IMG/VR virus record: IMGVR_UViG_3300042987_001724
Reading direction: 5' to 3' (one strand)
Length of the DNA: 51,069 nt
Source of the DNA: a virus
Taxonomy: Duplodnaviria > Heunggongvirae > Uroviricota > Caudoviricetes
In this document: piece after piece, positions 1 through 51,069 of the stretch
Position numbering within the stretch: position 1 is the stretch's first letter
Layout: each line of letters opens with the position of its first letter
Program-made: the position numbers and the translations under genes
The notes under the pieces: generated by a model
Seen by the model: the letters and a program-made list of their open reading frames with translations, nothing else
Told to the model about the DNA's origin: nothing
Databases searched by the model: none

Positions 1-8
1 GGACGAGC

Positions 9-1259
9 ATGACGCTCGTCACACCAGCCCTTGGAACGCCTGTATCTGGCATTCTTACGAACTGCACTGGACTTCCGATTGGATCAGGCGTGAGCGGCCT
101 TGGCACTGGTATCGCTACTGCTCTTGGCGTAGCAGTTGGTTCTGCCGGTGCTCCCGTTATTAACGGCGGTGCTCTCGGTACTCCTTCCAGTGGGACTGTC
201 ACTAACCTGACCGGCACGGCAAGCATCAACATCAACGGGACAGTTGGTGCGACTACACCAAATACCGGGGTATTCACTGACTTGACAATCAATGGCAACA
301 TGACCATTGGTAATGCGTCTGGTGATACAATCACACAGAATTCGATGACTCGTACATTGCCGAACGGCGAGAACATTACCCGAACTGCTGCTGCTGCGAC
401 AGCGGAAACAATCCAGTCATGGAAGGTGAGCGATGATGCTTCAAGCTCACTGGCTTTAGTGAATGGGACATCAAACGCAAATGAGTTCGCGCCGAAGTTT
501 CAGGGTGTTCAGTCCGGAACCAACGTCGCGCTGAACTTTAATGCGCAGGGAACGACGGACAGCGGGACGAACCCGGTGCTGTTGTTCATGGCTCAGATTG
601 GTAACACCAACGTCGGGACTCGCCCGGCGATTTCATTCTGGAATCTGCTCACCTCGATCGCCGAATTCTCGGCGGCGTACAATTTCCAACTCAAAGGCGG
701 GTCAACATCCCCGGCATTAGCATCTGCCGTGGCCGACACTATTTCGATGGTCGGTGTTGATGCTGTTGCTGGCGACCGCCAGCTTTATGCTCGAACAGAG
801 GCTGGCCAAGCCAACCGACTGACTGGTCTTAGCTGTCGGGCATCGAGTGGGTTCACAAAAACGAGCGACACTACACTAGCTAACATCACGGGACTGACAA
901 GGAACGTACTTGCGGGGGAAATCTACTCGTTCCGGGCCGTGCTTTTTACGACGACAAACACATCGGGAGGCGTCAAATTCGCCATTGGCGGCACAGCGAC
1001 GGCGACGGCGATAACAGCTTATGCCTACGTTACCGACGCGGGAGTGCTGAAAGTGCCGGGAACATCCAAGGTGACGGTGCTGGGATCGACCTTGGGTGAT
1101 ATCACCGCAGTAGCAAATGCTACCGCCATCATTGAGGGGCAGATTGTGGTAAATGCGGGCGGGACTCTTACTGTTCAGTTCGCCCAGAACGCCAGTTTCG
1201 GGACCGGATCAACAGTCAACGCCGGTAGTTATTTTGAACTCATTTCAATTGGATCTTGA
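9..1259 (+). CDS. Tail fibre-like virion protein, probably 5'-truncated by the window edge
   Basis: Gly/Thr-rich TPALGTPxSG repeats typical of tail fibres; frame is open upstream of the ATG at 9. Confidence 0.65.
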   Translation: MTLVTPALGTPVSGILTNCTGLPIGSGVSGLGTGIATALGVAVGSAGAPVINGGALGTPSSGTVTNLTGTASININGTVGATTPNTGVFTDLTINGNMTIGNASGDTITQNSMTRTLPNGENITRTAAAATAETIQSWKVSDDASSSLALVNGTSNANEFAPKFQGVQSGTNVALNFNAQGTTDSGTNPVLLFMAQIGNTNVGTRPAISFWNLLTSIAEFSAAYNFQLKGGSTSPALASAVADTISMVGVDAVAGDRQLYARTEAGQANRLTGLSCRASSGFTKTSDTTLANITGLTRNVLAGEIYSFRAVLFTTTNTSGGVKFAIGGTATATAITAYAYVTDAGVLKVPGTSKVTVLGSTLGDITAVANATAIIEGQIVVNAGGTLTVQFAQNASFGTGSTVNAGSYFELISIGS

Positions 1260-1263
1260 AGAT

Positions 1264-1761
1264 ATGGAAACGCCAGAAGGCTTCGTGCCGCAGGAACAAC
1301 ACGATTCCGCAATGCTCGCCCTGCGAGCGGAATTGAGCGAGGCGATCAACGCCAAGCAAGAGGAAATCGATTTACTGAAGACGCAACTCGCGTCACTTGC
1401 CGAAGAGGCCAGCGGTTATCAACAGCAGATCACGCAACTCCAAAACAAGATCAAAGAGGAACAGGAGTCGTCGTCGGCTTTGCTGCAACAGGCCGAGCAA
1501 AAGCGTGTTTCCGATCTGTCGAATGCTAACGGCGAGTTTTCCGCACAGTTGAACGATATCGCCACGAAGGCACAGGAAACCGTCAACCAGTTGTCGAGAA
1601 TGAACAAGGCTCTCGACGAGCGATGGCAGGCCCAAAACAACTACGTCATCGCTCTGGAAAACCAGTCAGTAGGGGACGTTCGAGCCGCGCTGATCGCTTT
1701 CCGAGACGCAGAGACGCGAGTGCAGATCGAGTCGCTGACCGCAAAGCTCAACAATGGATAA
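1264..1761 (+). CDS. Coiled-coil hypothetical protein
   Basis: ATG at 1264 just after the fibre stop; Gln/Glu/Leu heptad-rich. Confidence 0.7.
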   Translation: METPEGFVPQEQHDSAMLALRAELSEAINAKQEEIDLLKTQLASLAEEASGYQQQITQLQNKIKEEQESSSALLQQAEQKRVSDLSNANGEFSAQLNDIATKAQETVNQLSRMNKALDERWQAQNNYVIALENQSVGDVRAALIAFRDAETRVQIESLTAKLNNG

Positions 1762-1861
1762 AATCGGCATTTTCGCAAAAAGTTCCCGAAAATACTGAAC
1801 CAAAACAATCCGGTTACGTTGACTGTATTGGAGTCAAACACACAACCGGAGGATTGATAAA

Positions 1862-3025
1862 ATGAAATCGCTGCTGTTTTTATTGTGCCTGTTTTCCGTG
1901 AACCCCAAGGACTTTGGGGCACTGGGCGATGGCGTTTCGGATGACACTGCCGCAATTCAGTCCGCTGCGGATGCGTGCAAATCGAAGCTCCAGTCGATTC
2001 AGCCAACTGGCGGAAGCTACATGGGAAGCTGCCCGGAACTCTTTTTCCCGGCTGGAAAATATAGGATCTCTCGGTCGATCCGGCTTTGTCCGTACCAGAC
2101 CGTGCGAGGCGAGGACTCGATTCTGATTCAGGCTGATCCGAATTCCGGGATTTTCGAGTTTAATGGTGGATATCAGAATCGCGTTATCGGCATGCAGTTC
2201 GTCGGCGGATCGTCTCAAATCGTGTTTGGAAACGCCAATGTAGACTCCAGCTTTCTGACGTTCAGGGATTGCGCGTTTCAGTCGTGGTCCGGGTACTCCG
2301 TTGTTGCCGATGGAACCGTCGATGACCGCCATTTATCCGCAACCCTATCGTTCCATCGTTGCCGGTGGGACGGTGCTCGCGCTGTTTATACCCACTGCGA
2401 TACCACTCAATTCAGCGACTGTGAGGCCCATTTCAGAGGGAAAAATATCCCGCAGGATGGTGCGTGGATCACAAATGCCGGATTCATGCGCCCGAATGGC
2501 ATCTACAGCTACGGCGGGACTCTCGGACTTTACAATGTCACGCTTGTTCCAGCGGCCCCAATCGTTCCAGCGGAAGACGGATCGGCACCAAAGCAGGTCA
2601 ACGCATATTGGATCGACAATGGCGGCTCCGTCGTTGCCGAACGGGTGAGGTTCAGTGGAGAAGGCGCTGGAGTCTCTCCGATCCTGCATCGTGCCCCCGT
2701 CAATACTCGCAGTCCGTATCGCGGGTCGAAAATTGCCATCCATGCCTGCCAAGTCTCCTGCGGTCAGGATGCTGACGTCAACGCAGCCGTTGTGACGCTG
2801 CGAGGCGGGTTTCCGCAATGCTTGAGGATCACGGCTTGCGATGGTCTTGTTTCGCTGTCGATACCGTGGATTCGAGTCTACCCCGGATACAACCTTTCGT
2901 CTGACGTTACGGCCATCGGGAAATCGGCATCGTCATTGAGTCAATACACGATTACAATTCAGGGAAATCAAGCGTTTACGGCTCAACAGATTCCAACACC
3001 GCTTCAGCAATTCGTGGGAAAATAA
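1862..3025 (+). CDS. Pectate-lyase-like beta-helix protein (depolymerase-like) with N-terminal hydrophobic signal
   Basis: VNPKDFGALGDGVSDDTAAIQSAAD and LFFPAGKYRI motifs of the Pectate_lyase_3-type N-terminus; GGAGG RBS. Confidence 0.8.
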   Translation: MKSLLFLLCLFSVNPKDFGALGDGVSDDTAAIQSAADACKSKLQSIQPTGGSYMGSCPELFFPAGKYRISRSIRLCPYQTVRGEDSILIQADPNSGIFEFNGGYQNRVIGMQFVGGSSQIVFGNANVDSSFLTFRDCAFQSWSGYSVVADGTVDDRHLSATLSFHRCRWDGARAVYTHCDTTQFSDCEAHFRGKNIPQDGAWITNAGFMRPNGIYSYGGTLGLYNVTLVPAAPIVPAEDGSAPKQVNAYWIDNGGSVVAERVRFSGEGAGVSPILHRAPVNTRSPYRGSKIAIHACQVSCGQDADVNAAVVTLRGGFPQCLRITACDGLVSLSIPWIRVYPGYNLSSDVTAIGKSASSLSQYTITIQGNQAFTAQQIPTPLQQFVGK

Positions 3026-3709
3026 GTGGCAGGTGAAGTCCAGCTTGTCGTTCCGAGCAAACCATCGACCGCGTATTTTGTGGTCCGAAACGCAGTTGGA
3101 CAGTATTGGTACACCACAACACCGGCATGGGAAGCCTACAACGCTGCGCACTGGACAGCCTACGCAGTCTCGATGACCCAAGATGGAAGTTCCCAGAACT
3201 ATGCCGGGACGTTTCCGGCGACGATCGCAGTCGGAGCCTACCAGCTTTCGGCCTACGCTCAGTCTGGAGGATCTCCAGCAGTCGGAGACGTGCTGATCGG
3301 AACAGATTGCAGGTTCGACTGGACCGGCTCCGCAATTCTGGCGATGCCAGCAAGTCCGGCATCAACCACAAACATCACGTCAGCAACTGGCGTTGATGTC
3401 ACCAAGATCAACGGCGACTCCACGGCGGCGGCAAACGCTGGCAAGTTCTGGACGGGTGCCGTTCTGGATTCCGGGACCGCGCAAGCCGGGGCATCGACAA
3501 CGATTACCCTGCGATCCGGGGCAAACGCCAACGACGACTACTACCTAAATGCTGTTGTCGTCATCACCTCCGGGACCGGCGCGGGGCAAAACCGCAGGAT
3601 TACGGGCTACGTCGGCTCGACCAAAGTCGCCACGATCAGCGGTGACCGAAATTGGGTGACGGCCCCCGACAATACCAGCGTCTACACCATACTCGGAAAC
3701 ATCCCATAG
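3026..3709 (+). CDS. Virion structural protein (tail-associated)
   Basis: GTG start abutting previous stop; GTAQAG..TITL..GA...DDYY..ITSGTGAGQ.R.IT.Y module seen in phage structural proteins. Confidence 0.6.
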   Translation: MAGEVQLVVPSKPSTAYFVVRNAVGQYWYTTTPAWEAYNAAHWTAYAVSMTQDGSSQNYAGTFPATIAVGAYQLSAYAQSGGSPAVGDVLIGTDCRFDWTGSAILAMPASPASTTNITSATGVDVTKINGDSTAAANAGKFWTGAVLDSGTAQAGASTTITLRSGANANDDYYLNAVVVITSGTGAGQNRRITGYVGSTKVATISGDRNWVTAPDNTSVYTILGNIP

Positions 3710-3720
3710 CGACATTTATG

Positions 3721-3739
3721 GAAGTTGCGTAATATCTTC
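3721..3739. promoter_or_regulatory. 19-bp palindromic operator (weaker copy) GAAGTTGCGTAATATCTTC
   Basis: 8-3-8 inverted repeat in a short intergenic gap; resembles GAAGTTTY-N3-RAAACTTC. Confidence 0.5.
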
Positions 3740-3755
3740 CTGAAGGAGAATCACG

Positions 3756-4199
3756 ATGGCGAGCAAAACAGCATCAAACGCAGCAAACACCGTCTTCCCT
3801 AAATGCACATCGGGGTCGGAGACGGCAACGTATTTTGGCGTCGGCACAGCATCGTCAGGAACCGGGAAGTTATTGTTCCGGAAGGCGTTGGCGTCGAGCG
3901 TGGCGATCTCGGCGAACATTCGGCCACAGTTTGATGCCGGGACACTGACGGTTACGACGAGTGGCGATATCGCCGATACATGGCAGAACGCAATTCTGTC
4001 GCTACTGTTCAGCAACACCGCAATTGCTGGAATCGGCGACTCGACGGGGCTTCCCGGATCGGCGACCGACGGAAGTTTGTATATCAGCCTCCACACCGCA
4101 GATCCCGGCGCGGGTGGAAGTCAGACCACAAACGAATGCGCCTACACCCCATACGCTCGCGTCGCAATCTCTCGGACTTCCGGCTGGACAATTGCATGA
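3756..4199 (+). CDS. Small virion structural protein, apparently circularly permuted
   Basis: Contains LYISLHTADPG..QTTNE..YTPYARVAISR and FPKCTSGSETATYFGVGTASSG.GKLL blocks, in swapped order relative to the family as I recall it. Confidence 0.7.
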   Translation: MASKTASNAANTVFPKCTSGSETATYFGVGTASSGTGKLLFRKALASSVAISANIRPQFDAGTLTVTTSGDIADTWQNAILSLLFSNTAIAGIGDSTGLPGSATDGSLYISLHTADPGAGGSQTTNECAYTPYARVAISRTSGWTIA

Positions 4200-4212
4200 T
4201 CTGGGGTGATCC

Positions 4213-6462
4213 GTGCTCCAGTTCTATCTTATCCGCGTTTCGACGCCGATCCCGATCTCGATTTCGGGGTCGGCGTCTCAATCTTGGTCTGACTCCGGCA
4301 CGCTGACTGGTGGCGGCGTTGTCTCTGCTGATGCATCGCAATCATGGTCAGGCTCTGGTGACGCAGTTGGTTCTGGTGTTGGTTCTGGCGATGCGTCCGA
4401 ATCGTGGTCAGCAACCGGAACAGTCGAATCCGGTGTTGTTATCGTTGGTTCCGCCAGTCAGTCGTGGACGGATTCCGGGGCAATCACCGGATTTGGTGTC
4501 GTCGCGTCATCAGCATCGGAATCATGGGGGGCGAATGAAGCACTCATTGGCGGGGCAGTCATCTCTGTCTCCGCGTCGCAGACTTGGACTGACGCGGGTG
4601 ACGCTACGGCTGGTGCCGTCATAACCGGCGATGCGTCAGAGTCGTGGGCTGGGTCAGGGTCGGTCGTTGCGTGTGGCCTCATTGTTGGTTCTGCAAATGA
4701 TGCGTGGTCAGCAAGCGGGGATCTTCAGTCAGGTGTGGTCCTGTCTGGTTCCATGCTCGAATCGTGGTCCGCGTCCGGAGATGCGACGGGCGCGGGGGTA
4801 GCTTCTGGGGCGGCGTCGCAGACTTGGTCCGGTTCCGGAACCCTGATTTCTGGTGTCGCCATGAGCGGCACGGCATCCGAATCATGGACAGGTTCAGGAA
4901 CTTTGTTCGCGACTGCGATCGTGTCCGGCGCTGCATCGGAATCGTGGTTGCCCTCTGGTGTTCTAGTGGCGGGGTTTCCAGTTTCCGGAGATGCCTCACA
5001 GTCATGGACGGCAGCAGGATCAATTGTTGGCTCCGGTGTCGTTTCAGGCTCCGGATCTCAGTCCTTCACGGCAACCGGGGCGATTACTGGATACGGTCTG
5101 GTCTCAGGGTCCGCTAGTCAGGGATGGCAGGAGTCGGCCACGCTTGGGGCGACGGCTTTTGTGTCCGGCGCGGCGTCTCAGGCGTGGAGTGACTCTGGAT
5201 CGATCATGGCTGAAGCTCCGGTTTCCGGCGATATGTCTCAGGCGTGGGCAGCGTCAGGAGATTGTGTTGGAGTCGCTCCGGTATTGGGGGCGGCTTCTCA
5301 GTCCTATGATATCGGAGCAGCATCGGCGATCGGTGTCGGGATCGTATCCGGATCGGCGGATGAGTCGTGGACGGTCGATTCCACGTTCTATGCTTCTGCG
5401 GTCGTTTCTGGGGCGGCAAGTGAATCGTGGGATGCAGCGGGAACCCTGTTTGCCGTGGCTCCCATTTCCGGGGACGCTTCTCAGTCATGGTCCGGGACCG
5501 GCTCGCCATTCGGTGCCGCTGTCGTCGCGGGGTCAGCTTCGCAGGCATGGGACACCACGGGAGACATCTTCGCGTCGGCTTTTGTCTCCGGTTCAGCCGA
5601 AGAGACATGGACGGCATCTGGTGTTCCGACCGTTGTCGGCGTCGTGTCTGGATCTGCTGTTCAGACTTGGTCTGATTCTGGCAGCATCACAGGCTCCGCG
5701 TCAATTTCCGGTGACGCATCGGAATCGTGGTCGATCTCCGCCGTGTTCTACGGAACGGCAGTTGTTTCGGCATCATGCACGGAGACATGGGCGACAACCG
5801 GCGCGACAGTCGCAATCGGATTTGCATCTGGATCTGCCGAGGAACAGTGGCAGGCTTCCGGGCTGCTGATTCAGACCGTCGATGACGCCCCGGAACTGTC
5901 CAAGAATCCTTCGCAGGCCATTCTAAGGGCACTTGTTCGTGATGCGATCATTGACCATTTCGGACTGTCTGAGTGCCAATGCGGCATCAACTTCAACGGA
6001 CAGCCGCACCCGAACTCAGGCCCAGTCTATATCAGTGTGCATCCGGGAAAATGGCGACGAATCAGGAGATGGCGAAAAGGCCCGCTTTTGGATGAAGAAT
6101 TCGGCTTCCAAGTCACCATCACCGTCAAGAACTCCGCAGTCCAGCCGAAGTTTTACGGGGAATGGTTTATGCAAAAGACAGCGGCGCTGAATTCCTGCGG
6201 AGCCGGTCTTGAATCTCTGTCCCGTGCGATCGCGGTCTACTTGCACGACAACGGCTCCATTATTTGTGAACTCGCCAAAAGAGCATCCGGACTGTCGCAT
6301 TTCTCTGGTGGGATCTTCTGGGAGAACGGAAGCGTGCCGAAACAGAGAAGGGCGAAGTGGTGGCTCTGCCCGTATCAGACAGGAAACCCGTCTATTGGAT
6401 TGTCTCAGACGTTGGTGTTTGGGGGACTGCGGCGGAGCCAGCCGACTGCGGATCGGTCGTAA
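4213..6462 (+). CDS. Repeat-rich virion protein: 27 x ~20-aa SGxAS(Q/E)SW repeats plus a C-terminal globular domain
   Basis: Aromatic residue (mostly Trp) recurs about every 20 aa over ~530 aa; C-terminal ~190 aa are non-repetitive. Confidence 0.7.
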   Translation: MLQFYLIRVSTPIPISISGSASQSWSDSGTLTGGGVVSADASQSWSGSGDAVGSGVGSGDASESWSATGTVESGVVIVGSASQSWTDSGAITGFGVVASSASESWGANEALIGGAVISVSASQTWTDAGDATAGAVITGDASESWAGSGSVVACGLIVGSANDAWSASGDLQSGVVLSGSMLESWSASGDATGAGVASGAASQTWSGSGTLISGVAMSGTASESWTGSGTLFATAIVSGAASESWLPSGVLVAGFPVSGDASQSWTAAGSIVGSGVVSGSGSQSFTATGAITGYGLVSGSASQGWQESATLGATAFVSGAASQAWSDSGSIMAEAPVSGDMSQAWAASGDCVGVAPVLGAASQSYDIGAASAIGVGIVSGSADESWTVDSTFYASAVVSGAASESWDAAGTLFAVAPISGDASQSWSGTGSPFGAAVVAGSASQAWDTTGDIFASAFVSGSAEETWTASGVPTVVGVVSGSAVQTWSDSGSITGSASISGDASESWSISAVFYGTAVVSASCTETWATTGATVAIGFASGSAEEQWQASGLLIQTVDDAPELSKNPSQAILRALVRDAIIDHFGLSECQCGINFNGQPHPNSGPVYISVHPGKWRRIRRWRKGPLLDEEFGFQVTITVKNSAVQPKFYGEWFMQKTAALNSCGAGLESLSRAIAVYLHDNGSIICELAKRASGLSHFSGGIFWENGSVPKQRRAKWWLCPYQTGNPSIGLSQTLVFGGLRRSQPTADRS

Positions 6463-6466
6463 ACAG

Positions 6467-7153
6467 TCAATCCGAAGCTGGCTCAAACGCCCTCATGACT
6501 GATGGCTTTGAGTTTACATCGATATTCCGACGGAGCCACTGAACAATATGACGCCCAACACCCATGTTGGAGTTTGGGTCGCGATCCATTTCCATGTCTT
6601 TTATCACTTTCGAAGACCGAATCGTGACTTTCCCGAAGAAAAACGACAGCATTGCCACGGATGCGCCGAGTTCCCATAGCGACTGATGCGACCATCCGCG
6701 AGAAAATGAGTCTCTGTCGAAGGTATAAACACCATCGGACCTTCTGACTGCCATAGGGCAGTATCTCATTCGTGATCGCAGTTGTTTGATTGCCGACTTC
6801 AATTCCGCCTCTGTAGTGGTGTGACCTTCGTCGTCTTGCGGCAGATCTTTTTCGTTGCTCACGGCAGGTTTTTTACTCAACTCCAGATCTCTCGTCAGAT
6901 TCTGGATCAATTGATTCAAACGCCTATTTTCAGAGAGAGCGTCTTCCAGTTTCAGTTCCGCAGAGGCGGCGCGGCTTGTCGCGACTGCCTTGAGTTCAAC
7001 GGCCTCCAGTTCGCGTTCTTCCGAGGACGACAGTCGCGTGCGAATCACGTTCACTGCATCCTTCAGTTTGCGAAGTTTATCAAGGCCAACCGTGTCTCTC
7101 CCAAGATACGCAGCAAACTCTTCGAATTGTTTCTTCACCTGAGAAATGCTCAT
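6467..7153 (-). CDS. Hypothetical protein with coiled coil
   Basis: ATGA overlap with the upstream ParB-like gene; start MSISQVKK. Confidence 0.7.
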   Translation of the reverse strand: MSISQVKKQFEEFAAYLGRDTVGLDKLRKLKDAVNVIRTRLSSSEERELEAVELKAVATSRAASAELKLEDALSENRRLNQLIQNLTRDLELSKKPAVSNEKDLPQDDEGHTTTEAELKSAIKQLRSRMRYCPMAVRRSDGVYTFDRDSFSRGWSHQSLWELGASVAMLSFFFGKVTIRSSKVIKDMEMDRDPNSNMGVGRHIVQWLRRNIDVNSKPSVMRAFEPASD

Positions 7154-8157
7154 TTTTGACTCCACATATCCGCTGGGACGCGGGCTTCTTGCGGCTTCTT
7201 GTTTGGGGCGATTGATTTCAGTTGCTTGGTGATGTCGGAAATGATCCTGAAAAACTCATCGACGTTTGGCACTCGATCTCCTCGCGTGATGATGCTGTCT
7301 AGGACGGTTTGCGCTGTTTTTAGCGTCTTTAGCAGCACCACATCCTTGGGTAATTCCGTAGACTGCCGTCCGGTCACTCTTGATCGGATTTCCGGATCGT
7401 CGTGAACAAGTTTAAGCCTCGACACATACGTTGCGTGTGGGTTTGACGATTTCGGGAGCGGAGAGAAAAAGTCGGAAATATAAGGAGCGGCGTCTGTCGC
7501 TGATATTCTTGACTTCTTGATCGTTTGCAGAAAGCCAACGACCGGCTCCATCGCCTGCTCAATCACAGACGATCCGTGAATGTATGGCCGTAACTCCGCC
7601 AGCATTGCGTCGGGAAGCTCCGGGCCTCCAACCAGACTGATTCGAGACTGAAGCTCTACCGCCTCCGCGATTCGCTTTACATCCGCAACTTTCCACCCGC
7701 CAATCTGGGCTACTTCAGCGGGACTCATCTTGCGATCAACGACGAGAACTTCCACTGCCCTGCGTCGCGTCCACTCCGCAGGCTCTGCACGTCCCTGCAT
7801 TCTCGCATTGGCGAGAACCCTGATCATCGCCAACGCATCCTGAGAGTCGGTTTGAACGACATACGCGGAGACTCGCGTTATCTGGTTGAGTTCTGCGGCG
7901 GAAAGTCGCTGAACCCCATCAAGCACGCGAAGACCGACCTCGGATCGATACAAAATAGGGGCAGGCGCCGCAGATCCAGCATCCATCAGGGTTGCGTATT
8001 CGATAACAGCATCTTCACGCACAGCAATCGGGCGACCAATGTTCTCTGAGTTCCATCCCGGAGCAAACTCAGTCGGCAGCATCAGCCCGTTGACATACTC
8101 GTATTTGACGCCGATCGACGTCAGGAAATTTTCCGTTCTACTGTCCGTTGTAAACAT
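7150..8157 (-). CDS. ParB/Srx-like N-terminal domain protein with HTH
   Basis: PILY...LRVLDGVQRLSAA motif of the ParB/sulfiredoxin fold, followed by MSPAEVAQIGGW HTH-like segment. Confidence 0.7.
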   Translation of the reverse strand: MFTTDSRTENFLTSIGVKYEYVNGLMLPTEFAPGWNSENIGRPIAVREDAVIEYATLMDAGSAAPAPILYRSEVGLRVLDGVQRLSAAELNQITRVSAYVVQTDSQDALAMIRVLANARMQGRAEPAEWTRRRAVEVLVVDRKMSPAEVAQIGGWKVADVKRIAEAVELQSRISLVGGPELPDAMLAELRPYIHGSSVIEQAMEPVVGFLQTIKKSRISATDAAPYISDFFSPLPKSSNPHATYVSRLKLVHDDPEIRSRVTGRQSTELPKDVVLLKTLKTAQTVLDSIITRGDRVPNVDEFFRIISDITKQLKSIAPNKKPQEARVPADMWSQK

Positions 8158-8194
8158 TGCAGACCTCCGAAGTCGTAATCCGTCCGTTTTTCAT

Positions 8195-8277
8195 TTGCCT
8201 TGGCAGGATTCGAACCTGCGATGGTCGGACTATTGGTCCGCTGCGTTGCCGCTTCGTTGCCGCTTCGCCACAAGACA
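8195..8277 (-). tRNA. tRNA-like element / pseudo-tRNA with an 11-nt tandem duplication in the D-loop
   Basis: Acceptor stem TGTCTTG/CAAGGCA; T-arm GCAGG-TTCGAAT-CCTGC; D-loop GAAGCGGCAAC duplicated; non-canonical anticodon loop CCAATAG; no CCA. Confidence 0.7.
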
Positions 8278-8341
8278 AGCCAACCACTTGTCATTTCTCA
8301 ATCGCTTCCCTGAATACGGACGAATCATAGCATCGGATCAC

Positions 8342-8360
8342 GAATTTTCCAAGAAAATTC
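8342..8360. promoter_or_regulatory. 19-bp palindromic operator GAATTTTCCAAGAAAATTC next to a TTGACG -35-like hexamer (8366-8371)
   Basis: Perfect 8-3-8 inverted repeat in a divergent intergenic region. Confidence 0.7.
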
Positions 8361-8403
8361 CAGTATTGACGGAAATCGCAGAATCGACCCACAATGAACC
8401 CAA

Positions 8404-10080
8404 ATGGCTAGACCATATGCTTTTGACGACGAAGACGAAGATTTCACGCAGTCCCAGCAGTCAGACGGGGACGCCGCGCTCAAGCCAATGGACATCCAGA
8501 AGCCTCGCGGTTTTGACGATGTCCGCGCCGGAGCCAATTCAGAGTTCCGGGCTTTCGGCGAATCCGCCAAAAAGCTGACCACCGCAGCAGATGCGATAAA
8601 GTCGGCAGTCGAATCCCTCAAGTCCGGGATTGAAGATGCGTTGAGTGATAAGGCTGGACTCCCGTCTGTCAAAACCGACACCACAGGGGCCACGCTGGAC
8701 GATGTTGTCGACGCCATCAAAAACATCAAGCTGACCCCCGCTGATGACAAGTTCGACGGTCCGAAGTCATTGAAGCCAGACAGATCGGAACCGAAACTCC
8801 AGCAAGCGCAGACGCCACGCCCGGTCCCGATTCAGCCAAAAGAATTCCAGACTCCCGGATTGAAGCCGGTCGAGTCTCGCGAGTTCACTGGACCTGAATT
8901 GGTGAAGATGCAGTCGCGAGAGTTCACCGGGCCAAAACTGGCCGAAAAGGCTCCTGCCGAGAGAATTCCATTTCCGGAAAACACAAAGTCTGAACCAAAA
9001 GAATACAAGGCGAAAGAGCCGCAGTTCGAGTCACACGGGCTGATTCCCGGACACGAAACGCAGGATCGGGTTAATGTCAAAGCCAAGTCGGGAGAATTCA
9101 TTGTCCGCCCGGAAGCCGTTAAAGCGATCGGCGTCCGTCGGCTTGAGGAAATGAACAGCCTCAAGCAAAAGCCGCCTGAATTTCATGCCCGTGGCGGGAT
9201 TGTTGGCAAGGACCGATCTCCGGAAGCATTCAAATCCCCGGACCGACAGCCGAAAGCCTACTCAGTGGGTGGTGCCGTCAAGTGGGTTGGCGGCGCATTC
9301 GCTGGTGTTGGCAAGCAGGCGTTTGAAAACACCGTCAACAAGGGGAAGGAGTATCTCGATAACGTCAAGGATGCGCAAAAGAGCAGCAAGGGGGATTTCA
9401 GTGGCGCGTTGTCAGTTGCCGCTACAGCACTGGGGCCGTTTGTGTCCGTTGGCGCAAAGGCGGCACTGGCGATCGGGAAGATATCCACAAACGCTGAGGA
9501 AGCCGCGAAGAGGCTGGGCAAGTTCAACGCAGGGATTGCCACAGCAAACGCCAAGGCAAACTATCGGCAGATCACCAGTGATGTGCAGCGAGCGGACTTC
9601 CTGTCTCCGCAACTGTCGCGATTCACTGATGTCAACTCGAAACTCAGCCAGAGCGGCCAGAATCTTGAAGCCCTGTTTTTGAAGTTCGGATTGCGGGCCG
9701 TCGTCCCAATCCTCGAAGCCATGCAGAAGGGTATCGAAACCTATGGCGGCGGCATTTCCGAGCACATCGCCAAGATGCTGGAAGGAATGGCCGCAATCGT
9801 CGAAGTCTTGGGCGGACTCCCCGCAATCGGCGGGTCGGCAACAGACGCAGCCAAAATGCTGGATGCAATGGCGGGCGATATCCGTGAGATGAACTTCCGT
9901 GGCAAGAACCCAGACATCAAGGGCGGCATGGACAAGTTCATGAAGGAGTTTCTTGGCGGACACGGCATGGACGACTCCAAGGATGCTTGGGGCGGACCGG
10001 CTGGTGGCGCCAATCAATTCCGTGTGGTCTCAGAAGATGACAACGCTGCGATTCGCGATTTAGCGAACAGGAGTTTCTGA
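8404..10080 (+). CDS. Tape-measure-like tail protein
   Basis: GEFIVRPEAVKAIGVRRLEEMN and ARGGIV motifs common in tape-measure proteins; Ala/Gly-rich amphipathic helical C-half. Confidence 0.55.
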   Translation: MARPYAFDDEDEDFTQSQQSDGDAALKPMDIQKPRGFDDVRAGANSEFRAFGESAKKLTTAADAIKSAVESLKSGIEDALSDKAGLPSVKTDTTGATLDDVVDAIKNIKLTPADDKFDGPKSLKPDRSEPKLQQAQTPRPVPIQPKEFQTPGLKPVESREFTGPELVKMQSREFTGPKLAEKAPAERIPFPENTKSEPKEYKAKEPQFESHGLIPGHETQDRVNVKAKSGEFIVRPEAVKAIGVRRLEEMNSLKQKPPEFHARGGIVGKDRSPEAFKSPDRQPKAYSVGGAVKWVGGAFAGVGKQAFENTVNKGKEYLDNVKDAQKSSKGDFSGALSVAATALGPFVSVGAKAALAIGKISTNAEEAAKRLGKFNAGIATANAKANYRQITSDVQRADFLSPQLSRFTDVNSKLSQSGQNLEALFLKFGLRAVVPILEAMQKGIETYGGGISEHIAKMLEGMAAIVEVLGGLPAIGGSATDAAKMLDAMAGDIREMNFRGKNPDIKGGMDKFMKEFLGGHGMDDSKDAWGGPAGGANQFRVVSEDDNAAIRDLANRSF

Positions 10081-10081
10081 G

Positions 10082-11848
10082 ATGGCATCCCTCCCCGGCG
10101 TAGGAACGATCTCATACAACGGCTTCGCCTTCGATGGCCCGATGGTATCGTCTCGCGCGTCGATTGAGAATGTTCGCGGGGACGATGATCGTGCGGTGAT
10201 CTTCAGTGAAATCTCAGTTGAAGTCCACGCCACGATCGACTTGGAGAACTGCGGCATCCTTCAGGGCGATCTTCCCGATGGCTATATGTCCACGATCGAC
10301 GATATCGTGCGAGCACTCTCGCAGGACGGCAAGGCGTTTGTATTCACCGACAAGATATTTGAGAGACTGGCCGTCAATACCGGAGAAACCGGCGATTATG
10401 TCGACGTCAACTACGGGCCAAGAGTCAAGGTCGTCTCTCTGGTTCCCGTTGTCGCAAATCGCGTGTTTGAGATCGTTTGGACAGCAAGAGTCTCTGTCGC
10501 GAAGTGCCCCGGAACCGATGTGATCCTGAGTGAAGGTGCTGTTCGGCAGTTCGTTTACGGCTGTCAGTGGAGCGGAGACAGTCGGGGCTATAGCACTCGC
10601 ACGGTTTCCGGCTTCATCGAAATCGTCTCCGTTCCAGCGATGAGCGACGACCAGATCACGATCAGTGCGGATGACTACCGCGAGAAACTGACAGTAGCCA
10701 TGCCGGAGGGCTATCGTCGAGTCCAAAATCATTGGCAACTCGAACCAAACAAAAGCCGAATTAACTTCGCCATCACCGACGAAGAAATCCCAAGCCCCAA
10801 TGCGTACCCGCCGGATGTTGTCGATATCGAGATCAGCCATCAGGTCAGCGTCGGACAATCCACCGCATTTTCGCAGGCCGTGTCAATTCTCAGTGGTCAT
10901 TGCGAGGTAGCCAACGGTTTCACGTCGTCGGATGCTTGGGAGCGAGTCTTCCCGATTATTTCGGCACGAATTCAGCGGGCGAGAACTAACGTCGGCGCCA
11001 TCATGCTGCTGGATATCTCGGTCACGGAATACCTGTATTCGCGGCGCATCGCATTCCAGATCACGTATCAGAAACTTGGGACGTCACCTTCCGGATTTAT
11101 CAAGTCGTCGGGCCTGTTCTCTGCAACGGACGACACATGGAGCGAATACCGGGCTTCGATGTACGGTCCGGATGAAAACACGAACGATACCGATTTGCCG
11201 TGGTCACGACGGTCAATGTCGAATCTGTCGTTCGAACCATCCGATGACAAGATTGTGACTCCATGCACCGAGCAGCCATTTGATGTTCTGGTTCACAACC
11301 AGAGACTGACTCCGTTTTCAAATCCGTTGCAAAGCGTACTGTCGAACACCTGCCCGCCGCGAAACAAGAGTTACTCCATCTACGAGAGCCGTATGAAAAC
11401 GGAGACAGCCAGCGGGGCCACTTCCGTCTACGAAATGCCGACAGAATCAACGTCTTTCACGCCAGAATCCGCGAAAACAACAGATGGAGCCACAATTTCA
11501 GCCGGTCTTGACGCTGGTGAACAGCGGATTCGCACGTTTGACGCATCCGCAGTGTCACCAGACATGACGATGACGCTGATTGGACATGCGGCGAGGCTGG
11601 GATATCCAGTTGAGATTCCGAAGATTGCGGAAACGTCTGGAATCACAGTGAAGCGAGTCCGTGGTGGCGACAAGATTGAGCAGAAGTCGTTCATGTACAT
11701 GGGGTGCCGAATGTATATGGCGAAATGGAATATCAAATACAAGATCACGGAATCGGCGACAGACGCCGCCGCACGAATCGGAAATTCGTTTGATCTGCTG
11801 AATCAGACCACAGACTACCCATCTGGCGGGCAGATGGATGTCGTTTAA
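10082..11848 (+). CDS. Putative tail/baseplate structural protein
   Basis: 588-aa beta-rich ORF 1 nt after the tape-measure-like stop; function inferred from position. Confidence 0.55.
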   Translation: MASLPGVGTISYNGFAFDGPMVSSRASIENVRGDDDRAVIFSEISVEVHATIDLENCGILQGDLPDGYMSTIDDIVRALSQDGKAFVFTDKIFERLAVNTGETGDYVDVNYGPRVKVVSLVPVVANRVFEIVWTARVSVAKCPGTDVILSEGAVRQFVYGCQWSGDSRGYSTRTVSGFIEIVSVPAMSDDQITISADDYREKLTVAMPEGYRRVQNHWQLEPNKSRINFAITDEEIPSPNAYPPDVVDIEISHQVSVGQSTAFSQAVSILSGHCEVANGFTSSDAWERVFPIISARIQRARTNVGAIMLLDISVTEYLYSRRIAFQITYQKLGTSPSGFIKSSGLFSATDDTWSEYRASMYGPDENTNDTDLPWSRRSMSNLSFEPSDDKIVTPCTEQPFDVLVHNQRLTPFSNPLQSVLSNTCPPRNKSYSIYESRMKTETASGATSVYEMPTESTSFTPESAKTTDGATISAGLDAGEQRIRTFDASAVSPDMTMTLIGHAARLGYPVEIPKIAETSGITVKRVRGGDKIEQKSFMYMGCRMYMAKWNIKYKITESATDAAARIGNSFDLLNQTTDYPSGGQMDVV

Positions 11849-11865
11849 CTTGGGGGAGTTTTGAG

Positions 11866-12300
11866 ATGAGTGATGTGATTGATTTCGATGGTGATGAAGT
11901 CGTGATCCGGGTTCGCGGTGTCGAAAAGACGCTATTCGCCTGCGACGAGATCGACAAGATCCGGGAGAAGATCCGCAAGGCCGACGAGTCGAATCCTCTG
12001 CCGCAGGAACTGGATCAGGAAACCGGGCTGATGGTTCCGGGGACACACGCCAAGGGGCAGGCGTTCGTTGACATCCTGACCACTCACTTCAAGGAAGTCG
12101 GGTTGGATGTCCGCGATAATGTCTCTTATGCAATCTGGAACGCACTGACCAAGAAGGCGGATGAGTACCGCGATTTTTTCGAGAATGGGCGGAGTTCTCC
12201 GTCACCTTCGGATTCCCCCCGACAGGAGAGTTCCGCCGACGCAAAGCTCAGAGAGCGGCTCTCTACCACGCCCGACGAATCCGCGCCGCAGAACGACTGA
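11866..12300 (+). CDS. Tail assembly chaperone (gpG-like)
   Basis: Acidic 144-aa ORF containing a slippery heptamer and an overlapping -1 frame. Confidence 0.7.
   Translation: MSDVIDFDGDEVVIRVRGVEKTLFACDEIDKIREKIRKADESNPLPQELDQETGLMVPGTHAKGQAFVDILTTHFKEVGLDVRDNVSYAIWNALTKKADEYRDFFENGRSSPSPSDSPRQESSADAKLRERLSTTPDESAPQND
12174..12180 (+). other. -1 programmed ribosomal frameshift site T TTT TTC (gpGT-like product ends at TAG 12447-12449)
   Basis: X XXY YYZ heptamer in the correct phase; -1 frame open 12165-12449 (FFREWAEFSVTFGFPP...MNEGK*), ending 2 nt before the portal ATG. Confidence 0.75.
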
Positions 12301-12451
12301 TAGAGCTTTATGACCGATGCGCCGACCCGATTGACATGGAAAAAGCCCTGATCATCGAGTCAACAGGTGATGTTGAACGTGCAGAGCGGACATGGAGGAA
12401 ACGCAAGGCCGCTGAAATGGAGGCAAAGGTCATGAACGAAGGTAAGTAGCC

Positions 12452-13696
12452 ATGAACCAGCAGTTGACATCGCGAGAAATGTACGAAATCAAGTCGATCG
12501 GGTACACCCCGCCACCGGGGCATCGCGGTTCGATGATGGACATGGGGCTACCGGGCTTCACGCTGCGACAGGTGGAGCAGATGCGTCGCGATTCCCAAGT
12601 CAAACTGGGAATGGCGATCAAAACGGCTCCGCTGATGCACGTCAAATTTGAGTGTACCGGACGACCAGACATCGTTCAGTTCGTCACCGGCCAGATGAAA
12701 TCGATATGGGATGAAGCCATCACCAAGATTTCGTCAGCACTCTGGTACAAGGTCCACGCTTCGGAGCCAGTCTACCGAAAAAACCAGAGCACCGGACTGA
12801 TGGAAATCATCTCGCTGCGGGACTTCTACCCCGGAGACGTCGAATTCTTGGAGCAGTCGCAACAACTGATTGGGCTTCGAATCAGATCCTATCAGGGGTC
12901 GAGTGTCGACAATCCGAACGGCTATTTCGACCTGATGGGAATGAAGGGATTCCACTACATCCATCGGCAGGAATTCGGGGGCCGCAACGGAGTCAGCGAA
13001 CTGGAGGCCGCATATCAGCCGTGGCTCGCCAAGGTCGGACCTGACGGCGCAATGGCAGTGAGAACGATGTGGTTTTACAAAAACGCCTACGACAGCGGAA
13101 TCATCTTCCATCCCCCCGGAGTCTACGAATACAGAGCGGGCGAGAACATCGTCCAGATTCCGTATCGTGATCTTGCCCGGCAGGCTGTTGAGCGGGCAAC
13201 ATCCGGGGCGGTTTGGGCCTTCCCGCAATCCTACGACGAAAAGGGGAACCGGATGTGGGAGTTCGTCTCCCCGAAACTGAACGGCGACGGGAAATCCCTG
13301 ATTGATTACGTCGAGCAGTTGAATGTCGAAATTTTGCGCGGCATGGGAATTCCCGACGACATCATCTCACAGACCGGGGGAACCGGAAGCTACGCCGGTC
13401 GTTCGATCCCGTTCCAAGCCTTCCTGACATCACAGAACGATACAGTCCGCGCCATCTTTCAGGCGATCGAAAAGCAGATTCTTGCCAACTTGGCGATGTG
13501 GAACTTCGGAAGCCGAGATTTTGAATTTCACGATGTTCAAGTCGATCGCGACAAACTTCTGCCATCGGATCAGCCACAACCACCCGCAGGAATGGCTCCG
13601 CCGGAAATGGGCGGAGATCCGTCGCAAGATCCAAACGCGATGGCGGCGGCACAAGCCGGTCAGCCAATGCAACCCGCTCCGGCGGCTGCCGCGTAA
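12452..13696 (+). CDS. Portal protein, DUF935/Mu gp29-like
   Basis: Size and motifs (QMRRDSQVK, SELEAAYQPW, GIPDDIISQTGGTGSYA); Pro/Gln/Ala low-complexity tail. Confidence 0.65.
   Translation: MNQQLTSREMYEIKSIGYTPPPGHRGSMMDMGLPGFTLRQVEQMRRDSQVKLGMAIKTAPLMHVKFECTGRPDIVQFVTGQMKSIWDEAITKISSALWYKVHASEPVYRKNQSTGLMEIISLRDFYPGDVEFLEQSQQLIGLRIRSYQGSSVDNPNGYFDLMGMKGFHYIHRQEFGGRNGVSELEAAYQPWLAKVGPDGAMAVRTMWFYKNAYDSGIIFHPPGVYEYRAGENIVQIPYRDLARQAVERATSGAVWAFPQSYDEKGNRMWEFVSPKLNGDGKSLIDYVEQLNVEILRGMGIPDDIISQTGGTGSYAGRSIPFQAFLTSQNDTVRAIFQAIEKQILANLAMWNFGSRDFEFHDVQVDRDKLLPSDQPQPPAGMAPPEMGGDPSQDPNAMAAAQAGQPMQPAPAAAA
13674..13695 (+). repeat. Left copy of an imperfect direct repeat (portal 3' end) bounding the Cas7-like cassette
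   Basis: ccgctccggcggctgccgcgta versus ccgctccggctgcggctgccgcgta at 15182-15206. Confidence 0.7.
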
Positions 13697-13698
13697 CG

Positions 13699-13728
13699 AA
13701 AACGCCCGGATATTTCACCGGGCGTTTT
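13699..13728. terminator. Bidirectional intrinsic terminator
   Basis: AAAACGCCCGG-ATATTTCA-CCGGGCGTTTT hairpin between the convergent portal and Cas7-like cassette. Confidence 0.85.
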
Positions 13729-13731
13729 CCC

Positions 13732-13771
13732 TTGACATGGCATGACATGACTCAACACGACTCAACACGCC
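13732..13771 (-). ncRNA. Pentamer (GNY-NN) repeat array A1, putative VIPR-type guide RNA, 8 units
   Basis: Minus strand: GGC GT GTT GA GTC GT GTT GA GTC AT GTC AT GCC AT GTC AA. Confidence 0.75.
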
Positions 13772-13804
13772 CCGCGTGGACAAGTCTCGCGAAATTTCGC
13801 CCGG

Positions 13805-14362
13805 CTATGACCACTTTACATCAACAACTTCAAATCGACCGTAATACCCGTTGTTTCTTGGTCGGAACCTACCGATCCCGATAAACCTCCCAGCGTCTTC
13901 AAGATGGGCGAGAAACACGTCTTCGTTGATCACCTCATCAAGAACAAGGAAGTCTACAACGCCAGACCATGATGGAATTACCGGGAACGTCTTTAGCACC
14001 CGAGTTGTGCCACCTCGCCTGCCGTCGCTTGGAACGTGGAGAGACTCTCCTTTCACATCACTGACATTCACGCCAAGAGATAGCGGGTCGCACACTAGCA
14101 ACCCCGCCTCAAAATGTTTTGTGTAGGTAGACTTGCCTTTTCCCGGTATCTGGATCGACTTGTACTTTGCCGCCTCCGCAAGACAATTCTTAAATGACAT
14201 TGGCGGGATGAATACGACACCATTCTCATCAGCATGCAGCCGCTCTCGCCATGTCCGTTGCTCAAATTCGTCGTGCGTTTCATCGCGAGACTTCTTTGAC
14301 TGAATAAACCTCGACTGGCTGTATGGACTAATCGACTTCAACGTAGCACTGGCTGTTCTCAT
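13805..14362 (-). CDS. Stand-alone Cas7/RAMP-like protein (Vipr-like RNA-guided effector)
   Basis: RAMP hallmarks: N-terminal strand ATLKSISPY, FIPPMSFKNCLAEAA (IPGSSLKG-like), C-terminal Gly-loop GIGRFRPRNNGYYGRF; flanked by pentamer arrays; no other cas genes. Confidence 0.8.
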   Translation of the reverse strand: MRTASATLKSISPYSQSRFIQSKKSRDETHDEFEQRTWRERLHADENGVVFIPPMSFKNCLAEAAKYKSIQIPGKGKSTYTKHFEAGLLVCDPLSLGVNVSDVKGESLHVPSDGRRGGTTRVLKTFPVIPSWSGVVDFLVLDEVINEDVFLAHLEDAGRFIGIGRFRPRNNGYYGRFEVVDVKWS

Positions 14363-14385
14363 TCCGTTCCCCTAAACTGAAAACA

Positions 14386-14435
14386 TTGACACGACTCAAC
14401 CCGCCTCGCCACAACTGGCCCCGGCTTGACCCGCC
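14386..14435 (-). ncRNA. Pentamer repeat array A2, 10 units
   Basis: Minus strand: GGC GG GTC AA GCC GG GGC CA GTT GT GGC GA GGC GG GTT GA GTC GT GTC AA. Confidence 0.8.
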
Positions 14436-14465
14436 GAGCGACACACGATAAACAAACAATAAACC

Positions 14466-14525
14466 TTGACATGCTTGGCCTCGACCCGACATGACTCACC
14501 GCGACATGCCCCGACTAGACCTGAC
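14466..14525 (-). ncRNA. Pentamer repeat array A3, 12 units
   Basis: Minus strand: GTC AG GTC TA GTC GG GGC AT GTC GC GGT GA GTC AT GTC GG GTC GA GGC CA AGC AT GTC AA. Confidence 0.8.
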
Positions 14526-14529
14526 CAAA

Positions 14530-15012
14530 TCATCCCCCGAATAACTTGAGCGTCTCGCCGATTGCGAGTGGTGAATCCCCTGTCACTTTCGACTCAATTT
14601 TCTTCGATGACTTACTGGACCCAAACAGCTTGATCGCCCCTAACTGCGCCGACTTGGTCAAATGCGATTTTCGAGACTCTGGTGACAACTCATCAAACTC
14701 AATGTTTTGCAGGATCTTCATCCCCTTGCTGGCGGCACGACGCGCCTTCCCGACGAAAGACCCACCGGCATTCACAGCGCCGTCTCCATCGAGACGCTTC
14801 AAGCCCTCGCCGAAAATCACATCAAAATGAATTTTCTCTTCGACTAGAGTCTTTCGGGCTGTCGCCAAGTTGCCGCGACAAAACTCCCTTACGTCCCTTC
14901 CTAGGATTGTCGACAGTTCCGTATACGGAATGACGTCACCCGGAGACGTGTTTCTCAATCTGTTCTCAAGAATCGACGTGTCAGCCGACTTTTCTCGAAT
15001 ACCCTTGCTCAT
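14530..15012 (-). CDS. Accessory protein of the Cas7-like cassette (160 aa, possible N-terminal winged helix)
   Basis: GGAG RBS before the ATG at 15012 (MSKGIREK...); located between arrays A3 and A4. Confidence 0.75.
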   Translation of the reverse strand: MSKGIREKSADTSILENRLRNTSPGDVIPYTELSTILGRDVREFCRGNLATARKTLVEEKIHFDVIFGEGLKRLDGDGAVNAGGSFVGKARRAASKGMKILQNIEFDELSPESRKSHLTKSAQLGAIKLFGSSKSSKKIESKVTGDSPLAIGETLKLFGG

Positions 15013-15022
15013 ACAAAACTCC

Positions 15023-15082
15023 TTGACTCGAATCGCCTGAACGAGCCTCGTCATGCCCAAACGCGACGCGACACAACTCGAC
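15023..15082 (-). ncRNA. Pentamer repeat array A4, 12 units
   Basis: Minus strand: GTC GA GTT GT GTC GC GTC GC GTT TG GGC AT GAC GA GGC TC GTT CA GGC GA TTC GA GTC AA. Confidence 0.75.
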
Positions 15083-15126
15083 AAATACAATACGACACCA
15101 TTCACATCGCGGATCACAAGTATTTT

Positions 15127-15145
15127 GCAGTTTCTGGGAAAATTC
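15127..15145. promoter_or_regulatory. 19-bp operator GCAGTTTCTGGGAAAATTC upstream of the Cas7-like cassette
   Basis: Matches the phage-wide 8-3-8 motif. Confidence 0.6.
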
Positions 15146-15181
15146 CACTAACGCGGCTTCCGCTTCCGAATTCGGATCAAG

Positions 15182-15206
15182 CCGCTCCGGCTGCGGCTGC
15201 CGCGTA
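15182..15206 (+). repeat. Right copy of the portal 3'-end direct repeat
   Basis: Encodes APAAAAA* like the portal end APAAAA*. Confidence 0.7.
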
Positions 15207-15317
15207 GTTGCGTCAACCTTTCGGTGTTGGTAGCTTTTTGGCGTGATCTGCGCTGCCCAGACTGCGTTAAACAATGCAGTCCCACCGAATTATTGCAGTT
15301 AAATACGGAGTGTTGAC

Positions 15318-15617
15318 ATGAATCGCATCAAGGCTTACGGAATGATTCTTCTTGGAGTACCAGCGGGGTACATCGCCAGTTACTTCATGCAGGCAAGCAC
15401 ATTGCGACTCTTCATGTCGCTGGGGCAGTACATCATGTCCGCTCACAAGATTCTGCTGCCGAATAAATTTGGGCAGATAATGCGAGACGGTGAGGCGGTT
15501 CAAGGTGCGTACATCACCGCGTTTGTCGGGATAGCCATTGGGGTGATTGCCTTTGGTGCCATCGCCTACGCATCTGAGGCGAAGCCCAAGAAGCACCCGG
15601 ACGCTAAAATCTCCTGA
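15318..15617 (+). CDS. Small two-TM membrane protein (moron)
   Basis: Two hydrophobic segments; GGAG RBS. Confidence 0.7.
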   Translation: MNRIKAYGMILLGVPAGYIASYFMQASTLRLFMSLGQYIMSAHKILLPNKFGQIMRDGEAVQGAYITAFVGIAIGVIAFGAIAYASEAKPKKHPDAKIS

Positions 15618-15684
15618 TTGTTCTCAAAAATCTTCCGTTTCTACGGAATCCTCAGCACTGATCGCGATTTTCCTCGTTGTAATA

Positions 15685-15703
15685 GAAGTTGCCAATCAAC
15701 TTC
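15685..15703. promoter_or_regulatory. 19-bp operator GAAGTTGCCAATCAACTTC
   Basis: 7/8 inverted repeat, intergenic. Confidence 0.7.
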
Positions 15704-15759
15704 CCATCTTGTAGGGCACGCGATTGGCTTTGCAGTCTTCTGTTCACTGAGGGGATACC

Positions 15760-16092
15760 ATGCGTAACTTGATGCTTGCAGCGATTGTGGCTTTGGTGGC
15801 GAGTGCGGCGGACGCTGCCCCGAGGCTGGTGTTTATTAAAATGGCAGCAAAGGCTGGCGGAGATACGACGTATCGCCTTGAGGTCGGCGGTGATTCTTCG
15901 TACCGAGACCCAACCAGCCGAGTCGAGTATTACCAGAAGGCTGGCGTATGGACCCTGCGCAGCACGCTTGATGGTGACATTATCTGGACGAAGCCGACAG
16001 ACCCGTTTGAGCTTGGCGGAGGCTTTACTATTCAGTCGAATACGTCAAAATTCGGTGCCCCTGCGATTACGATTGTGCAGACGGTTGACTGA
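15760..16092 (+). CDS. Small secreted protein (moron)
   Basis: Sec signal MRNLMLAAIVALVASAADA; GAGGGG RBS. Confidence 0.7.
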   Translation: MRNLMLAAIVALVASAADAAPRLVFIKMAAKAGGDTTYRLEVGGDSSYRDPTSRVEYYQKAGVWTLRSTLDGDIIWTKPTDPFELGGGFTIQSNTSKFGAPAITIVQTVD

Positions 16093-17365
16093 GTTGGGCC
16101 AGTTCCGATCTGTCTGGACACATGGAGCATGCCTGCGTCTTTCGCTGGACGCAGTACCGACTGATTGAGCATTCACCGTGAATCTCGCAGCCGTAGATCG
16201 GTTGCGGACCGCCTTGGCATGGTGGACGCTCGTCGGTCCGGGTTTGCGGTTGACGGTGCGCACATGGGAACTGGTCTGCCCTCGCAAGGTTCTTGCTTAG
16301 TGCTGTTGCGGCCTCAAATTCGCTTCTTGTCTTGATGAAAGTCTCGGCGAACTTCCGTTCTGTCATGCCGCTTTCAAGGAAGTGCCGTTTACATTCGCTG
16401 AACCACTCCGAATCGTTACCGCCAGTGTCCAGCCACGTTATCAAATGCCCTCGCAATCGATCTTCTGGTGCCAATCCCGGTGGCTTCGTTCCGTCTGGGT
16501 TGCCGAACCGATGACACCATTTCAAAAACGGCAGGCAATAAACCTTTCCGCCGTTACGCCTGATTCGCTGGTGTAGATGCCATTCCTCTGGCCCGAACCC
16601 TCTGAGCAGTGGATGGAATCCCGGACATTGGTCGCGACGACACGCAAACAGCCCGCAGCCGTGCATCTGGATCTCAAATGGTTCGAGCGACGTATGAACC
16701 AGTGGATTTACGCCCCATTGCCCGTGCATCAGCGAACCCCACCCCGGATTCATCTGCGTTCCAATAATGTCATCCAAACCGCCGTCACCGATCAATGGTC
16801 CGTGAATCAAATCCTTGCAGTCGGATGGTTGCTGACGAATCCACCCCAAGAACAGATCGAGCGTGAGCGTCGGCAGCAAAACATGGCAATCGAGCACTAG
16901 CACCCAATCACCGCTAGCCAGATCGAATATCCGCCCTTTCGCCGCTGCCGTTCCAGCGACCTTAATGAAATGCTCGTACCGTGCGCCGATACGATTGCAA
17001 AGTCGTTTTGCCTTACCTGAATGGCTGTCCTCACTTGGGTCGTCTGGATTGCCAGCAGGATCGTTATCAACCACGACTATTTCGACGTGTTCCATTGCCG
17101 CCTGATGATGCAGAAACAGACTCTGGATCGTCGCCCAGAGTCCCGGCCAATCGCGGTAGTACGCCATGCCGATCGTCAGAAGCGGATGTTTGTCGCTGAA
17201 GAATTCGCACGACTCACAGGAATGATGTGTCGCGATAAGACCGGGCTTGATCGCCTCGTACTGCGTGTCAAGTTGAACGCAGTTTTCATTGAACTTTGCG
17301 CATTGGTGAACTTCACCTGCAACCGGAGACTCGTATAACTTCCTGCCACGATGAACGCACGCCAT
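16067..17365 (-). CDS. GT-A fold (GT2-like) glycosyltransferase with Cys-rich N- and C-terminal modules
   Basis: LTIGMAYY, IVVVDND, VLVLDCH (DxH), GLFACRR, GFGPEE motifs; start MACVHRG. Confidence 0.8.
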   Translation of the reverse strand: MACVHRGRKLYESPVAGEVHQCAKFNENCVQLDTQYEAIKPGLIATHHSCESCEFFSDKHPLLTIGMAYYRDWPGLWATIQSLFLHHQAAMEHVEIVVVDNDPAGNPDDPSEDSHSGKAKRLCNRIGARYEHFIKVAGTAAAKGRIFDLASGDWVLVLDCHVLLPTLTLDLFLGWIRQQPSDCKDLIHGPLIGDGGLDDIIGTQMNPGWGSLMHGQWGVNPLVHTSLEPFEIQMHGCGLFACRRDQCPGFHPLLRGFGPEEWHLHQRIRRNGGKVYCLPFLKWCHRFGNPDGTKPPGLAPEDRLRGHLITWLDTGGNDSEWFSECKRHFLESGMTERKFAETFIKTRSEFEAATALSKNLARADQFPCAHRQPQTRTDERPPCQGGPQPIYGCEIHGECSISRYCVQRKTQACSMCPDRSELAQLSQPSAQS

Positions 17366-17373
17366 TTGTTGCC

Positions 17374-20370
17374 CTATGTACACGCCACAGAGACGAAATC
17401 ATCGTATGTGGCGGGCCATCGACCGATGAACTCTGCGAGCGCCGCCACATCGCCGCTAAAACATGGTCCGCAACTTTCAGAACAACCGCTTCCACTGAAC
17501 GACCAGTAAAAACCTGTCGGAGATCCAGCACCAGTTCCATGCCCAATGTAATTGCAGTTTCCAGTGCATGCCGCCGTCGTGCTGCTTGTCGAGCTTCCTG
17601 TTGTGGATGAACCCGTCGTCGAGTTAGTCGTCGAACCAGTCGAGCCTGTAGTCGAACTCGATGTGGTCGAGTTTGTAGTGCTGGATGTGCTAGAAAGCGT
17701 GGTGGTCGACGATGTGCTGGTGGTGGACGGGGTTGTGCTTGACGATGTGCTGCTACTACTAGTTGACGTCGTTGAGCAACTCGTCGTAGTGACCGACAGC
17801 GTTGATGGAATCAGTCCCTCGAAGTAACCGTCCGTCAGGTCGCATGTCTTGCAGTCGCCCGGCAACGAATCGCCCGACGTGAAAACATTCGTCAGACTCG
17901 CTGTGAGTGACGACACACAATCAGGCATTGCCGACAGCGAATAAACTGCTGTGATGACCCTGCCGTAAGACTCCACCGTGTCGTGTAACGGGCCTCCAAC
18001 CGATGTTCTCCACCCAATGGACCACTTCACGACAACCGTGCCTGTGGACATTTCTACGCTTTCACCGGCGGTGAACGTCCACGTATTGTCGCAGTTCCCA
18101 TTGCCCTCTGTGACATCATTGAATATCTGGTTTCCGGGGTCATCGCTCGACCATGCACATGGGGCGGTATGTCCCATGTGCCTTGATCGCGTTGCGCTGC
18201 TGGTCCCGTCGCATCTAAGCGTCGGCAATCCACTGACCGTGTAGCAGCATGTTAGGTCGCACGGTGGATCGTAAACATCAGGAACATTGCAGCAGGTGAC
18301 ATACCGAAAGTCAGATGAGTAGTCTGACGTCAACGGATCAAAGTCCGCAGGGTCAGCGTCTGGCTCACTCAACCAGTCGGAGTTGAGTTCTGTCGGCGAG
18401 AACTTGTAATCGGTCGGGATTGTCGGCCTACCCTCGGTCGCTGTGTAGCAGCCTGAACACCGATTTTCGTCCAACTCCCAAATCGGCGTCCCGCTGGAAT
18501 AGCCGATCTTCCAAATTGCAAATCCGAATCGGGTGCATTCGCATGTTTCAAGACTTCCGTCCTCAAGCCGTCGTCCCGATGAAATAGCCTCCCATCGCCC
18601 ATTGTTCCATTTGGCCCAGAATGTTTGGCCGCACTTGATCCTGAATAGATTCCCGACGCACGCGGTTTCCGCAGGCGACCAAACACAAAACGCCTCGCCG
18701 TCGATTCGCTTGTAGTTTTTCGTGTTAAAGAAATTATTCTCTCGCCAGTCCGCTTGAAGCTCCAGCCGAGCGGCGCGACCAACGTATCCGTCGCGACTTC
18801 CCGTGCAATACTCACTGCCATCAGATGAGACCCTATCCCAGTCAGACAGCGCGACAAATAGACACGGCTCACCCGCTCCCGGCTGCTGGATAATGGGGAC
18901 AGATTCCGGCATCAATCGCGGAAGCCTGCGATAAATGTCCGTGCGGATTCCACCGCCAAGATCAGACCAAACAACCTCAGAAATCGACTTTCCGGGAATA
19001 TACTGATTGCCGTCGCCCGCCCAAAACTTAACTCCCGCATAGGTGACGTGCATCGGTGCAAAGTCAAACAGACACCGATAAAGATCCCTTGCTATTTCTT
19101 TGGCGCGAACCAAGCAGTCGGAGTTGTTCGCTGGCTCCGTTTCCGCCACCGACAAGAATCTCGCCGTCATCGTCTCGTAGCGAAAGATTTCGGAGTTTGG
19201 ATTGAAATCGGGGCGAATCATTCGCCCGTCGTCTCGACCAGCAGTTCCGCTTGGGTTTTCGTACCAGTCCGCTGCAATCGAGTTGTTCGGAAGTATGGTC
19301 CCGTCTGAAACCTTGACGGCAACGGGATACCATTTACCAAGTCCCCGTAATTCATCGGTGATCTGCGACGCGCCGTATTCAGTTGGGAACCAGACGACGA
19401 CGTATTCCGGCAGAGTGATGTTGCCCCACAGAATCTCATCGTCGGCAACCAGAGAGTCGCCGCCTGTTATTGGATCGCCGCCCCCATCAAGATCTGGCGT
19501 AAAAACCGGACAGTCGCCGGATGTGTCGACCGTGTACTGGCCGCGATCCGTAGGCCCAGCAGAATATGACGCCCCGCAAAGTGAGTCGGAACCGCCCTGA
19601 TTCCACATCGGCGGATCGCACTCGACTCCACCCACACCTGAGTTGCCAAGTTTACCGAGCCGAATCAGGTAGAAATTGACGACACTGATGTTGTCGTGTA
19701 CCACTGCGCAGCCGACACGAGCGACAACATCATTCAAGGCCGACCACGCAGAGACACCCTCGTACCGCAGATTTTCCGGAGTGCTGGCCAAGTCGCTGAG
19801 ATCGAAGTCGGCTGGTCGCTTTTCGTAAGCCCCGATGATCGATGCGTCGCACGACCCCCAAAGATCCCGAATAATCTCTTCCCACGTCCACGGGACACCA
19901 CTGTTCAGCGTTTCCGTGATGTATCCGTCAGCCGTGCTGCGAGGGACACGACAGTTGTATCGCTTATTGACTCGTTTCCGATTCAGTGCGTACCGGGAGT
20001 CAACCAACTCGACCAAATACAGGGCATCATCGGACTGCGAGGCGCCGGGAGCAATTCGCTCCGCCCGACGGATGTAGATCCCCTCCAGATCGACTGATTC
20101 TCCGGAGCTTCCGGAGCCAAGAACGAGCGTCAACGGTTCCGATGTCGAAAGTAGATTCAGCCGATTGCGAGCCATCAGCACGCATCCGGAACCGTAATCA
20201 AACCCAAGGGAGGTCCGGAACAGATTCGCCTTCCCGGCAAACCGAGACATCGACCAGCCCTGACCAGCCTTTTCAGCGAACGCCTTGATGGCAGATTGCG
20301 CCGAAATAATCGGCTCGCCACCAAGACTGCCAAATGTATATTCTGCCGCACTGACGGAAGGAACGGTCAT
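17374..20370 (-). CDS. Large tail/virion protein with Cys-rich and Ser/Thr-rich (mucin-like) C-terminus
   Basis: N-terminal tail-protein-like region; ~70-aa S/T tract (about 17575-17800); Cys-rich end; ATGA overlap start. Confidence 0.7.
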   Translation of the reverse strand: MTVPSVSAAEYTFGSLGGEPIISAQSAIKAFAEKAGQGWSMSRFAGKANLFRTSLGFDYGSGCVLMARNRLNLLSTSEPLTLVLGSGSSGESVDLEGIYIRRAERIAPGASQSDDALYLVELVDSRYALNRKRVNKRYNCRVPRSTADGYITETLNSGVPWTWEEIIRDLWGSCDASIIGAYEKRPADFDLSDLASTPENLRYEGVSAWSALNDVVARVGCAVVHDNISVVNFYLIRLGKLGNSGVGGVECDPPMWNQGGSDSLCGASYSAGPTDRGQYTVDTSGDCPVFTPDLDGGGDPITGGDSLVADDEILWGNITLPEYVVVWFPTEYGASQITDELRGLGKWYPVAVKVSDGTILPNNSIAADWYENPSGTAGRDDGRMIRPDFNPNSEIFRYETMTARFLSVAETEPANNSDCLVRAKEIARDLYRCLFDFAPMHVTYAGVKFWAGDGNQYIPGKSISEVVWSDLGGGIRTDIYRRLPRLMPESVPIIQQPGAGEPCLFVALSDWDRVSSDGSEYCTGSRDGYVGRAARLELQADWRENNFFNTKNYKRIDGEAFCVWSPAETACVGNLFRIKCGQTFWAKWNNGRWEAISSGRRLEDGSLETCECTRFGFAIWKIGYSSGTPIWELDENRCSGCYTATEGRPTIPTDYKFSPTELNSDWLSEPDADPADFDPLTSDYSSDFRYVTCCNVPDVYDPPCDLTCCYTVSGLPTLRCDGTSSATRSRHMGHTAPCAWSSDDPGNQIFNDVTEGNGNCDNTWTFTAGESVEMSTGTVVVKWSIGWRTSVGGPLHDTVESYGRVITAVYSLSAMPDCVSSLTASLTNVFTSGDSLPGDCKTCDLTDGYFEGLIPSTLSVTTTSCSTTSTSSSSTSSSTTPSTTSTSSTTTLSSTSSTTNSTTSSSTTGSTGSTTNSTTGSSTTGSSTSSTTAACTGNCNYIGHGTGAGSPTGFYWSFSGSGCSESCGPCFSGDVAALAEFIGRWPATYDDFVSVACT

Positions 20371-20996
20371 CTGGACTCCCAAGGAAACTTGCGGATCGGG
20401 GATTCCGGGGGAGGCGGCGGAACGAACCGTGGATAGTCGGGATAATCCCCAAACTTCTTTTCCAGCTTCTCAACCGTCAAATGGTTTTCGTAGGGGCACC
20501 ACGGATAACTCGACCAATCATCCGGATGGTCTTTTGCCAGCCAGTTCGCCACTTTCTGGACGTGCGACCATCGAGCAATCTCTAGTTCCGTGTCCTTTGC
20601 TATAACCCATGAAGTGAGATCAAGGTCGAAATTGAAGATATGGGTTTCCACGCATGTCAGCGCACAGCCGGAACCGTTGAACGACCGAGAATCCAGCGGT
20701 GTTGGCTTTTCGAATTCTCCCCAAGCATACGCCGGAAGACCGACATCGGGCCGCTTGTATCTTGGTATGCTCGATAGATCGATGATGCGAATCCGGCTGG
20801 CGACCCGCTGGCGTCGGGCCTCCCAGATCGCAAGTTCCGCTGACGGTCTCGACGCCCAGTCCCGAGTCAGTTCAGACTTCAGGATCTGCGATTCCCGGCT
20901 GCCGTCAATGAATACGAGCAACGGTCGTTTCGCGGCGACTTCGTCCACTTGGACGATCGGGGCGAGAAGCAGCAATAGCAGTGCCGCAGAATTCAT
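20367..20996 (-). CDS. Hypothetical exported/membrane-anchored protein
   Basis: MNSAALLLLLLAPIVQ signal-like N-terminus; translationally coupled to the tail gene. Confidence 0.65.
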   Translation of the reverse strand: MNSAALLLLLLAPIVQVDEVAAKRPLLVFIDGSRESQILKSELTRDWASRPSAELAIWEARRQRVASRIRIIDLSSIPRYKRPDVGLPAYAWGEFEKPTPLDSRSFNGSGCALTCVETHIFNFDLDLTSWVIAKDTELEIARWSHVQKVANWLAKDHPDDWSSYPWCPYENHLTVEKLEKKFGDYPDYPRFVPPPPPESPIRKFPWESR

Positions 20997-21000
20997 GCAG

Positions 21001-21019
21001 GAAGTTTCGCAACAACTTC
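21001..21019. promoter_or_regulatory. 19-bp operator GAAGTTTCGCAACAACTTC
   Basis: 8-3-8 motif 5 nt upstream of the ATG at 20996. Confidence 0.7.
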
Positions 21020-21041
21020 CACAAAAGTCAAGGGGCGGGAA

Positions 21042-21284
21042 TCAGAGCGGAGGCGGCGTGTTTTCCCGGACCGCCATCCGCTCTGTGTGAAGCTGCCACT
21101 CCAGCCATTCAATCCGCTCGTTTTTCTGGATCAGGAGATCGACCAATCCGTCGATCCGCTCCTTTTGCGAGCGGATAATGGCTTCCTGTTCGGCGTGAAG
21201 CCGGTTCATGCGGGAGACGTCGGAACGAGTGGAGGGCAGGATTCGCATATGAATGATTACGTGAAATCGGAGACTGAGGATCAC
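21042..21284 (-). CDS. Small coiled-coil hypothetical protein
   Basis: 80-aa ORF co-oriented with its neighbours. Confidence 0.5.
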   Translation of the reverse strand: MILSLRFHVIIHMRILPSTRSDVSRMNRLHAEQEAIIRSQKERIDGLVDLLIQKNERIEWLEWQLHTERMAVRENTPPPL

Positions 21285-21325
21285 AGTTGCTGTTGAAGTT
21301 TGCGCACTTTAGACGTTACGATGTG

Positions 21326-21344
21326 GAAGTTACCAAGAAACTTC
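21326..21344. promoter_or_regulatory. 19-bp operator GAAGTTACCAAGAAACTTC
   Basis: 8-3-8 motif upstream of the HNH gene. Confidence 0.7.
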
Positions 21345-21398
21345 CGCCAGAAACAGGGAACGATCGTGACTAAAAATGGTTTGTCGAAAACAGCGCAA

Positions 21399-22442
21399 AT
21401 GGTCGTCCCGTCAGCTAGATTCGGAAAATTGACGGTAATTGGATATGGCCCAAACCGCAGCGACGTAGCAGTAACTTGCGACTGTGGAACAGAGAAGACC
21501 GTGAAAACCAGCAATCTCATGAACGGATCAGCCAGATCGTGTGGATGCGTGAAAAAGCTGCAAACAAAGAAGTCGAGAGATAGATTCATGGCGATGCTCG
21601 GCGAGCGATTTGGCCGATGGGTTGTCACTGAGGTCTTCAAGGATGGATACAACTTCAAGTGTCGAGTAACGTGCGACTGCGGAAAACAGAGAGTGAGACA
21701 CGCACGATCACTGCTTAATGGCGACTCAACATCTTGCCGCTGTGCAAGAATCCAAAAAGACAAGGAGGCCGCGATTGCCAGATGGAGCCATCTCATTGGG
21801 CAGAGATTCGGAAGGCTTGTTGTGGAGGCAATCGAGGCGAATGGAAGTAATTCAGACGCTGTTGTTCTGTGTGACTGCGGGCAACGGAAACTCCGTCAAG
21901 TCCACGCCATGCTACATGGCCCCGCAAGCCAGTCGTGCGGATGTTGGGTCGCAGAATTGACATCAGCCAGAGAAGGAACCCACAGGCTGTCTGGAACTCC
22001 GGAATTTGCGAGTTATATCGCAATGAAGCACAGGTGTCTGAACGAGAGCAGAGAAAACTACAGCAGATACGGAGGAGCGGGGGTCACGATCTGTGAAAGA
22101 CTCATGGACCCGCTGCTATTCGTGGAGACACTTGGAAACAGACCTCCGGGAACGTCAATCGATCGAATCGACTCAACGAAAGGGTACTGGTGCGGAGAAT
22201 GCGAGGAATGCCAAAGTAAAGGCAGGGTCAACAATGTGCGATGGGCGACCGCTATCACGCAGGCCAACAATAACAGCAGGAATGTTAGAATTGAGGCGAG
22301 AGGCGAGTCGCACACAACAGCCGAGTGGTCAAGGATATCCGGGGTGAAGAGAGAAACGATCGCAAATCGAGTCAAGCGAGGATGGCCCCCAGAAGAAGCC
22401 ATTTTCAAGACGCCACTGAAGCCGGGCCAGTACCGCACGTAA
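21399..22442 (+). CDS. HNH-type homing-endonuclease-like protein with three RFG..CDCG..SCxC zinc-ribbon repeats
   Basis: Three tandem repeats then YGGAGVTIC..SIDRID..NNVRWAT..QANN; start uncertain (21366 GTG or 21399 ATG). Confidence 0.8.
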   Translation: MVVPSARFGKLTVIGYGPNRSDVAVTCDCGTEKTVKTSNLMNGSARSCGCVKKLQTKKSRDRFMAMLGERFGRWVVTEVFKDGYNFKCRVTCDCGKQRVRHARSLLNGDSTSCRCARIQKDKEAAIARWSHLIGQRFGRLVVEAIEANGSNSDAVVLCDCGQRKLRQVHAMLHGPASQSCGCWVAELTSAREGTHRLSGTPEFASYIAMKHRCLNESRENYSRYGGAGVTICERLMDPLLFVETLGNRPPGTSIDRIDSTKGYWCGECEECQSKGRVNNVRWATAITQANNNSRNVRIEARGESHTTAEWSRISGVKRETIANRVKRGWPPEEAIFKTPLKPGQYRT

Positions 22443-22443
22443 G

Positions 22444-22869
22444 TCACCACTTCTTTAGCGGACATTCCGCATTTTCGTGGGCAACGCGAAGCATCCACTT
22501 CATGCGACCTTCCTTGTTGCAACTGCAACCGCAAATCCGACACGACAGATCGGCATACTGGTCGCAATCCCTGCACACAGCTAACCTCTCCTCGATAGAT
22601 GCGTCATCGAGAAGCCCCGGCTGAAGCGTGACATACCTCCAGATTGTCTTGGCGGAAACGGCAACAAAACTCGCGATCTTCTCCGTTGTCGTGTATGGAG
22701 CGGGGACTTCCGGAGGGGCAAGTTCATGCGGACCATCCCCCGGCAACTGAGTCAGTGCAGGCTTGCCCCATAACGCCCGACGGTGATTGCATTGCGTGAG
22801 AGTCATCCCCGCCCGCGTGCATTCGCAGATGTCTCTCACATTTGGGTTTACGTCGTCGCATTCGCTCAT
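22444..22869 (-). CDS. Cys-rich small protein (DUF6171-like)
   Basis: RLAVCRDC..CRICGC..CPLKKW pattern. Confidence 0.65.
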   Translation of the reverse strand: MSECDDVNPNVRDICECTRAGMTLTQCNHRRALWGKPALTQLPGDGPHELAPPEVPAPYTTTEKIASFVAVSAKTIWRYVTLQPGLLDDASIEERLAVCRDCDQYADLSCRICGCSCNKEGRMKWMLRVAHENAECPLKKW

Positions 22870-22895
22870 GATTCCAGAATTATCAACATTTTGCG

Positions 22896-22914
22896 GAATT
22901 TTCGCAATAACTTC
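22896..22914. promoter_or_regulatory. 19-bp operator GAATTTTCGCAATAACTTC
   Basis: 8-3-8 motif in a divergent intergenic region. Confidence 0.65.
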
Positions 22915-22984
22915 TGATCTGATTGGCTTGGGATGCGTAACATTGGTGGCGGAGTTTTGTTTTCAGCACTTTCGGAGGTGAATC

Positions 22985-23344
22985 ATGGCTTCATGGGATT
23001 TTCACGACGGCGTCACGATCGAAGAACTGGACGACAGCAAGTTGCCTGAGTCCATTCGTGGCCTTGGCATCGACAACATTGATTTCGTAATACACTGCAC
23101 CGGCTACTACCAGCCCGCCAGCATGTACGGCGGTCCTGACCATCTTGGCTGGCCCGCAGAAGGCGATGATGAGCGAGAGATCGTCTCAATGAGGGTGTTC
23201 AACGCTGATGGCGTCCTGATTTTACTGTCGCCGCAGCAGATGGCCGATATCAGGGCATTTCCGGATTTCCTCAAGGCCATCGAATCCGCCGACCTCGACT
23301 GGCCAGACCACGACGCTGACCGCGAATACGCACAAGGGGACTGA
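22985..23344 (+). CDS. Acidic hypothetical protein
   Basis: GGAGG RBS; first gene of the rightward early operon. Confidence 0.75.
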   Translation: MASWDFHDGVTIEELDDSKLPESIRGLGIDNIDFVIHCTGYYQPASMYGGPDHLGWPAEGDDEREIVSMRVFNADGVLILLSPQQMADIRAFPDFLKAIESADLDWPDHDADREYAQGD

Positions 23345-23345
23345 C

Positions 23346-23564
23346 ATGATCACGATTCAGTGCATTTGTCAGTGGCTCGTCGTTGGATTGTTGCTTCTGG
23401 ATTTCTCCAAAAACACCACAACCGACTTCAAAACGGCAGAACAAAAGGGCAGCGAGGCTGGTATGTCCGAGTTCTGCCTGACTGTGCTGGCTGCGATTGC
23501 CGTAGCTATTGTTTTCTATGGCGCCGGGGCGTTTACCGTCCTGTTTGGCGACCGTTCATTTTGA
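23346..23564 (+). CDS. Small two-TM protein
   Basis: Hydrophobic termini; tight operon spacing. Confidence 0.6.
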   Translation: MITIQCICQWLVVGLLLLDFSKNTTTDFKTAEQKGSEAGMSEFCLTVLAAIAVAIVFYGAGAFTVLFGDRSF

Positions 23565-23577
23565 AAGGAATTTATTG

Positions 23578-24102
23578 ATGCTGAATTGGATCATGCACGA
23601 GCTTGGTTATGCCCCGATCGTCCTTTTGGAGTCGGAGCGAACCTATGCCGCAAATCGCGACAAGGAAGTTGCCCGTCTCTCCGGGACAATCGAGGATCTG
23701 GAGGACAAGATTTCATCCTATGTGGCAGAGGTTACTCGGTTGAAGCGAGAAACGGTCGTTGCCCGATCAGAGGCCGATGGAGACGACTACGCCCGCAATC
23801 TGTTCGAGGATTGCTTCCCCGGAATCCCGGTCCCCGACAAACTCGACGAAGTCATGGCGAAACTCCACAACTTCATGACGGCGCAGGCCACGGAAATTCG
23901 CGACGTGCAGCAGAAATGCCTGTCGTTCATCGAATTCGCTGGCGACATCAAGGAGATCCTGAACCATCTCCGCCGATTGTCTGGTATGCCGAGTCCACCG
24001 CTCTGCTACCCGCTGCCGCCGAACCCGAATTGGATGCAAAATCGAGTTCCGTCCCTTCCAATTTCCGATTGTGCTGCTACTATTCCGACTCAAACGGAAT
24101 AA
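23578..24102 (+). CDS. Coiled-coil hypothetical protein
   Basis: AAAGGA RBS before the ATG at 23578. Confidence 0.7.
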   Translation: MLNWIMHELGYAPIVLLESERTYAANRDKEVARLSGTIEDLEDKISSYVAEVTRLKRETVVARSEADGDDYARNLFEDCFPGIPVPDKLDEVMAKLHNFMTAQATEIRDVQQKCLSFIEFAGDIKEILNHLRRLSGMPSPPLCYPLPPNPNWMQNRVPSLPISDCAATIPTQTE

Positions 24103-24107
24103 CAATA

Positions 24108-24126
24108 GAAGTTTCTTACAAACTCC
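24108..24126. promoter_or_regulatory. 19-bp operator GAAGTTTCTTACAAACTCC
   Basis: 8-3-8 motif in the 40-nt gap before dnaN. Confidence 0.65.
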
Positions 24127-24142
24127 CTGAAAGGATTGCAGA

Positions 24143-25273
24143 ATGCGAGCAGTGTTCCCAACGGACAAGCTGAAGGCTGCTGTATCAGCCATTTCCCCGG
24201 TCGTTCCAAGCAGGACACCGATGGACGTTCTCAAAAACATCAAGATCGTAGTCGGTCATGATTCTTGCGAGATCTCAGCCAGAGACGCCGAAATGTCAGC
24301 CGTGATTTTCGTTCGCGGCGTCGAATGCGGATTGCCGGGGGAGATCCTGTTGCCGTGCGATCGGTTCTCCCAGATTCTTCGCGAAGCATCAGGCGATGTT
24401 GTGAAAATCGACTGCGATGACGGAATCGCCAACGTGACGATTGGGCGGTCAAAGTTCAGGATTCCAACAGAAGATCCGACAACGCTGGAGGTTTTTTGCG
24501 ATTTTCCAGAAACGGGATATCGGACGGTTGCTGCAACAGACATGAAGCGGATCGCCGCAAGGTGCTGCATCGTATCCAACGAAGAAAAAAACTCAGCGTT
24601 CGGCGGTGTTCACTTCGAATTCATCGACGGACTCAACTGTATTTCTTCGGACGGTAAATGCCTGTCGATGGTGACGTGCGTGTGCGGATCGGAAGGGGAC
24701 GTTCCAGCGACTGAGATCGTAGTCGATAAGAGGGGGTTTCCTTCAGAAAAGAGCCAAAAGATCGTCTCAAAGCGAGCACTAAAGGTTCTCCAATCTTGCC
24801 TTGGATCTGAGGGGAATGTCGACATCGCCACCACAGCCGACACGATCACGTTGCGGCACGGAGACGTCACGATACGGTCCCAACTGATTCACGGGATTTA
24901 CCCGAACTGGCGACGAGTGTTCCCGTCCTCCTGTCAGCACAATATTGAGCTTTCGTCACCGCATCTCGCCAACGCAATCCGGCAGTCGATGATTACGACC
25001 GAGGCCGAATCCGCTTGCGTTGACTTCGTGTTCGCTGATGGCGTCCTGACTCTGAAGTCTCACGGCAAAGGTGATTCCACCGTCGAGTTGCCGATTTCAT
25101 TCGACGGAAAGTACCAGTTCCTGATGGACCCAAAATTCGTTCTGACCGCGATTTCACTGGCAGATCGCAATGGATCAATCACCATCGGGATCAACTCTCC
25201 AGAGAAGCCGATTCTGATTACCTCAAATGACGGTCTTCGGTTTATTGCCGCCACCACAACGCGGGGGGAATGA
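24143..25273 (+). CDS. dnaN: DNA polymerase III beta sliding clamp (phage-encoded)
   Basis: 376 aa; VVPSRTPMDVLKNI, SSDGKCL (ATDGxRL), GIYPNWRRVFP motifs. Confidence 0.9.
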   Translation: MRAVFPTDKLKAAVSAISPVVPSRTPMDVLKNIKIVVGHDSCEISARDAEMSAVIFVRGVECGLPGEILLPCDRFSQILREASGDVVKIDCDDGIANVTIGRSKFRIPTEDPTTLEVFCDFPETGYRTVAATDMKRIAARCCIVSNEEKNSAFGGVHFEFIDGLNCISSDGKCLSMVTCVCGSEGDVPATEIVVDKRGFPSEKSQKIVSKRALKVLQSCLGSEGNVDIATTADTITLRHGDVTIRSQLIHGIYPNWRRVFPSSCQHNIELSSPHLANAIRQSMITTEAESACVDFVFADGVLTLKSHGKGDSTVELPISFDGKYQFLMDPKFVLTAISLADRNGSITIGINSPEKPILITSNDGLRFIAATTTRGE

Positions 25274-25608
25274 TGGATAAGTTCCTACGGAAAAACATCA
25301 CAGACATCGTGAACTCACGACCAGATGGAGTCACCATTCGCGACATTGCATCAGAACTGAACATGCTCGACGACACCAGAACGCGAACGCCCGGACCATT
25401 CGATCGTGGCGACGAATTCGAGTATCCATTCGATGCGACGCCTGCGACAGTTGGCAGGATCGCAAGTCGCCTGTGCCGTGATGGCGACATTTCGTGCCTT
25501 GGGCCAATCGGCGACCATTTCGGCAACGTCGTGCTGTCATCAATCCTGATGCCGCGACTGACCGGACTTCCGCCAATCGACCGGACTGAACTGGAGGTGT
25601 TCGCGTGA
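25270..25608 (+). CDS. Hypothetical protein, possible winged-helix
   Basis: GVTIRDIASEL; ATGA coupling. Confidence 0.65.
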   Translation: MMDKFLRKNITDIVNSRPDGVTIRDIASELNMLDDTRTRTPGPFDRGDEFEYPFDATPATVGRIASRLCRDGDISCLGPIGDHFGNVVLSSILMPRLTGLPPIDRTELEVFA

Positions 25609-26996
25609 TTGATGACTACCATCGCTTCTTAGCGAAAAAGTCGCAGGTGTCCCATTCGGTCGGTTTTGAACCGACGTTCATGCCGGATTACCTGTTTGAT
25701 TTCCAAAGTCACTTGCTGTCGTGGTCAATCAGGAAGGGGCGGTCGCTTCTCGCAGAGGACTGTGGACTCGGAAAGACGATTCAACTTCTGGTGTATGCCG
25801 AGAATTGTGTTCGCCGAGAAAACAAACCTGTTTTAATCACGACCCCGCTGGCCGTAGCGGACCAGATTGTTCGCGAGGCAGAAAAATTCGGTATCGAAGC
25901 CGCAAAATCAAGAGATGGAAAACCAGCGAAAAACATCACGGTGACGAACTATGAATCGCTGCATAAGTTTGACGAATCCGACTATTGCGCGATTGGGTGT
26001 GATGAAATAAGCTGCATCAAGGCTTTCGACGGTAAGCGACGAAAGCAAGTCACGCGATTCATGTCCAAGATGAAATACCGTCTCGGTGCCACTGCAACGG
26101 CTGCTCCGAATGACTTCGTCGAATTGGGGACGATATCCGAAGCACTCGGAGAGATGACGCAATCCGACATGATCGGGATGTTTTTCCGATCCAGCGATAA
26201 GAAGCGTCACTCACTATTCAAGGAGGGCGACTTCTGGAATCGTGCAAAGTATTTCTTCCGTGCTCATTCCGAAGTCCCATTCTGGCGATGGGTTTGTTCG
26301 TGGGCGAGGGCGATTCGCTCACCATCGGACCTTGGTTTCGACGGCTCTCGGTTCATCCTCCCCGAACTAGAACTAAACCAGCACGTTGTTGACACAGAGT
26401 TCACCTACCCCGGAGAGTTGTTTCCGCGAATCGCCAGAACGCTCGCAGAACAGCGGATGGAGCGGAAGAGGTCATTGGAGGAGCGGTGTGCGGATGTCGC
26501 CAAGCTCGTCGATCATGACGAACCGGCTTTGGTGTGGTGCCAGTACAACCAAGAGGGCGACTTGCTGGAAAAGATGATTCCGGGCGCAGTTCAAGTAGCT
26601 GGGTGCAATTCCGACGATGAAAAATCTGAGCGACTGAACGGATTTGCTACTGGTCAATTCCGGGTCTTGATCACAAAGCCGAAAATCGGAGCCTTCGGCA
26701 TGAACTACCAGCATTGCGGTCATCACACGATGTTCCCGAGTCATAGCTTCGAGCAGTTCTATCAGTGCATCCGGCGATCACTTCGATTCGGTCGAGTCGG
26801 TAAGGTTCGCGTCGATATTGTCGCGACCGAAGGTGAGGCTGGAGTCACAGAAAACCTGCAACACAAGCAGGAAAAAGCGAACGAAATGTTCGCAAAACTC
26901 GTTCAGTACATGAATGAGTCTCAACGTGTCGAAATTGCTAACAACCACAACCAGAAAATGGAGTCACCATCGTGGCTATCGCCGATCAAGAGTTGA
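25605..26996 (+). CDS. SNF2/DEAD-like superfamily 2 helicase
   Basis: EDCGLGKT Walker A, CDEIS, TATAAPND, QCIRRSLRFG motifs. Confidence 0.85.
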   Translation: MIDDYHRFLAKKSQVSHSVGFEPTFMPDYLFDFQSHLLSWSIRKGRSLLAEDCGLGKTIQLLVYAENCVRRENKPVLITTPLAVADQIVREAEKFGIEAAKSRDGKPAKNITVTNYESLHKFDESDYCAIGCDEISCIKAFDGKRRKQVTRFMSKMKYRLGATATAAPNDFVELGTISEALGEMTQSDMIGMFFRSSDKKRHSLFKEGDFWNRAKYFFRAHSEVPFWRWVCSWARAIRSPSDLGFDGSRFILPELELNQHVVDTEFTYPGELFPRIARTLAEQRMERKRSLEERCADVAKLVDHDEPALVWCQYNQEGDLLEKMIPGAVQVAGCNSDDEKSERLNGFATGQFRVLITKPKIGAFGMNYQHCGHHTMFPSHSFEQFYQCIRRSLRFGRVGKVRVDIVATEGEAGVTENLQHKQEKANEMFAKLVQYMNESQRVEIANNHNQKMESPSWLSPIKS

Positions 26997-27994
26997 CAGA
27001 TCAATACGCAATCTACAACGCAGACTGCATGGAGGTACTGACCGGATTGCAGTCGGAAACTGTAGGTTTTTCCGTGTACTCTCCGCCATTTCCGGAACTA
27101 TACCAGTACAGTAATGACCCTCGCGACATGAGTAATTGCGTCAAATACGAAGAGGGAATCGACCAGTATCGGTTCATTGTCAAGCAGATCGCAAGACTCA
27201 CGAAGCCGGGCCGACTCACATGCGTTCACTGCATGGACCTGAAACGCGGAAGCTATTTCCAGAGAGACTTTCCCGGTGACATCGTTCGCGTCCACGAAGA
27301 GGCCGGGTTCAATTTCGTTTGCCGCGTCACCATCTGGAAAGATCCGTGGCTAATCGCACGTCGAACCCGCATGAAGTCGCTTCGACACAAGAACATCTGC
27401 GAAGATTCCGCCACGGTCAGGATCGGCCCAGCGGATTACGTCTTGGTGTTCAAAAAGGGGTGGGCGAACGAAGAAAAGATTACCCACCCCGAGGGGCTGA
27501 AAACATACGCCGGGCAAACAGAAATACCGCCAGAGCTTGTGGCAAGATTCAAGGATTACAAGGGGGACCAGAAGAAAAACCTCCTGTCTCACTGGATCTG
27601 GCGGAGATACGCATCGCCAGTATGGATGGACATCCGAACGGGAAGGTTGTTGCCGTTCAATGAATCGAAAGAAAACGAAGAGGAGCAGCATGTTTGCCCA
27701 TTGCAACTCGATGTTATCGAACGGTGCCTGACGCTATACAGCAATCCAGACGATGTTGTGCTTACTCCATTCATGGGGGTCGGGAGTGAGGTTTACCAGT
27801 CGGTTTCAATGGGAAGGAAGGCCATCGGGATCGAACTGAAGCCAAGCTATTACCGGCAGGCGAAGCGAAACCTCGAAACAATTGGATCAGGTGAGCAGTA
27901 CATCACCAATTCCATCGTTGACATTGAAGACGATGGTGATATGGATGGTGATGGCGATGACGAAACACTGGCTGACGACGGAGAGTTCGCATGA
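26972..27994 (+). CDS. DNA N4-C/N6-A methyltransferase (beta class)
   Basis: YSPPF catalytic motif precedes VLTPFMGVGS SAM-binding motif. Confidence 0.85.
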   Translation: MAIADQELTDQYAIYNADCMEVLTGLQSETVGFSVYSPPFPELYQYSNDPRDMSNCVKYEEGIDQYRFIVKQIARLTKPGRLTCVHCMDLKRGSYFQRDFPGDIVRVHEEAGFNFVCRVTIWKDPWLIARRTRMKSLRHKNICEDSATVRIGPADYVLVFKKGWANEEKITHPEGLKTYAGQTEIPPELVARFKDYKGDQKKNLLSHWIWRRYASPVWMDIRTGRLLPFNESKENEEEQHVCPLQLDVIERCLTLYSNPDDVVLTPFMGVGSEVYQSVSMGRKAIGIELKPSYYRQAKRNLETIGSGEQYITNSIVDIEDDGDMDGDGDDETLADDGEFA

Positions 27995-28365
27995 AGGAGC
28001 GTCTCGTCAAAAAGTGGTTTTGCGAGCACTGCAAGAAATCCGGCGGACGGCGGGACATCATCGAGCGTCACGAATCGGCATGCACCGGGAATCCGAATCG
28101 GTCATGCCGCTGCTGTCTCATGGCGGGACAAAAGCAGGCGAGCATCCGAGAACTGCTGACAGCACTGGCGAAGGATATCGACCGTGAACAGACGATTTTC
28201 TCCGGGGTCGAGTTGACATCACTTCGCGCCATCACCAACGGTTGCCCGGCCTGTATTCTGACGGCGATTCGAAACTCTCCGCAACCAGTATGGGCCGATT
28301 TCACATTCGCTGACGAGATGGCGGCTTGGCTCGAAATTCACGGGACACAAAGGGGCGACGAGTGA
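27991..28365 (+). CDS. Hypothetical zinc-binding protein
   Basis: CxxC...HxxxC and CxxC pairs; ATGA coupling. Confidence 0.65.
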   Translation: MKERLVKKWFCEHCKKSGGRRDIIERHESACTGNPNRSCRCCLMAGQKQASIRELLTALAKDIDREQTIFSGVELTSLRAITNGCPACILTAIRNSPQPVWADFTFADEMAAWLEIHGTQRGDE

Positions 28366-28934
28366 CGCCAGACCTGTTCAGCGAACCAGCCGAATCACTG
28401 CACAACTACCCGTCAACGGACGTCAGACGGTGGATCGGCTGTTCTCTTTCCGGGGCGGTGTTTGACGAAACCGAAAAATACCGATTCAGCCTATGGAGGC
28501 GATGGATTGAAGAATGCCCTGTTTCGCGAATGGTGGCGTTCTGCGGCCTCAACCCGAGCACGGCGAATGCTGAGAAGCTCGACAACACAACAAAGAAATG
28601 CGTGAAGCTGTCGCGGTCATGGGGCTATGACGGCTTCATCATGCTCAATCTGTTCGCGTGGCGCGACACCGATCCGTTTGCCATGAAGGCGGTCCCGGAA
28701 CCAATCGGCTACGAGAATGACGTCGTTCTGGCGACAGTAGCCCGGTCATGCGGCCTGTTCGTCTGTGCTTGGGGAACCCACGGGACACATCTGGACAGAA
28801 ACACCAGCGTTCGCAATCTGATTGCTGGTAATCATGTCCAAGCCCATTGCTTGGCCGTCACGAAAGACGGTCACCCGAAACATCCGCTTTATTGCCCAGA
28901 CTCATCGCGGCCGATTCCCTACTCATTGCAGTAG
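28362..28934 (+). CDS. DUF1643-family protein
   Basis: YRFSLWRRW, CGLNPSTA, NLFAWRDTDP, CAWG, GHPKHPLY motifs. Confidence 0.85.
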   Translation: MTPDLFSEPAESLHNYPSTDVRRWIGCSLSGAVFDETEKYRFSLWRRWIEECPVSRMVAFCGLNPSTANAEKLDNTTKKCVKLSRSWGYDGFIMLNLFAWRDTDPFAMKAVPEPIGYENDVVLATVARSCGLFVCAWGTHGTHLDRNTSVRNLIAGNHVQAHCLAVTKDGHPKHPLYCPDSSRPIPYSLQ

Positions 28935-29255
28935 GATCTTTTCGTGCAGGTCCGCGATTGAATTCAGGATCACCATTTGATCGCCCATGTCCAATGATTC
29001 GCAGGATTGAACCTTGCGGCGCAGTTCGGCAAACGCGGCCTCGAATTCGTTCCGGGGCTGGATGAGACGAATCAGGTCTCGCGTCATTTCCGATTTTAGT
29101 GCAGCGGCGTTTTTCTCAAATTCAGCCGTCCCCCTGCCGAGTGCGTGACGAGATACCTTGCGATTGATGGCAACCACGAGCTTCGCCGACACCAGTGTTG
29201 ACCCACTGGACTGATCGTCGCGACTGGTGAATGTGATCTTATCGGCGATCTTCAT
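28923..29255 (-). CDS. Hypothetical protein
   Basis: Last gene of the leftward operon; converges on DUF1643. Confidence 0.65.
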   Translation of the reverse strand: MKIADKITFTSRDDQSSGSTLVSAKLVVAINRKVSRHALGRGTAEFEKNAAALKSEMTRDLIRLIQPRNEFEAAFAELRRKVQSCESLDMGDQMVILNSIADLHEKILLQ

Positions 29256-29767
29256 TTCGGACTACCGCCACTTGCAAGCTCAGCAGCAATGACTTCTGGC
29301 GTTCGCTTGTGCTGATACCACTTTTCCCGCTCGCCATAGTCGCACCGTTCATTATCCGTGTACGCCTTGCAGGACGCATGCAGTTTCCGCAGTGCATCCA
29401 TTGCCGACAGGCTTTCCGATTCCCTGAATAACGCCAATGCGTCACACAGAACGAGATGCGTATCGAGCCACATTGACGAAAATGTCTCCAGTTCCGTGGC
29501 GTCATAAAACTGGAGTTCCACTTCCTTCCACAGAGTCTTAAGTAAACCCATGTGTGGATGGCTTGACTTGTGAATCTCATCGGAATGCTCCGCCATCGTC
29601 CGAAGCAGCCTGTCTCGCATGTCGGAAAGTGCGTTACGGCTTTCTCGTTCCTGTTGCTCCAACAACTTGATGCGAGCAGTCAGTTTTTCCCTGTCGCAAA
29701 CGTGCCGATGCGCATTGTCGAGGTCATTCATTAACGATTCGCCGCACAGATCGCATGCAAGAAACAT
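29252..29767 (-). CDS. Hypothetical protein (CxxC..H..C)
   Basis: TAATG coupling at 29767. Confidence 0.6.
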   Translation of the reverse strand: MFLACDLCGESLMNDLDNAHRHVCDREKLTARIKLLEQQERESRNALSDMRDRLLRTMAEHSDEIHKSSHPHMGLLKTLWKEVELQFYDATELETFSSMWLDTHLVLCDALALFRESESLSAMDALRKLHASCKAYTDNERCDYGEREKWYQHKRTPEVIAAELASGGSPK

Positions 29768-30030
29768 TACTCTTCCCCATTCCTGAACAACCGATCCATC
29801 AACCACTGACCGTGACAGGCTTCGCACACAAACATTCGGTCGCTGTCATCAATCCTGTCGTCCGCCGGGATCAGGGCCGCTGACGATACGGTGTGTGTTG
29901 TCAGTTCCCCGCCAAGATCCTCGATGTGGCATATCTTCCGTCCGCATCGTTCACACCCCACTAAGACTCGCATTTCGCGGTCACGTCGCATCTGGCCTGC
30001 CGCGTCATCTGGGGCGGAATCGAGGCTCAT
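29767..30030 (-). CDS. Small zinc-finger-like protein
   Basis: CERC and CEAC pairs; coupled overlaps. Confidence 0.6.
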   Translation of the reverse strand: MSLDSAPDDAAGQMRRDREMRVLVGCERCGRKICHIEDLGGELTTHTVSSAALIPADDRIDDSDRMFVCEACHGQWLMDRLFRNGEE

Positions 30031-30221
30031 GTCTCGCCTTTCGTTCGATAGCAGCGGACCGCGTTTGATGCGGCTGAGGCGAAATTGCCACCCTCGCCGA
30101 GATAGGATCTGCCGTCGGCGTGAATCATCACCCGGTAGGTGTCGCCACGAGGGTCACAGTCGAACGGTTTCAGCGTCGACATCAGAGCTTTGTGTGCGGT
30201 CAGTATCTCGTTGTCGGTCAC
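30027..30221 (-). CDS. Small hypothetical protein
   Basis: 4-nt overlaps with neighbours on both sides. Confidence 0.6.
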   Translation of the reverse strand: MTDNEILTAHKALMSTLKPFDCDPRGDTYRVMIHADGRSYLGEGGNFASAASNAVRCYRTKGET

Positions 30222-30571
30222 TTGGTTTCCTCGATATAGATGACGACACGAGGATTCGCTTTGTCCGGGGCGGTGATCTCGACGGGCTTGTAAGTTAGCG
30301 CCGAATCGTTCGCGACGACACCAGCATCAGCCAGACCATCAAAAACCGCCTTGAGGGAAGAAAGGAGGTTGTCTCTATCCCGGCTTCGCTTGTCCTTGAA
30401 CGTGAACACGCAAAGCACGCTGGCTGCTTTCCACATCGGCTTTCCGTGAACAATCGCAGCCGCAAAAGCATTCTCCCTTGCCGCCTTTGTAGCCTTCGCC
30501 TTGACTCTCCAGTGAACGCGAGCGTTTGGACTGAGTTCCTTGGCCGGAAGCGGAACAGAAATGCTGATCAC
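30218..30571 (-). CDS. rusA: RusA-like Holliday junction resolvase
   Basis: RDRDNLLSSLKAVFDGLADAGVVANDS motif. Confidence 0.85.
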   Translation of the reverse strand: MISISVPLPAKELSPNARVHWRVKAKATKAARENAFAAAIVHGKPMWKAASVLCVFTFKDKRSRDRDNLLSSLKAVFDGLADAGVVANDSALTYKPVEITAPDKANPRVVIYIEETK

Positions 30572-30990
30572 GGAAACGCCCCTCTAAGCTGTTCGAGATA
30601 TGGCTGAACCCAATCAATCGTCGCATCGGCACAGAGAATCCCGGCAATGAACTTCCCGGATGCCTGTTTGACCTCAGCTTCGTCAAGCTCGCCTTTTTTC
30701 CACTTAATCCACAGCGACAAAATCCTTCCGTCGATGAGGTGTTCGTGAAAGAACTGGTGATGCGCACGAGCACTGAGATTGATCAGATTCGAAAGAAGAT
30801 CGGGGCGACGACCGACCGAAAAGATATGATTCACTTCAGACGCCCGGACAGGCAACCCGGAGAGTTCTGGAATCCATTTCCTAAACTCGCAATCCGGGTT
30901 TGCCGCGCGGTACGAATCCCGCAACGCTCGATCCTCACTGGGGCGGGAGTTTGTCGGGCTGCGGTGTCGGAGTCGTCCGGTTCGCTTCAT
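30568..30990 (-). CDS. HNH/NinG-like nuclease-related protein
   Basis: ASEVNHIFSVGRR..NLINLSARAHHQ. Confidence 0.6.
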   Translation of the reverse strand: MKRTGRLRHRSPTNSRPSEDRALRDSYRAANPDCEFRKWIPELSGLPVRASEVNHIFSVGRRPDLLSNLINLSARAHHQFFHEHLIDGRILSLWIKWKKGELDEAEVKQASGKFIAGILCADATIDWVQPYLEQLRGAFP

Positions 30991-30991
30991 G

Positions 30992-31010
30992 GAAGTATAT
31001 TAGAAACTTC
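30992..31010. promoter_or_regulatory. 19-bp operator GAAGTATATTAGAAACTTC
   Basis: 8-3-8 motif filling the 26-nt gap. Confidence 0.7.
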
Positions 31011-31016
31011 CCATTC

Positions 31017-32309
31017 TCAAGGCAAGGCGAGGGCGTCGTCGATTCTTTTTCCAATCCAGCGGACAACTGGAATCGCCCATGAATTCCCGATGGCTTTGTA
31101 TCGCGGCCCATCTGGACACTCCGATTCAGGCTTTCCTCTCCATGGAATGCGGGTCCAGTTATCAGGGAACCCCTGAAGCCGCTCCGTCTCAACTGGAGTC
31201 AATCGGCGAACTCGCATTTTTGTGTCACGGACGCACGGGGCGGAACCGGACGCGGAACCGCCATTCGTTCCAAGTGTCCCTGAAATATCGCCAACAGAAA
31301 GATTGGTTCCCCGCGTCTGAAACACGACAACCTGAGCATTCGGGTCCGATGATTGAGTTATCGCACCAACCGCATCGCCAGTTTCGTAGCAGCCAGAATT
31401 TCCTGTCGTCCTGAATGCAATCGCAACCTGACCGCCGCCATTGGCGTGGGAACCGTCGTGATTCATGGATCTCAGCGTCGGGCTGATGTCGCCAGCATCT
31501 GAACCGGAGTCCTTGCATGAAAACGCGATGTAAGTTTCCAGCGTATGATCGTGAGCCGAGTTGCCTTTTGCGCGAAGACAGTTCGCTACTGAATCATCGC
31601 CAGCAACGCTGCCTTCAGGTGTTCGGGGATCTTGCTGCCTCGCTTCTCTGCTCTGCGGAGAATCCCGGCGCACGCCATCGAACTCAAATAATACTTGGGC
31701 GGGATCGATTCCGTCGGTTCGAGAACTTGCGACAACGAACACACGCTTGCGTCGTTGGGCCAGTCCGCAATATTGGGCATCAAGAACCCTCCACGCGACG
31801 ATTCTCTGGGGTCCAACAACAACACCAGCGTTCGGCCACCTTCCCCCTGCTGCGACGAGTTCGCAAACCTCCCCAGACAGTTTTCCAAGAAAGCAACCGA
31901 ATGCGTTGTCGCTTGTTCGCAGGACTCCGGGGACGTTTTCCCAGAAGACAACACAGGGTCGACTTCCTCGAACAAGTCTCGCTGAATCAATGGCATCGGC
32001 AATCTCGCAAAACGTGAGTGACAATTGGCCGCGAGGATCGGAAAGTGAACCATGAAGCCCCGCGACAGAAAACCCTTGGCATGGAGTTCCGCCACAGAAC
32101 ACATCCGGCGAGTTGATCTTGCCTGTATGCAGCATTTCCGGGATTGCTCGCATGTCGCCAAGGTTCTTGACAGACGGGAACCGATGAGCAAGCAACGCCG
32201 AAGGGAACTTCTCAATCTCGGCAAACCACGATGCACGCCACCCTAAAGGCTCCCATGCAACAGAAGCCGCCTCAATTCCGCTGCACACAGAACCAAATGT
32301 AATCGTCAC
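31017..32309 (-). CDS. DNA C5-cytosine methyltransferase (alpha polypeptide)
   Basis: SVCSGIEA, GGTPCQGFS, WENVPG, QRRKRVF, RRLTPVETERLQGFPD, YKAIGNS. Confidence 0.93.
   Translation of the reverse strand: MTITFGSVCSGIEAASVAWEPLGWRASWFAEIEKFPSALLAHRFPSVKNLGDMRAIPEMLHTGKINSPDVFCGGTPCQGFSVAGLHGSLSDPRGQLSLTFCEIADAIDSARLVRGSRPCVVFWENVPGVLRTSDNAFGCFLGKLSGEVCELVAAGGRWPNAGVVVGPQRIVAWRVLDAQYCGLAQRRKRVFVVASSRTDGIDPAQVLFEFDGVRRDSPQSREARQQDPRTPEGSVAGDDSVANCLRAKGNSAHDHTLETYIAFSCKDSGSDAGDISPTLRSMNHDGSHANGGGQVAIAFRTTGNSGCYETGDAVGAITQSSDPNAQVVVFQTRGTNLSVGDISGTLGTNGGSASGSAPCVRDTKMRVRRLTPVETERLQGFPDNWTRIPWRGKPESECPDGPRYKAIGNSWAIPVVRWIGKRIDDALALP
31586..31996 (-). CDS. Nested alternative-frame beta polypeptide of an M.EcoHK31I-like C5 methyltransferase
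   Basis: 136-aa ORF inside the MTase ending CSLSQVLEPTESIPPKYYLSSMACAGILRRAEKRGSKIPEHLKAAL. Confidence 0.75.
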   Translation of the reverse strand: MPLIQRDLFEEVDPVLSSGKTSPESCEQATTHSVAFLENCLGRFANSSQQGEGGRTLVLLLDPRESSRGGFLMPNIADWPNDASVCSLSQVLEPTESIPPKYYLSSMACAGILRRAEKRGSKIPEHLKAALLAMIQ

Positions 32310-32590
32310 GTTGCCCGCCGTCGCTCGTACTCTTCCTCACACGCCACGCAAACCGAGTATTTCGGCCTGTCGTGAACATCCGCACGTTCCAGAATCGCAA
32401 CCTCAAACGTCACTCGCGGCATGATGTCGCTCACATCACGACCGCAGAGTGATTTCCCGTTGTGATCGGCTTCGATTCGCACCGCGCCGTCGTCGCCAAG
32501 CTTCTTTTCACTGAGAATCGCCGGAACCGCATGAACTGGAGCAGACAAACGATCTGACGTGTACCCGGAAATGAACGCAAAATGTGACAT
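32306..32590 (-). CDS. Hypothetical protein
   Basis: Operon-coupled 94-aa ORF. Confidence 0.6.
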   Translation of the reverse strand: MSHFAFISGYTSDRLSAPVHAVPAILSEKKLGDDGAVRIEADHNGKSLCGRDVSDIMPRVTFEVAILERADVHDRPKYSVCVACEEEYERRRAT

Positions 32591-32599
32591 TGGAGCCTT

Positions 32600-33037
32600 T
32601 CAGGGTTGACAGTCCGCAAGGACTGGCATTGCCAGTGCTTCAGAAAACGACCGCGCGAAGTGGATATCCGGGAGCCAGCAAAAGATATTCTCACGATGCC
32701 CGACGACCATGACCTCGCGAAGCAGTCCATATGCCATCCCGAGTTCCACATGACGACCGCCGCGAGAATACGGACTGTTTTCGGGTTCCGTGAACGCAAT
32801 CAGCAGATCGCAGGCGGATACATCCTCTGCATCTTCCTCTGCGAACCTCTGTCGGTTTTTAATTGCCTCTTCGCTCATTTCACCGTTGTCGCCATCGGGA
32901 GGTGAATCCGATCCACCGATGGTGTGATCTCCGGTCAACCATCGGCTGGTGACGACGTGGCCAAGGCTTTCGAGCTTGTCACGGTATCCGCAAAGCTCGA
33001 CACGTCGCCCGTATCTGGACGCCAAATAAATCTTCAC
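32600..33037 (-). CDS. Nucleoside 2-deoxyribosyltransferase-like protein
   Basis: KIYLAS, CDLLIAFTE, GGRHVELGMAY motifs. Confidence 0.7.
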   Translation of the reverse strand: MKIYLASRYGRRVELCGYRDKLESLGHVVTSRWLTGDHTIGGSDSPPDGDNGEMSEEAIKNRQRFAEEDAEDVSACDLLIAFTEPENSPYSRGGRHVELGMAYGLLREVMVVGHRENIFCWLPDIHFARSFSEALAMPVLADCQP

Positions 33038-33053
33038 TGACAGTTCTCCTGAA

Positions 33054-33374
33054 TTAGTCACACCCAAGGGCAGGCCACATATTTTTCAGCCACCGATACG
33101 CAGCGGCGACCGACTTGCATGGGGTCAAACTCGACCTACAAGCCACCGAATCGACTGTCGTGTGAAATCGGCTGAGTTCGGCGACGAGTTCGCCTTTTGC
33201 GGTGTAAAACACGTTTGCCGTTCCCAATTCACCAGAGACGGTGATTGACTTCTTTTTGTAGAGCCACCTCACAGCGTCAGTTCTACTGCGAACGTGGATA
33301 GCCCTGACGACGCTCCTCGCGCCCGGCAATCCCTTCAGCCTCACGAACTGAGGCGGCTTGACAGTAGCTTTCAT
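33054..33374 (-). CDS. Hypothetical protein
   Basis: GGGGAG RBS; co-oriented. Confidence 0.6.
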   Translation of the reverse strand: MKATVKPPQFVRLKGLPGARSVVRAIHVRSRTDAVRWLYKKKSITVSGELGTANVFYTAKGELVAELSRFHTTVDSVACRSSLTPCKSVAAAYRWLKNMWPALGCD

Positions 33375-33387
33375 CGCTCCCCCTTTC

Positions 33388-33723
33388 TCATTCAGACAAC
33401 GGCAACGGCATGTGAGATTTAATCAACGCCAAAACCTCTCCCGCCAAGGCCGACACTCGGCTTCCGACCAGAAGCCCGATTTCCTTGCCGCACTTACTCA
33501 CCGCTGTTTTTGGCTGTAGCTGCCGCAAGGTGTACGAATCTGTCGTTACTGATGCCGTATTCTCGCCAATTGAGAACGTCGCAAGCCCCAACGAGTATTC
33601 GCGGTTAATACCTACGACTGCTTCCCATTTCTTGAGAAGCTCCAGCAGCTTTGCGGACTGAACAATGTCTTCTTCGGTAACGCTGATTTTCATTTTGGTT
33701 TCCATAGCCATGTGACCATCCAC
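33388..33723 (-). CDS. Hypothetical protein
   Basis: GGGGAG RBS; co-oriented. Confidence 0.6.
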   Translation of the reverse strand: MDGHMAMETKMKISVTEEDIVQSAKLLELLKKWEAVVGINREYSLGLATFSIGENTASVTTDSYTLRQLQPKTAVSKCGKEIGLLVGSRVSALAGEVLALIKSHMPLPLSE

Positions 33724-33757
33724 TCCCCAGTTTACGCACGCCAGACGATTCAGATCA

Positions 33758-33776
33758 GAAGTTTTTTAGAAACTTC
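33758..33776. promoter_or_regulatory. 19-bp operator GAAGTTTTTTAGAAACTTC
   Basis: 8-3-8 motif immediately after the dnaB stop. Confidence 0.7.
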
Positions 33777-35153
33777 TCAAAATTGTTGCGAATTTGATTC
33801 GTCAGCAGGTTTCTGGTCTTCAAACCGCATCGTTTCTTTTCGCCACTGCAAATTGACGATGCCAACTGGCCCGGAGCGATGCTTGGCAATGATGATCTCC
33901 GCCAATCCGGGTCGGTCTTCTGGATCGTAGGCATCTGGGCGGTGAAGAAACATGACGATATCCGCATCCTGTTCAATGGCCCCGCTCTCTCGCAAATCAG
34001 CGAGGCGAGGTCGCTTGTCGTCGCGAGTCTCAACGCCGCGATTCAATTGACTCAGGCAAATCACGGGCACATCCAAGTCTTTGGACAGTGCTTTCAGCCT
34101 TCTAGAAATCGCCGCCACCTGATTTTCGCGAGTCGCCTTCTTGTCTTCTGGCTCAATCAATTGCAGATAGTCGATGATGATGATTCCAAGCCCATGCTTT
34201 CGCTTAATCCTGCGGGCAATCGCCTTGATCTGAGCTACCGATCTTGACGCGGTGTCGTCAATCCACATGTTCCCTTGCTGCGAAAGTTCGCTGGACGCCT
34301 CCAAGATTGCGTGCCTGTCGGCTGGTGCGATATTACCCTTCCGAATCGCGTGGCCATCCACCTTCGATCGAATCGCAAGAAACCTTTCCGCCAACTCCAG
34401 CTTCGACTGCTCCAGACTAAACATGAGAGTTGACACACCGCTGGAAATGAACCAGTCCGCCAAATTGCAGACGAATGCGGTCTTGCCCATTGACGGGCGT
34501 GCGGCCAGAATCGTAAGAGTCGTCTTGTGAAACCCATTTGTCATCAGGTCGACGTCAGTGAAACCACTCGAAACACCGGCTACAGCGGTCGGATTCTTGG
34601 ATCTGTGATCAATCGCAGCGATCGTCTCCACGAGGATATCGCCAATCGACATTTCCTGATTCGATGACTTCTGCTGGTCCGCAAGCGCAAACAACGCTCG
34701 TTCATGCTCCTCAAGAACGTCGTCTCCGTCAGCACGAATCGACCGAAGGGAGTCTTGGCAAATGCCTTGAAGCGAACGCAAAGACCATTTTTCTACAACA
34801 ATTCCGGCGTAGTGCGCCGCATGTCCGGAGTGAGGAACGGACTCCAGCAATTGCAGGATGAACGGAACTCCACCGACTTCACTCAGAACTCCGGTCGCAT
34901 CCAGTTTCTCGGCTACCGTCACGGCATCGGCGGGCTTTCCGTTGTCAATCAGGGCACTGATGATTTTGTAAACCGAACAGTGAACATCGCTGTAGAAGTG
35001 CTCAGGCTTCACCAACTCGCAGATGTCGTCATAGACTCGATTGTCGAGCAAAAGTGAGCCGATAAGTGCTCGTTCCGATTCAAGATGCTGCGGCGGGACA
35101 TCAAGGTCGTTGATTGATTTGGTTCGCGGTTTCGATGGGGATTGGACTGTCAT
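33777..35153 (-). CDS. dnaB: Replicative DNA helicase DnaB
   Basis: PPQHLESE, AARPSMGKT, IIDYLQL, SQLNRG, DLRESGAIEQDAD. Confidence 0.95.
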   Translation of the reverse strand: MTVQSPSKPRTKSINDLDVPPQHLESERALIGSLLLDNRVYDDICELVKPEHFYSDVHCSVYKIISALIDNGKPADAVTVAEKLDATGVLSEVGGVPFILQLLESVPHSGHAAHYAGIVVEKWSLRSLQGICQDSLRSIRADGDDVLEEHERALFALADQQKSSNQEMSIGDILVETIAAIDHRSKNPTAVAGVSSGFTDVDLMTNGFHKTTLTILAARPSMGKTAFVCNLADWFISSGVSTLMFSLEQSKLELAERFLAIRSKVDGHAIRKGNIAPADRHAILEASSELSQQGNMWIDDTASRSVAQIKAIARRIKRKHGLGIIIIDYLQLIEPEDKKATRENQVAAISRRLKALSKDLDVPVICLSQLNRGVETRDDKRPRLADLRESGAIEQDADIVMFLHRPDAYDPEDRPGLAEIIIAKHRSGPVGIVNLQWRKETMRFEDQKPADESNSQQF

Positions 35154-35166
35154 TGCAAAACTCCAT

Positions 35167-36063
35167 TCATGTGGATTGGTCAGGTGATTGAAACATCGCC
35201 GCCAGCCCAAGTGGATCTCCGGTTGACCGATTGGCGCGGCTCCATGTGATATGACGCAGCTTCCCGCGATCACGGTCAGCATCGGTAATCACTCGCCACA
35301 GCCCGTCTCGCACAATCGAAACGAAGTAGGCCACGCGACTCTCGACAGGCTCGCCGCCAAGTGCATCAACGGACAGTGCACGCTCCGCCGCCGCGATAAC
35401 CTTGAGTTCGTTTTCGTGACACGGCTCAACGAGCTTCGTGTGGTTCAGCCAGTCGACGAGCTTCTGGGTGTCTTTCAGATCCGAATCTTTCAAATCCCAT
35501 TTTCCGAAGTTTTCGGGGGCCGCAATGGGTTCAGGAATGGGATTAGGTGTTTTAGGATTAGGTATAAGAGTGTATTGCTTTCCGCACGTTTGCGGTATTG
35601 GTTCCGGCGCGGTTGCTGCATTAGTTTCCGCATGGTTGCTGCATTGGTTTCCGCATGGTTGCTGTATTACTGGTGATACACAATCTTCAGGTTCAGTAGG
35701 GTAGTGCTCTCTCACAAAGCCAATCTCGGAGTCCTCGATGTCCCTCGCATGCTGCGGGATCGTGATCCAATATTTACCCGGAACACCCTTCTTGCCATGC
35801 TCATAATGCAGCCAGCCGCTTTTCACGGCCTTGTCTCTCGCTCTCGCAAGTGTTTGCCTGTCGCTAAACCCTGCCACTGGGACAAGTTGCTCGTCATACC
35901 ATGTGATCGGCCTCCGGTATCTGGCGGAGTCCTCAGTCTGGCCAATCACAACCAACAGGCTAAACGCGCCGTGGCCGATCTCGTTGATGAGGCATGTTCG
36001 CATCATCAGTCTCATCGCCTTGTGTGCGAAGAATGGCTCTCGCTTCGGATACTCCGCCTTCAT
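35167..36063 (-). CDS. Phage replication initiator (lambda O-like organisation)
   Basis: N-terminal wHTH-like region, internal iterons, directly upstream of dnaB. Confidence 0.7.
   Translation of the reverse strand: MKAEYPKREPFFAHKAMRLMMRTCLINEIGHGAFSLLVVIGQTEDSARYRRPITWYDEQLVPVAGFSDRQTLARARDKAVKSGWLHYEHGKKGVPGKYWITIPQHARDIEDSEIGFVREHYPTEPEDCVSPVIQQPCGNQCSNHAETNAATAPEPIPQTCGKQYTLIPNPKTPNPIPEPIAAPENFGKWDLKDSDLKDTQKLVDWLNHTKLVEPCHENELKVIAAAERALSVDALGGEPVESRVAYFVSIVRDGLWRVITDADRDRGKLRHITWSRANRSTGDPLGLAAMFQSPDQST
35611..35668. repeat. Iteron-like 23-bp tandem repeat (putative origin)
   Basis: GGTTGCTGCATT-RGTTTCCGCAT x2.5 inside the initiator gene; extra TTTCCGCA at 35579. Confidence 0.7.
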
Positions 36064-36497
36064 TTCGCCCCCTTCGCGGCCTCTCGCCGTCGCTTCATGA
36101 GATCCATCAACGTCAGGTGTGGAGGTGCTGTGCTTTCCGTAACCTCTTTCCACCCGCTTCGTTTCTGCGGTTCCGCTTTCTTGCCTCGCTTCAGGTTTTT
36201 CGCCTCAGTTCGGCGCCGGAGCCTCGCCAACGTCTTTTCCGATTTCGGTGTCTGTGCTGGCCCCGGAGGAATCAGAGAGTTGATCAGAAGCCGGTCCAGC
36301 GTCTTGAAGTAGAGCAGTCGTTTCCGGAGAACTCCGCGAGAACTGGCGTGCAATCGTCTCTGAACGCCGTCTGGCATCCGAATGTCGATGTACCACGTCA
36401 GGTGTCGTCTCCCGTCGCGTTTCCAGAGTTTGTTGTGGCTTCGCACCTCGCCGATGATTTCCGGGGGTGGAAGCAGTCGTTTTTCGTCAGGCGTCAA
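36060..36497 (-). CDS. Basic hypothetical protein (start uncertain)
   Basis: Open frame coupled to the initiator by ATGA overlap; TTG start assumed. Confidence 0.5.
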   Translation of the reverse strand: MTPDEKRLLPPPEIIGEVRSHNKLWKRDGRRHLTWYIDIRMPDGVQRRLHASSRGVLRKRLLYFKTLDRLLINSLIPPGPAQTPKSEKTLARLRRRTEAKNLKRGKKAEPQKRSGWKEVTESTAPPHLTLMDLMKRRREAAKGAK

Positions 36498-37242
36498 CGC
36501 TGGCCCTCGCTTCTTCCAGAATTTGCTTGTAGACGTCGGGATGCTGTGCCGGGAATCTGAGATTCGGCCCGGCAATCCACTCCCCTCTTTTTTCAGGATG
36601 TGGGGACACCCATTCCATTTGGCGCCATCGTCGCGGGTCGCATCCGATATCACCCATTCGCTTTGAGCGGATACTGCCATTGATCTCGATTTCGGCGCAG
36701 ATTCTCAGGGCTGAAATCTTCCATTCCGTGAGCCGAATCGGGGATGATGCCCCCGCAGGGACGTCTGGGATGTATTCCGGAAGCGGATGACGCGCAGCCG
36801 GGTTCCAGTACCTGTTTTCAAGAAAGTCTCGATTCACAAGCTCAAGTGCCGTGAACGTGACCGGAGGATCGTTCAGCCATGCCTTGATCTGTTCTCTGGT
36901 CAACCCAGATGGGGTGATGTAATTCGGCTCCGGCTTCAGGAGAATTACACCGATACTGGATAAGACGTGATCCCAATCCTGATCCGCCACCGGAACGAGC
37001 ACGGCGCGAAAATCCGGCCCCGGTTGCTCGAACTCATATCGAGACGGCAGCACTTGCTTCATTACGGCGGCGTTGAGCCGCATCTTGGCCTGAACACCGA
37101 CTTGAACTCCGTCCGGATTCACCAAGAGTATGTCCCACCCGCAGGTTTCCGCATAAGGAACCCATCCTAGCTTCTTGGCTTCCGCGATAAATGCGGCACA
37201 GAGTTGTGTTTCCGTCTTGTACGGCGGCTTCCACGGCTTCAT
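36487..37242 (-). CDS. Phage hypothetical protein, possible nuclease fold
   Basis: GWVPYAETCGWDILLV..GVQAKMRLN. Confidence 0.7.
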   Translation of the reverse strand: MKPWKPPYKTETQLCAAFIAEAKKLGWVPYAETCGWDILLVNPDGVQVGVQAKMRLNAAVMKQVLPSRYEFEQPGPDFRAVLVPVADQDWDHVLSSIGVILLKPEPNYITPSGLTREQIKAWLNDPPVTFTALELVNRDFLENRYWNPAARHPLPEYIPDVPAGASSPIRLTEWKISALRICAEIEINGSIRSKRMGDIGCDPRRWRQMEWVSPHPEKRGEWIAGPNLRFPAQHPDVYKQILEEARASVDA

Positions 37243-37363
37243 TCGGCTCCCCAAAAACAAAACGCCGACATTGCAAGCTGTAACCATGCAATGCGGCGCG
37301 TAATCCGCCTAAGCGGTTGATTCCTGTTCTGATGTGTGGCTACAGCTTTTCATTGCAACGATC

Positions 37364-37633
37364 CTACGTGGCTTCCGATTCGGCGTCAAGAAGTTTACGG
37401 GAAACTTCCTGTTGTGGATCGGCGCCAGTTCTTTTCCAGTACCAAGCCCCGTCAACAAACGTCGGTTCTCCGTCCGCTCCGAACGGACACTTCCAGCTGA
37501 TGAACATCGGGCCGCGACCACGTTCACGATATAGTCTCCGCTCGTTGTACCAGTATTCAGGGCCGCGATTTTGGAAGTCGATTTGAAACGGCTTCATGTC
37601 GGGCTGCGGTTCGATTCTGACGAGATCACTCAT
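37364..37633 (-). CDS. Hypothetical protein
   Basis: ATGA coupling. Confidence 0.55.
   Translation of the reverse strand: MSDLVRIEPQPDMKPFQIDFQNRGPEYWYNERRLYRERGRGPMFISWKCPFGADGEPTFVDGAWYWKRTGADPQQEVSRKLLDAESEAT
37390..37408. promoter_or_regulatory. 19-bp operator GAAGTTTACGGGAAACTTC
   Basis: 8-3-8 motif near the end of a small ORF. Confidence 0.55.
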
Positions 37634-38253
37634 TGTGGCAAGCTCGCTTCCCTGTGTTCTGGGCGTTTAATTTCCGGTTCGTCGTGGTGTCGCACAAACC
37701 ATCGAATCGCATCACGGCACCAAAGGAAATTGGAGTTCCAGTCCGAGAAGTTCGGCGGGTCGCTTCCCTGCCAGACTTCGTGGGTTGCGTGGTACATCTG
37801 GTCTTCTCCGAAACCGTCGCCATCAAGATCGTCCATCGCATCCGTCAGGACTTCAATCAAGCGGTCCCGTTTCTTTTCGTCGCGACAGTGATCCTCCCAT
37901 GCCCCACCGCGAAGATTGGCGAGTTCCTCGTTGATCCACTCGCGGCATCGGTCTTCGGAAAACACTGTTGTCTTGATCGCGTGCGGCACTTTCGAGGCGA
38001 AATAACTCGTTGAATCAACGGAGCCACGGCACCACGGCAGCATGTCGTAATGCCGCTCCACAATTAGTTCCCCAATGTCACCGCTGACTACGATCGTGCC
38101 CGGATACGTCGTAACCCAAAATGCGTAGACTCCGGTGTTTGGTTGTCCACAGCGCCAGCATCGCACGACACCGTCGCGCGCAAGTTCCTGAATGATGTGA
38201 TTCCGAAACGCATTGTCGGAACACTGCCGAATCGTTTTTTCATTTCCGCTCAT
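37630..38253 (-). CDS. Phage hypothetical protein
   Basis: YAFWVTTYPGTIVVSGDIG; operon-coupled. Confidence 0.7.
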   Translation of the reverse strand: MSGNEKTIRQCSDNAFRNHIIQELARDGVVRCWRCGQPNTGVYAFWVTTYPGTIVVSGDIGELIVERHYDMLPWCRGSVDSTSYFASKVPHAIKTTVFSEDRCREWINEELANLRGGAWEDHCRDEKKRDRLIEVLTDAMDDLDGDGFGEDQMYHATHEVWQGSDPPNFSDWNSNFLWCRDAIRWFVRHHDEPEIKRPEHREASLPQ

Positions 38254-38609
38254 TCGTCGTCGTCTCCAAACAGGTCCGCAGTCGGTTGTCGGACGGGCTT
38301 CTTTTTCTTGGCTTTTGGTTCTTCAACAGGGTTCAGTCGCATCGGGGGAGGAAGACCGCAGACCTCGCAGCCTTTTTCAGTAAGCTCCATGTCCACAAAA
38401 AAGATCTTGCTGTCGTATTCGCCGTCATCGCCGATGGCTGGCATCGGATCGGTCGGTAGCAACAGCCCGTCACGGATCGCTTCAATAGCCCACCGCTTGG
38501 CCTGCGGATGCCGGACCTCATTGAAGATATTGAACGAAGCCGTGCCGACTGGGCACCCATACGCGCCACCATTGAATGTCGCGAGGAACTCTACTTGCTT
38601 CGGGGTCAT
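38250..38609 (-). CDS. Hypothetical protein
   Basis: TAATG coupling with the Dam gene. Confidence 0.65.
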   Translation of the reverse strand: MTPKQVEFLATFNGGAYGCPVGTASFNIFNEVRHPQAKRWAIEAIRDGLLLPTDPMPAIGDDGEYDSKIFFVDMELTEKGCEVCGLPPPMRLNPVEEPKAKKKKPVRQPTADLFGDDDE

Positions 38610-39499
38610 TACAATCTCTCCCCGTTTTCGCCGTAGTTCATCCACAGCCGCTCCGTCATAATCTTTTTCTTCTTCGCCCCGCTGGCATGGTTTGGCGTCG
38701 GGAAATCGACATGACGCCAGTTGTGCTTCCGCTCAAATTCTTCGTACAGATCGCTCGGGTAGCCGCAGAGCATGAATCGGCCCTTGATCCCGGCAAGAGT
38801 CTCCAGAAGTTTGACATGATCGTCACGGCTCATTTCGTGCTTGTATTCGCCGGTAGTCTCTCTGGTTTCGTGAAGGTATGGAGGGTCACAAAAGACGAGC
38901 GTTCCGTGACCGTCCTGTGATTCGATGGTACGGATGCCATCACGATTCAGAATCAAAACCCGCTTCATTCGTTCGTGGACGGCGGGAAGCCCCTCGACAG
39001 CCGACAGCCATGCCGAGACTTCGTTGTTCATTCCGCGCCGAGTTCGGGTTTTCGTGATCCCGGTGAATCCCTTCATACGACCGGCAAGGGACTGGCGACA
39101 GGACACGAAAAAGGCCACAGCCATGACGACATCAGGGCCGAGTTTGTTTTTGTCGCAATGTTTGGCGATACGATCGAATATCAACTCCAATTCGACGCAC
39201 TCCGAGTATTCGTGCTCGGAAAACGGCATAGCCTCGACGACTCTGTGAAACTTCGCGAAAGATTCCGTATTGGCCAGCACTCGCCAAAAGTTCGTCAACG
39301 ATAGATTCACATCGCTGACCGCCTCGCTGATTCCTTCAGGATCGTTTGCCAGCAGGACGGAACCGCCACCGAAATACGGCTCGACGTAATGAATGTAGCC
39401 GTCAGGAGACTTGCGAGTCGGCATCATCGCGACGATCTTCTTCGCCAGATAATGCTTGCCCCCATGAATTTTCAGCGTCGTCGTGATCCGATCTGACAT
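38609..39499 (-). CDS. DNA adenine methyltransferase (Dam/D12 class)
   Basis: GGKHYLA, YVEPYFGGGSV, DPPY. Confidence 0.9.
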   Translation of the reverse strand: MSDRITTTLKIHGGKHYLAKKIVAMMPTRKSPDGYIHYVEPYFGGGSVLLANDPEGISEAVSDVNLSLTNFWRVLANTESFAKFHRVVEAMPFSEHEYSECVELELIFDRIAKHCDKNKLGPDVVMAVAFFVSCRQSLAGRMKGFTGITKTRTRRGMNNEVSAWLSAVEGLPAVHERMKRVLILNRDGIRTIESQDGHGTLVFCDPPYLHETRETTGEYKHEMSRDDHVKLLETLAGIKGRFMLCGYPSDLYEEFERKHNWRHVDFPTPNHASGAKKKKIMTERLWMNYGENGERL

Positions 39500-39764
39500 C
39501 AGTCCGCCCCTTCAGGGTCACATCAAACGAGGGGAGATACTTCACTCGCCCACTCGATTTCCCGGCGACATCCGCAGCAGAAGCCCACACTGCGGAATCG
39601 CCGATCCCAATCAATACTTCGCCGCGCCGTTCTGGCATCTGGCCGAAGAACTCAATCACATCACCAATCTTGAGATCGCGGTTCGCAGCCCGAAACGGCT
39701 CGGTAACGATACGATCCCAAGGGGAATTCAAAAGGCCCGCTGTGGGGTTATGTTCGTTGGTCAT
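39496..39764 (-). CDS. Possible small hypothetical protein
   Basis: MTNEHNP... frame upstream of Dam; boundaries uncertain (this frame stays open to 39402). Confidence 0.3.
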
Positions 39765-39903
39765 TTCACCAGCGGTCGATTCTGACCCCATAGATCAAGC
39801 CCGATTTCGGCGGTTTTTGAACCCATCCGCAAAACTCAGCCTTTTCTACAAGAGACAAAAACGATCCCCGCAAAACTGTATTGCGGGAACGGGCCTAGAT
39901 GGA

Positions 39904-40263
39904 TCAGGTCAAGCAGCCGGTTCCGATGGCCTCACCGTGAAGCTGATATCGGAAGTCGTCGTAATCACAGCGAGATGTCCACGCAAAGTGGTCATGCCCG
40001 GCATTGCACCGAGACGCCGCCGACACAGCACGCTCGTGACTCAAAAACGCAGCACATGAGTAAGGGCGTTGTCGGTCCAGTAGGAATCGACCATAGGCAT
40101 AGAACTGCGGATTTCTCGGTCCATCACTCGGGCAGCAGGAACCACAGCACGGCGGCTCATCGCTCGGGTTCTTGATATCCCGCACCGTGCAGATGGAACC
40201 GATAATCAACGCAATGCAGACCGCCACGAACAACGCGGCACCGTAGCAAACGAATTGGAACAT
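39904..40263 (-). CDS. Membrane-anchored Cys-rich hypothetical protein
   Basis: N-terminal TM segment; GGAGG RBS. Confidence 0.55.
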   Translation of the reverse strand: MFQFVCYGAALFVAVCIALIIGSICTVRDIKNPSDEPPCCGSCCPSDGPRNPQFYAYGRFLLDRQRPYSCAAFLSHERAVSAASRCNAGHDHFAWTSRCDYDDFRYQLHGEAIGTGCLT

Positions 40264-40330
40264 TGGACGCCTCCTGAAAGTTGTGACGTATCGGACAGCC
40301 AATGATACGCACGAAAACCGATACGGATCG

Positions 40331-40349
40331 GAAGTTTTTTGGAAACTTC
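40331..40349. promoter_or_regulatory. 19-bp operator GAAGTTTTTTGGAAACTTC
   Basis: 8-3-8 motif, intergenic. Confidence 0.7.
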
Positions 40350-40355
40350 CAGTTT

Positions 40356-40778
40356 TTAACGAGAAACACTTACGTCTGAATCCGGAAAATCCTGACACGC
40401 GCACAAATATCTGCGCAGCCAAGGAAGGAACGTCCGGTAACTACCCCATCCATTCTCGGGGTTTTTGGCTTCATATTTCGCAGGATTCGACTCCATTTCC
40501 TCAATTCCAGCTTTCAATACAGGAATCAACTGTGACGCTTTTGTGATCCCGTTTTCTTCCGGGCGCCAGACGGCACTGTAGATCCCTGCAAGTTCCGCCA
40601 TTTCTCCGCAGTTGTGCGTGTAATTGGCCTCGTATAACGTGTCGTAAGTCCGCGTGTCGTGCCTCGCCTCGATTTCGTAGGCGAAATCTTCGAACCCATT
40701 TTTAACCAGCATGTCCACAGCGAGTTTCGCTCTTGGCGTCTCGGCGCGAGGGGTCGTCAGGTACACATCCAGACTCAT
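40356..40778 (-). CDS. Phage hypothetical protein
   Basis: MSLDVYL..NYTHN..MA..AGIY..WRPEE..NPENGWG pattern recurrent in phages. Confidence 0.75.
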   Translation of the reverse strand: MSLDVYLTTPRAETPRAKLAVDMLVKNGFEDFAYEIEARHDTRTYDTLYEANYTHNCGEMAELAGIYSAVWRPEENGITKASQLIPVLKAGIEEMESNPAKYEAKNPENGWGSYRTFLPWLRRYLCACQDFPDSDVSVSR

Positions 40779-41926
40779 TCTTCTCCCCCGTCTTCAATTG
40801 AGGCTGATGCAGAGTAAAACCCCGGCATAATCCGGGAACGTGGTTTCTTCATTCCATACTTGTCGTTCCCGGACTGGATGTCATCGCCAGACTTTTTGCA
40901 TTCCGCGTTCATCCCGGTCTTGAGGCATTTCAAAGCCTGTTCTAGAACGATCGCTCGCTGTAGGGCGCGAGGTGGATCTGCTGCCGTATCGTGGATATCC
41001 CAATCACAGACCGTGCATCGCGCAGCCTGATCACAGAACTGGCAACCCTCTCGACTTGGCCGAGCCTCCACCTGTTCGAGTGGAAGCCGGTAGTTGACCA
41101 GATACGTCCGGCATGCCTCTTCAATCCGTCCCCGGATGCGGTCCATGTCAGACCGCAGGAACCGCACCCCCGCCGTCCGAGTATTGTGCCGCACGTTGAA
41201 AATGATGACGTCAACGGCATCCATCGTCGGGAACGATGCCAAAACCAGATAGGAATAGAACTGGAACTGGAACGACGATTCAACCATCGCGTCCGTCCAT
41301 TTCGCGTGCCCGGTTTTCCAATCGACAAGTTGCAGCCGATTCGGATATCGGACGGAATGCAGCAGGTCGAATTCTGCCGTCAATCGCATTGCCTGCAAAT
41401 CGTCCGTGATCGGGTTGAGAACGTCGATGTCGGCGTCGAACTGACCGGAGCAGGACACGTCAGCGGTGAACGCACTCCCTTCCTCGTCTTCATAAGTGTA
41501 ACTGGCGGTCAAGTCCTCCCCGCCATCGAACGCAAGGATGTTCGACCAGTGCAGATCAGAGATGTAACGAGCGATTGACCACGCCCCCGGACGCATGGCG
41601 TCAACGGTTTCTTGATTAACGTCGCCGCGTGCCTCCCACGAACCACGGATCATGAAGTCGGCCAGATCGTTCGACTTCATGTTTCCTTTTGTCGTGACAA
41701 ACTTGCGAATAGCCCCTGCAATGATCTGGTGGCACTGCTCACCGGCTTCAGCGAGCTTGCCGACAGATCCAGCCATACGCGCGGCGAGTGGGCAGTTCGC
41801 GTAGTTCTCAAGGTCAGAACGACGAACTACAATCGGTTCGTCCGCGATGCGGAGTTCCGTTGTGGATTCCGATTCGGTCGTTACCGGGGTTTCCGGTTCG
41901 TCAAACAGCGGTAGCGTTGTCGACAT
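40775..41926 (-). CDS. PD-(D/E)XK nuclease (RecB/Cas4-like exonuclease)
   Basis: RSDLENYANCP, FDLL..LVDWKTG, QFQFY, CQFC motifs. Confidence 0.8.
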   Translation of the reverse strand: MSTTLPLFDEPETPVTTESESTTELRIADEPIVVRRSDLENYANCPLAARMAGSVGKLAEAGEQCHQIIAGAIRKFVTTKGNMKSNDLADFMIRGSWEARGDVNQETVDAMRPGAWSIARYISDLHWSNILAFDGGEDLTASYTYEDEEGSAFTADVSCSGQFDADIDVLNPITDDLQAMRLTAEFDLLHSVRYPNRLQLVDWKTGHAKWTDAMVESSFQFQFYSYLVLASFPTMDAVDVIIFNVRHNTRTAGVRFLRSDMDRIRGRIEEACRTYLVNYRLPLEQVEARPSREGCQFCDQAARCTVCDWDIHDTAADPPRALQRAIVLEQALKCLKTGMNAECKKSGDDIQSGNDKYGMKKPRSRIMPGFYSASASIEDGGEE

Positions 41927-43298
41927 CGGCTTCGTCTCCTTCAAATAGCCCGGCGGCTGGCTTCTTGGTTTTCACAGGGTTGGTTTTCGCGACCTTGCCG
42001 TCTTTGATCACAACCGAGCACAGGTCTTCATCAAATGCGGATCGGGTGGCGAGTTCGACGATCATCTGGAAATCGGTTTCTTCCAGCTTCGCATCGAGCG
42101 CCGCGATCGTTTCATCATCCAGATCATTACCGTTCTCGCAGACCATCAGGCGAAGCGTTGGGTTCAATGCGATTCCAACATCAACGGATGCCATGATCTG
42201 TTCGGCTTGGCTGGCTTGCTCAAACGGAAGTCCATTCAGCAAGATTCCCTTTTCGTCGACGGACATTCCGTCAACGGGGAACTCAGCGTCCTTGATCTTC
42301 TGCTTCTGCGTGTTGACCAGCGTTTCGAGTTGTTCAGTCAGTGATGCGGATTTGTTCTCAAGCCGGTTGTATTCGTCCAATGCTTCCTTGCGTTTGGCGT
42401 TGCTGCGGGCCTTGGCGTTGTCGGCTTCGATCGTTTGGATCTTGGCGCGAAGCGGGGCGATGTTTTGATCTGCCAGCCCTGAGACAATCTTCGACTGTTC
42501 GTCCTCTTGATCCTTCCACTTTCCAGCCGATTCATTCAGGCTCTCCAGTTTTCTCTGAAGGCGATCAATCTCCTCCTTGACTCCAGCAGCAGAAAGCTCT
42601 GTCGCTTCCCGTTGCTTGCGAATTGTGGACAACTTTGTGCGATGCTCGTTGTTCTCAGAGTTGACGGTTGTCGCTTTGTCAATCTCTTCCATCAGATCGG
42701 AAACGGACCTCTCCTCGACATCAGGATAGAACGCGATTCCATCGAATCGAGCTTTCGCGGCTTTTGCGTCACGATTCACGCCGGTACGCTGCTCGAACAG
42801 TTGTTTGTACTGCTCCCGTTCCGCCGCGAAGTCGAGATCCAGCAGCTTTTCCAGAAGCGACTTGCGGTCAGCCGGTTTCATCCGTGCGAACGCCAGCGGA
42901 TCGAAAGCCTTGAGTTGATACAGGCGTTTCAGCAGCGTCCGAGGCTCAGGAGCTTCCTCCCCGGCAGAATCAAGGACGCGGAATTCCTCGACAACAGCCC
43001 CGCCACGCTTCCGCAGCAGTTTGAGTTCCAGTGTCAGACCGACGTCTTCATGGAGATTCTCAGAATCCCCGGTAAGCGAAACCTTAACCCACCCCTCGTC
43101 TTCGCCTTCACGCAAGGCGACTTCCGGGTAGCTGTCCATGCCAGATTTTCCGCAAAGCGCCATGAGCAGCGACGTGATTGCGGAGGTCTTGCCCTGTTTG
43201 TTTTTTCCGCCAACAAGGAACAGATTGCGGCCTTCCAGATCAAACCGGATGTCGCGAACCTTCTGGATGTTGTGAGCAGATAGCGAAATCAGTTTCAT
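41901..43298 (-). CDS. SMC/RecF/RecN-like ATPase with long coiled coil
   Basis: GGKNKQGKTS Walker A, coiled coil, QASQAEQ signature-like segment. Confidence 0.8.
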   Translation of the reverse strand: MKLISLSAHNIQKVRDIRFDLEGRNLFLVGGKNKQGKTSAITSLLMALCGKSGMDSYPEVALREGEDEGWVKVSLTGDSENLHEDVGLTLELKLLRKRGGAVVEEFRVLDSAGEEAPEPRTLLKRLYQLKAFDPLAFARMKPADRKSLLEKLLDLDFAAEREQYKQLFEQRTGVNRDAKAAKARFDGIAFYPDVEERSVSDLMEEIDKATTVNSENNEHRTKLSTIRKQREATELSAAGVKEEIDRLQRKLESLNESAGKWKDQEDEQSKIVSGLADQNIAPLRAKIQTIEADNAKARSNAKRKEALDEYNRLENKSASLTEQLETLVNTQKQKIKDAEFPVDGMSVDEKGILLNGLPFEQASQAEQIMASVDVGIALNPTLRLMVCENGNDLDDETIAALDAKLEETDFQMIVELATRSAFDEDLCSVVIKDGKVAKTNPVKTKKPAAGLFEGDEADVDNATAV

Positions 43299-44308
43299 TC
43301 GTCGTCTCCAATTTCTTGAGGGCAAAATCCAACAGTTTGTCGTGGCAGGTCGTTGTCGGAAGTGGGTGACTTTTCTCGCATCTTGGAAAGTGTTGTGATT
43401 GCGTCGTCGTATGAATCACCCAGAACGACAACTGCTGTGAACAGTTCTTTAAGATGTGCAACAGAGAATAGATTCGTGTCTCGCACCCACTGGTCGATGT
43501 CGACGCCGTATTTTTCAGGGGTGTCTTTCAGGAGGAAGTTCAGGTACAGCCGTCGCGATTCTTCGTTCGGGAATCCAATCTTGAATCGCTTGTCGAACCG
43601 ACTTGGGCGGTTGACGATTCTTCCGCCGAGCTTTTCTGGATAGTTCGTTGTCGCAAGAAAAACGCAGTTGTCGAACTGGTTGACACCATCAAGGATGTTG
43701 AGAACGTCACTTTCGCAGTAGCAGGAGATGATGGAATCCAAGTCTTCCATGAGGACAACAACTGGCTTTCCGGGGTGTATTTCTCGCATCGCACGCATCG
43801 CAGCGGTGAATAACCCCGGATGGTCAAATACAACCACGACTCCACCGCGATCAACAACATCCCTCATCACAAACTGAATCGTGCAGCTTTTCCCGGACCC
43901 CGGAGGACCGTAAAGCAGGATTCCGCGTTTGAACACGATGCCGTGCTCATGGAAGACGTCTCGTTTCTCCCAAAACTTCGAGATTTCGGCGATCACTTTT
44001 TCGGAGTTTGTTTCCGGGAAACGAACTAGGCTGGTTGTGATAATCGGAATCTTCTGGAAAAACGGGCCTCTCTGGCTTTCTCTGATCGCGTATGCAGCAG
44101 GTGGTAACTCATCTGATGTTTCTCCAGTCGGGAAGTAGCACGACTCGCCAGCCTTTTCCCATTGCGTGTACGTTCGTGGTTGTGACTCGACTGGGCCATC
44201 ACCGCGAGTTGATGTACTGAGACTCAATGAACTGGAAATTGCCGCAGCCCGCACATATGTTGGGGCAGCATTCGTGGGTGCATCTGGAAGGTCTGAAATA
44301 TCATTCAT
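43295..44308 (-). CDS. AAA+ ATPase
   Basis: GILLYGPPGSGKS, LMEDLD, LATTNYPEKL, RPSRFD. Confidence 0.9.
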   Translation of the reverse strand: MNDISDLPDAPTNAAPTYVRAAAISSSLSLSTSTRGDGPVESQPRTYTQWEKAGESCYFPTGETSDELPPAAYAIRESQRGPFFQKIPIITTSLVRFPETNSEKVIAEISKFWEKRDVFHEHGIVFKRGILLYGPPGSGKSCTIQFVMRDVVDRGGVVVVFDHPGLFTAAMRAMREIHPGKPVVVLMEDLDSIISCYCESDVLNILDGVNQFDNCVFLATTNYPEKLGGRIVNRPSRFDKRFKIGFPNEESRRLYLNFLLKDTPEKYGVDIDQWVRDTNLFSVAHLKELFTAVVVLGDSYDDAITTLSKMREKSPTSDNDLPRQTVGFCPQEIGDDE

Positions 44309-44326
44309 CGCAAACGAATTCCTTAA

Positions 44327-45142
44327 TTAGTGAGGGAGTCCTTCGATTTTCAACATTGCATCTTCAGCAGTCTTCAGGTCCGCTGGCGACCACATCTCCG
44401 GCTTCAGCGCCGCGTCTGGTGGCAGCTCGGTGTGGGAGACAACCCATTGACGCCATAGATCCGGGGTCGGGGTGTCGCCGTCAGAAACGGTTGCATCCTT
44501 CCAGCGAGCTTTCAGGTTTTGAAATCGCTCGTTGACGGTGGCCAGACCGCCAACAGGCTTTGACGGAACCGACCGAGGAGCTACGCGAGGTTCTGGCCGT
44601 GGAGGTGGATTTCTCGCCTGTTCTCTCGGTGGAACGGACTGGCAGTCATCGTCTGTGTCTGCGGAGACAATCCCGAGTGCAGCGCACAATGCGTGGCGGC
44701 GACCATACGTCAGTGCCGACGCTGCCATTTGCGGCTGGTTCATTGCTCGCGTCCCCGCCAATTGCATTGAAATCGCATGCTTCCGGGAATGACCGGCGAC
44801 GTGCGCGATGGTGCAAACAATCGTCATCTCGTTTTCAGTGGTGGAGGAGTCGAAAGAGAACGTCAGGCCGTGCTGCGCCAATGTCGGCTTGATCGTCTGG
44901 ACGATCCGGGCGAGCGAGGCATAGGTGTAACGGTTCTGGTCCCCGTTCTTGTCATGCAGCACGAGCGGACAGTCGTTCTGAAACGCCAGCATCGCCTGAT
45001 TGAACTCTGATTCAGCTTGGTTTCGCTGAATCCGCTCTTGCAGGTCAACGAGCTTCGACATCGTTTCCGCGTCGATGCCCTTTTCAATCGCCCGCTCGAT
45101 AATTGAGAGCGGCTCCCCGACCGTTGTCAGTTCCGTAGACAT
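44327..45142 (-). CDS. ERF-family single-strand annealing protein
   Basis: YTYASL..IKP.L..HGL, ASALTYGRRHAL..ALGI..DDD. Confidence 0.85.
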   Translation of the reverse strand: MSTELTTVGEPLSIIERAIEKGIDAETMSKLVDLQERIQRNQAESEFNQAMLAFQNDCPLVLHDKNGDQNRYTYASLARIVQTIKPTLAQHGLTFSFDSSTTENEMTIVCTIAHVAGHSRKHAISMQLAGTRAMNQPQMAASALTYGRRHALCAALGIVSADTDDDCQSVPPREQARNPPPRPEPRVAPRSVPSKPVGGLATVNERFQNLKARWKDATVSDGDTPTPDLWRQWVVSHTELPPDAALKPEMWSPADLKTAEDAMLKIEGLPH

Positions 45143-45332
45143 TCTATTCCTCACAGTTCCAGATTCTGATTGTTAGCCGACGCGATCAGACAGGCCGCAG
45201 CCAATCCAATCGGTAGTATCCAAGCCCGATCAATTTCCGTGCTCCAGACGATCCATGTCAGGGCGGCAGCGGCGGTGATGTATGCAGTGATCCAGAGAGC
45301 GAAATCCATTTCGCGGTCCTTTCAGCTAGGGG

Positions 45333-45755
45333 TCAGGCGAATTCAACGCCGTAGGTTGCCATCATCTTTCCCTTGACCATCGCGACGCGATCAAGGATGA
45401 ATTCCAGTTCAACGGTGTCGTCACCGAGGTGCGCGGTGTGCTTGAATGTGGTGACAATCAGCGGATCGCCAGTAACGTCAACAGTCGCGACCGGGGCCGA
45501 TGAGAATTCGTACTCACCGCCGACACAAGAAATCGTCAGTTGATCCACCATCCAATCGCCGATTTCGCGGCAAATCGATGGCAGTTCGTTTTCGAGTGAT
45601 TCCGCTTTTGCCGTCAGTTCTTCAACGCGACGACGCAGGACAGCGACTTCTCCGCATAACTGCTTCACGTCGGCGTCATGGGAGATCCGGTCAGTTTCTC
45701 GGGAAGTTCGTTCTTCGTTCAGCAGGGTTTCGGCAAAGCTGGCGGTCGCGATCAT
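45333..45755 (-). CDS. Hypothetical protein
   Basis: GGAG RBS before MIATASF. Confidence 0.6.
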   Translation of the reverse strand: MIATASFAETLLNEERTSRETDRISHDADVKQLCGEVAVLRRRVEELTAKAESLENELPSICREIGDWMVDQLTISCVGGEYEFSSAPVATVDVTGDPLIVTTFKHTAHLGDDTVELEFILDRVAMVKGKMMATYGVEFA

Positions 45756-45844
45756 TGCGGTGTCTCCGTTCGTGGTTTCGTTGCGTGACGACATCAGTAT
45801 CGTCTCTGCCGCGACAATTGCAATGAAAAATCCATAGAAAATAC

Positions 45845-45863
45845 GAAGAATTTCAGAAACTTC
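45845..45863. promoter_or_regulatory. 19-bp operator (degenerate) GAAGAATTTCAGAAACTTC
   Basis: One perfect half-site, intergenic. Confidence 0.5.
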
Positions 45864-45870
45864 TCGTTTG

Positions 45871-46209
45871 TCACGAAAACTGACGGCGGCGGATTCGTCG
45901 CAACTTCTGCTGTGATTTCGGCTTCCCGAGATCCGAGACGGGAATCGGCTGTCCATTGGAGTCTTTGTAGAGAGACACGTAAGACCGGCCTCGCAGTGAC
46001 GGTGTTTCCGCGATTGAATATTGGACAGTTGGTCTGTCGATCTGGCCCGGCAGCGGGCGGATGCGGAAATCGGCAGCGTTGAGCCGCATGATCGATTGCA
46101 TGTTGCGAATGCTGTCGAGTGCCTCTTGTTCGGTTCGATACCGTGACAATTTCTGCCACTTCTGGTCATGATGGAACCGGATCTGTGCTTCGTAGTACGG
46201 TCGCTTCAT
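45871..46209 (-). CDS. Hypothetical protein
   Basis: ATGA coupling. Confidence 0.6.
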   Translation of the reverse strand: MKRPYYEAQIRFHHDQKWQKLSRYRTEQEALDSIRNMQSIMRLNAADFRIRPLPGQIDRPTVQYSIAETPSLRGRSYVSLYKDSNGQPIPVSDLGKPKSQQKLRRIRRRQFS

Positions 46210-46421
46210 CTTGCTTCCTTCAGGCTTGGAATAGTGATCGCTGCCATCGCAGCCGTTTTGATTTCAACTCTTCGCAACTCGCCCGGCTTTAGATCTGGGA
46301 ACCATGCGGCAGGGACGACAACGCAAAGGGAGTCGCCTTCCCATACGTCACCATTCGCTTCCGGCTTCCCGTCCCAGATTACAGGGCACGATCCGGGAAT
46401 GTTGTCGCGGGTCACAAACAT
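46206..46421 (-). CDS. Small hypothetical protein
   Basis: Coupled to the csrA stop. Confidence 0.6.
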   Translation of the reverse strand: MFVTRDNIPGSCPVIWDGKPEANGDVWEGDSLCVVVPAAWFPDLKPGELRRVEIKTAAMAAITIPSLKEAR

Positions 46422-46645
46422 CAGTCAGCCCCTTCGCCATTGTTGGCGCGGAACGTCGTGTTCGCTGGCTTCTTGTCGACGCCATGCCTTTTGATGTCTT
46501 CGCGGACCTCCTCACGATCGACGCGGATATCTCTGGGAGCCTCGATCCCCAGACGAACCTTGTCGCCGCGAATCTCGACGACCGTAATAACGATGTCGTC
46601 GCCGATCATGATTTTTTCATCACGCTTTCGAGTCAAAACGAGCAT
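46421..46645 (-). CDS. csrA: Carbon storage regulator CsrA (phage-encoded)
   Basis: MLVLTRKRDEKIMIGDDIVITVVEIRGDKVRLGIEAPRDIRVDREE. Confidence 0.95.
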   Translation of the reverse strand: MLVLTRKRDEKIMIGDDIVITVVEIRGDKVRLGIEAPRDIRVDREEVREDIKRHGVDKKPANTTFRANNGEGAD

Positions 46646-46664
46646 TTCTGATCCTTCAGTACAA

Positions 46665-46683
46665 AAAGTTTCCAGAAAACTTC
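46665..46683. promoter_or_regulatory. 19-bp operator AAAGTTTCCAGAAAACTTC at the head of the leftward early operon
   Basis: 8-3-8 motif 20 nt upstream of the csrA ATG. Confidence 0.7.
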
Positions 46684-46869
46684 CAGTAAAGGCGGTAGAT
46701 CCGTTAAACTGGAACGGGAAAAGCAGGGAGAATTGAAAATTCTGCCGAAACCGGCGGAATACCGTGGAACCTGCGGCACAATCCCCCGTTACTGACAGTA
46801 GGTTGCGGAACTTTCTTGGAAATGTGTAAAATCGCAACGTCCGAAGACACCACTAACAGAACGGAGATC

Positions 46870-47259
46870 ATGATGGCACACGAGAACTGGAAGGTCGAAG
46901 AGTTCGAGATTTTGGCGGACACTTTGGCGGAGGCTGCTCGAATCATTCGCGAGGCTTCAGGCAAGGCCCGGCGATGGGGGATCACAGAGATCGTTTCGCA
47001 GGGGCGACTTGTGTTTGAGTCACGAGCAAGGATTCTTAAATTCGCGAAGGACATGGAAACAAACCTCGACGATCAGTATGCAAGCCAGATGACAAACACC
47101 CCACCGAGATGGGAAGTGAACCGAGCGAAGCACGAAGAGGCCGTCGCTCGCGAAGTCGCCAAGGCCGCTAGGGAGTCTCGCAAGTCTCACGCCGCCGTTC
47201 CGGGTGAGAAGAAAGGGCGTTTGGCTGGCCGCGCTCCGGGGAAACGGAAGAAAGACTAG
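46870..47259 (+). CDS. Helical hypothetical protein with basic tail (paralog of 47778-48089)
   Basis: GGAG RBS; local similarity to the downstream ORF. Confidence 0.7.
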   Translation: MMAHENWKVEEFEILADTLAEAARIIREASGKARRWGITEIVSQGRLVFESRARILKFAKDMETNLDDQYASQMTNTPPRWEVNRAKHEEAVAREVAKAARESRKSHAAVPGEKKGRLAGRAPGKRKKD

Positions 47260-47392
47260 CTCGCTCTCCTTCGTTTGGCAGGACCGCAGTAAAGATTAGA
47301 CCGCCGGGAATTTTGCTTGCGGCTTCCTCTGCGGCACGGATATCGAATCCTCGATATTCACACTTGCTGGACGGGAACACAAAGTACATCGC

Positions 47393-47653
47393 TTACTCCG
47401 TTGCTTGGTCAGATTCAGAGATTGGCGGAAGGCCCAATACCCACCGCTCCAGATTGCGGCCAGCGAACAGCCAGACGCCACGCTTGTTTGATCCGTACCT
47501 GTCCAAGCCGTCTTTCAACATGCGATAGAATGTGGACTCGGACTTTTCGAGGTGTGTCCACAAATCTCTTCCGGTGTAGACGGCGTTGATGTCGATCGGG
47601 GCTGACAAGACGAATCTCCGTATTGGTGTGGTGATTCTACTCGCGAATCGCAT
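47393..47653 (-). CDS. Excisionase/AlpA-like HTH protein
   Basis: VYTGRDLWTHLEKSESTFYRMLKDG HTH close to the integrase. Confidence 0.65.
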   Translation of the reverse strand: MRFASRITTPIRRFVLSAPIDINAVYTGRDLWTHLEKSESTFYRMLKDGLDRYGSNKRGVWLFAGRNLERWVLGLPPISESDQATE

Positions 47654-47777
47654 CAGGTCAATTCAGAGACGCAACAAAATTGCATGACTGAATTTTATTT
47701 ATTCCAACAATTGACACAAAAGACTCAACCTGATTCAGTTACGGAGTCTCGGGCCAAGAAAGATTTTGAGGAAAATC

Positions 47778-48089
47778 ATGGCGGGATCATCTGCCCAGCC
47801 AGTTGCGATGGAAGATCTCTTAAGCGCGAAACTGAATCTTGAGATTGCCGTGAGGCGACTCGACTCAGCAATCAGCGTGATGGCCGAGCACGGTATAAAG
47901 ACGATCCTGATGCGATCCCGGACATCGCTGACTCGCGGAGTCTCCGGAGTCTACGCGATGGCAACGGAAGCACACAACAGGGCAGAGGACGCCATCGTGT
48001 CGTCGCAGATGGGGCTTCAGACTCGCGCCGCCAACGCTAAGGAGCGATACGCCACATACGGAACCGGAAAGAAAAAGAAGACAACATGA
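47778..48089 (+). CDS. Helical hypothetical protein with basic tail
   Basis: ATGA-coupled to the integrase. Confidence 0.7.
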   Translation: MAGSSAQPVAMEDLLSAKLNLEIAVRRLDSAISVMAEHGIKTILMRSRTSLTRGVSGVYAMATEAHNRAEDAIVSSQMGLQTRAANAKERYATYGTGKKKKTT

Positions 48090-49285
48090 CAGTCGAAGTC
48101 TATGTCATGGATTACGGCAGGAAGTACCTGCAATTGCAATGGACGGACCCGCACACCGGAAGGCGAGTCACGCAGTCCAGCAAATGCACATCGAAACAGA
48201 TGAAGCAGGCCATCCTCAAGGCTGAAGAAAAAAAGAAACAGTTAAACGCGGTGGACAGCCCGCAGGATGGGTCCATCGGATGGAAGGACTTCCGAGATCG
48301 GTTCGCCTGTCAGATGCTGTCCGGTGCAGCGACAAGAACCGCACAGACGTACATCAGCATCCTGAACATGATGGAGAAGTTCCGTCGGCCTACGGAACTG
48401 CGTCAGGTCAACTCGCGATTCCTGTCTGAGTACGCTGGATGGCTACGGGGACTCCCGCGATCAGAGACGACGATTCAGGCCCACATGCGACACATCAAGG
48501 CTGTCATGAGATGGGCGAGGGCAAATAGATTCATTCCGGAGATCCCGTCGATCCCGGTTGTCGCCAGAGCATCAAAGCGAAAGCTGATGAAGGGCAGGCC
48601 GCTCACTGATACCGAGTTCCAGTTGTTCCTGTCCAAGATCCCAGAAGTTGTCGGGATAACTCACGCTGCAAACTGGACGTGGATGGCGCGAGGATTGTGG
48701 CTGTCCGGGTTGCGGCTTGACGAATCGACGATGCTTTCATGGGATTCGACAGATGGGTTCCATGTAATCGTTGATGGCGATCGAGCAAAGCTCCGAATAC
48801 CAGACTGGGTGGAAAAAGGCCACGAAGACCGGATCTACCCGCTGACCCCAGATTTCGTCCAGTTTCTTTTGGCGGTCCCGGAGGATCAGCGGCGAGGATT
48901 GGTGTTTAGGCCAACATATACAAACCATCGAAACGGCAGAATCGAAACATACCGAAACTCCAGAGAGGTCGGCAGGACGTTTTCAGCGGTCGGGAAGCTG
49001 GCTGGAATCGTCGTCGACATCAAACGACTTCCCGGCAAGCCCCCGGTGGAGAAACATGCCAGCGCACATGATCTGCGCCGCTCATTCGGTACACGATGGT
49101 CCCGGATCATTGAGCAGCCCGCCGTCCTGATGGAATTGATGCGGCATTCAGCGATCGAAACGACGATGATGTATTACGTGGGGAATGATGCCGATCAATT
49201 GCAGGACTCGATTTACAGGTCGTGGGAGCGGTTACACAACACTCCACACAACACCAGCGACGAGAAGAAGCCGAAACCTCGATAA
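48086..49285 (+). CDS. int: Tyrosine recombinase (phage integrase)
   Basis: LSGLRLDE (R), HDLRRSFGT (HxxR), LMRHSAIETTMMYY (H,Y). Confidence 0.95.
   Translation: MTVEVYVMDYGRKYLQLQWTDPHTGRRVTQSSKCTSKQMKQAILKAEEKKKQLNAVDSPQDGSIGWKDFRDRFACQMLSGAATRTAQTYISILNMMEKFRRPTELRQVNSRFLSEYAGWLRGLPRSETTIQAHMRHIKAVMRWARANRFIPEIPSIPVVARASKRKLMKGRPLTDTEFQLFLSKIPEVVGITHAANWTWMARGLWLSGLRLDESTMLSWDSTDGFHVIVDGDRAKLRIPDWVEKGHEDRIYPLTPDFVQFLLAVPEDQRRGLVFRPTYTNHRNGRIETYRNSREVGRTFSAVGKLAGIVVDIKRLPGKPPVEKHASAHDLRRSFGTRWSRIIEQPAVLMELMRHSAIETTMMYYVGNDADQLQDSIYRSWERLHNTPHNTSDEKKPKPR
49232..49254 (+). repeat. Integrase arm-type sites, left arm (ACACAACAC x2, 12-bp period)
   Basis: ttACACAACACtccACACAACAC. Confidence 0.7.
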
Positions 49286-49304
49286 AACAAGCTGAAATCC
49301 CTCA

Positions 49305-49345
49305 GGCCGAGTGGCGAAACAGGCAGACGCATCGGACTTAAAATC
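49305..49345 (+). other. attP core: 5' half of tRNA-Leu(TAA), truncated just after the anticodon loop
   Basis: GGCCGAG TG GCGAAACAGGCAGACGC A TCGGA CTTAAAA TC, then non-tRNA sequence. Confidence 0.8.
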
Positions 49346-49448
49346 AAAAAAGTGCCGTCATACGCTACCCACCAGCGTCACGCGGCCTCACTTTTCGCTT
49401 ATGCTTCGCGGTTTCCGTGTTTTGTTGAATGAACTCCGATAGCTCACA

Positions 49449-49472
49449 ACACAACACTTTACACAACACTCC
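49449..49472 (+). repeat. Integrase arm-type sites, right arm (ACACAACAC x2)
   Basis: TTACACAACACTCC is identical at 49232 and 49459. Confidence 0.7.
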
Positions 49473-49725
49473 GCGACCCGCAGACGACAGCATACCCCGT
49501 GCTGCCGAAAGTGACGTGGAACGGAACACAACAACACCGCGATCAATCACCAAGAAGATATTGTCTGTTTCCGCTTGCATTTTTTCCTCTATCATCATTG
49601 CGCATTGATGGAGAACGGCTGAAGTTTACCAGATCCACCCGCCGATGTGCGTTACCGTCGTGACGGTCGGTTGCATGAAAAGTTGCCAACTGGTTATTTT
49701 TATTACAGAGGCGTAGGGGGGGGCG

Positions 49726-50235
49726 GTGCGACAGCTAATAGTTGCTGCGGCAAATCAGCACGGGCAATTCGTGGCGATTAACTCGCCGAGCAAGGCTGCA
49801 CGGGAGGTCGGGATGTCCGATGCGGACATCATCGGCAGGAGAATCTGGGACTTCTGTCCACCGCCCGATTCTCGCAAAGTGCGAGAAGCATTCGCGGAGT
49901 GCCTGATCGACGGCAGGACTCCGCGATACACCATCACCAGTGAAATCAAGGGCCGGGTTGAGCACTGGGATAATGTCCTGATCCCCGTGCGAGACGCAGC
50001 GGTGATTGCGGTCGCGAGAGAGGTGTTTCCCGGAAAGACCGTGGATGTCACACCAGACGAAACCTCCACACTCAGGCTCATGCTGAACGACAATTCCGTT
50101 GAGCAGATCGCAGAGGCAATGCGGGTGCAACCGGGAGCAATGGGTCAGAGGCTGAAGCGGCTGCGGGAGAAATGCGGGGTCCACACAAATCACGGACTTG
50201 TCGCATGGTGTATCCGTTACGGAGTGCTGAAATAG
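49726..50235 (+). CDS. PAS-domain + LuxR-type HTH regulator
   Basis: IIGRRIWDFCPP PAS-like segment; SVEQIAEAM..LKRLREKCGVHTNHGLV LuxR-like HTH. Confidence 0.75.
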   Translation: MRQLIVAAANQHGQFVAINSPSKAAREVGMSDADIIGRRIWDFCPPPDSRKVREAFAECLIDGRTPRYTITSEIKGRVEHWDNVLIPVRDAAVIAVAREVFPGKTVDVTPDETSTLRLMLNDNSVEQIAEAMRVQPGAMGQRLKRLREKCGVHTNHGLVAWCIRYGVLK

Positions 50236-50420
50236 CATTGGCCGAATTCTTTCGGCTGTGGAGCGATCGACGGCAGGCCAATTCCGACGGCCCGGCGTTC
50301 CACCGTACATTCGCGATCCGTGCGGAGCGTGTTTTACCGCTTGGGTTGGCGAACGTCAATGTTCACTGAAAACGAAAGTTTGTTATCCATTATTCTAAAC
50401 TTTGACGGTTGCGGCATTGC

Positions 50421-50621
50421 TCAGCCTCCATGCCCGTGTTGACGCCGCCACTCTCTGCGAGCCATCATCATCAGTGAGTGGAATTCCTTTTTCATCCACG
50501 CTACCAACGTCTCGTTAGATGGTTCGGCGGTGAAATAGCCTTGCTGCTCTGGGCACACTTCGCCCATGTTGTGCTCACTTCCCGGCTTGCCGCAACTCCC
50601 GCAGATCGGGTCCGAATTCAT
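50421..50621 (-). CDS. Small Cys-containing phage hypothetical protein
   Basis: CGSCGK..H..C; coupled overlap. Confidence 0.6.
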   Translation of the reverse strand: MNSDPICGSCGKPGSEHNMGEVCPEQQGYFTAEPSNETLVAWMKKEFHSLMMMARREWRRQHGHGG

Positions 50622-50863
50622 TACATCACCTCAAATGAAACTGGTTCAACTTTCGGCATCCACCGTTTCGACATCGCAAGCCCCATGTCTTCGAGACCCT
50701 GCAAATACGCACCGATGACAAGCTCCTCCATCGTCAATGATGGAATTCCACTGGCTGTTTTCATGCACTGTCCCGCCCGCCGCGTCGCTATCGCATAGAC
50801 CGATGACGGCACTGGTTCGCACTGAGTGACTGCCTGTCGCTTCTTGGACATCACCCCTCCCAT
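50621..50863 (-). CDS. Small hypothetical protein
   Basis: Coupled to the previous ORF. Confidence 0.55.
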   Translation of the reverse strand: MGGVMSKKRQAVTQCEPVPSSVYAIATRRAGQCMKTASGIPSLTMEELVIGAYLQGLEDMGLAMSKRWMPKVEPVSFEVM

Positions 50864-51054
50864 CCGTCAAGAGTCATGTTCAACATTCCTTTGAGTTTTG
50901 TTACATACAGGTTTGCTATGTCGCGGGCGTTACATTTGGCCGAAATCCCAAGCTGCTGTGATACCGCAATCGCGAGTTGCGTTTGATCCAAGTCAAACTG
51001 CTCCGCTACGATTGGAACCCCAGCCTCAATCACTTGTGCCATCAATTGTCGCAT
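50851..51054 (-). CDS. Small hypothetical protein (may extend beyond the window)
   Basis: Co-oriented ORF at the window edge. Confidence 0.45.
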   Translation of the reverse strand: MRQLMAQVIEAGVPIVAEQFDLDQTQLAIAVSQQLGISAKCNARDIANLYVTKLKGMLNMTLDGWEG

Positions 51055-51069
51055 GGTGATTCGACTGCC

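Follow-up and report, generated by a model that had tools for sequence, protein, structure and literature searches.

We found a 1.5-kb minus-strand cassette of two genes and four tracts of phased pentamers in an uncultivated phage with a genome of about 115 kb. The window, that is, the whole stretch of DNA analysed here, is 51,069 nucleotides long. In this phage context, Mu-type portal and tail-spike-like genes flank the cassette. The source is a freshwater/sludge phage with 54% G+C. The first-pass annotation, made from the sequence alone, had described a compact minus-strand operon with arrays around an accessory gene and a Cas7-like gene, closed by a terminator, and this layout is confirmed in the sequence. 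The features are as follows, with the cassette in its direction of reading and then its two boundaries:

15127-15145, no strand assigned: copy of a palindromic motif of the GAAGTTTC-N3-GAAACTTC type, 45 nt upstream of array A4
15023-15082, minus: array A4 (vrRNA candidate) of 12 units, whose GTCAA-GG end overlaps the ribosome-binding site of vap
14530-15012, minus: vap-like accessory gene, 160 aa; ATG at 15012, with AAGGAG 7 nt upstream
14461-14525, minus: array A3, 13 units
14436-14460, minus: T-rich spacer between A3 and A2, 25 nt, which keeps both arrays in phase
14386-14435, minus: array A2, 10 units; its end lies 23 nt ahead of the vipr start codon
13805-14362, minus: vipr, encoding a 185-aa minimal RAMP (Cas7-like) protein
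13732-13786, minus: array A1, 11 units, downstream of vipr
13698-13729, minus: terminator-like hairpin (12-bp stem and U-tract), common to the convergent portal gene
13670-13697, plus: left direct repeat, the 3' end of the portal gene (cassette boundary)
15178-15207, plus: right direct repeat, where the portal 3' end is duplicated and has a stop codon of its own (cassette boundary)

A Vipr protein, a winged-helix-like partner and four phased arrays

The 185-aa protein matches the 'SUSP1 Vipr protein' in the PDB (36pp; phmmer, E 7.6e-5), and its family profile finds this SUSP1 Vipr as the only solved structure (E 1.7e-12). It also matches phrog_4652. The AF2 model has a pLDDT of 96.5, and among solved structures it comes closest to type VII Cas7, Csm3 and Cmr4 (Foldseek E 9e-8; VIA Z of about 11). 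The AFDB clusters ranked 1-5 for this model (X1U2U4, A0A0F9A1L0, A0A661D0E2, A0A2D6XG06 and A0A1F4YLN4) are the five founder Vipr entries (bioRxiv 10.64898/2026.04.26.720920). The first-pass annotation had pointed to RAMP hallmark peptides (TLKSISP, IPPMSFKNCL and a GIGRFR..GYYGRF Gly-loop), which are present in the translation, and its proposed check against Cas7/Csm3 does return a predicted RAMP fold. It had also likened the locus to VIPR (Viral Interference Programmable Repeat) systems. Such systems are indeed in print, and the protein is a relative, in sequence and in structure, of a characterised Vipr; the profile match to SUSP1 Vipr, the Cas7/Csm3-like fold and the founder AFDB matches all support this reading of the locus. 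Relatives of Vipr number 131 in IMG/VR contigs, and the large Vipr clade comprises 4,117 clusters at 90% identity.

The accessory protein is modelled as a winged-helix-like N-terminal part with a helical extension (AF2 pLDDT 90.6). It matches phrog_5926, and its sequence finds no match among solved structures. The solved-structure matches of the model are weak (winged-helix regulators, E 0.01-0.1), and its best AFDB clusters are uncharacterised proteins. Neither Vipr nor the accessory protein has a match in a Pfam search. Of 80 related viral loci, 55 have a homologue of the accessory gene next to vipr and on its strand. Tandem Repeats Finder finds no CRISPR-like array in the 51-kb window, and scans of the ten large ORFs nearby give no Cas family, in line with the earlier statement that the window holds no other cas genes or CRISPR arrays.

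The four arrays comprise 46 units (A4 12, A3 13, A2 10 and A1 11), where 42 had been counted before. The exact 5-nt phase that the first-pass annotation reported holds within each array, and A3 and A2, 90 nt apart, are also mutually in phase. The constant triplet that it reported does not hold: 43 of the 46 units fit G-N-Y and 39 fit G-K-Y, the triplets being mostly GTC, with GGC, GGT, GTT and a few GAC/GCC (about 60% GUY and 25% GGY). G and U are mixed at the second scaffold base inside single arrays of the phage. A scan of the 51-kb window for phased runs of G-[GT]-[CT]-NN, with five good units as the minimum, recovered the four arrays (8-12 good units apiece), every one of them on the minus strand and within 13732-15082. 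The sole other run is a chance-level one of 5 units (23290-23314), and base-shuffled windows give 0-3 runs at the 5-unit threshold.

A comparison of the four 3' flanks shows that the arrays share an ending of GUCAA followed by G/U-G only, and arrays across the clade finish in G-N-C-AA units and then GG. No conserved pseudoknot-like 3' tail was found in the four 3' flanks, by folding against shuffles or with Rfam. The array tracts fold no better than their shuffles, as expected of unstructured guides; the excess at A1 is the terminator hairpin, whose region reaches -43.5 kcal/mol over a 101-nt stretch (z -3.5). An Rfam search over 13300-15500 (E<=1) gave two sub-threshold sRNA matches, at the terminator only, and no hammerhead or other ribozyme. 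A sigma-70 promoter scan stays at shuffle level. The palindromic motif occurs in 14 copies in the window, and the copy at 15127-15145 is a candidate promoter or operator element. One unstranded 181-nt metatranscriptome contig (13601-13791), the only cover in the RNA run, spans A1 and the portal end; it could be DNA carry-over or portal mRNA.

VIPR, an RNA-guided DNA silencer related to CRISPR, entered the literature with preprints of 2026 (bioRxiv 10.64898/2026.04.26.720920, 10.64898/2026.04.26.720927 and 10.64898/2026.10.15.759431). We consider it very probable that the phage cassette is a VIPR system. What was observed or computed for this assignment is protein homology and fold, array anatomy and conservation, NN turnover, unit-wise insertions and deletions, presence and absence of the cassette, and a gapped match. 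The kind is already in print, and the phage locus is a further example of it whose scaffold triplet is unusual.

Transcription, RNP assembly, DNA binding, repression and the true target of the cassette we infer from the published systems. By this analogy, the cassette would be transcribed on the minus strand, probably as one operon, from the region of the palindromic motif to the hairpin. Vipr protomers would assemble along each array, one per 5-nt unit, with the G-N-Y triplet held and the two variable bases presented. The resulting filament would pair its dinucleotides with dsDNA that bears the same dinucleotides split by one skipped base, and transcription would be blocked where it sits on matched DNA. 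The winged-helix-like Vap would have an assisting role. The likely use would be to silence a competing mobile element.

Gapped matches of the guides

The guides were matched by the published 1-nt-skip rule (NN x NN x ...), in which x is often the wobble base in coding sequence. A4 matches 22 of 22 specified bases at a 35-bp site in a small Cys-rich gene of IMGVR_UViG_3300030044_000029, on the sense strand and in codon phase, with the skipped base at the wobble position. An 86%-identical allele of this target from another metagenome keeps the 22/22 match to A4, although 4 of the 11 skipped bases differ. With 18-base patterns in the same collection, A1 has 2 and A2 has 1 independent matches, from which the chance expectation for 22 bases is about 0.006. 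Searches of far larger collections turned up further A4 matches, one in a vapC gene of a high-GC bacterium and another in a short ORF of an archaeal MAG; some of the A4 signal may therefore reflect chance or a widespread peptide motif. We regard the site in the viral-contig gene as a credible predicted target of A4. The target contig is unrelated to the phage: it has no Vipr, no Vap, no arrays and no copy of the palindromic motif, and the two have no genes in common.

The other guides gave nothing credible above chance in the collections searched. The A2 match (one contig family) was rejected as chance, its skipped base falling on codon position 1 of an antisense gene, and so were the A1 matches (two single contigs), which are out of codon phase. 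The exact gapped pattern of A3 has no match in the viral, metagenome or genome collections, nor does A3 match the A4 target contig with up to 3 mismatches.

The vapC match admits another reading of the same machinery, in which the VIPR system is aimed at the host and A4, for example, would silence a vapC-type PIN toxin (toxin-antitoxin or abortive infection) as counter-defence. The match, 22/22 and in frame, falls close to the 5' end of a vapC-like gene (140 aa) located behind a vapB-like gene on a bacterial contig of 1 Mb. However, this contig, judged by eye from its ORF translations, looks markedly more G+C-rich than the phage (54%), and is thus an unlikely host. A chance match is also feasible, with a rough estimate of 0.1-0.4 expected over the two big collections, whereas the viral-contig match came from a roughly ten-fold smaller collection and recurs in a diverged allele. 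We therefore consider a host target improbable and retain a competing mobile element as the likely object of silencing.

Temporal silencing of the phage's own genes is less probable still. It could draw on the position of the cassette under a phage-wide palindromic motif, and the search covered 51 kb of the roughly 115-kb genome; but no self-match of the guides is found within this 51-kb window, the best guide matches there (14-16 of 20-24) being at the level of shuffled guides, and published VIPR systems likewise have no self-targets (bioRxiv 10.64898/2026.04.26.720920).

Turnover of the arrays and a free scaffold base

Phased co-oriented arrays are present in 71 of the 80 related viral loci. 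Among these relatives, the scaffold positions carry 1.1-1.8 bits of information and the NN positions 0.01-0.11 bits, and NN strings differ between loci whose Vipr proteins are 100% identical. The first-pass annotation had asked whether such arrays are conserved as peptides or as a nucleotide motif, and these values identify a phased nucleotide motif. The arrays are also polar: AA occurs in the last three units of 148 of 194 distinct arrays, as against 39 of 194 for the first three. Opposite-strand GTC arrays in eight relatives were first read as antisense. This reading was dropped because the pattern G-N-C is unchanged by reverse complementation; on the gene strand, these arrays read GAC and have the same AA-then-GG ending.

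The array sequences might conceivably act as DNA, as iterons or operators through which the accessory protein or Vipr regulates the cassette or its neighbours, given that they flank both genes and overlap ribosome-binding sites and that the accessory protein resembles a winged-helix DNA binder; however, this is very unlikely, since DNA sites should be conserved over the whole unit, whereas here two bases in every five are unconstrained and change even where the proteins are identical, the strand polarity of the arrays is tied to that of the genes, and Vipr has as a homologue an RNA-binding RAMP for which binding to such repeats as RNA has been shown.

The arrays are seen to vary within the phage population as well. 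In variants of the same phage from two other runs, A1 is short of two units (10 nt) and remains in phase; Tandem Repeats Finder detects a 10-nt duplication in A1. In variants from three other metagenomes, unit 4 of A3 is GAC in place of GGC, a G-to-A change at scaffold position 2 (14509). A contig from run X4 joins 13684 to 15196 and contains no cassette. The cassette thus comes and goes between the duplicated portal-gene ends.

The second triplet base is G, U or A across close relatives, and the G-, U- and A-types interleave in the tree. These types look like states of one free position and not like separate kinds. We tentatively suggest, at just short of an even chance, that the Vipr proteins of this clade leave the second scaffold base unread, because G, U and A are interchangeable, are mixed within single arrays and switch repeatedly between close relatives. 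In a profile alignment, R138 and W178 of SUSP1 Vipr, which are said to hold G2, have F126 and F166 as their counterparts here, and D177 has R165. The two phenylalanines, standing in place of the arginine and tryptophan that cradle G2 in SUSP1, are a possible cause of the free second base. The only residue that tracks the G/U/A state is position 15, where 6 of the 8 A-type loci have G in place of S; the rows are few and partly related, and we do not rely on it.

If the second base is indeed free, the design rule for VIPR in this clade loosens from GGY/NN to G-N-Y/NN, and the free base might serve processing or discrimination between co-resident VIPR systems. Such a base bears on vrRNA engineering and on the design of vrRNA callers: most units here are not GGY, so a GG[CT]NN caller would miss most of them.

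Comparison with published VIPR systems and with class 1 CRISPR effectors

The phage locus resembles the published VIPR systems, of which the type II system of Escherichia phage SUSP1 is the exemplar, in several respects. The protein is a minimal single-RRM RAMP with a G-loop and a thumb, and the locus is a two-gene locus in a phage. The arrays are of 10-13 pentamer units, intergenic and on both sides of the genes, with hypervariable NN and no self-targets found in the 51-kb window, and the one predicted target, that of A4, is coding DNA in which the skipped base takes the wobble position. Published VIPR loci have at least 4 tandem 5-nt units in the non-coding DNA next to vipr, usually together with a single vap gene, and their arrays yield discrete vrRNAs that co-purify with Vipr.

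The locus departs from the published systems in other respects. The published scaffold is GGY, whereas that of the phage is G-N-Y and does not conform to the GGY consensus. The preprint permits 'a related consensus' and lists NNNGG, YNNNG and NNNNG, a list from which G-N-Y is absent (bioRxiv 10.64898/2026.04.26.720920). Type II systems carry an invariable pseudoknot tail of about 40-60 nt per repeat tract, in contrast to the GUCAA and G/U-G alone of the phage arrays. The type II accessory gene is vap1, whereas a tblastn search with the phage Vap detected no similarity in 50,697 phage records, a set that may or may not include SUSP1. The phage arrays also lie inside one operon, abutting ribosome-binding sites, unlike those of the published systems.

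The protein shares its RRM core, G-loop and thumb with Cas7, Csm3 and Cmr4. In these effectors, one protomer covers a fixed step of the guide RNA, with periodic base flipping. The step is 6 nt in Cas7/Csm3/Cmr4 and 5 nt here, the identity is 7-19%, and those proteins are cellular whereas this one is viral. Class 1 CRISPR systems have a repeat-spacer array and further cas genes, neither of which was found at the phage locus.

To our knowledge, the VIPR class is only months old, and dissection has so far been confined to the type II systems of SUSP1 and P. fulva. The phage cassette adds a clean and compact example with a checkable guide-target pair (A4 and its 35-bp site), population data in which arrays differ by whole units and the cassette is now present, now absent, and comparative evidence pointing to one free scaffold base in a large Vipr clade.

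The Vipr protein and its cassette

Pfam gave no match for the 185-aa product of vipr, and its top match among all PDB chains (phmmer) is the 'SUSP1 Vipr protein' of Escherichia phage SUSP1 (36pp, E 7.6e-5). The same chain is the sole PDB match of the 48-member family profile and is covered nearly over its full length (E 1.7e-12). Type VII Cas7, Csm3 and Cmr4 rank first for the AlphaFold2 model of Vipr (pLDDT 96.5; Foldseek E 9e-8, VIA-align Z ~11). Ranks 1-5 in the AlphaFold cluster library (X1U2U4, A0A0F9A1L0, A0A661D0E2, A0A2D6XG06 and A0A1F4YLN4) coincide exactly with the five founding Vipr entries named in 10.64898/2026.04.26.720920. The Vipr family is large, with 4,117 clusters at 90% identity and 1,309 at 50%. 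The protein collection files the window's Vipr as 131 aa, starting at M55, and its Vap as 174 aa with an upstream start; the lengths of 185 and 160 aa are backed by homologues and ribosome-binding sites.

Elements of the VIPR cassette in minus-strand order, 15145 to 13698
15127-15145: palindromic motif of 19 bp, the first element
15023-15082 (-): array A4 of 5-nt units, between the palindromic motif and vap
14530-15012 (-): vap, accessory gene (160 aa), between A4 and A3
14461-14525 (-): array A3, between vap and the T-rich spacer
Between A3 and A2 (-): T-rich spacer of 25 nt
14386-14435 (-): array A2, between the T-rich spacer and vipr
13805-14362 (-): vipr (185 aa), between A2 and A1
13732-13786 (-): array A1, between vipr and the hairpin
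After A1 (-): hairpin of 12 bp with a U-tract, the last element

A phase-aware search of the entire 51-kb window for G-[GT]-[CT]-NN runs recovered all four arrays, each on the minus strand, and beyond them a single 5-unit run at 23290, which is at chance level; shuffled windows gave zero to three short runs of this type and none of array length. The first-pass annotation had counted 42 units with a constant triplet. The actual count is 46 (12, 13, 10 and 11 per array), of which 43 fit G-N-Y, and the scaffold triplet is mostly GTC, with GGC, GGT and GTT admixed. A4 leads directly into the ribosome-binding site of vap and A2 into that of vipr, so discrete vrRNAs (guide RNAs of phased pentamers) would have to be released from a presumed operon transcript. 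The 3' flanks of the four arrays are unrelated past the terminal GTCAA and (G/T)G, and Rfam found no ribozyme. The array tracts are predicted to fold no more stably than shuffled sequence (z 0.25, -1.26 and -0.55), and only the terminator hairpin of A1 stands out.

The palindromic motif, GAAGTTTC-N3-GAAACTTC, has 14 copies in the window (3721-46683), mostly in short intergenic gaps, and probably serves this phage as a promoter or operator; the cassette's copy is slightly degenerate and lies 45 nt upstream of A4. A 20-nt stretch of vipr (14211-14230, codons D-E-N-G-V-V-F) has a second copy a short way upstream of A4 (15089-15108), equally oriented and with 19/20 identity, which exceeds chance for 1.8 kb; this copy may have a regulatory role or be a scar left by recombination. 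Elsewhere in the window, a 23-nt tandem repeat is present in 4.3 copies (35571-35668, TRF score 119).

The AlphaFold2 model of Vap (pLDDT 90.6) has an N-terminal helix-strand-helix-helix-wing and a helical extension. Its matches among solved structures are weak (E 0.01-0.1) and all winged-helix regulators, and its strong AFDB matches are uncharacterised proteins. This predicted winged-helix-like fold agrees with the DNA-binding Vap proteins that a VIPR preprint describes in several VIPR types.

Array conservation, polarity and scaffold

Vipr relatives are encoded on 131 IMG/VR stretches, 80 of which were used for locus counts. Of the 80 loci, 55 have a vap homologue that adjoins vipr and shares its strand, and 71 have phased arrays next to the genes. 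Among the related loci vap is usually downstream of vipr, and upstream in the window and six others. Information content across the relatives' arrays is 1.1-1.8 bits at scaffold positions and 0.01-0.11 bits at NN positions, and NN strings and unit numbers differ even where Vipr is 100% identical between loci (for example, L026-L029 and L068/L069). What is conserved in the arrays is thus a nucleotide motif in phase, with hypervariable dinucleotides; this was the test that the first-pass annotation had set, conservation as peptides in homologous loci being its refuting outcome.

Some relatives have far larger array sets than the window. L011 (2097-4312) carries ten GAC-type arrays of ~180 units in all, separated by a conserved ~25-nt junction. 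In L070 (2853-5078) there are eight GGC arrays, and a conserved tail able to form a hairpin comes after at least five of these. The Vipr clade of the window is thus variable in tail architecture. A CsrA-family gene (PF02599) is the immediate neighbour of the cassette in two of the three closest relatives retrieved, after it in one and before it in the other (L081 4224-4508, L083 2986-3246).

Since the G-N-C pattern is identical on both strands, array polarity requires other marks, and three were used. Units whose third base is T (GGT, GTT) are confined to the gene strand. Array 3' ends carry one to four units with NN = AA, then GG and T-rich sequence: in the gene-strand reading, AA lies within the last three units of 148 of 194 distinct arrays and within the first three of 39, and in the opposite-strand reading within the last three of 27 of 175. 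All four window arrays end in GTCAA, followed by GG in three and by TG in A2. Read by these marks, all arrays in the clade run in the direction of vipr.

The second scaffold base is the canonical G in most loci, U in the window, L008, L021 and L057, and A in L005, L011, L017, L068/69, L075/76 and L080; some loci use CGC as scaffold. In a maximum-likelihood phylogeny built from 50 distinct Vipr proteins, the G, U and A states interleave; the five U-type rows require five changes, and by the well-supported branches U and A must each have arisen at least three times. One well-supported five-row clade unites the window (U), L011 (A), L003/L004 (G) and L001 (mixed). According to the structural preprint, R138 and W178 of SUSP1 Vipr cradle G2 and D177 contacts G1. 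In the alignment of the 48-member family profile to 36pp, the equivalents in the window's Vipr are F126 (R138), F166 (W178) and R165 (D177). We infer that the window's Vipr clade may stack on the second scaffold base without reading its identity.

Predicted targets of the guides

Each array was decoded as NN x NN x ... and used as a search pattern. Within the window, no guide matched above shuffled guides. The A4 pattern without its terminal AA unit specifies 22 bases and has one exact match in IMG/VR, on a 49-kb viral contig that has no genes, arrays or palindromic motif in common with the phage. This site is in the sense strand of an ORF for a Cys-rich product of 132 aa (residues E-V-A-A-W-M-E-S-H-D-E), and its skipped bases are all wobble bases. 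An 86%-identical allele from another metagenome also matches at 22/22, while differing at four skipped bases and two residues, and at least 24 contigs carry homologues of 80% identity that match at 19/22. The patterns of A1 and A2, with 18 bases each, found two independent matches and one, respectively, in IMG/VR, all out of codon phase; on this basis, about 0.006 chance matches are expected there for a 22-base pattern. A3 has no exact match in any viral, metagenome or genome collection searched.

In the larger collections, A4 also has an in-frame 22/22 match close to the 5' end of a gene for a vapC-like PIN toxin, part of a vapBC pair (7771-8193 of L108, a bacterial metagenome contig of 1 Mb that looks G+C-rich from its translations), and a match in a short ORF of an archaeal MAG. 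These matches are possibly due to chance, because the rough expectation in larger collections is 0.1-0.4. Judged by pattern matching, one of the four guides, A4, has a credible predicted target, located in an unrelated element.

Cassette presence/absence and published VIPR systems

The window stretch is found in freshwater, aquatic and sludge metagenomes, and contigs of four runs (three DNA libraries and one RNA library) were aligned to it. The cassette region (13629-15174) is near-identical across the three DNA runs, with differences mostly in the 5' part of vap. One DNA run and the contig from the RNA library have an A1 that is shorter by exactly 10 nt, or two units; this RNA-library contig covers 13601-13791, is unstranded and gives no proof of transcription. 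In three runs, unit 4 of A3 has GAC where the window has GGC, which alters the free scaffold position. Each of the three DNA runs departs from the window sequence past 15174, and in a contig of run X4 13684 is joined to 15196 and the cassette is absent. A direct repeat bounds the cassette (13670-13697 and 15178-15207): the portal gene's final 27 nt, with its stop codon, occur again at the opposite end, and both joint sites fall within this repeat. The cassette is therefore a discrete accessory module (moron), gained or lost between duplicated portal-gene ends.

Three relevant 2026 preprints describe phage-borne systems of Vipr, accessory Vap and vrRNAs of GGY/NN pentamers, in which each unit takes up one Vipr protomer, pairing of the NN bases with DNA skips one base per unit, and rival elements are transcriptionally silenced (10.64898/2026.04.26.720920, 10.64898/2026.04.26.720927, 10.64898/2026.10.15.759431). 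The first-pass annotation thus described VIPR systems correctly, and the window cassette is a genuine VIPR system of a kind already in print. In contrast to the published GGY scaffold, that of the window is mostly GTC within G-N-Y, and its U-dominated second base is evidently free. Also particular to this cassette are the embedding of the arrays in the operon, array 3' flanks in which a conserved structured tail was not found, one specific predicted guide-target pair, and the presence/absence polymorphism of the cassette.

What the first reader, a model, noticed from the sequence alone, without database searches (positions are those of the whole stretch)
13732..15082. Non-canonical repeat grammar: GTC-dominated G-N-Y triplets and an invariant terminal GTCAA
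Counted triplets over 42 units: GTC 19, GGC 10, GTT 7, GCC 2, and one each of GGT, AGC, GAC and TTC. So 40/42 are G-N-Y and all 42 end in a pyrimidine, but only 11 are GGY. All four arrays end at their 3' side in GTC-AA followed by G or T, then a T-rich tract, an RBS or the terminator. Inference: this is a divergent subtype with relaxed or shifted triplet recognition (GKY rather than GGY), and GTCAA is a processing or capping handle. Searches built on a GGY motif would miss it.
Basis: partly seen in the sequence, partly recalled or inferred. Interest (0 to 1): 0.82.

Follow-up and report, generated by a model that had tools for sequence, protein, structure and literature searches.

The report
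Phage VIPR guide arrays, G-K-Y type
The four five-base-rhythm tracts are guide-RNA genes of a phage VIPR system (a small CRISPR-related, RNA-guided DNA-silencing system described in 2026) whose fixed triplet is G-(U/G)-pyrimidine instead of the textbook GGY. This is a real but already-reported kind of variation.

Summary
Four minus-strand arrays hold 42 phased pentamers: GTC 19, GGC 10, GTT 7, GCC 2 and four singletons. Each array is followed by AA(G/T)G.

The neighbouring 185-aa protein is a Vipr. Its five best AlphaFold DB matches are the five founding Vipr accessions, and its family profile matches SUSP1 Vipr (98% probability).

Across 147 distinct relatives the fixed triplet differs by locus: GGC 75, GAC 32, CGC 13, GTC 8, GTT 3 and others. 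The closest relatives (83-88% identical) mix G and T in the middle, as the window does. So GKY is a maintained grammar and not decay.

The window's protein carries the same base-contact signature as GGC-type relatives. Tolerance at position 2 is therefore more likely than a new specificity. By contrast, GAC and CGC loci carry substitutions at sites aligning with SUSP1's GGY-contact residues.

"GTCAA" is the last guide unit abutting a family-wide constant terminal unit (AAGGN plus a U tract). It is not itself a handle.

Non-canonical VIPR triplets were already published in October 2026, and this scan had noted GAC and GTC arrays on other DNA. No RNA or target evidence was obtainable.

The parts
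15025..15084 (-). vrRNA array C: 12 pentamer units (NN + GTC/GTT/GGC; one GAC, one TTC), upstream of vap
   Evidence: no significant RNA structure (z -0.5)
15019..15024 (-). Terminal constant unit AAGGA(G) of array C. It doubles as the Shine-Dalgarno sequence of vap (ATG at 15012).
   Evidence: sequence; the same GTC-AAGGAG-TTTT end occurs in L103, L023, L057 and L186
14530..15012 (-). vap-like accessory gene (P0002, 160 aa): an N-terminal winged-helix-like fold followed by helices
   Evidence: phrog_5926, no Pfam family. Relatives lie on the vipr strand in 118 of 187 loci, 100 downstream and 18 upstream. Model pLDDT 89. Only weak fold matches (E 0.02-0.3), all to winged-helix regulators.
14468..14527 (-). 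vrRNA array B1: 12 units (GTC 8, GGC 2, GGT 1, AGC 1), starting 2 nt after the vap stop codon
   Evidence: unstructured (z +0.8)
14445..14467 (-). Terminal unit AAGGT plus U-rich tract (GUUUAUUGUUUGUUUAU) after B1
   Evidence: family-wide pattern
14388..14437 (-). vrRNA array B2: 10 units (GGC 4, GTC 3, GTT 2, GCC 1), in phase with B1, with an internal GTCAA at 14426-14430
14372..14387 (-). Terminal unit AATGT plus U-rich tract after B2, just upstream of the vipr ribosome-binding site and start codon
   Evidence: L105 has the same ...GAGGT AATGGTTTTT end
13805..14362 (-). vipr gene (P0001, 185 aa): a minimal single-RRM RAMP protein with a thumb and a glycine-rich loop (GIGRFRPRNNGYYGRF)
   Evidence: phrog_4652. 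AlphaFold2 model pLDDT 91. AlphaFold DB top five matches are X1U2U4, A0A0F9A1L0, A0A661D0E2, A0A1F4YLN4 and A0A2D6XG06, which are the founding Vipr hits of the VIPR paper. PDB matches are type VII Cas7 and Csm3. hhalign to SUSP1 Vipr gives probability 98.1%, E 1.2e-13.
13734..13773 (-). vrRNA array A: 8 units (GTC 4, GTT 2, GGC 1, GCC 1), downstream of vipr
13698..13733 (-). Terminal unit AAGGG followed by a 12-bp hairpin with a U run. This is an intrinsic-terminator-like structure shared, on the other strand, with the end of the portal gene.
   Evidence: fold z-score -5.6

Best explanation
The stretch is a complete VIPR cassette of a freshwater phage, set behind the portal gene. Read on the minus strand it runs: array C, vap, arrays B1 and B2, vipr, array A, terminator.

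By analogy with SUSP1, each array would be transcribed into a vrRNA. One Vipr protomer would bind per 5-nt unit, flip out the fixed triplet, and present the two variable bases (NN) for gapped pairing with double-stranded DNA, silencing a rival mobile element.

In this Vipr clade the triplet rule is G at position 1 and a pyrimidine at position 3. Position 2 is permissive: in the window and its nearest relatives it is U or G, and elsewhere G, A or U, but almost never C. The grammar is therefore G-K-Y and not GGY.

The 'GTCAA' is the junction between the last guide unit and a constant terminal unit (AA + GGN or KGN) followed by a U-rich tract. This short terminal module probably takes the place of SUSP1's 40-nt pseudoknot tail, marking or capping the 3' end. 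At array C it also serves as the ribosome-binding site of vap.

Shown here: the anatomy, the protein's family membership, and the comparative pattern. Inferred: transcription, Vipr loading, tolerance at position 2, and the role of the terminal unit.
For: - Arrays: counts and phase are exact and far beyond chance.
- Protein: the Vipr fold is confirmed and profile homology to SUSP1 Vipr is strong (against the paper's methods).
- Context: a portal gene lies next door (phrog_113, E 4e-13). The vap is conserved in 118 of 187 loci.
- Relatives: 187 related loci, nearly all with phased arrays on the vipr strand directly flanking vipr and vap.
- Position 2 across relatives: among loci with the same contact-site signature as the window (S15, E106, F126, R165), position 2 ranges from pure G (L020: 74 G, 3 A, 0 T) to mostly T (L021: 43 T, 6 G). 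C stays at 1-2% in every GC bin. Flanking GC content does not explain the U type (Spearman r 0.13, p 0.17).
- Contrast classes: GAC loci have lost E106 and R165 (22 of 32, against 0-1 of 88). CGC loci have F126Y (12 of 13, against 0 of 120). These sites align with SUSP1 D177 and R138, which contact the GGY guanines (contacts from 10.64898/2026.04.26.720927).
- 3' ends: of 190 distinct array ends, NN is AA in 49% of last units, 37% of next-to-last units and about 8% of units further in. The next bases are AAGGA, AAGGG or AACGC.
- Structure: three of the four window arrays have no significant RNA structure.
Against: - There is no RNA evidence.
- No target was found for any decoded guide.
- In SUSP1, changing GGY to GAY abolished silencing (fig. 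S12 legend). Tolerance at position 2 is therefore not a general Vipr property and is only inferred here from natural sequence.
- All 11 U-dominated loci have Y173, against 31 of 77 G-type loci (Fisher p 1e-4). A partial specificity change is therefore not excluded.
- The residue-triplet associations do not reach significance on phylogenetically independent, well-supported pairs, of which there are only 3-5.
- The co-varying sites map crosswise to the SUSP1 contact assignments. The R138-equivalent varies with base 1 and the D177-equivalent varies with base 2. The geometry is unresolved.
Confidence: 0.8

Rival explanations
1. This is a re-specified subtype. The window's Vipr has a position-2 pocket evolved to prefer U, co-evolving with its arrays, which would make an orthogonal Vipr-vrRNA pair.
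For: Y173 is present in all 11 U-dominated loci against 31 of 77 G-type loci. S17G occurs in 4 of 13 U-type loci against 1 of 44 G-type. Near-pure U-type loci exist: L057 has GTC in 33 of 36 units and L021 has GTT in 42 of 53. Clear residue switches accompany GAC and CGC loci.
Against: The window mixes U (27) and G (12) in every array. Its signature at the associated sites equals that of pure-GGC loci such as L020. U-type loci need 10 changes for 11 loci on the tree. No column separates U-type from G-type cleanly.
Confidence: 0.15
2. These are decaying GGY arrays. The GTC bias is mutational erosion of once-canonical guides that are no longer used.
For: Some close relatives are GGC-dominated: L104 (82% identical) has 19 of 24 GGC, and L004 (74%) has 31 of 48.
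Against: Erosion would hit all three fixed positions and the phase. Here position 1 is G in 40/42 units, position 3 is a pyrimidine in 42/42, and the phase is intact over 8-12 units. Position 2 is specifically T 27 and G 12, with A 1 and C 2, which does not look like the spread of a random mutation spectrum. The vipr and vap genes are intact and conserved. The same G/T mix recurs in L103, L105 and L001.
Confidence: 0.03
3. The arrays are read from the plus strand, as NN-GAC-type guides or as DNA-level TTGAC(A) promoter-like repeats.
For: GTC is the complement of GAC, so a plus-strand phased signal exists (score 9 at 14466-14525). GAC-type arrays are common in relatives. The plus strand begins each array with TTGACA.
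Against: On the plus strand the triplets are GAC 19, GCC 10, AAC 7, AGC 1 and so on, which fit worse (first base G in 34 of 42). The terminal AA-unit plus U tract, which marks 3' ends on the vipr strand in 190 relatives' arrays, sits at the minus-strand 3' end. No sigma-70-like promoter was found on either strand. The genes and the terminator geometry fit the minus strand.
Confidence: 0.03

Closest known systems
Type II VIPR of Escherichia phage SUSP1 / Pseudomonas fulva prophage (Vipr + vap1 + vrRNAs; bioRxiv 10.64898/2026.04.26.720920 and 10.64898/2026.04.26.720927)
   Same: A small single-RRM RAMP protein with a thumb and G-loop (hhalign probability 98%). A two-gene cassette in a phage. 8-12 five-nt units per guide, each made of a fixed triplet and a variable NN. 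Arrays lie both upstream and downstream of the genes.
   Different: About 22% protein identity. The triplet is G-K-Y here (GGY in only 11 of 42 units), whereas SUSP1 needs GGY and GGY>GAY abolishes silencing. There is no ~40-nt pseudoknot tail; instead a constant AAGGN unit plus a U tract. The vap is not demonstrably homologous to vap1 (hhalign probability 12%).
Non-canonical VIPR repeat clusters (GAC/NN, CAC/NN, WGT/NN, TGH/NN; 21 clusters, 6,318 sequences) in bioRxiv 10.64898/2026.10.21.760802, and the 'NNNGG, YNNNG, NNNNG' alternatives in the VIPR discovery paper's methods
   Same: Five-nt period, a fixed or partly degenerate non-GGY triplet, and an adjacent Vipr-fold protein resembling X1U2U4 (X1U2U4 is also the best match here, TM 0.80).
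   Different: GUC/GKY is not named in the text I could read, and the figures are not held. Residue-level co-variation and the terminal AA-unit are not described there.
Class 1 CRISPR Cas7 backbone (type III Csm3, type VII Cas7)
   Same: Fold (Foldseek E 1e-7 to 1e-5), one protomer per RNA repeat interval, and thumb-mediated base flipping (known from established structures).
   Different: No CRISPR repeat-spacer array, no Cas5, Cas6 or Cas10 partners, and a 5-nt rather than 6-nt period.

Membership tests
VIPR system | Vipr protein: a minimal RAMP (single RRM, thumb, glycine-rich loop) related to the founding Vipr proteins | tested here: met
   pLDDT 91. The AlphaFold DB top five matches are the paper's five founding accessions. 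hhalign to SUSP1 Vipr gives E 1.2e-13.
VIPR system | Tandem 5-nt repeats (fixed triplet + hypervariable NN), 9-16 per vrRNA, in the intergenic DNA flanking vipr | tested here: met
   Four arrays of 8, 10, 12 and 12 units. 12 of the 16 possible NN dinucleotides are used.
VIPR system | The fixed triplet is GGY (canonical definition) | tested here: not met
   11 of 42 units are GGY and the consensus is G-K-Y. No run of four or more YNNGG units exists. The papers themselves allow 'a related consensus', so this does not exclude membership.
VIPR system | Accessory vap gene in the same operon | tested here: met
   P0002 relatives lie next to vipr on the same strand in 118 of 187 loci. The winged-helix-like fold is supported only weakly.
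VIPR system | Viral or proviral context | tested here: met
   The adjacent gene is a portal. 80 relatives lie on IMG/VR viral contigs.
VIPR system | vrRNAs are expressed and co-purify with Vipr | not testable with these tools
VIPR system | NN bases specify a DNA target by the 1-nt skip rule | tested here: inconclusive
   No exact gapped match in IMG/VR. Local gapped matches were no better than shuffled guides.
SUSP1-clade (type II) VIPR | Invariable ~40-nt structured 3' tail (pseudoknot) after the repeats | tested here: not met
   B1, B2 and C have no significant structure (z +0.8, -1.3, -0.5). A is followed by a plain terminator hairpin.

The most novel reading that the evidence does not exclude
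In this large Vipr clade the fixed triplet may act as a lineage-specific 'address'. It would co-evolve with a handful of base-contact residues (S15, E106, F126, R165, Y173, which align with or next to SUSP1's H17, R138 and D177/W178 sites). The result would be mutually orthogonal Vipr-vrRNA pairs, so that competing phages and satellites cannot load or hijack each other's effector, as happens with solo vrRNAs in the SUSP1 system. The window's G/U-mixed arrays would be a permissive intermediate on such a switch.
Probability: 0.25. Interest if true: 0.65.

Novelty: new member of a known kind. Interest (0 to 1): 0.4.

Why it matters
The window adds no new kind of system. Its value lies in the comparative series it opened.

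- One conserved 185-aa Vipr family (42-88% identical) naturally uses GGC, GAC, CGC, GUC, GUU and other triplets.
- GAC and CGC use coincides with substitutions at positions that align with the cryo-EM-defined GGY contacts.
- This is a ready-made map for testing how Vipr reads its scaffold triplet and for engineering orthogonal VIPR effectors.
- It warns that GGY-based callers miss a sizeable share of loci: about 45% of the loci examined here are not GGC- or GGT-dominated.
- It shows that this clade replaces the structured tail with constant AA-units.

Tried and rejected
Population variation in near-identical DNA runs therefore could not be read either.
- Own genome: none is held.
- Targets: exact 1-nt-skip patterns of B1 (12 and 10 units), C and B2 gave 0 hits in IMG/VR. 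Gapped scans of 0.85 Mb of held DNA with skip 0-3 were no better than shuffled guides.
- Rfam: nothing reached gathering score, and no ribozymes were found between arrays.
- Promoter scan: no sigma-70-like sites.
- Compositional explanation of the U type: rejected.
- Phylogenetically independent pairs: too few (3-5) to test co-variation.
- A 'keto-base pocket' idea (Arg/Glu reading G or U): dropped, because loci with the same residues also carry many GAC units (L056: 25 A; L030: 14 A).
- P0002 against SUSP1 vap1: probability 12%.
- P0002 fold: only weak winged-helix matches.
- VIPR type (I-VII): could not be assigned, because the figures and tables of the paper are not held.

Full report
**Observation.** On the minus strand the three intergenic tracts around two small genes hold four arrays of strictly phased pentamers.
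- A: 13734-13773, 8 units.
- B2: 14388-14437, 10 units.
- B1: 14468-14527, 12 units.
- C: 15025-15084, 12 units.

- Position 1 is G in 40/42 units.
- Position 3 is a pyrimidine in 42/42.
- Position 2 is T 27, G 12, C 2, A 1.

With a phased G..Y detector the arrays score 8-10. In 200 block shuffles of the window, segments scoring 8 or more occurred 0.005 times per shuffle. Each array is followed by AA(G/T)G and then a U-rich tract, a ribosome-binding site or a terminator hairpin. A fifth GTCAA lies inside B2. A search for four consecutive YNNGG units finds nothing in the 51-kb window.

**What it is.** That led me to the 2026 preprints on Viral Interference Programmable Repeat systems. In these systems a minimal RAMP protein (Vipr) polymerises on a vrRNA made of 9-16 GGY/NN units. 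It hides each GGY and presents the NN bases for gapped (1-nt skip) recognition of double-stranded DNA.

P0001 (13805-14362, minus strand, 185 aa) has no Pfam family and matches phrog_4652.
- Its AlphaFold2 model has pLDDT 91.
- In AlphaFold DB its five best matches are X1U2U4 (TM 0.80/0.83, E 2e-13), A0A0F9A1L0, A0A661D0E2, A0A1F4YLN4 and A0A2D6XG06. These are exactly the five founding Vipr hits listed in the discovery paper's methods.
- In the PDB it matches type VII Cas7 and Csm3.
- I fetched SUSP1 Vipr through a bridging Pseudomonas phage homologue. The P0001 family profile aligns to it with 98.1% probability and E 1.2e-13.

The second gene, P0002 (14530-15012, 160 aa), has relatives on the vipr strand in 118 of 187 related loci. 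Its confident model has a winged-helix-like N-terminus, but it finds only weak matches to winged-helix regulators. It behaves as a vap. The gene upstream is a portal. The locus is a VIPR cassette of a phage from a freshwater metagenome.

**Relatives.** The family is very large.
- 4117 clusters at 90% identity have E ≤ 1e-3.
- 3087 clusters at 50% identity have E ≤ 1e-3.

I collected 187 loci holding 147 distinct full-length proteins. Nearly all have phased arrays directly flanking vipr and vap on the gene strand.

The dominant triplet differs by locus: GGC 75, GAC 32, CGC 13, GTC 8, GTT 3, CTC 3, GGT 2, and AGT, CAC, GGA and ATT one each. Some loci are nearly pure:
- L011: GAC in 145 of 178 units.
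- L070: GGC in 93 of 95.
- L057: GTC in 33 of 36.
- L021: GTT in 42 of 53.

Others are mixed. The window's nearest relatives mix G and T in the middle as the window does. L103 (88% identical) has GGC 11, GTC 7, GGT 3, GTT 2. L105 (83%) has GGC 11, GTC 8, GTT 6, GGT 6. L104 (82%) is GGC-type.

Mixed loci show two regimes. In the first, G-N-Y, position 2 varies. In the second, N-G-Y, position 1 varies; an example is GGC and CGC units within one array. C at position 2 stays at 1-2% whatever the genome's GC content, and GC content does not explain the U type.

**Does the triplet follow the protein?** At clade level, only loosely. On an 80-protein tree the labels need 31 changes, against a minimum of 11 and a shuffled mean of 39.5. 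On the larger tree, the 11 U-type loci need 10 changes.

A blind mutual-information scan nonetheless picked out a few columns.
- F126Y occurs in 12 of 13 CGC loci and 0 of 120 others.
- E106 and R165 are lost in 22 of 32 GAC loci and in 0-1 of 88 GGY/GTY loci. A change at S15 goes with GAC in the same way.

In the SUSP1 alignment, F126 is the counterpart of R138, R165 of D177, F166 of W178 and R167 of R179. These are residues that the cryo-EM paper shows touching G2, G1, G2 and Y3. S15 lies two residues from the H17 site. This agreement is independent support that these positions set triplet preference.

Two cautions apply. Well-supported independent pairs are too few (3-5) for a sign test. 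The base assignments also look crossed relative to SUSP1.

For the U type the signal is weak. Y173 is present in 11 of 11 U-type loci against 31 of 77 G-type loci (Fisher p 1e-4), and no column separates the two cleanly. The window's protein has the default signature found in pure-GGC loci. The most economical reading is that this protein requires G1 and Y3 and tolerates U or G at position 2. In SUSP1, by contrast, GGY>GAY abolishes silencing.

**The terminal GTCAA.** Over 190 distinct array 3' ends, the NN of the last unit is AA in 49%. It is AA in 37% of next-to-last units, 22% of the third from last, and about 8% further in. The next five bases are most often AAGGA, AAGGG or AACGC.

The conserved feature is therefore a short run of constant AA-units ending in AAGGN, followed by a U-rich tract. 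In the window only the final unit is of this kind (AAGGG, AATGT, AAGGT, AAGGA). 'GTCAA' is simply the last guide unit's GTC next to it. GTCAA[GT]G ends occur in 15 of 147 loci, including GGC- and GTT-type loci.

Arrays B1, B2 and C have no significant RNA structure. Array A runs into a strong terminator hairpin. This clade thus lacks the 40-nt pseudoknot tail of the SUSP1 clade. That the AA-units cap the filament or mark the 3' end is an inference.

**Comparison with what is known, and novelty.** The discovery paper already says that types use GGY/NN 'or a related consensus', and it lists NNNGG, YNNNG and NNNNG alternatives. A preprint of October 2026 reports 21 clusters (6,318 sequences) of VIPR arrays with non-canonical units such as GAC/NN, CAC/NN, WGT/NN and TGH/NN next to Vipr-fold proteins. 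This scan had also noted GAC- and GTC-type arrays on other DNA.

The window is therefore a new member of a known kind. The GKY mix, the residue-level co-variation and the AA-unit terminus refine what is published. They do not amount to a new system.

**Limits.** No genome is held for the window. No target was found by exact gapped search. Expression, loading, tolerance and the terminal unit's role remain inferences.

Noticed in passing
window 15089-15108 and 14211-14230: The 20 nt just 5' of array C (minus strand: GATGTGAATGGTGTCGTATT) repeat 19 of 20 nt of the vipr coding sequence (codons for DENGVVF). The identity does not extend further and the repeat is absent from six close relatives. It could be a recombination scar or a regulatory feature; it is unexplained.
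   Followed up: partly
window 13670-13692 and 15178-15200: A 23-nt direct repeat (83% identical) duplicates the 3' end of the portal gene on the far side of the cassette, 1508 nt away. This looks like the footprint of cassette insertion behind the portal gene.
   Followed up: partly
L073, L090, L095 (cyanobacterial contigs), e.g. L095:1400-1484 and 3016-3100: In these relatives the arrays read NN-GAG on the strand opposite to vipr (CTC on the vipr strand). They end in a conserved tail, yTTTAATATTAAGCGATCGC or ATTCTAGCTTACACCATATTCGATCGC. L097 has GTG/CAC units. The strand and the triplet rule (a purine at position 3?) are unresolved.
   Followed up: partly
L011:2097-4321 (IMGVR_UViG_3300034073_002108): A relative with about 180 near-pure NN-GAC units in at least nine arrays around vipr. 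The arrays are separated by a conserved TCAGAGGAGAGACGAyACAC spacer. This is an unusually large guide repertoire.
   Followed up: no
L016:2668-2965, L094:3585-4098: CGC-type arrays (NN-CGC, ending AACGC AACGC AACGT + T run) occur in proteins that carry F126Y. They show that either guanine of GGY can be dispensed with in different lineages of one family.
   Followed up: partly
L103:4224-4508: The closest relative's contig encodes a CsrA-family protein (PF02599) two genes downstream of vipr.
   Followed up: no

What the first reader, a model, noticed from the sequence alone, without database searches (positions are those of the whole stretch)
13732..15082. Decoded guides predict gapped targets that look like codon-phase (wobble-skipping) coding sequence
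Reading NN with one skipped base gives A1 GT.GA.GT.GA.AT.AT.AT.AA; A2 GG.AA.GG.CA.GT.GA.GG.GA.GT.AA; A3 AG.TA.GG.AT.GC.GA.AT.GG.GA.CA.AT.AA; A4 GA.GT.GC.GC.TG.AT.GA.TC.CA.GA.GA.AA. The terminal AA may be structural. 36 of 42 dinucleotides begin with a purine, like first codon positions. With the gap taken as the wobble base they decode to plausible peptides: V[DE]V[DE][IM][IM][IM], G[KN]G[HQ]V[DE]G[DE]V, [SR]YG[IM]A[DE][IM]G[DE][HQ][IM], [DE]VAA[CW][IM][DE]S[HQ][DE][DE]. Inference: such guides would tolerate synonymous escape mutations. I found no convincing match in this window by eye.
Basis: inference. Interest (0 to 1): 0.78.

Follow-up and report, generated by a model that had tools for sequence, protein, structure and literature searches.

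The report
Phage VIPR guides; one target found
These four short repeat arrays are guide-RNA genes of a phage-borne VIPR system, a CRISPR-related system published in 2026; its known "pair two bases, skip the third" rule makes one guide match a gene of an unrelated rival phage perfectly, so this is a sound but ordinary new example.

Summary
The four minus-strand arrays decode exactly as written, and 36 of 42 dinucleotides start with a purine (p about 3e-6).

The locus is a VIPR system. P0001 is a Vipr-type RAMP protein: its only solved sequence relative is SUSP1 Vipr (profile E 2.7e-9), and its fold is Cas7-like. P0002 is the conserved accessory gene.

The "one-base gap = wobble" reading and the "tolerates synonymous escape" inference are already published (bioRxiv 2026.04.26.720920; 2026.10.15.759431). 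This scan has also reported the same thing on other DNA several times.

New here: guide A4 matches 22/22 informative bases at a 1-nt skip in a 49-kb IMG/VR phage contig unrelated to this phage.
- About 0.005-0.009 such hits are expected by chance.
- A second allele (86% protein identity) also matches 22/22, while 4 of its 11 skipped bases differ.
- The terminal AA does not pair and looks structural.

Guides A1-A3 gave only chance-level hits, and there is no self-target in the window.

The repeats are G-K-Y (mostly GTC), not GGY, and there is no long conserved tail.

Verdict: a new member of a known kind.

The parts
15023..15082 (-). vrRNA array A4: 12 units. NN = GA GT GC GC TG AT GA TC CA GA GA, plus cap AA. 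It lies just upstream of vap, and its cap GTCAAGGAG overlaps the vap ribosome-binding site.
   Evidence: Decoded. Matches a rival-phage gene 22/22 at a 1-nt skip.
14530..15012 (-). vap-like accessory gene (P0002, 160 aa), a predicted winged-helix DNA-binding protein.
   Evidence: phrog_5926, function unknown. Homologs sit next to vipr in about 60 fetched loci. AlphaFold model pLDDT 90. Only weak fold matches (E 0.015-0.3), all to winged-helix regulators.
14466..14525 (-). vrRNA array A3: 12 units. NN = AG TA GG AT GC GA AT GG GA CA AT, plus cap AA. It starts 4 nt after the vap stop codon.
   Evidence: Decoded. No full-length target in IMG/VR or the JGI metagenomes. The 20-base core gives only chance-level hits.
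14386..14435 (-). vrRNA array A2: 10 units. NN = GG AA GG CA GT GA GG GA GT, plus cap AA. It lies 23 nt upstream of the vipr start codon.
   Evidence: Decoded. One 18/18 hit lineage, antisense to a baseplate-J gene with the skip on codon position 1; consistent with chance.
13805..14362 (-). vipr gene (P0001, 185 aa): RAMP / Cas7-like protein that would polymerise on the repeats.
   Evidence: The only solved sequence relative is SUSP1 Vipr, 36pp_D: E 7.6e-5 for the single sequence, 2.7e-9 for a profile. AlphaFold model pLDDT 94. Foldseek top hits are Cas7/Csm3/Cmr RAMPs, E 4e-7 and weaker.
13732..13771 (-). vrRNA array A1: 8 units. NN = GT GA GT GA AT AT AT, plus cap AA. It may extend by two more units to 13781.
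   Evidence: Decoded. Too short for a specific search. The extended 18-base form gave two out-of-phase hits in AT-rich contigs.
13700..13731 (.). Hairpin terminator that closes the cassette on the minus strand. It also ends the plus-strand portal gene.
   Evidence: 12-bp stem followed by UUUUCGUU; -24.7 kcal/mol, z -4.6 against 200 shuffles.
15183..15207 (+). Second copy of the last ~23 nt of the portal gene (first copy at 13674-13696), so a short direct repeat brackets the cassette.
   Evidence: Read from the sequence. blastn-short finds 14-nt and 10-nt exact blocks.

Best explanation
This is a phage-encoded VIPR system: vipr, vap and four vrRNA genes.

Inferred mechanism, by homology with the SUSP1 system:
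- One minus-strand transcript, or several, carries the arrays.
- Vipr protomers load one per 5-nt unit. Each hides the G-K-Y triplet and presents the two variable bases.
- The presented dinucleotides pair with one DNA strand of a target, skipping every third target base.
- The bound filament blocks transcription.

Shown here by sequence analysis:
- Guide A4 is written to match codon positions 1-2 of the most conserved C-terminal motif of a small Cys-rich early gene (P0126 family). This gene is carried by an unrelated lineage of large phages, so the system is most likely a weapon against a competing phage.
- A4 has the same sense as the target mRNA. It can therefore pair only with the template DNA strand, not with the message.
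- The last unit (GTCAA, followed by GG) is a structural cap, not part of the guide.

The targets of A1-A3 are not in the collections searched.
For: Published system and rule:
- GGY/NN repeats, 1-nt skip, skip on the wobble base, and targets in rival mobile elements (bioRxiv 10.64898/2026.04.26.720920).
- Filament structure (10.64898/2026.04.26.720927).
- Wobble-skipping blocks escape (10.64898/2026.10.15.759431).

Protein:
- P0001 matches only SUSP1 Vipr in the PDB and has a Cas7-type fold.

Arrays:
- Conserved triplets with variable NN.
- The same architecture occurs in relatives, but with entirely different NN sets. This includes a locus with the identical Vipr protein.

Target:
- A4 matches 22/22 in IMG/VR contig 3300030044_000029.
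- 0 of 300 shuffles reach this score on that contig.
- It is the only match at 0.9 or above among 144 guides x 4 skip lengths.
- Chance expectation is 0.005-0.009.
- The gene is real, sense-strand and in phase 0, with chained neighbouring genes.
- The site lies in the family's most conserved motif.
- Allele L105 also matches 22/22 with 4 of 11 skip bases changed; other alleles score 19-20/22.
- The target phages are unrelated to the window phage.

Other:
- There is no self-target.
- Across 131 guides of the clade, sense/antisense orientation scores are over-dispersed (z 4.6).
Against: - Only one of the four guides has a credible target.
- The chance estimate (about 0.01 for the two long guides together) is good but not overwhelming, and the second allele is homologous, so it is not independent.
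- No expression, processing or binding data exist for this locus.
- The triplets are G-K-Y (GTC dominant) rather than the GGY that SUSP1 Vipr reads through specific contacts. In the HMMER alignment to SUSP1 Vipr, the G-loop reads GIGRFRPR here against GVGDWRPR. By my count this puts R and F where the structure paper names the contact residues D177 and W178.
- No conserved structured 3' tail was seen.
- The hosts of this phage and of the target phages are unknown, so it is not shown that they ever meet. Their GC contents differ (54% against 48%).
Confidence: 0.85

Rival explanations
1. The locus is a VIPR system, but the A4 match is a coincidence. On this view the real targets of all four guides are unknown, or are absent from public data.
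For: - 18-base sub-patterns of these codon-like guides give 0-3 chance lineages per IMG/VR scan.
- 62% of the chance mass for A4 lies in sense phase 0 anyway, so the codon phase adds little.
- A4 units 1-9 also match primase genes at 18/22.
- No other guide converges on the same phage.
Against: - The expected number of 22/22 hits is about 0.005-0.009.
- The site sits in the most conserved motif of the target family.
- A diverged allele keeps all 22 read bases while 4 skipped bases change.
Confidence: 0.1
2. The arrays are protein-binding operators in mRNA leaders, like the triplet repeats bound by ring proteins such as TRAP. On this view the conserved triplets carry the information and the NN are mere spacers.
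For: - The 5-nt period with a conserved triplet and 2-nt spacers resembles TRAP sites (my own knowledge).
- A4 and A2 lie in the leaders of vap and vipr, and the A4 cap overlaps the vap ribosome-binding site.
Against: - The neighbouring protein is a Vipr homolog, not a TRAP-like protein.
- NN sets differ completely between loci whose proteins are 83-100% identical, which mere spacers would not explain together with a 22/22 match to a foreign gene.
- A1 and A3 do not precede genes.
Confidence: 0.03
3. The guides act as antisense RNAs on messenger RNA rather than on DNA.
For: The structure paper reports that Vipr-vrRNA can form a duplex with an RNA target strand, though with incomplete filaments.
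Against: - A4 has the same sense as the target gene's mRNA, so it cannot pair with it.
- All four window guides are sense-like in composition.
Confidence: 0.02

Closest known systems
Type II VIPR of Escherichia phage SUSP1 and the Pseudomonas fulva prophage (bioRxiv 10.64898/2026.04.26.720920 and 10.64898/2026.04.26.720927)
   Same: - Phage-borne and minimal: vipr + vap + several vrRNA genes in the intergenic spaces around them.
- 5-nt repeats of a conserved triplet plus a hypervariable NN, with 8-12 units per guide.
- A natural target read at a 1-nt skip, with the skip on the wobble base, in a gene of a rival phage.
- No self-target.
- The accessory protein is predicted to bind DNA.
   Different: - The protein is only distantly related: the alignable stretch is 64 residues with the single sequence and about 85 with the profile (E 7.6e-5 and 2.7e-9).
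- The triplet is G-K-Y (GTC 19, GGC 10, GTT 7 of 42), and relatives also use GAC.
- The G-loop reads GIGRFRPR where SUSP1 has GVGDWRPR.
- There is no long conserved pseudoknotted tail, only a short cap (...AA GG). One array ends in a terminator hairpin.
- Which of the seven published types this clade belongs to could not be determined, because the type tree and logos are figures that are not held.
Wobble-aligned vrRNA targeting of the F5 satellite recombinase and of vipr genes (bioRxiv 10.64898/2026.10.15.759431)
   Same: The guide reads the codon-determining positions of a conserved motif and skips the most variable positions. Among five alleles of the A4 site, 9 of 11 skipped positions vary against 7 of 22 read positions (my count).
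   Different: The target here is a small Cys-rich early gene of unknown function in large phages. It is not a satellite recombinase, and none of the window's guides matches a vipr, vap or vrRNA of the 107 related loci held.
Class 1 CRISPR Cas7 backbone filaments (type III Csm3/Cmr4, type VII Cas7)
   Same: The fold of P0001 is the same: RRM core, G-rich loop and thumb (Foldseek E 4e-7 to 1e-4). Guide presentation is also periodic.
   Different: - No CRISPR array, no other cas genes and no adaptation genes.
- The period is 5 nt, with three hidden bases and two read bases, rather than 6 nt with one flipped base.

Membership tests
VIPR system | A Vipr protein: a small single-RRM RAMP with a G-rich loop and a thumb, related to SUSP1 Vipr. 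| tested here: met
   SUSP1 Vipr (36pp_D) is the only significant PDB sequence match to P0001 (E 7.6e-5; the next matches have E above 0.5) and the only match to its family profile at E up to 1 (E 2.7e-9). AlphaFold model pLDDT 94. The top 50 Foldseek matches listed (93 have E <= 0.001) are CRISPR RAMPs.
VIPR system | vrRNA genes next to vipr: tandem 5-nt repeats in which a conserved triplet (GGY or a related consensus) alternates with a hypervariable NN. | tested here: met
   Four arrays of 8-12 units flank vipr and vap. Near relatives keep the architecture but carry different NN sets, even with an identical Vipr protein. The consensus here is G-K-Y rather than GGY.
VIPR system | Targets recognised at a 1-nt skip (NN x NN x ...). 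| tested here: met
   Bioinformatic evidence only. A4 matches 22/22 at skip 1 and does not match at skips 0, 2 or 3. The result is inconclusive for A1-A3.
VIPR system | A conserved structured 3' tail capping each vrRNA (a pseudoknot in the SUSP1 clade). | tested here: inconclusive
   Only a short shared cap was seen (GTCAA followed by GG in 3 of 4 arrays...AA GG in relatives). The sequences after the four arrays are unrelated. No covariance analysis was done.
VIPR system | A vap accessory gene in the operon. | tested here: met
   P0002 homologs lie beside vipr in about 60 fetched loci. A winged-helix-like fold is suggested only weakly.
VIPR system | Carried by a virus or provirus. | tested here: met
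   A Mu-type portal gene lies immediately upstream. Relatives lie on IMG/VR contigs and on 100-130-kb contigs.
VIPR system | The vrRNAs are expressed, co-purify with Vipr and silence transcription of the target. | not testable with these tools
   This needs small-RNA sequencing, pull-down and reporter assays.
TRAP-like triplet-repeat RNA operator | A ring-forming RNA-binding protein of the TRAP type is encoded nearby, and the spacers between triplets carry no information. | tested here: not met
   The adjacent proteins are a RAMP and a winged-helix-like protein. The 'spacers' of A4 spell a foreign gene 22/22.

The most novel reading that the evidence does not exclude
One guide, A3, is aimed at a host gene rather than at a rival phage. 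Without its first dinucleotide it matches 20/20 read bases, in codon phase, in two diverged ftsA genes (peptide YGMAEMGEQI). On this reading the phage would use VIPR to silence bacterial cell division. The evidence does not exclude it, but the number of hits is what chance predicts, and no ftsA gene in the collections matches all 22 bases.
Probability: 0.05. Interest if true: 0.6.

Novelty: new member of a known kind. Interest (0 to 1): 0.25.

Why it matters
- **Rule in a distant clade.** The published VIPR decoding rule also holds in a distant Vipr clade, about 29% identical to SUSP1 Vipr over the alignable third. This clade uses G-K-Y rather than GGY repeats and is very abundant in metagenomes (more than 4000 protein clusters).
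- **A concrete test pair.** The work provides a guide-target pair for bench testing: A4 against the P0126-family gene.
- **Possible relaxed triplet code.** Triplet position 2 is free in this clade (G, T or A, depending on the locus). If that proves to be a real relaxation of the protein's RNA code, it would be useful for understanding and engineering Vipr-RNA recognition.
- **Otherwise known.** The central idea of the finding is already in the literature, and this scan has reported it on other genomes.

Tried and rejected
- **My first reading:** TRAP-like operator sites. I dropped it once P0001 proved to be a Vipr homolog.
- **Rfam and tRNA scans:** nothing.
- **Whole genome:** none is held for this window.
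- **Cross-targeting among 132 guides and 1.2 Mb of related phage DNA:** no enrichment at skips 0-2.
- **Window guides against 107 VIPR loci** (to test vipr/vap/vrRNA targeting): chance level.
- **A3:**
  - 18-base sub-patterns in IMG/VR gave 0 and 3 hits, and the latter extended at chance level, 2 of 6 bases.
  - The full 22 bases in JGI metagenomes gave 0 hits.
  - The 20-base core gave 5 hits in 4 lineages: ftsA, a sugar nucleotidyltransferase and two non-coding or out-of-phase sites. The omitted dinucleotide matched 1, 1, 1, 0 and 0 of 2 bases.
- **A2:** 5 contigs that are one 92-99.9% identical phage lineage. The hit is antisense to a Baseplate_J gene with the skip on codon position 1, and the lineage is unrelated to the window phage or to the A4 target phages.
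- **A1 extended to 18 bases:** two out-of-phase hits in contigs of 18% and 33% GC.
- **Convergence on the A4 target contig:** the other guides do not hit it.
- **Larger 131-kb relative:** could not be searched.
- **Target gene family in species genomes:** none found, so no host.
- **Window's own source sample:** not on record.
- **Composition-based codon-phase classifier:** uninformative, because pool-permuted guides give the same split.

Full report
**What is in the sequence**

Between the portal gene (12452-13696, plus strand; Pfam Portal_Mu) and 15.2 kb lie two minus-strand genes and four arrays of 5-nt units.
- Read on the minus strand, each unit is a triplet (GTC 19, GGC 10, GTT 7, other 6) followed by two variable bases.
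- Every array ends in GTCAA.
- The window holds no other such array, apart from one marginal 5-unit run.

The order on the minus strand is: A4, P0002 (14530-15012), A3, A2, P0001 (13805-14362), A1, then a strong hairpin terminator (-24.7 kcal/mol, z -4.6).

**What it is**

An earlier first-reader note on this stretch used the name 'VIPR-like'. That led me to three 2026 preprints.
- They describe Viral Interference Programmable Repeat systems. A small RAMP protein (Vipr) polymerises on a vrRNA made of GGY/NN repeats, hides each GGY and presents the NN.
- The NN pair with double-stranded DNA while every third target base is skipped.
- Natural targets are mostly coding sequences of rival phages and satellites, with the skipped base on the wobble position. 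The outcome is transcriptional silencing.
- The October 2026 paper states outright that wobble-skipping prevents escape by mutation.

**Membership**

- *Protein.* P0001 matches only 'SUSP1 Vipr protein' among all PDB sequences (E 7.6e-5; 2.7e-9 with a 25-sequence profile). Its AlphaFold model (pLDDT 94) matches Cas7-type RAMPs of type VII and type III systems (E 4e-7 and weaker).
- *Accessory gene.* P0002 homologs sit beside vipr in about 60 related loci. The P0002 model has only weak matches, all to winged-helix regulators. This fits the WH-like accessory proteins named in the paper.
- *Abundance and spread.* The family has 4117 clusters at E <= 1e-3. It lies on IMG/VR contigs and on 100-130-kb contigs binned into MAGs of many phyla.
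- *Guide turnover.* Near relatives (83-88% identical Vipr) keep the array-vap-array-vipr-array layout but carry wholly different NN sets. One locus encodes the identical Vipr protein yet differs in two arrays. This is the hypervariability expected of programmable guides.

**Target search**

There is no self-target in the window at a 1-nt skip, as the paper reports for its systems.

Because the collection scans need exact matches, I used overlapping sub-patterns of nine dinucleotides (18 bases) in IMG/VR.

*A4.*
- Both halves hit the same place in contig IMGVR_UViG_3300030044_000029. All 11 informative dinucleotides match, 22/22.
- The site reads GAG GTT GCC GCG TGG ATG GAA TCA CAC GAT GAG.
- It lies in a 132-aa gene (P0126) that is chained with its neighbours on the same strand.
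- NN fall on codon positions 1-2 and the skip falls on position 3.
- The next dinucleotide is GT, not AA. The invariant terminal unit therefore does not pair, and related loci also end in ...AA GG.

*Controls for A4.*
- On that contig, none of 300 shuffled A4 guides reaches 22; their maximum is 18.
- On 100 kb of target-group DNA, A4 at skip 1 is the only match at 0.9 or above among 144 clade guides at skips 0-3.
- A codon-aware chance model, calibrated on the chance-like hits of six 18-base scans, predicts 0.005-0.009 full-length hits for A4 and about 0.002-0.005 for A3.
- The codon phase adds little to this, since 62% of the chance mass is already in sense phase 0.

**The target gene**

- P0126 belongs to a small family of Cys-rich proteins (C-x3-C ... 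C-x-C-S-C-G-G-K-N-H-G) of unknown function.
- The A4 site lies in the family's most conserved C-terminal motif, ATASQxKWPEVxAW.
- *Allele L105.* It comes from another metagenome and is 86% identical in protein. It also matches 22/22, although 4 of its 11 skipped bases differ. Two of those changes alter the amino acid (M to I, E to D) without touching a read base.
- *Other alleles.* The commonest allele (P0130) scores 19/22, P0133 scores 20/22, and a distant one scores 15/22.
- *Variation across the five alleles.* 9 of 11 skipped positions vary, against 7 of 22 read positions.
- *Relatedness.* The target contig and a 131-kb contig carrying P0130 share many proteins with each other. They share essentially nothing with the window phage, so the target is an unrelated phage lineage.
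- *Strand.* A4 has the sense of the mRNA. It can therefore pair only with the template DNA strand, which fits DNA targeting rather than RNA targeting.

**The other guides**

- *A3.* It has no full-length match in IMG/VR or the JGI metagenomes. Its 20-base core hits four lineages, including two diverged ftsA genes and a nucleotidyltransferase. The count is near expectation, and the omitted dinucleotide extends at chance level.
- *A2.* It hits one phage lineage 18/18. The hit is antisense to a Baseplate_J gene, with the skip on codon position 1.
- *A1.* It is too short to search specifically. Its extended form gives two out-of-phase hits.

I count all of these as unsupported.

**Family-level test of 'guides look like coding sequence'**

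- Across 131 guides, the per-guide score for sense-like against antisense-like composition is over-dispersed (z 4.6, above all 2000 permutations). All four window guides lie on the sense-like side.
- A classifier of codon phase by composition gave the same answer on permuted pools, so it says nothing.
- The purine bias is not a structural requirement of the protein, since related arrays have pyrimidine-rich first positions.

**Differences from the described systems**

- The triplet is G-K-Y here. Related loci use pure GGC, GTT, or GAC on the vipr strand, so position 2 seems free in this clade.
- The text of the first preprint names GGY, NNNGG, YNNNG and NNNNG forms. I could not see its logos.
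- In the HMMER alignment to SUSP1 Vipr, the G-loop reads GIGRFRPR here against GVGDWRPR. By my count this puts R and F where the structure paper names contact residues D177 and W178.
- I saw no long conserved tail.

**Verdict**

This scan has reached the same conclusion on several other genomes. The locus is a new member of a known kind, with one newly identified guide-target pair.

Noticed in passing
window 13732-15082; loci L015, L019, L021, L017, L011, L005: Triplet position 2 is not fixed in this Vipr clade. The window uses GTC > GGC > GTT. Some relatives use only GGC, others GTT, and L017, L011 and L005 carry GAC-NN arrays on the vipr strand that end in the usual ...CGCAA GGCAA cap. The grammar is therefore G-N-Y, which is not one of the forms named in the text of the first VIPR preprint.
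   Followed up: partly
window 15012-15032 (minus strand): The cap of array A4 (GTCAAGGAG) contains the Shine-Dalgarno sequence of vap, 8 nt before its ATG. The nearest relative, L131, has the same arrangement. Vipr loading on A4 could therefore shut off vap translation. This is untested.
   Followed up: no
window 13674-13696 and 15183-15207: The last ~23 nt of the portal gene recur just beyond the cassette as a direct repeat with a small indel. The vipr-vap-vrRNA cassette therefore looks like an insertion at the portal gene's 3' end.
   Followed up: partly
L133, L134, L135: Three metagenome contigs encode the very same Vipr protein. L135 carries different NN sets from the other two in two arrays, while a third array is shared with one base changed. 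Guides thus turn over much faster than the protein.
   Followed up: partly
L141:871-899, L142:2057-2085, L138:3151-3179: Guide A3 without its first dinucleotide matches 20/20 read bases, in codon phase, in two diverged ftsA genes (YGMAEMGEQI) and in a sugar nucleotidyltransferase gene. The number of hits is about what chance gives.
   Followed up: partly
L084:3988-4013, L087:1227-1252, L088:3326-3351: A4 units 1-9 match prim-pol primase genes (EVAAWIESQ, 18/22) in two diverged homologs that differ at 5 of the 9 skipped bases. This passes the 80% threshold used in the preprint, but by hit count it is at chance level.
   Followed up: partly
L109-L129 (genome contigs): Close Vipr homologs (42-70% identity) sit on 100-130-kb contigs binned into MAGs of very different phyla (Gammaproteobacteria, Chloroflexota, Cyanobacteria, Planctomycetota, even Nanoarchaeia). 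These are probably whole phage genomes of the window's size class that were mis-binned, so they do not indicate the host.
   Followed up: no
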